DNA of 40,382 nucleotides from an uncultured Woeseiaceae bacterium (GTDB taxonomy: Bacteria; Pseudomonadota; Gammaproteobacteria; Steroidobacterales; Woeseiaceae): assembly GCA_947258485.1 (NCBI GenBank), contig CAMYIS010000105.1:1-40382 (forward strand). The letters run 5' to 3'. The notes beneath the pieces are model-generated. The model searched no databases, had not been told where the DNA came from, and saw only the letters and a program-made list of their open reading frames with translations. The first letter of the stretch is position 1, and every line of letters starts with the position of its first letter. The translations under genes were made by a program, and so were the position numbers. Of this stretch, positions 1 through 40,382 are shown piece after piece.

Positions 1-1047
1 CACTGTACGCATGCCGGAGTCGCTTGCAACATCGACAGCCTGGCTCCAGATCGCTTCGCCGGCGTTCTGCAGGAATTCCCTGCCGCGCTTTTCCGACTCC
101 GCGTATCGAAAAACGGCAAGGCTTCGCTCGGTGGCGGTGCCCACCGGGTCGGCGAACCTACCGAATGCTATGCCGAGTCGTTCGGCCTCGCGTGCCGCGT
201 CCTTGAGGATATAAAGCAACTTTTGCGTCGGCACCTGCATGCCTCGCATGACCATGGGTAACACTGGCCGCAGTCGCAGCTCCAGTCCATAGGCGTCGGC
301 AATGTCAAAGGCGCGCCGCAGCGCAAGATAGGAATATGGACTGCGAATAGAATGGAAGAACTCCAGCGGTGGCAGTTTCTTCGCGGCCGCCGGCGGTGTC
401 ACTGGCAGCGTGACCTGCATGGCCTGACGGATGGACGCGAGCAAGCGATCCGGAGAAGCCTGCATGACCGCGCCCAGTTGACTCAAACGATCCAGCAGGT
501 AGGACAATCGATCGACACCCCAATACCACTCGCCTTCATAATGCAGCATAGCGCTGTTGTAGTGTCGGAGGCGTTTCTGCAACTGCTGCGAATCACGAAT
601 TACTGTGTCCGCCGCACCTTTCGTTTCGGCGCCGCCTCTTCTGCGAGACGCCGCCTCTGCGTCACCCCTCCAAAATACCGTCAGTGCCTGTAGTAATTCT
701 GCATCGAAATTCTCTTCTCCATAACAGGCAGCGACTGCATCCAGCATGGCAAGCCGATGCTCGACGGGCGGGCTTGATCCTTTGTCGAGAAATGGAATGC
801 CCAGCTCGCGCGCGAGGCGTTCACAGTCATTGGCCGCATATTCGGCGAGCATTTCCGGCGCCGGCTGATACTCATTACCGAGTGCTTCCGACAGATGCAG
901 GCGAAGCTCGATGTCATAGTGCTCTGCAAAGCCGGGCAAGTAGTGAGCCAACAAGTAAGAGTATGGATCATCGAGTTGCAGGAATACCGAAACCACGTGT
1001 GGCCGCCTGAGCAAGCGTCGACGTGTTTCCCTGAGCCGACGAGACAT
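1..1047 (-). CDS. DsbA-family thioredoxin-fold protein, 2-hydroxychromene-2-carboxylate isomerase-like, with two tandem DsbA-like repeats. The 3' end runs off the window.
   Basis: It is absent from the ORF track because it has no stop codon inside the window. Manual reverse translation from the ATG (complement of 1045-1047) gives 349 uninterrupted codons ending exactly at base 1: MSRRLRETRRRLLRRPHVVSVFLQLDDPYSYLLAHYLPGF...PPLEFFHSIRSPYSYLALRRAFDIADAYGLELRLRPVLPMVMRG... The duplicated beta-strand plus (D/S)PYSYL motif is the N-terminal signature of HCCA-isomerase/DsbA-like domains. Confidence 0.75.
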   Translation of the reverse strand, partial: MSRRLRETRRRLLRRPHVVSVFLQLDDPYSYLLAHYLPGFAEHYDIELRLHLSEALGNEYQPAPEMLAEYAANDCERLARELGIPFLDKGSSPPVEHRLAMLDAVAACYGEENFDAELLQALTVFWRGDAEAASRRRGGAETKGAADTVIRDSQQLQKRLRHYNSAMLHYEGEWYWGVDRLSYLLDRLSQLGAVMQASPDRLLASIRQAMQVTLPVTPPAAAKKLPPLEFFHSIRSPYSYLALRRAFDIADAYGLELRLRPVLPMVMRGMQVPTQKLLYILKDAAREAERLGIAFGRFADPVGTATERSLAVFRYAESEKRGREFLQNAGEAIWSQAVDVASDSGMRTV

Positions 1048-1109
1048 GATGCGAGTCTTCTTGCTGAGCAACAGGCGCACAAAAAACAATCGCATTTTTC
1101 GTTTGACGC

Positions 1110-1384
1110 TCAAGATTCATCCCAGGTAGACGACGGCTTCCACAATAACTCATCGAGCCCGGGGGCCCAGCGATACTTCTTCATGTCGACTTTGCCATTA
1201 ATGACCGGCACACCTTCTTCAATGAGCCTGTTGCACTGCATGCGTGCCGCAGCGCATAGGCGACCTGTCGCGCACCGCGGGGAATACCCGCAATCTCGGC
1301 AACCTGGCCATAGTTCGCAACACAGCCCATGGGGATTTCCTGAATCGTCTCCCAGATACGGCGCATGCGCGTTTCGCGATCCAT
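1110..1384 (-). pseudogene. MGMT-family (YbaZ/Atl-like) DNA-binding protein gene with an internal out-of-frame deletion
   Basis: Frame A from the ATG at 1384 reads MDRETRMRRIWETIQEIPMGCVANYGQVAEIAGIPRGARQVAYALRHA, then non-homologous residues to a TGA at 1181-1183. Frame B (1241 down to the stop at 1110-1112) reads QCNRLIEEGVPVINGKVDMKKYRW, which matches the C-terminal end of YbaZ-type proteins (..ALLAEGV....G.IDL.RYRW). The roughly 25-30 residues between them, which normally carry the PWHRV/PCHRV motif, are missing. The track ORF 1181..1573 is an artefactual upstream extension. Confidence 0.6.
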
Positions 1385-1394
1385 TGCAAAGCGC

Positions 1395-2759
1395 TCAGCT
1401 GAGCCCGAGCCGGGCCTGAATTTCGCGTTTGGCGTCGCGCAGCACGGTGTCCCGGTCCAGGGACTCGAGAATCTGCTTGACGACCGTCTTGGGTCCGCCA
1501 TCGCCCCACGATTTTCCCTTGGCCAGGTATTCCGCCGCCGCACGGCCGACCAGGTAGGTACTGTAATACGCAATGGCGCCCTGCGCGCCCGCCGTGAGAA
1601 TTGTCGAAAGGCCGAGCGTACCGACTTTGAGTGCGCTGGACACGAAGTGCAGGGCCCACACCGTGCCCATCAATGCGGCGGATTCTGCGACGATGACTTT
1701 CACGATGGAGCCGGCTTCCTGGTTGCTTAGCGGCAGGTCGTAGACTCGCGACAAGTGCACAACCATGCCCACGTCAATAAAAGCAGCTGCAAACAGATCC
1801 GCAACCGGGACAGGATTGAATGCCACCGCAATGCCTTTTCCGACGCAGTAAGTGCGCACGAGTTTTTCCCCGAGTTCGCGCCGCGCGGCAAGAATTCGAC
1901 GGCCAACCTGGTCGGAAAGGTCGGCTGCGAACAGGCTGGCATTGAGCGCTGCCAGCGTCTTGCCTTCGGCCTCGAGGATTTCCCACAGTCTGAGGCGCAG
2001 TTCCGCTACATCCGAATCCTGGTCTCGCGCCGATGTCGTTTCGTTACCGCCCGCATCAACGGCAACCACGGTCTGCGGCCGCGGATGCGCCGCCGTCGCT
2101 ATGACGTTGGCGGGATCGATAATTTGCTTTGTTTTCGCGCGTATCGAACGCAACAGGGCATCACGCTCCTGGCTTGTGTACAGGTCGGACTTGTTCAGCA
2201 CAACGAGCACCGGCCGACCCTGCGCCAGTACCGCTTTGAGCGCGTCCAGCTCGGTGTCCGTGATATCACTATCGAGGACAAACATGACGAGATCCGAGCG
2301 ACCGGCGACTTCCCTCGCGAGCGCTTCTCGATCTTCACCACCGGCTTCGTCCAGGCCGGGCGTGTCTATCAGGAAAACGCCGCCGGCCTCGACCTGATTC
2401 CAGGCTTGCATCGAAGAATGCCGGGTCTCGCCGTGCAGCGGACTGACGGAAAACACGTCTTCGCCGATCAGGGCGTTCAGCAGCGAGGACTTGCCGGTGC
2501 TGACCCGGCCGAATGCCGAAAGGTGCAGGTGACCGTGTTCCAGTTTGTCGAGCATCGCCTGCACGGCTTCGTAGTCATGCGCCAGCGATTCGCGCACACC
2601 GTCGGGCAGGCGCGAGTCCTGAATGAGCTCGCGTAAGCTTTCGCGTGCCAGACTCAGGTGATCTGCGCCGCCGTCAGACGGTGGCTCAGTCGACTTTTTC
2701 TTCCAGGGCCATTCTGGCAATGCGGCGAACGCCCGCTTCCAAATGCTCACTGATGCCAT
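1395..2759 (-). CDS. Era/EngA-type (MMR_HSR1-like) GTPase with a C-terminal DUF697/YcjF-like membrane domain
   Basis: Track ORF 1395..2822. GTPase motifs are G1 GRVSTGKSS, G3 DTPG and G4 NKSD. The C-terminus is a glycine-rich hydrophobic region (GMVVHL..ALMGTVWALHFVSSALKVGTLGLSTILTAGAQGAIAYYSTYLVG). I set the start at the ATG at 2759 (MASVSIWKRAF..). This still overlaps the upstream paralogue by 74 nt, so the start is uncertain; an in-frame GTG further downstream (residues VRESLAHDY) is possible. Confidence 0.7.
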   Translation of the reverse strand: MASVSIWKRAFAALPEWPWKKKSTEPPSDGGADHLSLARESLRELIQDSRLPDGVRESLAHDYEAVQAMLDKLEHGHLHLSAFGRVSTGKSSLLNALIGEDVFSVSPLHGETRHSSMQAWNQVEAGGVFLIDTPGLDEAGGEDREALAREVAGRSDLVMFVLDSDITDTELDALKAVLAQGRPVLVVLNKSDLYTSQERDALLRSIRAKTKQIIDPANVIATAAHPRPQTVVAVDAGGNETTSARDQDSDVAELRLRLWEILEAEGKTLAALNASLFAADLSDQVGRRILAARRELGEKLVRTYCVGKGIAVAFNPVPVADLFAAAFIDVGMVVHLSRVYDLPLSNQEAGSIVKVIVAESAALMGTVWALHFVSSALKVGTLGLSTILTAGAQGAIAYYSTYLVGRAAAEYLAKGKSWGDGGPKTVVKQILESLDRDTVLRDAKREIQARLGLS

Positions 2760-4035
2760 CCTCGAATTCTTTGCTGGCCGTTTCAGGTACGAGCTCACCG
2801 TGACGGGACAGAGACAACACACTTTGGCTCATGGACAGGAATTCTTCAATATCGAGATCGCGCGGCGTCGCACCGTATAGCTTGCAGAGCTGCTGCGTCA
2901 TTGTCGTGCCGACATAGCCCTGGATCAGGATATCAGTTCCGGGGCTGATCGCGGCCAGCGCGCCAACGACGGCTTTGCGAGTCGCGCTGCGAATAATCTG
3001 CTCGGAGCGCTGCAGTCGATACTGCGCTTCGGCTGCTGCAAGTCGGGTTGCAGCCATTTGGAATACGGCACGTTCGCGCCGCAGGTCCAGCGGTACATCG
3101 TCAGTCTCGAGCAGTCGATTGATCGCGACAACGAGCACACCGATGTCGGCTGGCCGGCTGCGGCGCACGGTTTGCTCGCGGCCGTCCTCGTGCCGCTCGA
3201 TGACATCGGACTCGCCGCCGGCCGTCACGGCAACCACATGGTCGCGCTGCAGTTGGCCACCAACCTCGTCGACCCGTTCAAGCAATTTCTGCATGAGCGT
3301 CGCCTGTTCCTCGCTGGTAAAGCGGTCTGCTTTGTTGAGAACGAGTACCAGCGGTTTGTCAAAAGCCAGGAGCGCTTCGATGGAACGAATCTCCGCTCGG
3401 GTCAGGTCGCTATCACACACAAATAGTACGACGTGTGCACGCTTGGCCTCATCAGCGGCAATTGCCGAAAGCTGACCGTCAATGCCACCGATGCCCGGCA
3501 CATCCGTCAGCAATATCTCGTTCCCGGCATCGTTGCGCCAGCGATAATGGCGCACATCGTCGGTAGATCCACCGACCACATCGATCAGAACGTCGGCATC
3601 GGGTACAAGGGCTTTGATCAGCGAACTCTTGCCGGTACTGATTTCACCGAAGAAACACAGGTTGATCGCGCCATGTTGCTGGCGCGTCGCCAACTCCTTC
3701 AGCTCGGCCTGCGCGCTCGCAACATCGACCCCGGCGGCTTCGGCTTCGCGGATTCGTTCTTCGATCTCCTGTTTGGTCAGCGGCCGGGATACGACGGCTC
3801 TCGCCGGCGTGATCTTGCGCCGGACGACAAGGCGCCAGATCAACCACAGCGCGGCGACGGCGAGCAACAGCATCACGGCCATGTAAGCGTAAAGGAGCGC
3901 CGGTGGTCCGGCCTTCAGGCGATCCCAAACGTTTAGCGCTGATTCAGAAATAAACAGCAATGCGCCAATCGCGATGACAAAAACCAGCGCAATGGCAATG
4001 GCTATTGCAATACGAATGAAGCGATCAAGTTTCAT
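2686..4035 (-). CDS. Membrane-anchored GTPase with two N-terminal TM helices, paralogue of the downstream GTPase
   Basis: 449-aa ORF. TM segments are IRIAIAIAIALVFVIAIGALLFI and LLYAYMAVMLLLAVAALWLIWRLVV. GTPase motifs are G1 GEISTGKSS, G3 DVPG and G4 NKAD. A coiled-coil-like region and a DUF697-like segment (AVVGALAAISPGTDILIQGYVG) follow. Confidence 0.7.
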   Translation of the reverse strand: MKLDRFIRIAIAIAIALVFVIAIGALLFISESALNVWDRLKAGPPALLYAYMAVMLLLAVAALWLIWRLVVRRKITPARAVVSRPLTKQEIEERIREAEAAGVDVASAQAELKELATRQQHGAINLCFFGEISTGKSSLIKALVPDADVLIDVVGGSTDDVRHYRWRNDAGNEILLTDVPGIGGIDGQLSAIAADEAKRAHVVLFVCDSDLTRAEIRSIEALLAFDKPLVLVLNKADRFTSEEQATLMQKLLERVDEVGGQLQRDHVVAVTAGGESDVIERHEDGREQTVRRSRPADIGVLVVAINRLLETDDVPLDLRRERAVFQMAATRLAAAEAQYRLQRSEQIIRSATRKAVVGALAAISPGTDILIQGYVGTTMTQQLCKLYGATPRDLDIEEFLSMSQSVLSLSRHGELVPETASKEFEDGISEHLEAGVRRIARMALEEKVD

Positions 4036-4125
4036 TGGCGTCAGGTTACACGATCTTTTACTGCGGAGACCGAATTAGCGTAGCTTTGCGCGCCGGCATT
4101 GTCCCCTTTTTGGGGAGGCGCGCTC

Positions 4126-5919
4126 CTACAGCTGTGCTTCGATCCAACGATCGATCTTGGCTTCCAGTGTCGACAGCGGCATGGCGCCGTCCTTCAGCAC
4201 CTGCGTGTGGAAATCCTTGACGTCAAATTTGTCACCGAGCCGTGCCTCTGCATCGTCGCGTATCGCACGAATCTTGAGTTGACCAACCTTGTAAGCCAGC
4301 GCCTGCCCGGGAATCGCCATGAATCGCTCAGCTTCCGCGACAGCGCGTGCCTCAACTACGGCTGAATTCGCGTACATGTAATCGAGCACCTGTTGCCGGG
4401 TCCAGCCTTTTGAGTGGATACCCGTATCGACAACCAGTCGAATCGATCGCCATAGCTCGGCATTCAGGCCACCAAAATACTGGTAGGGATCCGTGAATAC
4501 GCCGAGTTCCTTGCCTAGCGATTCTGCATAGAGCCCCCAGCCTTCAGAGAAGGCCGTAAAGCCACCGTAACGGCGAAAGTCGGGCAAAGCATCGTTCTCA
4601 CGTTGAATCATGATCTGGAAGTGGTGACCCGGAATCGCCTCATGCAAGAACAATGACTCCATCGCCCACTTGCCGCGCGCCTTGATGTCGTAGGCGTTGG
4701 CGTAAAAGACCCCGGGCCGAGAGCCGTCCGCCGTTCCCGCCATATAGGAACCGCCGGCCGCGGACCTTTCGCGGAATGGTTCTACGCGGCGAACTTCGAA
4801 CGCTGTCTTGGGAAAAATCTCAAACAGGTTTTTCGACAGTTCGCTGATGTGTTCCGTCATGTCACGGTAGCCCTGGATCAACTCTTCGGCCTCGTCGAAG
4901 AAGAACTGGTCATCCGTATTAACGAATTCGAAGAAGTCATCGAGGTCGCCCTCGAAACCGACTTCCTCCATGACGCCCCGCATTTGGTCGTGAATCCGAG
5001 CGACCTCATCGAGGCCGACCTGGTGAATCTGATCGGGCGTCATATCGGTAGTCGTACGGACCCGCACCAGGTAGGAATACCAGTCTTCGCCATTTGGCAA
5101 CGCATAGAGCCCAACGGTTTCGCGAGCCGCGGCAAGGTATTCATCGCCGATGAAATTATTCAGTCGCTCATAGGCAGGAACGATCGTGCTACTGATCTTG
5201 TCCGCATAGGCAGTGATGAGTCGCTCACGGTCCGCATCACTGAAGTCATCGGGCATATTCCGAATCGGCGCATAAAAACTGCTGTCCCCAGGATCGTCGA
5301 CGAACTGCGATTCAAGCTGCGGCACAAGCTTTTCCATCAGGATTCGCGGCTGCACTATGCCTTCGCGCATGCCTTCTTTCATGTTCGTAATAACCTGGTC
5401 GACATTGATTGCGAACTGGTCGGCGCGACTCAGGAAATCGTCGTAGTCCTTGACGCTATTGAAAGGATGCGCGCTGGCGCCGCTGCCCAGTTGCACGAAG
5501 AAACTGGTCAGTGAGTAAAACTGGTTGATCGGCTGCAGGTGCGACGGGAACTGATTGCCTTCCAGCGATTGCTCGCGTTTGATCCTGAACAGGTCATAGC
5601 TGAGCTGGTCCTGGTAATCGAGCTGCTCTCGATCGATCGCGAGCAGACGCTGCAGGAATTCCTCGTCCATTGCAGTCGCTGCAGCACGGTATTCCGGGCT
5701 ATTCGTATTTGCCAGGCGGTCGTTGTAACGATAATCGCCAATAAAAGTGGCCGAGATCGGGTTCATTTCGAGATTGCGCTCGAAATACTCGTCGAACAAG
5801 GCATGTAAAGTGGCGGATGGGGTGGCCTGGGTTTGCTCGCTTGCAGCCTGATCCTGTGGGCCGCCGCACGCGGCAACCAGCAGGACCGCAGCCAGCACGG
5901 CTGAGGTGAGTAACTTCAT
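4126..5919 (-). CDS. DUF885 family lipoprotein (putative metallopeptidase-like)
   Basis: 597-aa ORF. The lipoprotein signal is MKLLTSAVLAAVLLVAACGG. The DUF885 hallmark LHEAIPGHHFQ is present, followed by GWGLYAE. Confidence 0.8.
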   Translation of the reverse strand: MKLLTSAVLAAVLLVAACGGPQDQAASEQTQATPSATLHALFDEYFERNLEMNPISATFIGDYRYNDRLANTNSPEYRAAATAMDEEFLQRLLAIDREQLDYQDQLSYDLFRIKREQSLEGNQFPSHLQPINQFYSLTSFFVQLGSGASAHPFNSVKDYDDFLSRADQFAINVDQVITNMKEGMREGIVQPRILMEKLVPQLESQFVDDPGDSSFYAPIRNMPDDFSDADRERLITAYADKISSTIVPAYERLNNFIGDEYLAAARETVGLYALPNGEDWYSYLVRVRTTTDMTPDQIHQVGLDEVARIHDQMRGVMEEVGFEGDLDDFFEFVNTDDQFFFDEAEELIQGYRDMTEHISELSKNLFEIFPKTAFEVRRVEPFRERSAAGGSYMAGTADGSRPGVFYANAYDIKARGKWAMESLFLHEAIPGHHFQIMIQRENDALPDFRRYGGFTAFSEGWGLYAESLGKELGVFTDPYQYFGGLNAELWRSIRLVVDTGIHSKGWTRQQVLDYMYANSAVVEARAVAEAERFMAIPGQALAYKVGQLKIRAIRDDAEARLGDKFDVKDFHTQVLKDGAMPLSTLEAKIDRWIEAQL

Positions 5920-5941
5920 TGCGGGAAATCCTGATATCGAA

Positions 5942-7324
5942 TCAGGTAATCATAAACCCTAGGTCCCGCTCCGCAAAATTGCCGAGGTTCGGCGCCACGA
6001 CATCGAGATCGATATCAGGAATTCCAAACCACTTCGCGAGCGTAGCCGCGTACTGATCCGCGGACGTTGACGGAATCATGCGGCCACCACCAACGTCTTC
6101 GGGACCTCCTATTTCGAGCACTGGATACGTGCCGTAGATGTCCCGCCCGATTACAGCGTCACCCATAACGACCTGGTTGCCACCCCAGGCATGATCGGTT
6201 CCGTCACCGTTCGACGTCAATGTGCGTCCGAAATCGGACTGGGTAAACGCCGTTACGCTGTCCGCCATGCCAATCTCGATTGTTGCATCATAAAACGCGG
6301 CCATCGCATCGCTGACTCCGCCCAGCAATCCCGGCTGATCTTCGTTCTGGTTATCGTGCGAGTCGAAACCGCCAATCCCGACGAAAAATACCTGGCGCTG
6401 CATAGCGAGCTGCTCCCGAGAGTAAATCAGCTTCGCTACAGTCTCGAGCTGCCTGCCAAGCGGAGTGTTGGGGAACACCGTCGATATCGCACCTGATGCC
6501 TCGGCATCCTGGATAGCCATGGAAACCGAATCAGCCGCGTCGATAGCGCGGGCTTGAATATCGGCGAAACCGCGCTCATAAATTGAATCGTACTGCGCTT
6601 CGACAACGCGCTGGAATGCGAGCCTTTGATCGAAAAGGATATTATCCGGATCCGTCGAGAAGCCCTCGAACTGCAGCGGCCCGGATTGCCCCATCACATA
6701 AGCGATCGTCTCGTCAGCCGACTGAAATAAACTCGTACCGTATAGCGACGCGTTGGTCGCCATCTTCTGGTCTGCAACGTTACTTCGGATTAAATCTGCC
6801 ATTCGGCCTGCCCAGCCTGTCTTGCTGGTGTTTGCACCTTTCAGCGAATTCCATTGCGCCTGTTGGTCATTATGCGAGAACAATTGTGAAGGCAATATCA
6901 CTGATTGATTCTGGTACTCAATTCTTGTCGTTGGCTCGACGAGCGGCCCGACATTTGCGACAAATGCCGCATTGCCTGCTTCGAACAAGGCCTGCATACG
7001 CCCCATCGTCGGGTGTAAACCGAACGCTTCGGAACCCGGTGTCAACGATGCCGGATTGATTGGCAACAGGTCTTCTTTCGCGATCGAGAGGTTTTGTCGT
7101 GATGCCGCGTAGATGTTGTACTCGGCGTCGGTGTTCGGCACGAGCATGTTGAAAGAATCGTTGCCACCATGCAGGAATATACATACGAGCGCACGATAGT
7201 CATTAAATGGCCCCGCGGTACCCACCACCTGTGTATAAGCCAGGCCCGGCGTACTTGCGAATGCAGCTGCAACTGCCGCTGCGCTGCTGGTCTTGAGAAA
7301 ATCTCGTCGATTGATTTTTTTCAT
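5942..7324 (-). CDS. DUF1501 domain protein (sulfatase/alkaline-phosphatase-like), Tat-exported
   Basis: 460-aa ORF. The twin-arginine signal is MKKINRRDFLKTSSAAAVAAAFA. The C-terminal motif GDGTDHAWGGNQVVMG is typical of DUF1501. Confidence 0.8.
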   Translation of the reverse strand: MKKINRRDFLKTSSAAAVAAAFASTPGLAYTQVVGTAGPFNDYRALVCIFLHGGNDSFNMLVPNTDAEYNIYAASRQNLSIAKEDLLPINPASLTPGSEAFGLHPTMGRMQALFEAGNAAFVANVGPLVEPTTRIEYQNQSVILPSQLFSHNDQQAQWNSLKGANTSKTGWAGRMADLIRSNVADQKMATNASLYGTSLFQSADETIAYVMGQSGPLQFEGFSTDPDNILFDQRLAFQRVVEAQYDSIYERGFADIQARAIDAADSVSMAIQDAEASGAISTVFPNTPLGRQLETVAKLIYSREQLAMQRQVFFVGIGGFDSHDNQNEDQPGLLGGVSDAMAAFYDATIEIGMADSVTAFTQSDFGRTLTSNGDGTDHAWGGNQVVMGDAVIGRDIYGTYPVLEIGGPEDVGGGRMIPSTSADQYAATLAKWFGIPDIDLDVVAPNLGNFAERDLGFMIT

Positions 7325-7351
7325 GATTGTTCTCCCGGCGGGCCGCCATAC

Positions 7352-8992
7352 TCAACGCTGGTAGGCGTATTCCGGTGATGTCACAATGAAATAAATGGTT
7401 TCGGCTGCGCGTAACGCCGTCTCGGTTTCCGGTATCAGCGCAAGCATTCCAGCTATCTCGTTTCGCAGAGTGTCCGAAATCCGACCGGCCAGAAGCTTGT
7501 CGGCGACCGAATCGATCAGCATGTCGATGTCGGCCGCAAGTAACATTTCGGACTCAAAATTGATGTAGACGTCATCTTCGTTCAACGCGGTGTTCGTCGA
7601 ATTCAATGCAAACGTCTGATAAAACATGTAGTTCGTGACATAGGTGTTCAAATATTCAGTCGCGATCTCGAGCTCCGGGGCAACGAGATTGTTATTGCGT
7701 ATTTCTCCGGGCGGCGCAAAAAACGGACTGAAGAAGTTGAACACGTGCGGCGCCTGCAGCGGCCCCTGTCCAAATACGATGTAGGCGAAGTTAAGCGGAT
7801 AGCGGCCACTCTGCGAAGTGGCATCGTAGGCGCGCCACAGTTGGGTGAGTCGCAATAGCGGTTCCTTGACCTTGCCGTCGAGCTCCATCGGTATTGCTGG
7901 CCGCGCTTCGTCGTCGAGCAGTATGGCTTTGACGACTGCGCCTAGATCTCCGCGTACGCCAGCTCCGTTGTCGTTAAAGACTGCGGCAACGCGCGACACA
8001 TAGCCCCGCGACGGGTTACTGGTAACCAGCCGCTGTATGAGCCGGATCGAGATAAAAGGTCCCACGTTCGGGTGATTGAAAATATTGTCGAGCGCGTCGC
8101 TGAGGTCCTGCTCCCCGCTCTGTCCCGGCGGCAGCGTAATACCATTGAGCAGGGTTTTGGGGCCCGTGTCATGAAAGTCCGGCCAATGCTGCATAGGCAA
8201 GACCTGACGGGACGGTGTCGGGAATACGTCCTGGAATCGGGGCGCGCCCGCATACGTCCAGCCCGTATAGACATGCGCGAATCCCTCGATGATTTCCTGG
8301 TCGTAGGTCGGGATCGGCCGTCCCTGATCCAGCTTCTCGCTTCCGTCGATATTGAGCTCGACCAGCCCGATCGAGAACAGCTGCATTAACTCACGCGCGT
8401 AGTTCTCGTCAGGGCGGATATTTAGCGTCGGGTTCGGCTTCTCGTTGCCCAGCATGCTCAGGTAGACACCCATCGCCGGGTGCAGAGTAACGTCCTCGAT
8501 CAGGTCGCGATAGTTCCCAAAGGCGTTTTCCGCGAGCATGTCGTAATAGCTCGCCAGCGAATACGGCTGGTTGTTCAATGCGCCGAGTTCAGACACGACC
8601 ATGATCTCGGACAACGCGAATGCGACGCGCTGGCGCAGCTGATCTTCACCATGCAACGCATTGCGGAAGAAGATGTCCGCCCTGTCGCGCTGCAGCTCAA
8701 ACATACCCATCTGCGGCGGCGGCAGCGCCTGCAAATGCGGCAACTGCAGCGATACCGGCTTCTGCATCTGGTCGTCGATCCAGGCTTCCTGGCGCATCGA
8801 AATGACGCGCTGGGCCTCGGCTTCAGTCGCCCCGAACGAGCCCTGGTTCAGAAACTGGTAGGCCTCGGCCTTGGTTACAGGCGGTGGTGGCGGGGGTGGG
8901 GGCGGCGGCGCGGGCGCGTCAGCACCGCCACCACAACCGGCAAGGCCGAGCATCAGCGAGGCAAAAATTGATAACAGTCGATTCATGCTCAT
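7352..8992 (-). CDS. DUF1800 domain lipoprotein, the usual partner of DUF1501
   Basis: 546-aa ORF. The lipobox is LMLGLAGCGG, followed by a run of 10 consecutive prolines. The DUF1800-like core includes ENYARELMQLFSIG. It lies 27 nt upstream of the DUF1501 gene. Confidence 0.75.
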   Translation of the reverse strand: MSMNRLLSIFASLMLGLAGCGGGADAPAPPPPPPPPPPVTKAEAYQFLNQGSFGATEAEAQRVISMRQEAWIDDQMQKPVSLQLPHLQALPPPQMGMFELQRDRADIFFRNALHGEDQLRQRVAFALSEIMVVSELGALNNQPYSLASYYDMLAENAFGNYRDLIEDVTLHPAMGVYLSMLGNEKPNPTLNIRPDENYARELMQLFSIGLVELNIDGSEKLDQGRPIPTYDQEIIEGFAHVYTGWTYAGAPRFQDVFPTPSRQVLPMQHWPDFHDTGPKTLLNGITLPPGQSGEQDLSDALDNIFNHPNVGPFISIRLIQRLVTSNPSRGYVSRVAAVFNDNGAGVRGDLGAVVKAILLDDEARPAIPMELDGKVKEPLLRLTQLWRAYDATSQSGRYPLNFAYIVFGQGPLQAPHVFNFFSPFFAPPGEIRNNNLVAPELEIATEYLNTYVTNYMFYQTFALNSTNTALNEDDVYINFESEMLLAADIDMLIDSVADKLLAGRISDTLRNEIAGMLALIPETETALRAAETIYFIVTSPEYAYQR

Positions 8993-9046
8993 AGTCTTAC
9001 CCCGTTTTCTCGCCGGTTCGAGGAACCAGGTTCCGTTACGCTCTTT

Positions 9047-9463
9047 TTATTTGCCGTGTACCGATTCGAGATAGCTTATTTGCTCGGCTGTCAGCAGGTT
9101 CTTGAGCTTCACCAGCATGGCCATCTGCTTCTTTTTGACCTGGTTTTCGGCCAGCAGTGCCATTTCGGCGTACTCGAGAACGCGCTGTTCATTGATCGGC
9201 ATCTTGTCGAGCTCCAGCATCAATGCCTGGTAGGCCTCCTGCATATCCCACTCATGCTCGGCAACCCCCGACTGCACTTCTACCACGGCGGCCCTGATCT
9301 TCGTGAACTGGGCCTTGCTCAAGTCAAGCTCTGCCTTGTGTTCCAGGATGATATTGGGCGGAAACAACTTGCCCTTGAATACATCGTCCTTCGGTCCTGC
9401 TGCGAACGCCGGGCCCACAAGCAGTGTCACCGCGGTCAGCACTAACAAAAGTCCCTTTTTCAT
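9047..9463 (-). CDS. Periplasmic Spy/CpxP-family (LTXXQ motif) protein
   Basis: 138-aa ORF. The signal peptide is MKKGLLLVLTAVTLLVGPAFAA. Motifs are LSKAQ and LTAEQ in a helical, charged protein. Its start overlaps the anti-sigma stop by 4 nt. Confidence 0.65.
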   Translation of the reverse strand: MKKGLLLVLTAVTLLVGPAFAAGPKDDVFKGKLFPPNIILEHKAELDLSKAQFTKIRAAVVEVQSGVAEHEWDMQEAYQALMLELDKMPINEQRVLEYAEMALLAENQVKKKQMAMLVKLKNLLTAEQISYLESVHGK

Positions 9464-9822
9464 AACAACGCACCTCCATAGGTTTCGGTTGACTCGATGA
9501 GCACCGGAATCTCTTGATATATGTCAAATTGATGTTCGGGCAGCAGGCTATCGCTGGGCGCGGACCAGCTCGTGGTCCCAAGGAGCTCGTCTTCGTCAAC
9601 AAATCGCAGTTCGACCTCCCGCGGCACGAGCAACCCAAACGCGATGGCCGCAACGGCCGCCGCAGCCACCGATCCGGCGACCACCCGGCGCTGCCGCCGC
9701 AAGGTCCGAGTTCGTGCGTTCGCAACCGCCCAGATGCGATCGAATTCCGGCACGTCACCCTTTTCCACGCTTGCCTGGGCGTCGCGTACCGCCGTTCGCA
9801 GTGCTGTGTCTGAATCAGTCAT
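9460..9822 (-). CDS. Putative anti-sigma factor (single-pass membrane protein)
   Basis: 120-aa ORF that overlaps the 3' end of the ECF sigma gene by 8 nt. It has a short cytoplasmic N-terminus and one TM helix (VVAGSVAAAAVAAIAFGLLV). The call rests on position and topology only. Confidence 0.5.
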   Translation of the reverse strand: MTDSDTALRTAVRDAQASVEKGDVPEFDRIWAVANARTRTLRRQRRVVAGSVAAAAVAAIAFGLLVPREVELRFVDEDELLGTTSWSAPSDSLLPEHQFDIYQEIPVLIESTETYGGALL

Positions 9823-10345
9823 CGAATCCTGCTCCGATATTGGTCAGCTTCATCTTTAAGGTCTTCTTTGCCCGATCGTAGTGAGCCCTCCCGGTACCGA
9901 CGGTAACGCCCATAACGCCGGCTGCTGCTTCGATCGTCATGTCGCGGCAAAAAACAAGTTCAACTATGTCGCGCTGTCGCTGCGGCAATTCCTGCACTGC
10001 TTTCCACACTGCCGCATTTTCATTCGGCTCAAGCGGTTGAACGGCACTGTCGATCGCGGCCGTGCCCGCTGCCTGAACCAGCCGAAGGCGAGATGCTATG
10101 CGGCGGTAGCGGCTCCGCGCCAGGTTTTGCACAACCGAAAACACGAACGTCTTGAGCGACGACTTGTTATCGAAACGCGCCTTACCGGTTAACAATTCAA
10201 CGTACGCCTGTTGCACGAGATCCTCCGCGACAGCCGGGTCATAGTCAGAACGGGAGAGGGCCCAGCCGAATACCTGGCCGTGAATGGCTTCCAGTGCCGA
10301 TCGAGATACGTGCGGATTTTTGTGCAGAACATCACTTTCTCTCAT
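9815..10345 (-). CDS. ECF-type RNA polymerase sigma-70 family factor
   Basis: Track ORF 9815..10393. I set the start at the ATG at 10345 (MRESDVL..) because GGGAGGGGG lies directly upstream. Region 2 reads DLVQQAYVELL. Region 4 reads LPQRQRDIVELVFCRDMTIEAAAGVMGVTVGTGRAHYDRAKKTLK. Confidence 0.85.
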   Translation of the reverse strand: MRESDVLHKNPHVSRSALEAIHGQVFGWALSRSDYDPAVAEDLVQQAYVELLTGKARFDNKSSLKTFVFSVVQNLARSRYRRIASRLRLVQAAGTAAIDSAVQPLEPNENAAVWKAVQELPQRQRDIVELVFCRDMTIEAAAGVMGVTVGTGRAHYDRAKKTLKMKLTNIGAGFDD

Positions 10346-10426
10346 GCCCCCTCCCGATTGATTGGTGGCATGAGACCGATGCCTGTATGACACGCCGTGG
10401 ATGCAGGGCGAATAGGATTATGTCAA

Positions 10427-10487
10427 CTAGTGTCCTGTTTGATGTGTCGCATGATGTCAGTATGCGACACATCAAACAGGACACTAG
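10427..10487. repeat. Perfect 26-bp inverted repeat with a 9-nt loop, a probable terminator or insulator hairpin
   Basis: The left arm 10427-10452 is ctagtgtcctgtttgatgtgtcgcat. The loop is gatgtcagt. The right arm 10462-10487 is atgcgacacatcaaacaggacactag, the exact reverse complement of the left arm. The right arm contains the sheath stop codon (10484-10486). No U-tract follows on either strand. Confidence 0.9.
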
Positions 10488-12046
10488 ACCGGCGTTGCTT
10501 CGGGCGCACCGTCTATCGACGGTGCGAAAACCGTGCTGCCAACACGGCAACCAGCAGCTGTCAGGTGCAGGGTCAGCGATATCGGATAGTCGCTTCCGAT
10601 CGGATGGAATACCAGGAAGATCGTCACGCCATGCTTCTTGCCGTCGGTCCGATGACTGACGCCGGCATCGCACTGCACCACAAAGCGCTGATCGGCGAAT
10701 GCGCCGAGATCCGACAGGCCATAAAAATAGGTGAGCACCTGGGCGCGAATGCGTTTCACGAATGTCACATCGTCGGACTCAAAGACGGCCCATCGGGCTG
10801 CACTCGCAATCGAATTGATGATCTGCAAGCAGAAGCGGCGCACCGGCAGGCTCGCGAATTCTCGATGCGCCTCCGAGCCTCGACCCATGGTTACAGAACC
10901 AATCAGCCGTGCCCGGCCTGCCGGGCCTGTGGCAACGACATTGAGCCCAACGCGATTCAGCATGTGACGATCCGGTGCGTCAATAACGAGTTCGGGAACC
11001 AGCTTGCGCTGCAGCCCCATGCCCTGCTGATCGAGATCCTGCCAGGGACCGTAGGTCCGGTCCTGCTTGCAAAGCAAGCCCGCGATCGCCCCGCCGGCCG
11101 GCCGCGAGGGCTCGTCCGCTCCGCTGCGTATCATAACGCGCGGGAAATATCCGAGCATATTTGGACTTGCGTACCCGAGCTTGCGAACGCCATTTACCGC
11201 CTCTTCTACATTCGTCCACTCGGCGCGCGGATCGACAATCAACATCGCGCCACGATGGCGACAGTAAAGTTCCGCTGCGAGAATTGCGGTGGGTCCCGCG
11301 TCAAGGCTTTTCCCAGGCGGCGGCAGATACAACACGTCGAAGCTCTCGATGTTCTCGAGTGCGAACAGTCCCGTGTGCGCTTTGCGCGAGCCTATCAGGT
11401 CATAGTCCGTCAATTCGGTACCGTCGGTGCCGGGTTGTGTTGGGTCGATGTACGATGATTCAAATCGCCTGCCCTGCTTCAAGGTCGGCTCTGGTCTGTG
11501 CGCGGGATATGGATGCTCGAGGTGTGCCAACGTCGAAGTCAGCAAGGCGTCGCCAACAAAATTCTCCGCGTCTTCCTTGCAAGACACCATCTTGAACAAT
11601 TCCTGGTCGACGACGAGACCCGTCGCCGGGTTGACACGCTGCAGCGTGAGGTTGAACAAGTTGTCATCGTCGATTGCGTCGTAATCCACGGCGGCACGAA
11701 TGTACTCGGTCGAGCCGGGTTCGATTGCGCGCAACACGACTGCCGTGCCGCTCGCAGGCAAACAGATCATCGCGCCTCGCGCATTGTTCGCGACACGTAC
11801 GATGTACAGGCGCTGCCCGCCATGCTCAAAGAATTGTTTTACGGCCGGACCGAGACTCGAGCGCGACCAGGTATCACCAAAGCGACGGCGAAACTCACCG
11901 AAGTTCCGGACCAGTAACGGCGTATTGAGCGGACCACGAAGCGCGCGGCCGACAAAAGCCGCCGTCGTCTCTTTTGACACGGCAATGGACTGATCCATCG
12001 CCGCGATTTCTGTGACCGTGATTCCATGGTCAACTGCTTCTGACAA
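10484..12046 (-). CDS. Contractile tail sheath family protein (phage/eCIS-type), orphan
   Basis: 520-aa ORF with a TTG start at 12046 preceded by GGAGA-N5. The N-terminus (HGITVTEIA..TTAAFVGRALRGPLNTPLLVRNFGEFRRRFG..FFEHGGQRLYIVRV) and the C-terminal domain (LNRVGLNVVATGPAGRARLIGSVTM..LPVRRFCLQIINSIASAARWAVFESDDVTFVKRIRAQVLTYFYGLSDLGAFADQRFVVQCD) match the conserved sheath pattern. Confidence 0.8.
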   Translation of the reverse strand: MSEAVDHGITVTEIAAMDQSIAVSKETTAAFVGRALRGPLNTPLLVRNFGEFRRRFGDTWSRSSLGPAVKQFFEHGGQRLYIVRVANNARGAMICLPASGTAVVLRAIEPGSTEYIRAAVDYDAIDDDNLFNLTLQRVNPATGLVVDQELFKMVSCKEDAENFVGDALLTSTLAHLEHPYPAHRPEPTLKQGRRFESSYIDPTQPGTDGTELTDYDLIGSRKAHTGLFALENIESFDVLYLPPPGKSLDAGPTAILAAELYCRHRGAMLIVDPRAEWTNVEEAVNGVRKLGYASPNMLGYFPRVMIRSGADEPSRPAGGAIAGLLCKQDRTYGPWQDLDQQGMGLQRKLVPELVIDAPDRHMLNRVGLNVVATGPAGRARLIGSVTMGRGSEAHREFASLPVRRFCLQIINSIASAARWAVFESDDVTFVKRIRAQVLTYFYGLSDLGAFADQRFVVQCDAGVSHRTDGKKHGVTIFLVFHPIGSDYPISLTLHLTAAGCRVGSTVFAPSIDGAPEATPV

Positions 12047-12125
12047 ACCTGTCTCCGCTCGGGTCAGAAAAGCGTGCCTGCATTCTAAAGCATTCGCGAT
12101 ACCCAGTGCACTTCGATAATCTACA

Positions 12126-13058
12126 GTGTCGATAAAGCACGACGATGTCAGCAGTGCGCACTATGGCGGCAACAAGATCCGCAAACTGGAATACATACTG
12201 CAACGAGCCAAAGAACGAGGCGCGAAAAGGGTCGCTACATTTGGTGCGGTCGGCTCGAATCATGCGCTCGCGACAGCTATCTTCTCGGTACGACTGGGCT
12301 TTGAATGCACCTGCATTCTTGCTGACCAGGAAAAGACGCCGTCTATTCCGAGAACGCTGAACATGCATCGCCGGATCGGAACGGAAATTGTTCCATATCC
12401 CGGCAATGCTGAGCGTCTTGCGACCTTTCGTCGCTACCTGCAAGGCCGCCGATCCTGGGTCGTGCCGCTCGGTGGGTCCTGCTGGCTGGGTGCGGTCGGT
12501 TTTGTCAACGCCGGGCTCGAACTCGCCACCCAGGTCGCCGCCGGCGACGTTGCAGCACCACATCGCGTCTACATCGCCAACGGTACAATGGCCAGCGCAG
12601 CAGGGCTGACTCTCGGCCTGGCGTTAGCCGGGCTTCCGACCGAAGTACACGCCGTCCGGGTCGTAGACAGGCACATAACGAATCCCAAGAAGTTCGAGCG
12701 CCTGCTGCGAAAAACGGCATTGCTTCTGAACCGACTGGACCCTTCGATCGAGGCGAGCGCCGTTGATCGCGCTCAATTGCGCTGGCGCGATGAATTCTTC
12801 GCCGGTGGTTACGCGGTTGCCGACGGCATCACCGCTGATGCGGTCTCCGTCGCAAACAACGAGCTCGGACTTGCTTTGGAAACCACGTACACGGGTAAAG
12901 CCATGGCTGCGCTGTTGCATGACCTGGCGGGGGAAGACTATGCCGGGGAGAACTACCTTTTTTGGAATACCTACAACTCGCAGCCACTTCCCGTGACGAC
13001 AGACCGGCCTTGTTCGGCAGACAATATCCCTGAGGAATTCATGACCTACTTCGATTGA
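12126..13058 (+). CDS. PLP-dependent D-cysteine desulfhydrase/ACC deaminase family protein, apparently truncated at the N-terminus
   Basis: 310-aa ORF with a GTG start directly after an in-frame TAA (12117-12119). It begins at VSIKHDDVSSAHYGGNKIRKLEYIL, which corresponds to E. coli DcyD [24 protein letters not shown]. About 35 N-terminal residues, including the PTPLE strand, have no counterpart. Later motifs VPLGGS and TYTGKAMAAL are present. Confidence 0.7.
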   Translation: MSIKHDDVSSAHYGGNKIRKLEYILQRAKERGAKRVATFGAVGSNHALATAIFSVRLGFECTCILADQEKTPSIPRTLNMHRRIGTEIVPYPGNAERLATFRRYLQGRRSWVVPLGGSCWLGAVGFVNAGLELATQVAAGDVAAPHRVYIANGTMASAAGLTLGLALAGLPTEVHAVRVVDRHITNPKKFERLLRKTALLLNRLDPSIEASAVDRAQLRWRDEFFAGGYAVADGITADAVSVANNELGLALETTYTGKAMAALLHDLAGEDYAGENYLFWNTYNSQPLPVTTDRPCSADNIPEEFMTYFD

Positions 13059-13182
13059 CTCGACGCGGGAGCGGCCGGCTTTTCTTCGGTCGGCTGTTCG
13101 CGCCGCTTGAGTTCATCCTGCGCTTCGCGAGACTCGCGCTGCTTGCGCGCTATTTCTTCAAGCATGAGGTCCAGCCATTCGC

Positions 13183-14307
13183 TCACAGCAATTCCTCTTC
13201 CTCGTCGTCGACTTCGTCCATCATCTCACGGACTTCGATCAAGGTCGGGGCATTCGGATCCACCTCTACCGTGTTATGGACAACACGCGCCCGGGAAAGA
13301 AACTCGTCTGCGTCGAACATGGCGATACTCACGGGCACACCCGACGCCACTTCGGCCAGCGACCTGACGTGATTTTGCAGATGGTCGTTCAATGGCCGCC
13401 CCGAGACATCGGCGTGCGTGTCAAGCATGGCCTGCAAACGCGTCTCCGCCGACACCTCATCGTCTTTGAGCGGTGCATGTGATTCGAAGTAAAGGAACCC
13501 GTCCTGTTGGCCCATCTGGTAGGGCTCGTTGATGATCATGACGGGTACGCCGATGTCGACGAGCGTATACAGGGCCTCGATGTTCTCCGGGTAAAGGCGG
13601 ACGCAGCCGTGACTGACTCGCATACCCACACCGTATGGCTGGTTGGTGCCATGAATCAGGTAGCCCGGCATCTCGAGTTTCAAAACGCGACTGCCGAGAG
13701 GATTGTCGGGGCCGGGCGGCACGACGGCAGGCAAGGGATTGCCCATCTCTGCGTGCTCGCGCCGAACGGACGAGGGGACCCACCAATGCGGATCCCTGGC
13801 CTTGGACACGACCTTCGTCGATCCCAACGGCGTTTCCCAGCCAACCCGCCCGATGCCGATAGGGTACGTCAGCACCTGTTGCGGCCCGCCTTCGGCTGCC
13901 TCCGGAAAATAAAACAGCCGCTTGGTCGCAATGTTCAGAACGAGGCCCTCTCTCGGCACGGTCGGCAGGACGTATTGAGTCGGTAGCAACACCGGCGTGT
14001 TGTCGCCGGGCATCCAGGGATCGATGCCAGGGTTGGCGGTCACGATTTCGTCGTAGCCCAGGCCATATTCGCGCGCCAGGTCGGACAAGGTATCTTCTGC
14101 GCGCGTGAACACGACCTGCGGCTGGCCAACGACCGATTGCTCGGGGTCCACCAGCAGGAAGGTATTGGGGGCGATCGGCTCCTCGATCGGGCGATCCTCG
14201 AACGCCACTGCGCGCGGACCTTTTTTGATACCGGCAAGGAAGTCATCCAGCGTCGCGCAGCCGCCCAAAGCCAGAAGCGGCAGCAGCAGCGCAAGACGTA
14301 TCAGCAC
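13183..14307 (-). CDS. L,D-transpeptidase (YkuD domain) lipoprotein with a LysM-like segment
   Basis: Track ORF 13183..14388. The catalytic motif is YLIHGTNQPYGVGMRVSHGCVRLYPENI. The LysM-like stretch is TLSDLAREYGLGYDEIVTANPG. The lipobox is LLALGGC. I prefer the GTG start at 14307 (AGGGAA upstream, 9 nt after the M48 stop), because the ATG at 14388 would overlap the M48 gene by 73 nt. Confidence 0.8.
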   Translation of the reverse strand: MLIRLALLLPLLALGGCATLDDFLAGIKKGPRAVAFEDRPIEEPIAPNTFLLVDPEQSVVGQPQVVFTRAEDTLSDLAREYGLGYDEIVTANPGIDPWMPGDNTPVLLPTQYVLPTVPREGLVLNIATKRLFYFPEAAEGGPQQVLTYPIGIGRVGWETPLGSTKVVSKARDPHWWVPSSVRREHAEMGNPLPAVVPPGPDNPLGSRVLKLEMPGYLIHGTNQPYGVGMRVSHGCVRLYPENIEALYTLVDIGVPVMIINEPYQMGQQDGFLYFESHAPLKDDEVSAETRLQAMLDTHADVSGRPLNDHLQNHVRSLAEVASGVPVSIAMFDADEFLSRARVVHNTVEVDPNAPTLIEVREMMDEVDDEEEELL

Positions 14308-14315
14308 ACTATTCC

Positions 14316-15125
14316 CTATTCTTTTGAACAGGTCGGGATTCGACCTTCTTCTTTGGCCTTGTTGTACAAGGGCAGCGTCTTCGGCCATTCGGAGACCAGC
14401 GCCTCGATGCGCGTTTCACTGGCCGGGTGCGTGGAGACGAATTCTGCGGGCTTCTTGTCGGTCGTAGCATCCATGCGTTGCCAGAGTTTCACCGCTTCTC
14501 GCGGATCGAATCCGGCGTTGGCCATGTACTCGAGACCAATGATATCCGCCTCACTTTCCTGGCCGCGTGTGTGTGGCAAGGAGATTCCGAGAGCTGCACC
14601 GGCGCCAAGCGCTTGTTGGGCGGTGTAGGTAGCACCGCTGTGACCGCCACCAAGAATAATTGCAGCCACATTAATGCCCACGCCGGTCAAAGATGCTCTT
14701 GACGCACGTTCATTCGAATGCCGTGCCGTCACGTGGGCAATCTCGTGGCCTATCACAGCCCCGAGTTGGTCCTGGTTTTCGGTCACCTCCAGAATTCCCG
14801 TAAATACGCCGATCTTGCCGCCGGGCATCGCGAACGCATTAACGGATTCGCTGTCGAACACCGCCAGCTCCCATTCGATATCGCTAAGTGGTGGTTCGAG
14901 CACACCGACCACGGCTTGAGCAACGCAGGCGACAAAATCGATCTTCTTGCGGTCCGTGGCCAACGGCAAGCCGGCGCGCATCTGGTTGAATGCACGCGCA
15001 CTTTCAGCTTCGAGTTCGGCATCGGATTTCCAGATCATCTGGCTGCGACCCGTCGGAGAGGTCGAGCACGACGCCGCGATCAGTGCCGTAAAAACGATAG
15101 GAATCAGTAATTTGAGTCTTTGCAT
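14316..15125 (-). CDS. M48 family zinc metallopeptidase lipoprotein (YcaL/LoiP-like)
   Basis: Track ORF 14316..15173. I set the start at the ATG at 15125 (MQRLKLLIPIVFTALIAASCS, with a lipobox), preceded by GAGGAG. The HEXXH motif is GHEIAHVTARH. A downstream E is present (SQESEAD). Confidence 0.8.
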   Translation of the reverse strand: MQRLKLLIPIVFTALIAASCSTSPTGRSQMIWKSDAELEAESARAFNQMRAGLPLATDRKKIDFVACVAQAVVGVLEPPLSDIEWELAVFDSESVNAFAMPGGKIGVFTGILEVTENQDQLGAVIGHEIAHVTARHSNERASRASLTGVGINVAAIILGGGHSGATYTAQQALGAGAALGISLPHTRGQESEADIIGLEYMANAGFDPREAVKLWQRMDATTDKKPAEFVSTHPASETRIEALVSEWPKTLPLYNKAKEEGRIPTCSKE

Positions 15126-15226
15126 TCGAATAGGAGCTCCTCGAGATATGGCAGGATTATAGCGCCTTGGCACGCTTCAAACCCGCTTAGCGTTCGACCG
15201 GAATACGTGGAGCCAGTTCCTCTGAC

Positions 15227-16246
15227 CTAGCGCGGCAATCTCGATTCGAATCGGCGACGCCACCCGGCCGCGTCCGCTTTCTCAAGCAGGCTGTCGATGT
15301 TCGCCAACACGCGTTTCTGTAACGGCTGCTTGATCTTGTACGACACCAGGTATAAATCCCGCTCCGACGCCTGCAGCTTCAGTAACTCGTCGCTCGTCCT
15401 GATCTCATCCGCAAGGCCGTATTCGAGTGCCCGTGTACCGTACCAGTGCTCTCCCGTGGCGACCTTGTCGAGGTCCAGCCCGGGTCGGAACCTGGCGACG
15501 GCATCCTTGAACAAGGTGTGCACGTCTTCGAGCTCTTCTTTCAGCTTGGCACGATCTTCGTCGGTGTTCTTGCCAAACATCGTTACCGTTCTCTTGTACT
15601 TCCCTGCAGTGACTTGCTCGAAGTCCACGCCGTGACTGTCGAGCATTCGGTTGAAGTTCGGGATTTGCGCCAGCACGCCGATCGAGCCGAGGATGGCAAA
15701 CGGTGCGGCATACACTTTCGATGCGACGCAAGCCATCAGGTATCCTCCGCTTGCCGCAACTTTGTCGACGCAGACCAGCAGCGGGATCTCGTGGTCCCGA
15801 ATTCTCGCAAGTTGCGACGCCGCAAGCCCGTGTTCATGGACTACTCCGCCATGATTTTCGAGCCGCACGATAACGTTGTCTCCGTCGGCCGCGACGTCCA
15901 GGATCGCACTGACTTCCTCACGCAGTGAAGCGACGGCGCTGGCCTTGAGGTCGCCCTTGAAATCGACGACAAAACTGCGTGGCCTCGCTGACGGGGCCTT
16001 GCTTTCGGCCTTGTCTTCTTTCTTGCGGGCTTTTGCCACCTTTTTCCGTTCGCTCTTCGTCGATACTGCGGCAAGCAACGTATCGGCAAGCGATTTGTAT
16101 TTCTTGTTGAGGTTTTCGACCTCGAGACCCTCGTGACTGGCCTTGCGTCCCGCCGACGCTGCTACCACGATGACGACTATGATCGCTGCCAAAATCGTGA
16201 TGACTTTGAGAAGAAATAAACCGTATTCAGCAAGAAACTGGGTCAT
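15227..16246 (-). CDS. sohB: S49 family inner-membrane peptidase SohB
   Basis: The 339-aa product is collinear with E. coli SohB. Shared stretches are EYGLFLLKVITIL, VDKVAASGGYLMACVA, PFAILGSIGVLAQIPNFNR and VATGEHWYG. Confidence 0.9.
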   Translation of the reverse strand: MTQFLAEYGLFLLKVITILAAIIVVIVVAASAGRKASHEGLEVENLNKKYKSLADTLLAAVSTKSERKKVAKARKKEDKAESKAPSARPRSFVVDFKGDLKASAVASLREEVSAILDVAADGDNVIVRLENHGGVVHEHGLAASQLARIRDHEIPLLVCVDKVAASGGYLMACVASKVYAAPFAILGSIGVLAQIPNFNRMLDSHGVDFEQVTAGKYKRTVTMFGKNTDEDRAKLKEELEDVHTLFKDAVARFRPGLDLDKVATGEHWYGTRALEYGLADEIRTSDELLKLQASERDLYLVSYKIKQPLQKRVLANIDSLLEKADAAGWRRRFESRLPR

Positions 16247-16273
16247 TGGAATCCTGGAGCCTGATTGGGGTCG

Positions 16274-17278
16274 TCAGATCGCGATGCCGACGTTGTTTTT
16301 TTGTAGCACCTGCTCAGCACGATAGCTCGAGCGCACCATGGGTCCCGCGACGACTTCGACGAATCCCTTTTCAAGCCCTTCCGCTCGATAGGCCTCGAAC
16401 TCCTGTGGCGTGACGTAACGTTCGACGGGAAGGTGATTCGGTGTCGGGCGCAAGTACTGGCCCAGCGTGAGAATATCGACGTTCGCGCGGCGCAGATCGT
16501 GCATGACCTGCATGATTTCATTGTCACGTTCTCCCAGGCCGAGCATCAGGCTGGTCTTGGTCAGGACCGACGGGCGATGTGCCTTGGCATGTCGCAGGAC
16601 CTCGATGGTCTGCTCGTACCCGGCGCGAGGATCGCGCACCCTGCGAGTCAGGCGACGAACCGTTTCGATATTTTGAGCAAACACCTCGAGACCGGAGTCC
16701 ACGACCCGCTCAACATGCTCTTTAACGCCGTTGAAGTCGGGCGTTAACGCCTCGACCGCAGTGTTCGGGTTGAGTTTTTTGATCTCGCGCACGCAATCCG
16801 CATAGTGCGAGGCACCCCCATCAGGGAGGTCGTCACGATCGACCGATGTGATCACGACATATTCGAGACCCATCAGCTTTACGGCACGCGCTGAATTCAA
16901 AGGCTCTTCCGGATCAAGCCACCCTTTCGGATTACCTGTATCCACGGCGCAAAAACGGCAGGCTCTTGTGCAGACAGAACCGAGCACCATGATCGTCGCA
17001 GTGCCGGCATTCCAGCATTCACCGATATTCGGACACATCGACTCTTCGCAGACTGTGCTGAGCCTGTGTTCGTGAACAATCTTCCGGGTCGATGAATAAC
17101 CGGATCCCGAGGGCATTTTTGCGCGCAGCCAGCGCGGCTTGTCGCCACGGACCAGCGGCTCACCGTCACGGCGCTCCTTGATGCCATTCTTGATCGCCGC
17201 AAAGCCGGCATCCGTTTTGTACTTCTGGCCGCTCTGAATGATCGGGATACCCTGGAATTTTCTGTCCTTGTTACTCAT
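16274..17278 (-). CDS. lipA: Lipoyl synthase
   Basis: Track ORF 16274..17338. I set the start at the ATG at 17278 ([13 protein letters not shown]). The cluster motifs are [12 protein letters not shown] and the radical-SAM CTRACRFC. Confidence 0.95.
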
Positions 17279-17336
17279 ACGAATCGTGCACAGCCTGTGG
17301 CGTTTTGGGGAGCGCATTGTCGCACAAAAAGCGCAC

Positions 17337-17362
17337 AAAAAAAGATCCCGGCCGAAGCCGGG
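17337..17362 (-). terminator. Rho-independent terminator
   Basis: On the minus strand the stem is cccggc-ttcg-gccggg (17362 down to 17347), followed by atc and TTTTTTT (17343 down to 17337). It lies between the 50-aa ORF and lipA. Confidence 0.75.
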
Positions 17363-17396
17363 AGAGTCAGGGGGAAATCTATAAACGCCAGAAGTG

Positions 17397-17549
17397 TTAG
17401 TGCAGTCTCGACCAGCTGACCAGTTTTACAGCGCTCTGCTGCAGGTCAAAGTTGCGGGCCAGAATGGCTTCGATGTCGCGACAGAACTCATTGCCGTCGC
17501 GATACTGCGCGTCGGTCAGGATGAACTGTGTGTAGTACTTTGCAGACAT
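17397..17549 (-). CDS. Small hypothetical protein (50 aa)
   Basis: It is below the ORF-track size cut-off. Manual translation gives [50 protein letters not shown]. Third codon positions are G/C-rich like the neighbouring genes, and the 17337-17362 terminator follows it. No clear SD is present. Confidence 0.4.
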
Positions 17550-17871
17550 GGCTAAAGACTACCGGGGCCCGCAAACGGGATCTGTGAGCCACAGCACAAA
17601 TTACCGCCTCAGGCGGCTCGATCGCCGAAAAATTGACCCAAATCACATTTACCGCCGGAAACACCGCACGGTCGATTTCTCCCATCTTGCGTAGAAACCG
17701 CCCTGGGTAAAGCATTAAATCGAGGATAAGCGCACGATTTTTCGAGCTTTTTGGCCCGGAACGCGTAAAATCCGGGCAAATTATGGACACGTTGCACAGA
17801 TTTGCTGTCACACCATATGTAATATCGCGCTGCACCTGCCACTGCTTGGGCAGATCCGGATCGGAAGAATT

Positions 17872-19195
17872 ATGTCGAGGATTGAATACATGATCGCGAA
17901 AGTCGATTTCGTAAAACTTGTCACTGTGAGCCTGCTGCTGTTTGCAGCCGCAAATGGCTACGCGCAAAACGAGCTCCGCAGTACGTTCTTCAAAGACGCC
18001 GACGCTGCCAAGGCGGCGGCCGATGCAGCCAACGCCGAGTTACTCGCCCCGAGGAGCTATGAACAGGGTCTCAAAGAGTATCGCGACGCAGAGTCCGCTC
18101 TTGAACGTGGGCGCAACATCGAATTCGTTCGGTCGAATGCCGCCGACGCCACAACGTATTTCAGGACAGCGGCGGACAAAGCACAGCTCGCAAAAACCGC
18201 GTTGGCCCAGGTCATGAAGAGCCGCCAGGATGCCGCGAATGCGAAGGCGCCCCAATTGTCCGCCGAAATCTGGCAGGAAGCACAGAGGAAATTCGCCGAT
18301 GCCATCCGGTTGCTGGAACGCGGTGACCTGAAGAACTCGAAACGTCGCGACATCGAGGCAACGAGTTTATATCGCGACGCCGAACTCGTTGCGATCAAAG
18401 CTCAGTACCTCAGCGAAACCCGTCGCCTGCTGGCGGACGCCGACCGGGCTCGCGTTGGACGTTATGCGCCGATCACACTGGGCAAAGCGAAACAGCTGCT
18501 GGCGGATGCCGAACGCGAACTGAGCGAGAACCGTTACGACACCGATCTGCCTCGCAGCCTGGCGCAGCAGGCCAATTATGAGGCCAAACATGCGATTTAC
18601 CTTTCCGAGGTTGTTCGGCAGGTGCGCGACAAGAAGCTGACCCCGGAGCAGCTTGTGCTGCAGTGGGAACAACCGATGCAGGCGATCGCCGGCGTTGCCG
18701 ATGTTGTCCCCGATATGGCAGATGGCCCGGACAGGCTGACCCAGGAGCTCGTCGCTTTTTTTGAGGGACAACGCAATCAGCTGCAGAGCCTGGAACAGGA
18801 AAAAGCCGAAAACGAAGTTCGCATTGCCGACATACAGCATCATCATGCGACTTGTCGGCCTGAGCTTCGACAGCGGCGCATCGCAGATCAAATCGGCAAA
18901 CTTCGATCTTCTCGCGAAAGTCGAAAAAGCCATCGACGTTTTCCCACGCAGCGAAATCACGATTGAAGGCCACACGGATTCGCATGGCGGGGATGACCTC
19001 AACCAGACGCTCTCGCAGGCACGGGCCGAGTCTGTACAGCAGTACATGATCAACGCGATGCGAATTCCGACGTATCGCCTGATCGCGACCGGTTACGGCG
19101 AAACGCGGCCCGTCGCCAGCAACGAAACCGAAGCCGGCCGCGCGCGCAACCGCCGCATCGACATCGTCATCAAGCCCAATCTCGAAGCAACCTAG
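17872..19195 (+). pseudogene. DUF4398-repeat/OmpA C-terminal domain outer-membrane protein split by a +1 frameshift
   Basis: ORF 17872..18966 carries a signal peptide (LLLFAAANGYAQ) and three DUF4398-like repeats (LLAPRSYEQGLKEYRDAESALERG, PQLSAEIWQEAQRKFADAIRLLERG, GRYAPITLGKAKQLLADAERELSENR). It degenerates after ..ENEVRIADIQHHH. ORF 18761..19195, in the +1 frame, carries a complete OmpA-like domain from IIMRLVGLSFDSGAS through EITIEGHTDSHG to GRARNRRIDIVI. The frames switch at a (CAT)3 repeat at 18838-18846. Confidence 0.65.
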
Positions 19196-20118
19196 CCGCC
19201 GGACATCGCTGAATCATGACCGCGCCACCAGGACGACACGGTGCGCGCGGTTGTTTCATTGACGAGGTAGCCATACTCCGAGTGCACGTTGAGTGCACCG
19301 TCGAGTCGAAAATAGTTGTATAACTCGGCGTCCTCGAAACTCTCGACAAGCCCGAGCTGCAGCAGCTCTCCGAAGTCATTCCTGAGCCGCGGGTCGATTG
19401 CTGTCAAATCACCGACCGCCGACAGGTTTTTCCAGTTACGAATGTTGTGCGGATAGCGGTCTTCGCCAGGGGATGCACTGCTTTTCAGTCGTTTCTGAAT
19501 GTATCGCTGGCCCAGTGGGCTGCCCATCGTCAACAATAGATCAACGACGACATGATCGCGGCCGTTGTGCGACATTTCCCACAAGGTTTCGTAAGCAATA
19601 ACCGATCCCATGCTGTGCCCAATAAGCAAGATCGGATGATGCCCCTCTGTCGCCGCTCTCAGCGGTACCTTGAGCATGCGTCGTGTGTGTTCGGCGATGC
19701 CGTTGTCATCCAATGTGTAGCGCCGTAGATCACGCAGGTGCATCTCCGTTCGCTCGCTTGCGACATGCGGAATCAGGAACGGCAGCCGGTCGCCAAGCTT
19801 GTAAATCCACCGCGTAAGTCTTCGCCCAAAAGAACCCGCTTCGGCAATATCGCGCTCGCTTGCGCCTGCCTGGCAGATGACGTCTTCAATGGCGGCGCTG
19901 TCGATGCTGAAATCCCGATGCTGGCGATAAAAGTCATACGTCCACGAGACGATATCGAAACCGCCCTTCGTGGATGCCACGGCCTCGGCAACCGATTCGT
20001 CGACGCGGTGCAAGCCGGCCAGCAGGCAACGCAGCAGTGCATCTTTGTGCACCGCCGGCTCAGGCTTGGGAAGCAGGCCGGGCACATAAAGGATGATCGG
20101 GTGGGCGGTCTTCGACAC
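19192..20118 (-). CDS. Alpha/beta hydrolase fold protein (lipase/esterase-like), uncharacterised
   Basis: 308-aa ORF. The nucleophile elbow is LIGHSMGSVIA. The N-terminus reads HPIILYVPGL. Its stop overlaps the ompA-like stop convergently by 4 nt. Confidence 0.6.
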   Translation of the reverse strand: MSKTAHPIILYVPGLLPKPEPAVHKDALLRCLLAGLHRVDESVAEAVASTKGGFDIVSWTYDFYRQHRDFSIDSAAIEDVICQAGASERDIAEAGSFGRRLTRWIYKLGDRLPFLIPHVASERTEMHLRDLRRYTLDDNGIAEHTRRMLKVPLRAATEGHHPILLIGHSMGSVIAYETLWEMSHNGRDHVVVDLLLTMGSPLGQRYIQKRLKSSASPGEDRYPHNIRNWKNLSAVGDLTAIDPRLRNDFGELLQLGLVESFEDAELYNYFRLDGALNVHSEYGYLVNETTARTVSSWWRGHDSAMSGG

Positions 20119-20120
20119 GA

Positions 20121-20810
20121 CTATTTCCGATCCAGCAAAGCGTGAAGTTCTCCAACATGACGAACTTCGCCATCCGGCGCGGGATACTCATCGGGCCACT
20201 CATCGGCGTGACGGTTGACCCAGATGGCTTTCAGACCCGCACCGCGCGCACCGTGAACATCATGCAAAGGATGATCGCCAACGTGCAGTGTTTGTGAAGC
20301 GCTGGCGCCGCCTGCGGTCACCGCCATATCAAATATCGCGCTTGCAGGCTTGGCAGCACCGGCCATGGCTGCCGAGACCACGCCGTCGAACAGATCGCGT
20401 ATGCCAATCCTCTCCAGGTCCGCGTTGCCGTTTGTGACGGCAATCAATACGAAGCGTTCGCGCAACGAAACGAGCGCCGGCCGCGCTTCCGGAAACAGGG
20501 TGACATCGTTGCGAACCCTGTTGAATACCTCGAACGCCTCATCGACATAGCTGTCGCCATAACCCGCAGCCTCACCCAGCCGCGTCAGTACCGTGCGGCG
20601 CAGAAATGTCAGGTCATGTGACCGGTCCTTGAATTCGGCAATGACCTCCGAGCGTAGCTGCATCATGTCTGCCGGCGGGAACTGCTCGGTAATTCGCGGA
20701 TAGTGTTCGGCTATCCAGGCATACAGCTGCTCTTCGGCACGCCGTATTACCGGGTGAATTGCCCAGAGCGTATCGTCCAGATCCAGTGTGATGGTGCGAA
20801 TGTCGTTCAC
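20121..20810 (-). CDS. HAD-IA family phosphatase, YigB-like
   Basis: 229-aa ORF with a GTG start. Motif I is ITLDLDDTLW. Other HAD motifs are VAVTNGNADLERIGI, KP and HVGDHPLHDVHGARGAGLKAIWVN. It is collinear with E. coli YigB. Confidence 0.7.
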   Translation of the reverse strand: MNDIRTITLDLDDTLWAIHPVIRRAEEQLYAWIAEHYPRITEQFPPADMMQLRSEVIAEFKDRSHDLTFLRRTVLTRLGEAAGYGDSYVDEAFEVFNRVRNDVTLFPEARPALVSLRERFVLIAVTNGNADLERIGIRDLFDGVVSAAMAGAAKPASAIFDMAVTAGGASASQTLHVGDHPLHDVHGARGAGLKAIWVNRHADEWPDEYPAPDGEVRHVGELHALLDRK

Positions 20811-20827
20811 GTGTTGCCTGCGGCGCG

Positions 20828-21256
20828 ATGATCAACGACCATTGTGGAGTCAAGGCCTATTCGGAGCAAGATCATGAAATGTCACTGGATTTTTACTGCA
20901 ACAAGCTGGGGCTCACCGAGCTCAAACGCTACGACAGCGACAAGGGGCGATTCACATTGATCTTTCTCGCAGCACCCGGTGATGAGGAGGCGCAGGTCGA
21001 GCTGACTTACAACTGGGACCCCGAGGAATACGATGAGGGCCGCAACTTCGGTCATCTTGCGTACCGGGTCGATGACATTTATGCCCTGTGCCAGAAGCTC
21101 ATGGATGGGGGTGTGACCATTAACCGGCCACCGCGCGACGGCCACATGGCGTTCGTTCGCTCGCCCGACAACATCTCTATCGAGCTGCTGCAAAAAGGGG
21201 ATGCCCTGCCGCCAACTGAACCGTGGGCCTCAATGCCCAGCGTCGGGCACTGGTAG
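20828..21256 (+). CDS. gloA: Lactoylglutathione lyase (glyoxalase I) / VOC family
   Basis: 142-aa ORF. Motifs are SLDFYCNKLGL, VELTYNWD, FGHLAYRVDDIY and ISIELLQ. The start is only 17 nt from the divergent HAD gene start. Confidence 0.7.
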   Translation: MINDHCGVKAYSEQDHEMSLDFYCNKLGLTELKRYDSDKGRFTLIFLAAPGDEEAQVELTYNWDPEEYDEGRNFGHLAYRVDDIYALCQKLMDGGVTINRPPRDGHMAFVRSPDNISIELLQKGDALPPTEPWASMPSVGHW

Positions 21257-21259
21257 ACC

Positions 21260-21457
21260 TTAGCTTTTGCCCTCATCGGCGCGATCGGAATGTTCGCTGT
21301 CTGTGTGAAGCGAATCTTGACCCTGCGGTTTGACCATCGGCGTTCTGGCGACTCGCCGCCGTTCTTTCGGGCGCCGGGTCAGGAAGCGCCGCAAGCGCAA
21401 TGCCATCGCGATGATGGCGTCTTCAACGTTATCAATAAACTGAAACAGGGTTTCCAT
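21260..21457 (-). CDS. Hypothetical small basic protein (65 aa)
   Basis: Track ORF METLFQFIDNVEDAIIAMALRLRRFLTRRPKERRRVARTPMVKPQGQDSLHTDSEHSDRADEGKS. It has coding-like codon usage, a weak SD, and no motif I recognise. Confidence 0.3.
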   Translation of the reverse strand: METLFQFIDNVEDAIIAMALRLRRFLTRRPKERRRVARTPMVKPQGQDSLHTDSEHSDRADEGKS

Positions 21458-21537
21458 TGTTCGTGACTTCAGTCGTGCCCGATTGCGCCGGCGATAGCTC
21501 CGGCAATTGCACGTTTATTGTACGCCCATTCACGAGG

Positions 21538-21585
21538 GGGACATTCTTAATTTAACGTATTAATACGTTAAATTAAGAATGTCCC
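21538..21585. repeat. Perfect 48-bp AT-rich palindrome
   Basis: The sequence is gggacattcttaatttaacgtatt|aatacgttaaattaagaatgtccc. The two 24-nt halves are exact reverse complements with no spacer. It lies 9 nt downstream of the batD stop and 80 nt upstream of the 65-aa ORF. It is strikingly AT-rich against GC-rich flanks. Confidence 0.95.
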
Positions 21586-21593
21586 AATAAGTG

Positions 21594-23279
21594 TCAGGCG
21601 GCCGGTGGCATCAACGGTGGCAGAGGATCCTCGGCATCGAGCCGGGAGTCCTTGCGCGCGACGGCAATTGATCTGATCGATTTTGCCAGCGCCGCGCCAT
21701 CCCACTCGCCGCCGCCGGGGCCGTAGCTCGCCATTGAGAGCTTCCGCAATTCGTCAGAGAGGGGTGCTGACACGCGTTCGGCCAGTTCACCTACGCTGCG
21801 CGGCGCATCATCCGGCCACTGCAGGCGACCCCACTCGATCAGAGCCGAACGCACTGCGGCGCCGTCACCGGCCAGTGCGGCTTTGCGGGCAGCTTTGACG
21901 AACTTCGCCTGACGTTTATAGACTGGCGGCGGCTCGGGCTTTCGCGGTGCGCGATTCTGGTCGCGCGACGACCACCACCAGGCGAAAACCGTCAGCAGCC
22001 AGACCGCCGCCAGCAGCTGGCTGACCCGCAGCCAGAACCCGTCCGGCATTAATTGCGGCGCCGCCGTTTCTGCGGCGCCTGATTTCGTCGTCGCCTCGAC
22101 AACGTCTTCCGCAATGACCGGTTCATCGACTGCCTTGACGTTGATCGTGCGCGCAGGCAGCCTGGCGACGCGCCAGGTGCCAGCATCAATATCCCACCAC
22201 GGAACTTCCAGCTCAGGTAGTTCAATGGCACCGGCATTGACGCCAATGACCGCGTACTGGTCCTTTCGAATACCGCGGATGCCGCCGGCTTCCACACGGC
22301 GACTCAGTTCCGGTTTGTCTTCATAAACATTGAGGCCATCGACACTCAGTGGCGCTATCGCCGGGATTTGCGTTTCGATCTGTCCGAGCGCGCTGATTGT
22401 CACCCGCCGCGTGACGGGCTCGCCGGCATTGATGCGTTCGGGGTCCCGCGACCATTCCTCGCTGAGCTGTACATCTCGTGCCGGCAACCACACCGCATCC
22501 TGAAATTCGTCGGGCGGCGCGGGAATGGGTAAGACTTTGACCGTGTGCTCATCAGACTGGAATACCTTGCGACCCGTGATGCGACCGTCCCGAAGCACGC
22601 GTGCCTCGAACAATGCCGGCGAGATAGCAATCTCGCCGCTCTGCTGCGGGTAAAGGGCAATAACGCGCTCCACGACGTTGTAAGCCTTGCCGTTGAGAAT
22701 CGCTTCGTAGCTCTTTTCATCGCCTGCCAGTTCAACCAGGACTTCGGCACCACTGATCGTTGGCTCGCGCAAAGCCGGTTGCCGCGTCGCCACGGCGCGA
22801 TACACCTTTATGCGATACAGGATCTGCGCCTGCACATACGCCTCCGCCTGGTCTATTTCACTCGTAATGAACACGTCGGCCTCGCCTGGCGGCTCTTTCG
22901 CCGGTTCCTTGACAGTGATTTTCACCGGGGCACTTTTCTCATTGCCGACCGAAATGGGCGGAATCTCCTGCTCGCCCGTCTTCTTCGGCATCAGCGCGAT
23001 CGTCCAGGTCCGGCTGCGCCGGATTTCGCCATTGTAAATAGAGGTGTTGCTGAGCTGGCTCACCTGGCCCACATAAAACTCGTCTTCAAGGACCGTGAGG
23101 TCGGGCTCGCTGTCGGTATTCGTATCGACGATGATCTCAAGCATGAACGATTCGTTCAGATCCACAGACGGACGGTCAACCTGCGCTCGCACGGCTGCCG
23201 ACGCGGTCGACATCGTCGCGACAAAGGCAATCAGTACAAGCGTTGCGTTTCGCAGAAGTCTGTTGTTCGTTGCTACCAC
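21594..23279 (-). CDS. batD: BatD family protein (oxygen-tolerance protein)
   Basis: 561-aa ORF. It has a signal peptide, a large extracytoplasmic region, and a late TM helix (LLAAVWLLTVFAWWW). It is the last gene of the MoxR/Bat operon and overlaps the batB/C stop by 7 nt. Confidence 0.75.
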   Translation of the reverse strand: MVATNNRLLRNATLVLIAFVATMSTASAAVRAQVDRPSVDLNESFMLEIIVDTNTDSEPDLTVLEDEFYVGQVSQLSNTSIYNGEIRRSRTWTIALMPKKTGEQEIPPISVGNEKSAPVKITVKEPAKEPPGEADVFITSEIDQAEAYVQAQILYRIKVYRAVATRQPALREPTISGAEVLVELAGDEKSYEAILNGKAYNVVERVIALYPQQSGEIAISPALFEARVLRDGRITGRKVFQSDEHTVKVLPIPAPPDEFQDAVWLPARDVQLSEEWSRDPERINAGEPVTRRVTISALGQIETQIPAIAPLSVDGLNVYEDKPELSRRVEAGGIRGIRKDQYAVIGVNAGAIELPELEVPWWDIDAGTWRVARLPARTINVKAVDEPVIAEDVVEATTKSGAAETAAPQLMPDGFWLRVSQLLAAVWLLTVFAWWWSSRDQNRAPRKPEPPPVYKRQAKFVKAARKAALAGDGAAVRSALIEWGRLQWPDDAPRSVGELAERVSAPLSDELRKLSMASYGPGGGEWDGAALAKSIRSIAVARKDSRLDAEDPLPPLMPPAA

Positions 23280-25084
23280 GGCTGTGCCTCATTGTCCGGC
23301 CAGACATCGTTACCGTCCTGGTCCTTGCCTGAGCGCTGGTACTGGTGCCTGAATTTACGCCGCAGCAAACCACCCGGGTCATCCGGTATACGACGCAGCC
23401 ACTGCTCCATCGCCTGCTCCTGCTCCTGCTGCTCGCGAAGCTCGGCTAGCTCGGCGGCCGACAGTTGTTGTGGCTTTTCGCCAGTTTGTGCTTCCTCGGC
23501 GGCACGCTGCAATTCCCGTTGCAGCGCTTCGAGATCCTCTTCGCTCATTTCTTCGTCGCCGCGTTGCGATGCGTCGCTTTCTTCGGACTGGTTTTCCGAA
23601 TCCGATGATCCCTCGGAACCTTCCTCGCCAGGCTGGCTCTCGGAGTCCGATTGCTCTCCCTGACCTTCCTGGTTCTCGCCCGGCTGCTGCTGGTCGCCCT
23701 GACCTTCCTGCTGCTGTTGCTGCTGATCCTTGAGATTCTTGATGAGTTCGAGGTTATACGCCGCGTCTTCGTTATCAGGCTCCATTTCGAGCACCTGTTC
23801 GTAGGCATCCATGGCTGAATCAAGCTCACCCTGGAAAGCCATCGCGTTACCGAGATTGTAGAGATTTCTCGCATCACCGCGCTCGGCAAATTCGGCCGCA
23901 CTGCCCGCGAAATCTTTCGCACGATAGCGGGCGACGGCACGCCACTCGGTATCCTCGAACAGTGCCGCCGCATCTTCAGGATTGCCGGCTTCGAGCTGCT
24001 TTTGTGCCTGTTGATTCCTGGTCTGCCAGAGGTTGTCCCAAAGTGATGCTTCTGCCGGCTGCGGCACCGGCAAGACAAAGACCAGCAGGACCAAAGCCCA
24101 GCCACGCCGAAACGCCAGCGCCGCGATCGGCAGCAACAGCAACAACAACCACGGCCCTTCTTCCCGCCATTGGTCCGTAGCCAGCGACTCGGCGGACGAT
24201 GAGGCGGTTGTTACTTCGCCGGACAGAAGAACATCGAGATCACGATTGTCGGCGGACAGCACGGCGAAGCGACCTCCCCCAGCAGCGGCCAGGGCGCGCA
24301 GCGATGTCTCTTCGAGTCTTGGCACGGCGATCTTGCCGCGATTGTCGGTCACGAAGCCGCCAGTTGCGCGCGGTATCGGTGCGCCCTCGCGTGTACCGAC
24401 ACCCAGGACCGACAGCGTATATCCGGCCGATTTCAAATCACGCGCGACTTTCTCGGCGGCAGCCGATGAACCACCATCGGTAATCAGCAGCACCTCGCCA
24501 TAGCCGACACCGGCCTGGTCCAGCAACTGCCGGCCTTTCTGCATCGCGACCGCCGGGTTGCTACCGCGACTCGGCATGATGTCGGTGCTCAAACTGTTGA
24601 CGAGTGCAGCCACGGTGTCCGTGTCCGTCGTGAGAGGCGTTACCGTAAAAGCATTCGACGAATAGACAACGAGCGCTGTCTGACCGCTCTTGCGAAGCGC
24701 AAGAATATCGAGAATTTTTAGGCGGGCGCGCGCCAGGCGGCTGGGCGAAATGTCCTCGGCGTCCATGGACCGGGAGAGATCCAGTGCAACGACCAGTGCC
24801 TGTTCGGTCCGAAAGACCGGTTGCTCGATGCGTTGCCAGGCCGGACCTGCCAGCGCCAGTGTCGCGAGAACGCCACCAAGTACAAGCAGCCACCAACGAT
24901 GATCGATACCGCGGCCGGGTGTGCGGGACAACACGTAAGGCATCAGCACCGGATCAATTACGTCGCGCCAGTTGCCCGAACTCAGGCGACCGCGTGCAAA
25001 AACAACGGCCACCAGGACCACGAGTGGAATGGCAAACAGCCACTCGGGACGCAGCCAGTGGAAGTCAGCCGGCATTGGTGGCAC
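23273..25084 (-). CDS. batB: VWA domain plus TPR repeat membrane protein (BatB-BatC fusion type)
   Basis: 603-aa ORF. After N-terminal TM helices comes a VWA domain (LVVALDLSRSMDAEDISPSRL..LITDG). TPR-like repeats follow (ARNLYNLGNAMAFQGELDSAMDAYEQVLEMEPDNEDAAYNL). The tail is Q/E/S-rich and acidic. Confidence 0.8.
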   Translation of the reverse strand: MPPMPADFHWLRPEWLFAIPLVVLVAVVFARGRLSSGNWRDVIDPVLMPYVLSRTPGRGIDHRWWLLVLGGVLATLALAGPAWQRIEQPVFRTEQALVVALDLSRSMDAEDISPSRLARARLKILDILALRKSGQTALVVYSSNAFTVTPLTTDTDTVAALVNSLSTDIMPSRGSNPAVAMQKGRQLLDQAGVGYGEVLLITDGGSSAAAEKVARDLKSAGYTLSVLGVGTREGAPIPRATGGFVTDNRGKIAVPRLEETSLRALAAAGGGRFAVLSADNRDLDVLLSGEVTTASSSAESLATDQWREEGPWLLLLLLPIAALAFRRGWALVLLVFVLPVPQPAEASLWDNLWQTRNQQAQKQLEAGNPEDAAALFEDTEWRAVARYRAKDFAGSAAEFAERGDARNLYNLGNAMAFQGELDSAMDAYEQVLEMEPDNEDAAYNLELIKNLKDQQQQQQEGQGDQQQPGENQEGQGEQSDSESQPGEEGSEGSSDSENQSEESDASQRGDEEMSEEDLEALQRELQRAAEEAQTGEKPQQLSAAELAELREQQEQEQAMEQWLRRIPDDPGGLLRRKFRHQYQRSGKDQDGNDVWPDNEAQPW

Positions 25085-26111
25085 CCCCGGCGCGCAGCGC
25101 CGCGGCCCGACTTCGAGTCAGCCGCTGCAGCAGGCTGATCGCACACATCATTGCGACCAGGACAAATGCCCCGCCCAATGGCCAGAAGTAGAGTGATTTC
25201 ACGGGCCGAAAACCGGACTCCGGCTCTTCGACCGGCTCGAGTTCGTCAACCAGTCTGTAGATGTCCTGCAAACTGGCGGTGTCGGTCGCCCTGAAATACC
25301 GGCCACCTGTAAGTTCTGCGATTCGCGTCAGCGTGTCCTCGTCGAGGTCTGCCGACGGGTTGATTCGGCGCCGGCCACCGATGAGCGACGAGACTTCAAG
25401 TTGCTCGGCACCAATACCTATCGTGTAAATACGCAAGCCAACTTGCTGCGCCAGTTCGGCCGCCTTGAGCGGTTCGACTTCACCGGCCGTGTTTGCACCG
25501 TCCGTCAGCAACACCAGCACCTGGTCGCCTTTTTCTTTCGGCTGCTCGTGAACACGGCGCACGGCCAGCGTGATCGCATCGCCGATCGCCGTTTTCTCGC
25601 CGGCAAGCCCGATGAAGGCCTCCATCAGCAGGACGTTGACGGTTTTGCGGTCCAGGGTTAACGGCACCTGCAGGTACGCGCGTTCGCCGAACAGGATCAG
25701 TCCTATGCGGTCTCCCTCGCGCCGCTCAATAAAATCGCTGGCAACTGCCTTGGTCGCGGTCAGGCGATCGACACGGCGACTGCCGAGTTCGAAATCCTTT
25801 TGATCCATGCTACCTGAGAGGTCGACGGCCAGCATCAGGTTGCGCCCGGAGACCGGCACATCGAGTTCGTCGCCAATGCGTTCGGGTCGCGCCGCGGCGA
25901 GCACGAGCAACAGCCAGGCAAGCACGGCAAGCCAGAAGCGCCAGTTGAACAACTGCTCTGCCGCAGAGCGGTCCTTGAGTGTTTCGAAGCTCGTGAGCGT
26001 CGGCACACGAAGACCGGCTTGCGACAGGCCGCGCGCTTCCGGCAGCAACGCGCGCACGATCCACGGCAGCGGCAGCGCAAGTAGCACCCAGGGCCAGGCC
26101 AGCGACCACAT
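25065..26111 (-). CDS. batA: VWA domain membrane protein BatA
   Basis: 348-aa ORF. The N-terminus is MWSLAWPWVLLALPLPWIV. The VWA/MIDAS motif is LAVDLSGSMD, followed by VLLTDGANTAG. A C-terminal TM helix is present. Confidence 0.8.
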   Translation of the reverse strand: MWSLAWPWVLLALPLPWIVRALLPEARGLSQAGLRVPTLTSFETLKDRSAAEQLFNWRFWLAVLAWLLLVLAAARPERIGDELDVPVSGRNLMLAVDLSGSMDQKDFELGSRRVDRLTATKAVASDFIERREGDRIGLILFGERAYLQVPLTLDRKTVNVLLMEAFIGLAGEKTAIGDAITLAVRRVHEQPKEKGDQVLVLLTDGANTAGEVEPLKAAELAQQVGLRIYTIGIGAEQLEVSSLIGGRRRINPSADLDEDTLTRIAELTGGRYFRATDTASLQDIYRLVDELEPVEEPESGFRPVKSLYFWPLGGAFVLVAMMCAISLLQRLTRSRAAALRAGGATNAG

Positions 26112-26602
26112 CAGTCGGCTCCTTCGATCGGCACGCTCAAGCGCATGCGCACGGCCGACAGGAGTGCGCCGACATCCAGGTTGGAAAAATCACCCGCCGG
26201 ATCGCGGTACGGCAGTTGCAACAGGCTTTTGCCACCTTCCGTGTGGAAATACGGCAACGGCATGCCCCGGTCCAGCCATTGCAACCAGGCCTCACCCGTG
26301 AGCCCCGCCACCTCCTCTCTGGGCGCATACGCAAGCATGCCGCGGCGCAACAGCTCTGACAGCTGGCCGCCTAGCGTCACCGGGTTGCGATGTTGGGCAT
26401 ACTCCGCCTCGTAACGTGCAAGTTGGCGCAGTGCGAATCTACGCGGCGCATTGTGCTGCCATCGCTTGTACACGTACCAGACCAGGTAGCCGACCAGGGT
26501 GGCTGCCACGAATAAAACAAACCACCAGCCGGGCGCCAGCGGCCACCAGCCGATCGCGTCCGGCAGGTGCAGGTCTCGAAGCGGCAGCTGCGTCTCGTCC
26601 AT
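26111..26602 (-). CDS. DUF4381 domain membrane protein
   Basis: Track ORF 26111..26698. I set the start at the ATG at 26602 (MDETQLPLRDLHLPDAIGWWPLAPGWWFVLFVAATLVGYLVWYVY), 2 nt after the DUF58 stop. This is the canonical position in MoxR/Bat operons. Confidence 0.7.
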   Translation of the reverse strand: MDETQLPLRDLHLPDAIGWWPLAPGWWFVLFVAATLVGYLVWYVYKRWQHNAPRRFALRQLARYEAEYAQHRNPVTLGGQLSELLRRGMLAYAPREEVAGLTGEAWLQWLDRGMPLPYFHTEGGKSLLQLPYRDPAGDFSNLDVGALLSAVRMRLSVPIEGAD

Positions 26603-26604
26603 GT

Positions 26605-27549
26605 TCAGCGCGACCTCCGCCTCAGCGCCGCCTGCAAAGTGCTGACCGGGTCTTCGTCGGTGGACATCGGCATAAGGTGTACGCCGTAGCGCTGGCAAAA
26701 CGCCTCCAGTTCACGAAGGCGTTGCTCGAATGCATTGTGATAGTCACGTCGCGCTGCCGTTGCATACGTATCGATTTCAAGTTCGTCGTCCGCGGATACG
26801 AGGCGATACCGACCGGGCGGCGGCAACTCTCGCTCCATCGGATCATTCATAAACACCGCGAGCACCTCGTTGTGGCGCGCCACGCTGGATAGATAGGATT
26901 GTGCGCCCCGCGTAAAGCCCGTGAAGTCGCTAATCACGATGACGAGGCTGCCGGGCCGTGCAACCCGTCGCAGCGAGGACATTGCCTGCATTAGCAGTTC
27001 CGAACTCTGAGGGGCGGCGCTGTCACGATGCGCCCAGTCACGATGACCGACAAGTTCGTGAACGAAGCGCAGCGCAGCCGTCCGGCCGAGTCGCGGCTTG
27101 AGCTCGCGGTGCGTCGTGTCGCCAAAAATAATGCCGCCGAGGCGATCGCCGCGATGGTGCGCCGCCCACGCAAGCAGTGCAGCAGCCCGACTCGCGTTAA
27201 CCGACTTGAAACAGCCTTGCGTTGCGAAATGCATCGTGGAACGTAGATCGACAACCAGCAGCACGGGTCGCTCACGCTCCTCGCGAAACAGCTTGGTATA
27301 GGCCGTCGCGCTGCGCGCGGTAACGCGCCAGTCAATGCTTCGAGGATCGTCCCCGGGCTGATACGGACGCGATTCGTCGAACTCCATTCCGCGCCCACGA
27401 AAATGCGACACATAAGCGCCGGTCTGCAATGAGTTCACGTGCAACACATCGAGCGCAATGGCTCGTGCCGGCCCGCTGAGCCGGATCAGGTCGGCCTGGC
27501 TGACACTGACCGGCGATGCGTCCGCGGGAATGTGGTCCAGCCGGGGCAC
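26605..27549 (-). CDS. DUF58 domain protein (MoxR-associated, VWA-like)
   Basis: 314-aa ORF. The hallmark is FDESRPYQPGDDPRSIDWRVTAR. It overlaps the moxR stop by 1 nt. Confidence 0.85.
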   Translation of the reverse strand: MPRLDHIPADASPVSVSQADLIRLSGPARAIALDVLHVNSLQTGAYVSHFRGRGMEFDESRPYQPGDDPRSIDWRVTARSATAYTKLFREERERPVLLVVDLRSTMHFATQGCFKSVNASRAAALLAWAAHHRGDRLGGIIFGDTTHRELKPRLGRTAALRFVHELVGHRDWAHRDSAAPQSSELLMQAMSSLRRVARPGSLVIVISDFTGFTRGAQSYLSSVARHNEVLAVFMNDPMERELPPPGRYRLVSADDELEIDTYATAARRDYHNAFEQRLRELEAFCQRYGVHLMPMSTDEDPVSTLQAALRRRSR

Positions 27550-28520
27550 TAGGGCACTCCGACACCGTCCAGAACGCCTTTGATCACAGAATCGGCGTCG
27601 ACGCCGTCAGCTTCGGCTTCGAAACTCAAGACCAACCTGTGACGCAGGACGTCCGGCGCTATCGCCTGGATGTCTTCCGGACCTACGAAATCCCGGCCGG
27701 CCAGCCACGCATGCGCGCGCGCGCCGCGATCGATACCCATGCAGGCTCGCGGGCTCGCGCCGTATTGCACCTGGCCCTCCAGTGCCGGGTCAACCGCACC
27801 CGGGTTCCTAGTTGCGACGACGACGTTGACGATGTATTCCTCGAGCTCGGGGGCGAGGTGCAGGTTCAGGATGTCCTGGCGAGCCTGCATGATCGAGTCC
27901 ATCGACAGCAGTTCAGGCGGCTGGAACATATCGCGCCGGGCCTGCTTCGCTTCGTTGCGATTTAAGACGAGGATGCGTCGTTCGTCCGCAACGCTCGGGT
28001 AACCGACCTCGACGTGCAACAGGAAGCGATCGAGCTGTGCCTCGGGCAGCGGATAGGTACCCTCCTGCTCGATCGGGTTCTGGGTGGCCATCACCATGAA
28101 AAGGCTTTCGAGCGGGTAACTTTTGTCACCCACCGAAATCTGTCGCTCCTCCATCGCCTCGAGCAATGCCGACTGCACTTTTGCGGGCGCACGATTGATC
28201 TCGTCCGCGAGGATCAGGTTGTGAAACAGCGGACCTTTGCGGAATTCAAACGTGCCCTCTTGTGGACGATAAATGTCGGTACCGGTGAGATCAGCCGGCA
28301 GCAGGTCGGGCGTGAACTGCAAGCGGTGGAAATCGCCTTCGATGCTGTCGGCAAGCACCTTGATTGCGCGGGTCTTGGCGAGCCCCGGCGCACCTTCCAC
28401 GAGCAGGTGGCCGTCGCAAAGCAAAGCGATCAACATCCTGTTGATCAGGTGGGCCTGACCTATAATCAGCCCACTCGCGTGTGCTTCGAGTTTCTGAAAC
28501 TGTTCTGCGACGCTCATCAA
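27549..28520 (-). CDS. moxR: MoxR-family AAA+ ATPase
   Basis: 323-aa ORF. Walker A is LLVEGAPGLAKT. Walker B is LILADEINRAP. The MoxR-type C-terminus includes GASPRA. Confidence 0.9.
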   Translation of the reverse strand: MMSVAEQFQKLEAHASGLIIGQAHLINRMLIALLCDGHLLVEGAPGLAKTRAIKVLADSIEGDFHRLQFTPDLLPADLTGTDIYRPQEGTFEFRKGPLFHNLILADEINRAPAKVQSALLEAMEERQISVGDKSYPLESLFMVMATQNPIEQEGTYPLPEAQLDRFLLHVEVGYPSVADERRILVLNRNEAKQARRDMFQPPELLSMDSIMQARQDILNLHLAPELEEYIVNVVVATRNPGAVDPALEGQVQYGASPRACMGIDRGARAHAWLAGRDFVGPEDIQAIAPDVLRHRLVLSFEAEADGVDADSVIKGVLDGVGVP

Positions 28521-28711
28521 TAACTCCGAAGGATAATGCGGCGTGCCATTCTAGATAGGATGCGGGGACAGGCCAACCGGTCGCGGACGTTTTTATTCAA
28601 AATTGGACCCACTTCAGTAGTATTGACCCCAATTCCGACCACGCCAGGGCCGATACATTGCAAGCAATCAGTGAAAAAGCGTGCCGAACCAGCCGCCTGC
28701 CTGTGTCCGGG

Positions 28712-29245
28712 ATGGTATTGCTGGCGCTTCTCTGGGCCTGCGAACGGGCACCTGCCCCCGAAGCTTCGCCACAAGACGCGGAGATCATGGCCATGCCGAG
28801 CTGCGGCAGCAATGGGCGGCTCGCGACACAACTTTACGGCAGTATCGCGCGACAAATCAGCTGGTCCTCTGGCGAGCTGGGGTGCGAGAGTATGTTGCGC
28901 CCGGAGGGCAAAGGTATTCGCCTGCGCTTTACGGGTGTTGCCGCTGATAGCCGGCTCGCGTTCATCCTGGCGCTGCCGGAGCTGCAGCGCGGTAGTACGG
29001 TCGTGGAGTCGCCGACCGTCGTCACATTGACCGTTGAAGGCAGTGGCCGGTTTTTCAGCACCCCAACGCTTGAAACCTGCTGGTCAGACATCGCGGCCCA
29101 GGACCTTATCGATGACGGCAGCGACCGCTACAACATCAGCGGCACGCTTTATTGCGTTGCACCGCTTGGAGAGATCAACGGCGACGCTGCCATCTCGATA
29201 CCGGAGCTCGAGTTCAGCGGCATCATCGACTGGAGCGCAAAATGA
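28712..29245 (+). CDS. Hypothetical lipoprotein
   Basis: Track ORF 28658..29245. I set the start at the ATG at 28712 (MVLLALLWAC, lipobox-like). I recognise no family motif. Its stop overlaps the next start (ATGA). Confidence 0.5.
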   Translation: MVLLALLWACERAPAPEASPQDAEIMAMPSCGSNGRLATQLYGSIARQISWSSGELGCESMLRPEGKGIRLRFTGVAADSRLAFILALPELQRGSTVVESPTVVTLTVEGSGRFFSTPTLETCWSDIAAQDLIDDGSDRYNISGTLYCVAPLGEINGDAAISIPELEFSGIIDWSAK

Positions 29246-29763
29246 TCCGGCCACTCCTGTTGCCAATCCTGGCCGCCGCAGTCCTCGCCACTAATGCCGC
29301 TTGCAGCCCGCAACCCGCGCCCAAAACATCCAGCGCCTCGACCCTCGAATCGATGTTCGAAATCGACGAGCTTGTCATCCTCGCCAATGACGGTTCCCGT
29401 CACGTATTTGATGTGTATCTCGCGACCACTCCGGAGCAGCAGCGCCGCGGCCTGATGTTTGTTCGGAGTTTGCCCGAGCGCACGGGCATGTTGTTCGTGT
29501 ATGACGATGACGGTGTACGCTCGATGTGGATGAAGAACACCTACATCTCGCTCGACATTGTATTTGCACGTGGCGACGGCACGATTTCGTCGGTCATACA
29601 TGACACGCAACCGCTTTCGCTAAGCTCCTTGAGCGCCACTGAACCCGTCCGATTTGTGCTCGAACTCAACGCCGGTGTTGCGCGGCGCCTGAACATCGGG
29701 GCTGGCAGTCAACTCATCTGGAAGGCGGATCAGAGCACGGCGGCTATAGCATCGGCCAGGTAG
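29242..29763 (+). CDS. DUF192 domain protein, secreted
   Basis: Track ORF 29152..29763. I set the start at the ATG at 29242 (MIRPLLLPILAAAVLATNAAC). The DUF192 core is RRGLMFVRSLPERTGMLFVYDDDGVRSMWMKNTYISLDIVF. Confidence 0.75.
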   Translation: MIRPLLLPILAAAVLATNAACSPQPAPKTSSASTLESMFEIDELVILANDGSRHVFDVYLATTPEQQRRGLMFVRSLPERTGMLFVYDDDGVRSMWMKNTYISLDIVFARGDGTISSVIHDTQPLSLSSLSATEPVRFVLELNAGVARRLNIGAGSQLIWKADQSTAAIASAR

Positions 29764-30911
29764 TTCACGTTATGCGCTGTGATGCCCGCCGTATTGATGC
29801 GGCTGGAATCGACCATGTAGACACCATAGTCTTTTTTCAGGCGCGCAACCTGTTCGGCGGTTACGCCCAGGAAGCAGAACATGCCGACGGCACGCACCAG
29901 GTGAGAAAAATCATGCTCCGGCGCCCTGGCAGTTAGCGCATCATTCAGCAACACGCGCATTTCACGCAATCGGGCCCGCATCGTTGCAAGCTCGACTCGC
30001 CATGCGGCTTTCAGCTCCGGGTCATTCAGGATGGTTGCGACGACCACGGCGCCATGATCCGGCGGCACCGAGTAGATGGTTCTGACCACGTTGTTGACCT
30101 GGCTGTAAACCGTGTCTCTCGACGCTGCGTCGGCGGAGAGTATTGATAACGTGCCCACGCGATCACGGTAGAGGCCAAAGTTTTTCGAACAGGAGTTTGT
30201 CACGATCATCTCCGGCACGCGTCCGGCCATGTGCCGAACCGGAAATGCATCGGCGTTGATACTTTCCGCGAACCCCTGGTACGCCATGTCGATAAACGGC
30301 ACGAGCTCGCGCTCGACAATGACATCGGCAATAGCGCGCCACTCGTCTTCAGAAGGATCGAGGCCGGACGGGTTATGGCAGCAGGCGTGTAGTAGCACGA
30401 GGTCGCCCGCCGGTACCTGGCGCAGGGTTTCGAGCATCGCATCGATACGAATCACGTGTTTTTCCGTGTCGTAATACGGATAGGGTTTGAGCGTCAGACC
30501 GGCGCCGCCCAGCAACGGGATATGATTTGCCCAGGTCGGATCACTGACCCAAACGGTCGCTTCCGGACGCGCGCGCAGTATCAGGCTCGCGGCAACACGC
30601 AACGAGCCCGAGCCACCCGGCGCCTGAATCGTCATCAGGCGATCCACGTCGACGGCATCGGCAAACGTCATCGCTTGCATCGCAGCATTAAATGAGGGAT
30701 CGCCGGCCGTTCCAATGTAGGCCTTGCTGCTCTGGGTATCCACGAGCCGTTGCTCGGCTATCTTCACGACGTCGAGTACGGGCGTCTCGCCCTCGGCTGT
30801 GCGAAACACACCGACGCCCAGGTCGACCTTTTGCGGACGAGGGTCGTTTGCGTGTTCGGTAATCAGGCCGAGAATGGCGTCGGCAGGTGCCGGCTTGAGT
30901 GTTTCAAACAA
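29730..30911 (-). CDS. Class I aspartate/aromatic amino acid aminotransferase (AspC/TyrB type)
   Basis: The 393-aa product is collinear with E. coli AspC. Shared stretches are MFETLKPAPADAILGL, LGVGVF, CCHNPSG, the PLP lysine in SCSKNFGLYRDRVG, and the C-terminus AIAAVL. The TTG start is preceded by GGGAGAA. Confidence 0.9.
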   Translation of the reverse strand: MFETLKPAPADAILGLITEHANDPRPQKVDLGVGVFRTAEGETPVLDVVKIAEQRLVDTQSSKAYIGTAGDPSFNAAMQAMTFADAVDVDRLMTIQAPGGSGSLRVAASLILRARPEATVWVSDPTWANHIPLLGGAGLTLKPYPYYDTEKHVIRIDAMLETLRQVPAGDLVLLHACCHNPSGLDPSEDEWRAIADVIVERELVPFIDMAYQGFAESINADAFPVRHMAGRVPEMIVTNSCSKNFGLYRDRVGTLSILSADAASRDTVYSQVNNVVRTIYSVPPDHGAVVVATILNDPELKAAWRVELATMRARLREMRVLLNDALTARAPEHDFSHLVRAVGMFCFLGVTAEQVARLKKDYGVYMVDSSRINTAGITAHNVNYLADAIAAVL

Positions 30912-30923
30912 GGTAGTTCTCCC

Positions 30924-30949
30924 AAAAACGCCGGCTAAAGAGCCGGCGT
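30924..30949 (-). terminator. Rho-independent terminator downstream of the HiPIP gene
   Basis: On the minus strand an 8-bp stem acgccggc/gccggcgt with a 6-nt loop is followed by TTTTT (30928 down to 30924). Confidence 0.7.
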
Positions 30950-30974
30950 CTCTGGGAGCATTGTAACGATATTA

Positions 30975-31298
30975 TCAGGCTTTGGGAGCCCAAACCGAAC
31001 ACCAGCCTGCAGCTGCAACAGCCTTGCCCGGGAAAATCTGGCAAGGACGCCACGCGTCGCCATCATTGCCCTGTATCAGGGCGCAGTTGGCGCAGTTCTG
31101 CTCGGCGGCCGGGTTGTTGCGGGTTGCGGGATCGACTGACGATGCGTCCTCAGTGTATTTCATGGCAGCTGCCATCGGGTCGTCGACCGACAGGTGCGGC
31201 AAATCGCCGGCCTGTGCCTGGCGCGCGGGTGCTACGAAGCAGCCGGCAGCGGCTACGGCTGACAGCTGGATAAACTTGCGGCGTGCGATCTTGCTCAA
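30975..31298 (-). CDS. High-potential iron-sulfur protein (HiPIP), Tat-exported
   Basis: 107-aa ORF with a TTG start after AAGGAGA. The Tat signal is RRKFIQLSAVAAAG. The Cys pattern is CANCALIQ...WRPCQIFPGKAVAAAGWCSVW. Confidence 0.9.
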   Translation of the reverse strand: MSKIARRKFIQLSAVAAAGCFVAPARQAQAGDLPHLSVDDPMAAAMKYTEDASSVDPATRNNPAAEQNCANCALIQGNDGDAWRPCQIFPGKAVAAAGWCSVWAPKA

Positions 31299-31516
31299 GG
31301 GAGTCTCCTTAAATGCGGTTTTGCGCCGGTACCACCGGCGACAAATAGTCTAAACCAGATTGATGCACCGGGGCGCATTTTATTGCATGTACCTGAACGG
31401 CAGCAAAACACGATAGGCGCATGATTTTGATCAATTTTTGAGAACGATTCTCATTACGGCCTGCAGGCCCCGGTGCTGCGATATACTGCCTTCCCAACAT
31501 CCCGCAGCAGCACTGC

Positions 31517-32337
31517 ATGCCAGGCAACAGTCTCCCCATCACGATAAGCGAAATCCGCGGCGCAGCATGCCGTTCGCGGGACGATCGGGTTGCCGTCGAG
31601 GAACCCCTGGAAATCCGGCTCGGTTACGAGACTGCGTCTGGCCGCAGCGAAAGCAGCATCTCGATCACGATGCGCACGCCAGGACATGACGCTGAACTCG
31701 CCACCGGCTTTCTGTTCACGGAGTCCATCATCCGCGACCCCGCGGATATCGCGCTGGTAAAGCCCTGTGGACCACCTGCGCCGGACAGCGGCAATCACAA
31801 TGTAATACGTGTCGAACTGGAGTCGGGTGTAGACGTCGATCTCGATCGCCTGCAGAGGCACTTCTATACCACCTCGAGCTGCGGCGTATGCGGCAAGACA
31901 TCGCTCGACGCACTGCGCATTTCCGGCGCCACCAGGCGACCTCTCGACGACACACGATTCAGCAGGGCAATGCTGACGACGCTTCCCGACAAGCTTCGCG
32001 CCGCGCAGAAGACCTTCGACGAAACCGGTGGACTTCATGCCGCTGCGGCATTCAACCCGGACGGCGAATTACTCGTCACGCACGAGGATGTCGGGCGTCA
32101 TAATGCTGTAGACAAAGTGGTGGGCACGTTATTATCTCGTAACTTGTTGCCTGCGAATGACCTCGGACTGATGGTCTCCGGCAGAGCCAGCTTCGAGCTC
32201 ATGCAAAAGGCGCTGATGGCGGGAATGCCGATCCTGGCGGCGGTCAGCGCGCCGTCGAGCCTTGCGGTCGACCTGTGGTGGGTTTTCTGCGTGGCGACAA
32301 CTTCAACATTTATGCGGCAGAGGAACGGATAGTCTGA
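31517..32337 (+). pseudogene. fdhD: Formate dehydrogenase accessory sulfurtransferase FdhD with an internal out-of-frame micro-deletion
   Basis: The frame from the ATG at 31517 is canonical through SSCGVCGKTSLDAL, HEDVGRHNAVDK and ILAAVSAPSSLAVDL (L codon 32273-32275). It then reads WWVFCVATTSTFMRQRNG to a stop at 32330-32332. The +1 frame from 32275 reads VVGFLRGDNFNIYAAEERIV, the canonical FdhD C-terminus, and stops at a TGA (32335-32337) that overlaps the fdsG ATG. About 7 residues (a helix, as in E. coli AERCNLT) are missing at the junction. Confidence 0.7.
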
Positions 32338-32807
32338 TGGCGGCACCATGCATCGACAGGGAAACCACGAGTGAGATCGTCAGGCAATTCGGCGCAAAGC
32401 CCGAAATGCTAGTGCAAATACTGCAGGCTATCGTCATGCGCTACGGCTGGGTTCCTGAAGAGACGATCCGGCAACTTGCCGACGAGGTGAACCTCTCACG
32501 TGCCGATGTTTTCGGCGTTGTGACCTATTACCACGACTTTAGAACCGAACCGCCTGGCGAACACATCGTCAAGATTTGTCAGGCCGAAGCGTGCCAGGCG
32601 ATGGGAAGTCGCGCACTGACGGATCACGCACGCGAGTCACTCGGAGCCGCTCTGCACGAAACAAGCGAGGACATCACTCTCGAACCTGTGTATTGCCTCG
32701 GCAACTGCGCCTGTGCTCCCGCCGTAATGATCGACGGTAAGACTCATGGCCGCGTTAACCAGGCTCGTTTCGACAAACTCGTCGGTGCGATGAAGGAAAG
32801 CCGGTGA
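32337..32807 (+). CDS. fdsG: NAD-dependent formate dehydrogenase gamma subunit (NuoE-like 2Fe-2S)
   Basis: The ATG at 32337 lies inside track ORF 32262..32807. The product reads MAAPCIDRETTSEIV..LSRADVFGVVTYYHDFR..ICQAEACQAMG..VYCLGNCACAPAVMIDG. Confidence 0.85.
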   Translation: MAAPCIDRETTSEIVRQFGAKPEMLVQILQAIVMRYGWVPEETIRQLADEVNLSRADVFGVVTYYHDFRTEPPGEHIVKICQAEACQAMGSRALTDHARESLGAALHETSEDITLEPVYCLGNCACAPAVMIDGKTHGRVNQARFDKLVGAMKESR

Positions 32808-34357
32808 AGTCACGCATCAAAATTTACGTGCCGCGCGAGACATCTTCAGTTTCGGTGGGCGCCGACGACGTCGCACTCGAAATTGCACGTGAAGCGAAGC
32901 GCACCGGCACAAGCATTGAACTGATTCGCAACGGTTCCTGGGGTGCGACGTGGCTCGAGCCCCTTGTCGAAGTCGAGGTCGACGGGGCCCGCATTGCCTA
33001 CGGCAACGTAAGTACGTCAGACGTGCCCGGGATGTTTGCAGCAGGCCTCGTCGAAGGTGGCGAACACCCGCGTCGCCTTGGTCCGATTATGGAAGTAGAC
33101 TACCTGATCCGACAGGACCGCTGGACCTTCTGGCGCTGCGGGCTGATCGATCCGCTTTCATTAGACGACTTCCGCGCACACAAGGGCTTCGCGGCCCTGG
33201 AAAAGGCTTTTAGCGACGGTGCTGACGCCGTGCTTGATGCCGTAAGCGAATCCGGATTGCGCGGCCGCGGTGGCGCCGGTTTTCCGACCGGCATCAAGTG
33301 GCGCACTGTCGCCGAAACCGAAGCCGACCAGAAATATATCGCGTGTAACGCCGACGAAGGTGACAGCGGCACGTTCTCAGACCGCATGCTCATGGAGGGA
33401 GATCCGCTCGGCCTTATCGAAAGTATGGCTATTGCCGGCTTCGCGGTCGGTGCAAGCAAGGGCTATATCTACCTGCGTTCGGAGTACCCACTGACTCATC
33501 CGATACTCGCTCGTGCGCTCGACGTCGCCAGGGAAAGCGGCTGGCTTGGCACGAATATTCAGGACAGCGGTTTTGACTTCGACATCGAACTGCACCTCGG
33601 CGCGGGCTCGTACGTCTGCGGTGAAGAAACTGCGATGCTCGAAAGTCTCGAAGGCAAGAAAGGCATCGTTCGCTACAAGCCGCCGCTGCCTGCGCACGAA
33701 GGGCTGTTCGGCAAACCGACCGTCGTGAACAACGTCGTTACGCTCGGTTCGGTTCCGAACATTATTAATCTCGGCGCCGAGCAGTATTCGCGGATGGGCG
33801 TTAACCGCTCCAAAGGTACGCTCGCGTTCCAGCTGGCCGGTAATATCAAACGCGGTGGCCTTGTCGAAAAATCGTTCGGCATCACGCTTCGTGAACTGAT
33901 CGAGGACTGGGGCGGTGGCACCGCGAGCGGCCGGCCCGTCAAAGCCGTGCAGGTCGGTGGTCCGCTGGGCGCGTACCTGACCGCCGCACAGCTCGATATA
34001 GCGCTCGACTACGAAGCATTTGTCGATATCGGCGCCATGATCGGCCACGGCGGCATCGTGGTATTCGATGACACGGTAGACATGGCGCAACAGGCACGTT
34101 TTGCCATGGAGTTTTGTGCAATCGAGTCCTGTGGCAAGTGCACACCCTGTAGAATAGGCTCCACACGGGGCGTAGAGGTGATCGATCGCATGATTGCGGG
34201 CGAAAACCGGGAAGAAAACTATGATTTACTGGTCGAACTCTGTGACACCATGGAAGGCGCCTCCCTCTGCGCGATGGGGGGAATGACGCCCTACCCGGTC
34301 AGGAGCGTGCTGAAGCACTTCGCAGAAGACTTCGCGTCTTCCGGAGACAAGCCATGA
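32804..34357 (+). CDS. fdsB: NAD-dependent formate dehydrogenase beta subunit (NuoF-like, FMN/NAD/4Fe-4S)
   Basis: 517-aa ORF. Motifs are GLRGRGGAGFPTGIKW, CNADEGDSGTF and ESCGKCTPCRIG. Its start overlaps the fdsG stop (GTGA). Confidence 0.9.
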   Translation: MKSRIKIYVPRETSSVSVGADDVALEIAREAKRTGTSIELIRNGSWGATWLEPLVEVEVDGARIAYGNVSTSDVPGMFAAGLVEGGEHPRRLGPIMEVDYLIRQDRWTFWRCGLIDPLSLDDFRAHKGFAALEKAFSDGADAVLDAVSESGLRGRGGAGFPTGIKWRTVAETEADQKYIACNADEGDSGTFSDRMLMEGDPLGLIESMAIAGFAVGASKGYIYLRSEYPLTHPILARALDVARESGWLGTNIQDSGFDFDIELHLGAGSYVCGEETAMLESLEGKKGIVRYKPPLPAHEGLFGKPTVVNNVVTLGSVPNIINLGAEQYSRMGVNRSKGTLAFQLAGNIKRGGLVEKSFGITLRELIEDWGGGTASGRPVKAVQVGGPLGAYLTAAQLDIALDYEAFVDIGAMIGHGGIVVFDDTVDMAQQARFAMEFCAIESCGKCTPCRIGSTRGVEVIDRMIAGENREENYDLLVELCDTMEGASLCAMGGMTPYPVRSVLKHFAEDFASSGDKP

Positions 34358-37135
34358 ACAAGACCCGACAAAGACGGCCTGCCGGCGACGGTCAAAGCAG
34401 GAACCAGCATCCTGCGCGCAGCTCGTGAGTCGGGCGTCGACATTCCCAAGCTTTGCGCGACTGACAGCGTGAAACCTTTCGGCTCCTGCCGCCTCTGCCT
34501 CGTCGAGATTGAGGGCCGCAAAGGCTACCCGGCCTCGTGCACGACGCCTGCCGAGAACGGCATGAAGATTCGCACGCAAACGGACGCACTGGCGAAGATG
34601 CGTCGCAACGTCATGGAACTGTATATTTCCGACCACCCGCTGGACTGCCTGACGTGTTCGGCAAACGGCGACTGTGAGCTGCAGGACATGGCCGGCGCCG
34701 TCGGCCTGCGCGACGTGCGCTACGGCTTCGACGGTGAAAATCACCTCGATGCGACCGTCGATGCCAGCAACCCCTACTTTCAGTTTGATGCCAGCAAGTG
34801 CATCGTGTGCTCCCGCTGTGTGCGCGCCTGTGACGAAGTCCAGGGTACGTTCGCGCTGACGATCGAAGGCCGCGGATTCAAGTCGAAAGTGTCGGCCGGC
34901 ATGAGCGAAAGTTTTCTCGATTCCGAATGTGTGTCATGTGGCGCCTGTGTGCAGGCTTGTCCGACGGCGACACTCATGGAAAAGAGCATCGTCGATCATG
35001 GGATGCCCGATCACAAGGTCGTCACGACCTGCGCCTACTGCGGCGTCGGCTGCTCTTTCCAGGTCGAGATGAAGGGCGACCAGGTCGTTCGCATGACGCC
35101 CTACAAGGATGGCCAGGCCAATCACGGCCACAGTTGCGTCAAAGGCCGCTTCGCCTGGGGTTACGCGTCGCATCGCGATCGCGTCATGCACCCGCTGATC
35201 CGCGACAACACGAGTGATGCGTGGCGCGAAGTCAGTTGGGAAGAGGCAATCCCATACGCCGCGCGGCGCTTCAAGGACATTCAGAAAGAGCACGGGCAAA
35301 AGTCCATCGGCGGAATCACATCGTCACGCTGCACGAACGAAGAAGTATTTGTCGTACAAAAACTCGTTCGCGCGGCGTTCGGCAATAACAACGTCGATAC
35401 CTGTGCACGTGTCTGCCACTCACCGACTGGCTACGGGCTCAGAACGACGCTCGGCACCTCGGCAGGTACGCAGCCGTTCGACAGCGTCATGGACGCCGAT
35501 GTCATTATTGTCATTGGCGCCAACCCTACCGTGGCTCATCCCGTTTTCGCCTCACAAATGAAACGGCGACTGCGGCAGGGCGCGAAACTTATCGTCGTCG
35601 ATCCACGTGAGATTGGGCTCGTTCGCTCGCCGCATATCGAAGCGAGCTATCACCTGCCGTTGCTACCTGGTACCAACGTGCCCGTCATCAATGCTCTCGC
35701 ACACGTCATCGTTGAAGAGGGGCTGGCCGACGAGGAGTACGTCCGTGAGCGGTGCGACATCGACTCGTACGAGTCTTGGAAGGCGATGATCCTCAAGCCC
35801 GAGAATTCGCCCGAAGAGGTAGCGAAAAGCTCGGGCGTGAGCGCAGAGACTATTCGTGCCGCGGCTCGCCTGTATGGCAGCGCCGAAAACGGGGCTATTT
35901 ACTACGGCCTGGGCGTTACCGAGCACAGCCAGGGTTCGACCATGGTCATGGGTATGGCGAATCTCGCGATGGCCACGGGCAATCTCGGTCGCTCCGGCGT
36001 CGGCGTAAACCCGCTGCGCGGCCAGAACAACGTGCAAGGTTCGTGCGATATGGGCTCATTCCCTCACGAACTCGCGGGCTACAGGCCCGTCGCGGACGAC
36101 GAGGTCCGCGGCCAGTTCGAAAAGCACTGGGGCGTCACGATTGACCCGGAACCGGGTTTCCGCATTCCGAACATGTTCGACGCCGCGTGCGCCGGTCAAT
36201 TCAAAGGAATGTATATCCAGGGTGAGGATCTCGCCCAGTCGGATCCGAACACGCATCACGTCGAAGCTGCGCTGACCAGCATGGAGTGCATCGTCGTTCA
36301 GGACCTGTTCCTGAACGAAACCGCGAAGTTCGCGCACGTGTTCCTGCCCGGCACATCGTTTCTCGAGAAAGACGGTACGTTTATCAACGCCGAGCGCCGC
36401 ATTAATCGCGTTCGTCCGGTTATGGAGCCGCAACAAGGTAAAGACGAGTGGCTGATCACGCAGGAACTCGCACAGGCAATGGGCTATCCGATGCACTACG
36501 ACAATGCGGCACAGATCATGGATGAGATTGCTGAACTCACGCCGACATTCACAAATGTCAGTTTCCGATTCCTCGATGAAGTCGGCAGCGTGCAATGGCC
36601 CTGCAATGACGAGGCGCCGATGGGCACTCCAATCATGCACATCGACCATTTCGTGCGTGGCAAAGGCCTGTTTGTAGAGACCGACTACGTGCCCACCGAG
36701 GAGCGCACCAATCGCAAGTTCCCGTTACTGCTTACGACCGGGCGAATCCTGTCGCAATACAATGTCGGCGCCCAGACCCGGCGCACGGCAAACAACGTTT
36801 GGTACGGCGAGGACCTGCTTGAGATACATCCGAGTGACGCCGAGGTGCGTGGTATCGAAGACGGTAAACTGGTCGCACTCGCGAGCCGCAAAGGCGACAT
36901 CACCTTGCGCGCCAGAATAACGACGCGCGTTAAACCTGGTGTTGTGTACACCACGTTCCACAATCCGGAAACCGGCGCCAATGTGGTCACTACGGAGTAC
37001 AGTGACTGGGCAACCAATTGTCCAGAGTACAAGGTCACGGCGGTCCAGATTGCGCCGGCATCACATCGCTCGGGCTGGCAGGAAGAATTCGCTGCCCGCG
37101 CGCGGCAGCAGGGAAAGATTGTCGAGACGAACTGA
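34354..37135 (+). CDS. fdsA: NAD-dependent formate dehydrogenase alpha subunit (Mo-bisPGD, Cys-type) with a frame disruption in the first ~10 codons
   Basis: Track ORF 34469..37135 starts at an internal GTG. The same frame is homologous upstream to 34358 (DKDGLPATVKAGTSILRAARESGVDIPKLCATDSVKPFGSCRLCLVEIEG, including the first 2Fe-2S Cys). In that frame the sequence runs straight into the fdsB TGA. The expected coupled ATG (34354, ATGA overlap) is in another frame and stops after 24 codons. Further motifs are CIVCSRCVRAC, CVSCGACVQACP, CAYCGVGC and the Mo-ligand region CARVCHSPTG. Confidence 0.8.
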
Positions 37136-39065
37136 TATCATCAGCAGCGGGCGCCATTCGCTCGCACAGAAAAAGAACAAGGGGAAGACTCTGAACCGCC
37201 TAACGACCGCAAGCTTCGCGGGCATCCTAGCGTGCCTGCCACTCCTCTTTCTGGTTTCCCCGGTATTTGCCGCGGACGTCACCATTGACGCCCCCAAAGT
37301 ACTGCTGACCAACGTCGGTTTCGACGTCAGGATCGATGGGCTCGCGTCGGGTAGCCGCATCGACCTGTTGCTCAACGGCAAGACGATCGCAATGGGCACA
37401 GGAACAGGCCTTGCCGCCACCGGCATCAAGGTCGCGGAGACCGGCACCACCCGACTCGAAGTGCTGCGAAACGGCAAAACGGTCCTGGAAAAAGAGATTC
37501 CCGTAATCCCGGCGGCTGTATCAATATTGCCGCCGCTCGTCGCGATCTTGCTGGCCTTCATGCTGCGTTCGGTGATCCCCGCCCTGTTTGTCGGCCTTGT
37601 GGTCGGAGCATGGGCCATCAATGGCATGACCTGGTCCGGCGCCTTCCGTGGCTTTTTTGAAACCGGCACGATCTACATCCTCGAAACGGCGGTCAAGCCG
37701 GATCACATGGCCATCATGATCTTCACTTTCCTGATCGGAGGGATGGTGGGCGTGATCTCGCGCAACGGCGGCATGGTCGGCATTGTTGATCGCATCATGC
37801 CGTTCGCCAGCACCCCGCGCCGCGGGCAAGGCGTGGTCGCAACGCTCGGTTTGGCGATTTTCTTCGACGACTACGCCAATACAATGATCGTCGGCAACGC
37901 AACGCGTCCGATGAGCGACAAGCTGCATATCTCACGCGAAAAACTAGCCTACCTCGTCGATTCGACAGCCGCGCCAGTCTCGACGATCGCCGTCATTACG
38001 ACCTGGATCGGCTTCCAGGTCGGCCTGATCGGTTCTGCCATCGAGGGGCTCGACGGCATCGATCAAACGCCCTATTTGTTGTTCCTGAATTCCATCCCCT
38101 ACAGTTTTTACCCGTTCCTTGCGATTTTCTTTGTCTTCCTCATTGTCTACTCGGGCAAGGATTTTGGCCCGATGTACAAGGCCGAGACCCGTGCGCGCCA
38201 CAGCGGCGAAGTGCTGCGCAAGTCGTCGACGAAGAGCACCGACAAATCGGGCGACGAGTTCTATCACAAGGACATCATTCCGTGTCGGGCGATCAACGCC
38301 GTGCTGCCGATCGTGACCATGGTCTCGACCGTGATTATCGGCCTGTTCGTCAGCGGTGAAGGCGAAACGCTCACCGACATTATCGGCACTGCGAACGCGT
38401 ACTCGGTATTGATTTGGGCATCGCTGCTGGGCAGCTTCATGGCTGCCCTGTTATCGCTGGGTCAACGCTTGCTGACGCTGGATGAAACCATCGACGCATG
38501 GCTGGCCGGCGCCCGCTTCATGATGACCGGCCTCGTATTGCTGATCCTGGCGTGGGCAATCGCGGACGTTGCGGCCGTCCTGCAGACTGCGCCCTATCTC
38601 ATCACCGTATTGGGGGATTCGGTGTCCCCATACACCCTGCCAGCCGTTATATTCCTGCTCGCAGGCGCCACAGCATTTGCTTCCGGTTCCAGCTGGGGCG
38701 TTATGGCTATTCTCATGCCCCTGGTTATCCCCCTCTGCTGGGCGGTCTTGCAAGCTAACGGAATCGCAGATGCAGATCACATGCACATTCTGTACTCGTG
38801 CATCGCCTGCGTTCTAACGGGTGCCGTCTGGGCCGATCATTGCTCGCCGATTTCCGACACCACGGTGCTGTCATCGATAGCTACGGGTTGCGATCATATG
38901 GATCACGTACGTACACAGTTGCCCTACGCGTTCCTGGGCGGCGTCGCTGCCCTTCTTATTGGTGTTCTTCCGGCCGGGTTCGGACTGCCATGGTTCCTGC
39001 TGCTGCCGACTGCCGCGATAGTCCTGGTTGTTGTGCATCGGCTCCTTGCAAAACCTGTCGACTGA
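37119..39065 (+). CDS. NhaC-family Na+/H+ antiporter with an N-terminal signal peptide and an extra extracytoplasmic domain
   Basis: Track ORF 36939..39065 overlaps fdsA. No ATG or GTG lies between the fdsA stop and the signal peptide (LNRLTTASFAGILACLPLLFLVSPVFA). Candidate starts are the TTG at 37119 (after AGGGA) or the CTG at 37191 (after AAGGGGA-N5). The NhaC core reads LGLAIFFDDYANTMIVGNATRPMSDKLHISREKLAYLVDSTAAPV. Confidence 0.75.
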   Translation: MSRRTDIISSGRHSLAQKKNKGKTLNRLTTASFAGILACLPLLFLVSPVFAADVTIDAPKVLLTNVGFDVRIDGLASGSRIDLLLNGKTIAMGTGTGLAATGIKVAETGTTRLEVLRNGKTVLEKEIPVIPAAVSILPPLVAILLAFMLRSVIPALFVGLVVGAWAINGMTWSGAFRGFFETGTIYILETAVKPDHMAIMIFTFLIGGMVGVISRNGGMVGIVDRIMPFASTPRRGQGVVATLGLAIFFDDYANTMIVGNATRPMSDKLHISREKLAYLVDSTAAPVSTIAVITTWIGFQVGLIGSAIEGLDGIDQTPYLLFLNSIPYSFYPFLAIFFVFLIVYSGKDFGPMYKAETRARHSGEVLRKSSTKSTDKSGDEFYHKDIIPCRAINAVLPIVTMVSTVIIGLFVSGEGETLTDIIGTANAYSVLIWASLLGSFMAALLSLGQRLLTLDETIDAWLAGARFMMTGLVLLILAWAIADVAAVLQTAPYLITVLGDSVSPYTLPAVIFLLAGATAFASGSSWGVMAILMPLVIPLCWAVLQANGIADADHMHILYSCIACVLTGAVWADHCSPISDTTVLSSIATGCDHMDHVRTQLPYAFLGGVAALLIGVLPAGFGLPWFLLLPTAAIVLVVVHRLLAKPVD

Positions 39066-39142
39066 CCGCTGCTCTTCTTTACACAATTCATGCTTAATCC
39101 CTGCTATTGTTGGGCATGCAACATTGTTTTTAAAGGGGAGGC

Positions 39143-39757
39143 ATGACCGTGAGCAAAGAACTGAGCGAACTTGAAAAAAATCTGCAGCAGACCAAGAAAC
39201 AATTCCTGGTTACGGCGAAGAGCGCCACGAAAGAACTGGATAGGCGGCGTAAGGCTTTACGCAAGGAAATTACTCGCGCCAACGCGCGCGCCAAGCGAGC
39301 ACGGGCTCAACTCCAGAAGAAGAGCGAACGGCTGGCAAACACCACTGCAAACAAAGCAAAACGGGAATTGAGAAAACAAATCCGCAAGCTGGAAAAAGCA
39401 GTCGACGGGGCGCGGAGTGACGCAGCTCAGCTGCGCAAAGATCTGGCGCCCGTGATGGATGACCTCGCGAAAGCCCGTGATCACCTGTCGCACGCGCTGC
39501 ATATCGACCGGGCGATGGAAAAGATCCGCCGGCAGCTGGGTGGTAAACCCAAAGCGAAAAGGAAGGCCAAGAAGAAAAAGGTGACAAAAAAGAAAGCCAC
39601 CAAGAAAAAAGCCAAAAAGAAAAAGGTAACGAAGAAGAAAGCGGCCAGAAAAAAGGCGCCAGCTCGTCGCAAGACCGCGAGGAAAAAAGCCCCGGCCCGT
39701 AAGAAAGCAGCTCGGAAAAAAGCCCCGGCTCGCAAGAAAACGGCTCGAAGAGCTTAA
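39143..39757 (+). CDS. AlgP/histone-H1-like lysine-rich protein with a coiled-coil N-terminus and KK(A/V)(P/T)-type repeats
   Basis: 204-aa ORF with a strong SD (AAAGGGGAGG). The C-terminal third reads KPKAKRKAKKKKVTKKKATKKKAKKKKVTKKKAARKKAPARRKTARKKAPARKKAARKKAPARKKTARRA. Confidence 0.75.
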   Translation: MTVSKELSELEKNLQQTKKQFLVTAKSATKELDRRRKALRKEITRANARAKRARAQLQKKSERLANTTANKAKRELRKQIRKLEKAVDGARSDAAQLRKDLAPVMDDLAKARDHLSHALHIDRAMEKIRRQLGGKPKAKRKAKKKKVTKKKATKKKAKKKKVTKKKAARKKAPARRKTARKKAPARKKAARKKAPARKKTARRA

Positions 39758-39801
39758 GGAGTAGCTTGGCGCAAGAGACGCCAAGAGGCTTCCACCGAAA
39801 C

Positions 39802-39836
39802 CAAGGGCACGTGGCCAGGTAAGCCACGTGCCCTTG
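39802..39836. terminator. 14-bp perfect hairpin between convergent genes, a probable bidirectional terminator
   Basis: The sequence is caagggcacgtggc-caggtaa-gccacgtgcccttg. It lies 45 nt after the algP-like stop and 112 nt after the methyltransferase stop. The U-tract is weak on both strands. Confidence 0.55.
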
Positions 39837-39947
39837 AGACTAAGAAACCTCTAGAGTTTCATCGCTCCTCTCGCCGAAAGGCGACAGCGAAGCAATCCTT
39901 CCGGGCGCGCTAAAAAACGGTCGTTAATAGTCCCGGGCGAACAACAT

Positions 39948-40382
39948 TTATTGTTCCTTCATAGCCGTGACGAGAAAAACCTTGATTACGAGGTCGCCAA
40001 ACAGCGCCTTACCGATTCGCCATGTAAGTCGTTTTTTGGGCCTCACCGGACCTATCTGGATGTCTGTGTAACCCGATCGAACAAACATGTCATGGACATC
40101 CTTGCGAGCGAAAAAACGTAGGTGAGTTCGATCCAAGACACCGGAATCCCTGTATTCGAACCTTTTTTTGAAGGTCAGGCCGAGCAAGAATGAAAGGTTG
40201 CGTATGTTTGGGATACTGCATACGAAGGTACCGCCGGGCACCAGGCAAGCGTTCAGTTTCTCGCACACCGTCCACGGATCCACCAGGTGTTCCAGAATGT
40301 CGCCCGCGATGACGTAGTTGAAATGCTCGCTCGGAAGTTCAGCAATGACTTCTTCGAGGTCGCCTTCAAATACTTTGTCAAA
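39948..40382 (-). CDS. Class I SAM-dependent methyltransferase; the 5' end lies outside the window
   Basis: Track ORF 39948..40283 continues in frame to the window edge. Manual translation of 40382 downward gives FDKVFEGDLEEVIAELPSEHFNYVIAGDILEHLVDPWTV..LVPGGTFVCSIPN, the post-II/III motifs of Methyltransf_11/12-type enzymes. The span is exactly 145 codons. Confidence 0.7.
   Translation of the reverse strand, partial: FDKVFEGDLEEVIAELPSEHFNYVIAGDILEHLVDPWTVCEKLNACLVPGGTFVCSIPNIRNLSFLLGLTFKKRFEYRDSGVLDRTHLRFFARKDVHDMFVRSGYTDIQIGPVRPKKRLTWRIGKALFGDLVIKVFLVTAMKEQ

Follow-up and report, generated by a model that had tools for sequence, protein, structure and literature searches.

This study addressed the question of what a contractile-tail sheath protein does when its gene stands alone on a chromosome. 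The window, that is, the whole stretch of DNA analyzed here (40,382 nucleotides), carries such a gene, and the original prediction had described its product as an intact sheath homologue with both N-terminal and C-terminal signatures. To our knowledge, sheath proteins are known only within contractile machines, namely phage tails, tailocins, eCIS, and T6SS. The gene and the domains of its product were delimited as follows by using the open reading frame, family matches, the predicted structure and its fold matches, and dN/dS.

10484 to 12046, minus strand: coding sequence of the sheath homologue.
Residues 1 to 28 of the product: N-terminal arm.
Residues 29 to 85 and about 216 to 395: core resembling gp18 domain III.
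Residues 86 to 215: outer insertion domain.
Residues 396 to 505: C-terminal domain resembling Phage_sheath_1C.

The open reading frame is uninterrupted and encodes 520 amino acids between a TTG start and a TAG stop codon. The profile searches matched the protein to the PHROG_23 "tail sheath" family (1.8e-33, residues 2-460) and to Pfam Phage_sheath_1C (PF17482; 1.9e-6, 28.3 bits, gathering cut-off 26.9). The N-terminal Pfam family Gp18_domIII_N was matched below the threshold (E 0.021), and the Pfam model of the central domain (PF04984, Phage_sheath_1) did not match the protein. The sequence matches in the PDB included sheaths of contractile injection systems (CIS; 8bky, 1.5e-20, and 9ezm, 1.8e-19), each of which comprised both the N-terminal and the C-terminal parts. 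We then used an AlphaFold (AF2) model of the protein (pLDDT 90.4, pTM 0.90) as a Foldseek query, and the best 50 matches were all sheaths, with the CIS sheath 9ezm at the top (E 1.7e-27). These results confirmed the predicted homology at both ends of the protein, and the product of this gene is a three-domain protein of the CIS-type sheath superfamily. An exact-sequence look-up found no identical copy of the protein on record. The outer domain modeled in isolation (pLDDT 84) had no matches other than sheath outer domains, and a foreign or enzymatic module was thus rejected. The N-terminal arm aligned with the canonical PGVYVEE strand with G8, V11, and E13 conserved, and its dN (0.033) was lower than the gene average (0.051).

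The gene had also been described as lacking tube, baseplate, and phage neighbors, and this was borne out. Pfam and PHROG scans, with which the synteny annotation agreed, revealed no phage or CIS gene among the other open reading frames of the window, including baseplate, spike, tape measure, and AAA+ ATPase genes; the remaining frames encode BatD/VWA/MoxR, formate dehydrogenase, aminotransferase, GTPases, and similar proteins. We extended the analysis to related loci, in which orphan status was judged within ±10 kb. Across 91 related loci and the window (1.58 Mb), a tube HMM yielded no match at E<=10, and phmmer searches with 11 CIS proteins of L092, the nearest canonical relative, likewise yielded none. 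The same tube HMM, used as a positive control, matched 67 of 80 canonical CIS-sheath loci (67 of the 72 that were informative). The tube gene in canonical loci usually lies within about 50 nt downstream of the sheath gene, and the order in L092 is sheath, gp19 tube, baseplate, Pvc16, and AAA. On the ±10-kb scope, the sheath gene is therefore an orphan in every sampled locus of its clade. The best 120 matches of a CIS tube search carried only Chloroflexota- or Actinomycetota-type names and are uninformative on Woeseiaceae. A literature search found no paper on orphan or stand-alone sheaths.

We further investigated the distribution of the gene and the selection acting on it. At least 543 species-representative genomes encode relatives. 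The best 80 of these relatives share 53-95% identity with the protein and all derive from Woeseiaceae or unclassified Gammaproteobacteria metagenome-assembled genomes, and Steroidobacteraceae names occur among the more distant members. Both families are abundant sediment and soil Gammaproteobacteria, with Woeseia and Steroidobacter as cultured relatives. A divergently transcribed upstream gene for a pyridoxal phosphate (PLP) enzyme resembling D-cysteine desulfhydrase adjoins the sheath gene in 81 of 82 informative loci. It is still its neighbor at 36-51% sheath identity (L004-L007), with two other genes lying between them in L007; in L088, the sheath gene follows a YkuD gene with no PLP gene between. 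Synteny also extends to the flanking YkuD, M48, S49, and radical-SAM genes (66-74 of 87 loci). An alignment of 83 intact coding sequences, from the window and 82 further loci, was used for determining dN/dS, and the sheath gene exhibited values of 0.087-0.098 against its closest orthologues. Purifying selection extended to all regions (omega 0.05-0.22), including the outer domain (0.089) and the core (0.11-0.14), with no sign of relaxed selection. The original prediction had left two readings side by side. The first, in which the gene is the last survivor of a decayed system, is contradicted by this conservation and purifying selection; the conserved synteny, the dN/dS of about 0.09, and the wide distribution reveal that the gene is not a decaying remnant. 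The second, a domesticated sheath with a stand-alone role, fits the synteny conserved in more than 80 species-level genomes, the low dN/dS, and the absence of a tube gene within ±10 kb of the 91 loci.

Comparison with canonical CIS sheaths indicated where the constraint has shifted. In a neighbor-joining tree without support values, all sampled orphan contexts formed one derived clade within the canonical CIS sheaths. Of the 149 positions with at least 90% conservation among canonical sheaths, 60 were kept and 89 were lost in the orphan clade; the lost positions cluster in residues 326-498, mostly in the inner core. The canonical motifs RGVWKAPAG, GINCLR, VVWGARTL, WKYLPVRR, and FEPNDE.LW are gone from the orphans, and the C-terminal strand motif GFAPLKPAEFV is mostly lost, with F480 and P482 alone kept. 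Because so many of the canonical lattice and core motifs have been lost, the orphan sheath may no longer polymerize. Conversely, at 23 positions the orphans are at least 90% conserved but carry a residue other than the canonical consensus, and 19 of these positions lie in residues 86-257. The orphan clade has thus gained invariant residues of its own in the outward-facing outer domain.

The region preceding the sheath gene was examined for signals of its expression.

12047 to 12125, minus strand: upstream region of the sheath gene, shared in relatives with the divergent PLP gene.

The gene has its own Shine-Dalgarno sequence, as predicted: GGAG at 12056-12053 stands 6 nt upstream of the TTG codon. 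A conserved TAGAAT resembling a -10 element is located at 12087-12082, and no consensus sigma-70 promoter was found upstream of the sheath gene. Of 82 orthologues, 78 use the TTG start, and the upstream regions of the orthologues share conserved TAGAAT, AUCUGAC, and GGAGA. In the 5' untranslated region, UUCUGAC (12070-12064) can pair by complementarity with GUCAGAA (12044-12038), a segment made up of the final start-codon base and codons 2-3. The two segments of this stem were paired in 93.5% of cells, compared with 21-45% when slid, and the dS of codons 2-28 was 0.15, compared with 0.40-0.55 elsewhere in the gene. The support for the stem comes from pairing frequency and conservation and hardly from covariation; RNAalifold yielded no consensus fold for the upstream region and did not call the stem. 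A riboswitch or other known RNA was rejected on the same grounds, together with the lack of an Rfam match in this region. The conserved complementarity suggests that a stem over the Shine-Dalgarno sequence and the start codon may have a regulatory role. An occluded Shine-Dalgarno sequence combined with a weak start codon is not what would be expected of a structural polymer made in bulk.

Three further features around the gene had been regarded as possibly relevant to it.

10427 to 10487, no strand assigned: perfect palindrome, delimited by repeat analysis, folding energy, and comparison with relatives.
12126 to 13058, plus strand: remnant of a PLP-enzyme gene related to D-cysteine desulfhydrase and ACC deaminase (Pfam PALP, 2.1e-23; deletion mapped).
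9047 to 10345, minus strand: genes annotated as an ECF sigma factor (ATG at 10345), a putative anti-sigma factor of 120 amino acids, and a signal-peptide protein of 138 amino acids.

The palindrome has 26-nt arms (10427-10452 and 10462-10487) that are 100% complementary around a 9-nt loop, and it overlaps the TAG stop codon, exactly as had been noted (dG -47.5 kcal/mol, z -9.3). Its relevance to sheath biology did not hold. The palindrome is a 57-bp insertion between duplicated CTAG sequences, the distal one of which provides the TAG stop codon also used by relatives, and it is absent from L008 (95% identity), L009, and L001, where the flanks are otherwise colinear. No further copy was found in the window or in the other 92 loci, and its only Rfam matches, to miRNA models below the threshold, have no meaning in this context. 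A role as a conserved terminator or regulatory element was thus rejected, and the palindrome looks like a miniature inverted-repeat element specific to this genome.

The truncation of the PLP gene was likewise confirmed, but it is an accident of this genome and unrelated to the biology of the sheath gene. The open reading frame now starts with GTG at 12126, at a distance of 80 nt from the start of the sheath gene, and a 126-nt deletion, found in this genome only, removed 6 nt of the leader, the ATG, and codons 2-40. The full-length orthologue matched TIGR01275 below the cut-off (9e-43). The two start codons are about 80 nt apart, and the stretch between them is highly conserved. A broken, apparently frameshifted OmpA-like gene is also present in the window. 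The ECF operon does lie immediately downstream in the same orientation, with DUF1800 and DUF1501 genes after it, but none of Pfam, NCBIfam, and PHROG supported the "Spy-like" label given to the 138-amino-acid protein. Of the 81 loci with enough downstream sequence, only 42 have the ECF gene after the sheath gene, and the operon was not retained as a constant partner of the sheath.

On the basis of these findings, we favor with moderate confidence an exapted stand-alone sheath, namely a complete CIS-type sheath that is inherited vertically as a single gene, assembles without a tube, and is translated at a low or conditional level. The sheath gene would have been separated from the tube, baseplate, and ATPase genes in an ancestor of Woeseiaceae and Steroidobacteraceae and would since have been passed on vertically like any other single gene of the chromosome, with strong purifying selection acting on it. 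Its product would no longer clamp a tube. Self-association most likely persists through the N-terminal arm, whose GI-x-V-x-E is the counterpart of PGVYVEE, and through the C-terminal sheet, and the product may be a tube-less oligomer or an assembly similar to polysheath. The conserved outer domain could present a new binding surface, and production would be kept low or conditional at translation initiation. Such a protein might form a novel intracellular polymer by self-assembly, or it might be a scaffold acting through its remodeled outer domain, in either case under translational control. We consider the chances about even that an order-wide, vertically inherited sheath family of Woeseiaceae and Steroidobacteraceae works without any tube, baseplate, or spike encoded in the genome, as the first exapted stand-alone sheath.

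Other explanations were weighed against this one. The sheath might serve a CIS whose tube, baseplate, spike, and ATPase lie elsewhere in the genome, which would agree with the retention of the N-terminal arm and of portions of the C-terminal domain and with selection on all sheath domains. We nevertheless consider a system divided in this manner unlikely. The tube gene directly follows canonical sheaths (67 of 72 informative loci) and never does so in the 91 orphan-clade loci, the motifs best conserved in tube-linked sheaths are gone, and the housekeeping neighborhood is fixed across at least 80 species, whereas CIS loci are patchy and mobile. The literature search also found no paper linking Woeseia with CIS. 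A role in phage defense appears quite unlikely as well. In this case, a host look-alike would bind the tube or sheath of an infecting myovirus and either poison its assembly or signal the infection; tube and sheath subunits are the natural ligands of a sheath, a low and controlled expression would suit a sensor, and the sheath gene of one distant homologue (L089, 32% identity) is followed by a gene for a ThsB-like TIR protein. This neighbor was confined to L089. A TIR or defense connection as a family trait was rejected because none of the 80 related loci contains a TIR homologue and PADLOC (PADLOC-DB 2.0) returned no match for the protein, for its relatives, or for P0131, P0150, and P0217. 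Moreover, no effector lies beside the sheath gene in Woeseiaceae loci, the core motifs linked to the tube are eroded, and fixed core-genome synteny with vertical descent is unlike the behavior of defense islands.

The remaining two explanations concern the immediate surroundings of the gene. As the only constant neighbor (81 of 82 loci), adjacent even at 36-42% identity and joined to the sheath gene by the conserved stretch of about 80 nt, the PLP gene raises the prospect that the sheath-like protein acts as a scaffold or regulator of the D-cysteine-desulfhydrase-like enzyme and that both genes use a common 80-nt control region. This partnership is improbable in our assessment; in this genome, the start and 40 codons of the PLP gene are gone, whereas the sheath gene remains complete and under constraint, the exceptions L007 and L088 separate the two genes or lack the PLP gene at this position, and the adjacency may reflect a frozen gene order, given that the YkuD, M48, S49, and radical-SAM genes are syntenic too. 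The absence of tube and baseplate neighbors and the nearby lesions (the PLP deletion, the broken OmpA-like gene, and the inserted palindrome) are what would be expected if the gene were the functionless last piece of a degraded prophage or CIS. This is scarcely credible for a 520-codon frame that is unbroken in the window as well as in 82 other loci, has relatives in at least 543 species genomes, is constrained in every region, retains its synteny, start codon, and upstream signals, and has a GC3 (0.67) like that of the adjoining genes.

Under the favored explanation, an exapted sheath, the lone gene has probably been put to a new use, and its retention under strong selection by one of the most abundant groups of bacteria in marine sediments points to a second life for the sheath fold. 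If true, this protein would provide a new self-assembling scaffold for study. Annotation pipelines would then have to cease treating "phage tail sheath" in these genomes as evidence of a prophage or an injection system.

The closest known counterparts are the CIS sheaths, including Cis2 of Streptomyces coelicolor (8bky/8bl4), the sheath of Halogeometricum borinquense (9ezm), Pvc2-4, and Afp2-4, which belong to the same superfamily and have the same three-domain fold. The Foldseek TM scores between 9ezm and the orphan sheath were 0.66/0.70, and their outer domains superpose at 2.4 Å. Among relatives whose context is known, those nearest in sequence are true CIS sheaths (L092 and L093-L172). In contrast to these sheaths, which are followed by a tube gene and accompanied by a baseplate and ATPase cluster, the orphan sheath has no such tube in the 91 loci, lacks 89 of the 149 canonical positions, has its own outer-domain invariants, and is fixed in chromosomal inheritance. 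Phage T4 gp18 is homologous in fold, and 3j2m and 9mkb were among the PDB sequence matches and the Foldseek matches. Because gp18 alone polymerizes into a contracted-type polysheath without a tube, a tube-less assembly of the orphan sheath is, by analogy, physically plausible. However, the gp18 polysheath is an assembly by-product rather than a selected function, and gp18, with 659 amino acids, has its gene within a cluster of tail genes. The orphan Hcp and VgrG proteins of T6SS are likewise single components of a contractile machine encoded away from the main cluster, but they are tube and spike proteins, never sheaths, and they complement a complete T6SS elsewhere; we know of no main cluster in Woeseiaceae. 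Encapsulins differ from the orphan sheath in fold and assembly, and the cargo genes known to adjoin them have no evident counterpart beside it. Encapsulins are nevertheless HK97-fold capsid proteins kept as cellular nanocompartments and thus a precedent for a stand-alone, non-viral role; the orphan sheath, if its exaptation is true, would add one more phage structural protein recruited for a cellular role to what is a short list.

The product of the open reading frame at 10484-12046 was a sheath protein by every test applied. The gene and its start region comprise the following features.

10484-12046, minus strand: sheath gene, 520 codons, TTG start, no interruption
12038-12087, minus strand: TAGAAT box and 7-bp start-region stem, in the same place in the related loci L001-L087

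A GGAG sequence lies 6 nt 5' of the TTG, and the GC3 of the gene (0.67) is the same as that of neighbouring genes. The product matched PHROG_23 "tail sheath" (1.8e-33, residues 2-460), exceeded the gathering score of Pfam Phage_sheath_1C, and matched the Streptomyces coelicolor and Halogeometricum borinquense contractile injection system (CIS) sheaths in the PDB (1e-19 to 1e-20) over separate N-terminal and C-terminal stretches. The claimed N-terminal signature was sub-threshold for Pfam Gp18_domIII_N (E 0.021), but the PDB alignments confirmed homology of the N-terminus to the canonical PGVYVEE...AFVG...GP region. The AlphaFold2 model, built with 103 homologues as input, had a mean pLDDT of 90.4 and a pTM of 0.90. 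All 50 best Foldseek matches in the PDB were sheaths, led by the contracted H. borinquense CIS sheath (E 1.7e-27, TM 0.66/0.70).

Pfam and PHROG scans of the ORFs, together with synteny annotation, revealed that the window outside the sheath gene is plain chromosome, with the following genes.

Window genes: BatD/VWA/DUF58/MoxR operon, aminotransferase, FdhD, formate-dehydrogenase subunits
Window genes: two dynamin-like GTPases, DUF885/DUF1501/DUF1800 genes
Window genes: L,D-transpeptidase, M48 and S49 peptidases, radical-SAM enzyme, OmpA-like protein

None of the window ORFs matched a phage family. Five small ORFs (107-204 aa) at the window edge (37521-40382) matched nothing in Pfam or PHROG, and their GC3 (0.50-0.62) lies below that of the remaining window; the segment is a possible small island of foreign or fast-evolving DNA.

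Among relatives in a classical context, the nearest is locus L092 (34% identity, 685 aa), where the sheath gene is followed after 10 nt by a gp19-type tube gene and then by baseplate, Pvc16, AAA ATPase and second tube genes. Neither phmmer with 11 L092 CIS proteins nor an HMM made from 120 tube homologues, even at E<=10, found any match in the 91 orphan-family loci and the window (1.58 Mb), which bears out, over the range of these loci, the orphan status originally noted. When applied to 80 canonical-type sheath loci drawn from metagenomes, the same HMM matched 67, in most cases within some 50 nt of the sheath stop codon; of the 13 loci missed, 8 had under 200 nt of sequence downstream. Five canonical-type loci (L115, L118, L140, L159 and L165) had at least 730 nt downstream and no tube match; these may represent additional orphan sheaths of independent origin, or carry divergent tubes. 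Across seven sequence clusters of the approximately 520-aa family, the tube was absent from every context sampled, and the neighbours were housekeeping genes (YkuD, PLP enzyme, gamma-glutamyl-cyclotransferase-like, oxoprolinase, UPF0227 hydrolase and EF-G). A neighbour-joining tree without support values grouped all orphan contexts as a single derived clade inside the tube-linked CIS sheaths, which fits one loss of partners followed by vertical descent.

More than 120 proteins were 71-94% identical to the sheath product and, where named, came from Woeseiaceae or Gammaproteobacteria. Scanning one genome per species yielded at least 543 stretches encoding a relative. Woeseiaceae or unclassified Gammaproteobacteria/Proteobacteria MAGs accounted for all of the best 80 (53-95% identity), among them four complete chromosomes; Steroidobacteraceae names appeared among remoter relatives. 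In 81 of the 82 loci with sufficient upstream sequence, the sheath gene had a divergently transcribed PLP-enzyme gene of the D-cysteine-desulfhydrase/ACC-deaminase-related family beside it; this PLP gene was still adjacent in relatives at 51%, 42% and 37% identity, and lay 1.9 kb off at 36%. The ECF sigma operon was a less constant neighbour, being downstream in only 42 of 81 loci. An overlapping dynamin-like/DUF697 GTPase gene pair (window 2686-4035 and 1395-2822, minus strand) keeps its place downstream of the sheath gene, at a distance of up to about 6-9 kb, also in L001, L003, L006 and L007, including relatives at 36-37% identity, and belongs to the same frozen gene order. The MAG CAVROF01 carried two copies of the entire locus (L012 and L016, 72-75% identity to the window protein), either paralogous loci or two strains mixed in one bin. 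The dN/dS of the sheath gene against its closest orthologues was 0.087, 0.098 and 0.096, and omega, pooled over 12 close pairs, was 0.05-0.22 in every region, so that all regions are constrained.

To define how the orphan sheaths have changed, 14 orphan-clade sequences were compared with 30 from the neighbouring canonical-type clade, 20 from tube-linked loci and 10 representing the cluster that holds P0217, the sheath homologue of locus L089. Of 149 positions conserved to at least 90% in the canonical-type clade, the orphans retain only 60. The losses concentrated in residues 326-498 and included the motifs RGVWKAPAG, GINCLR, G-x-VVWGARTL, WKYLPVRR, FEPNDE-x-LW and GFAPLKPAEFV, which, judged by the solved structures of T4, pyocin and PVC, belong to the inner domains building the sheath wall. 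Residues invariant in the orphan clade (A86, N87, L96, P97, E114, D123, Q136, R137, D147, Q148, Y215, F228 and G251) lay for the most part in the outer insertion domain or at its junction, and the omega of this domain (0.089) was below that of core segments (0.11-0.14). Modelled alone (pLDDT 84), it resembled only the outer domains of other sheaths, and so is remodelled, not replaced. The N-terminal arm is disordered in the monomer model; even so, G8, V11 and E13 are retained and its dN is low (0.033).

P0217 itself, a distant homologue encoded in L089 (10001-13153), shows 32% identity and has intact canonical motifs; behind it, a 514-aa ThsB-like TIR protein takes the place of the tube, with a CHAT/TPR protein further downstream. 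This pairing of sheath and TIR protein was not seen in 80 related loci and is possibly a one-off defence-type arrangement.

The two anomalies said to bracket the gene are both real, but both are private to the window's genome. The hairpin has perfect 26-nt arms (dG -47.5 kcal/mol); at its site, relatives at 95%, 91% and 86% identity read CCGGTCTAGTTGACAT or equivalent, and the window carries 57 extra bases bounded by a CTAG duplication, with the sheath stop unaltered. It looks like an inserted miniature palindromic element, of which no second copy was found in the window or 92 loci. Compared with the 95%-identical L008, the PLP gene has lost 126 nt (6 nt of leader, the ATG and codons 2-40), and its 5' end is complete in all 81 orthologous loci, about 206 nt from the sheath start. 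Six kb off, the OmpA-like gene (17890-19192, plus strand) is broken relative to the 488-aa orthologue of L001, with residues 1-318 in one frame, 370-488 in another and about 51 codons gone. The three indels (PLP deletion, palindrome insertion and OmpA-like break) thus lie within 9 kb and may represent genuine decay or assembly errors.

Of 82 orthologues, 78 start the sheath gene with TTG and 3 with GTG. Across 53-95% protein identity, three elements before the start are conserved: a TAGAAT box some 35 nt upstream, an AUCUGAC segment and a GGAGA SD. The AUCUGAC in the 5' UTR is complementary to GUCAGAU, formed by the last start-codon base and codons 2-3; the window carries the double change UUCUGAC/GUCAGAA, which preserves the outer pair. 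This stem was paired in 93.5% of cells over 77 distinct sequences, compared with 21-45% when the partner was slid, and single-sequence folds include it. Covariation was slight, RNAalifold made no call, and z-scores were unremarkable. The dS of codons 2-28 was 0.15, compared with 0.40-0.55 elsewhere, which suggests RNA-level constraint at the 5' end. On the basis of the TTG start, conserved signals, pairing and low 5' dS, we propose that translation initiation of the sheath may be deliberately weak or conditional. A second start-site-occluding stem was observed at the ECF sigma gene, where an inverted repeat with 12-nt arms (10340-10351/10364-10375, minus strand, 92% complementary) encloses the SD and ATG (10345-10343); its sequence is conserved in L008, L009 and L001, all close relatives.

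The best-supported reading is that the protein is an exapted, stand-alone sheath, and we consider this statement as a whole probable; within it, that the locus is conserved, under selection and tube-less is far better established than the putative self-assembly. The decaying remnant raised in the original prediction is effectively refuted by conservation, fixed gene order and purifying dN/dS values. Judged from the loci sampled, a split system, with the partners of the sheath encoded at a distance, is unlikely, since sheath-tube adjacency is universal in relatives and the core motifs of the orphans are eroded. That the sheath serves as a phage decoy or sensor is likewise unlikely, because the locus is without defence-system hallmarks and the TIR link does not recur. 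A partnership with the PLP enzyme would suit their shared gene order, but the PLP gene is damaged in the window while the sheath gene stays constrained, which counts against an obligate partnership and makes this explanation improbable.

Neither a family of orphan or stand-alone sheaths nor a CIS in Woeseia was found described in the searchable literature, and databases name these proteins "hypothetical protein" or "phage tail sheath". The protein belongs to a known superfamily, for which such a use is not otherwise known.
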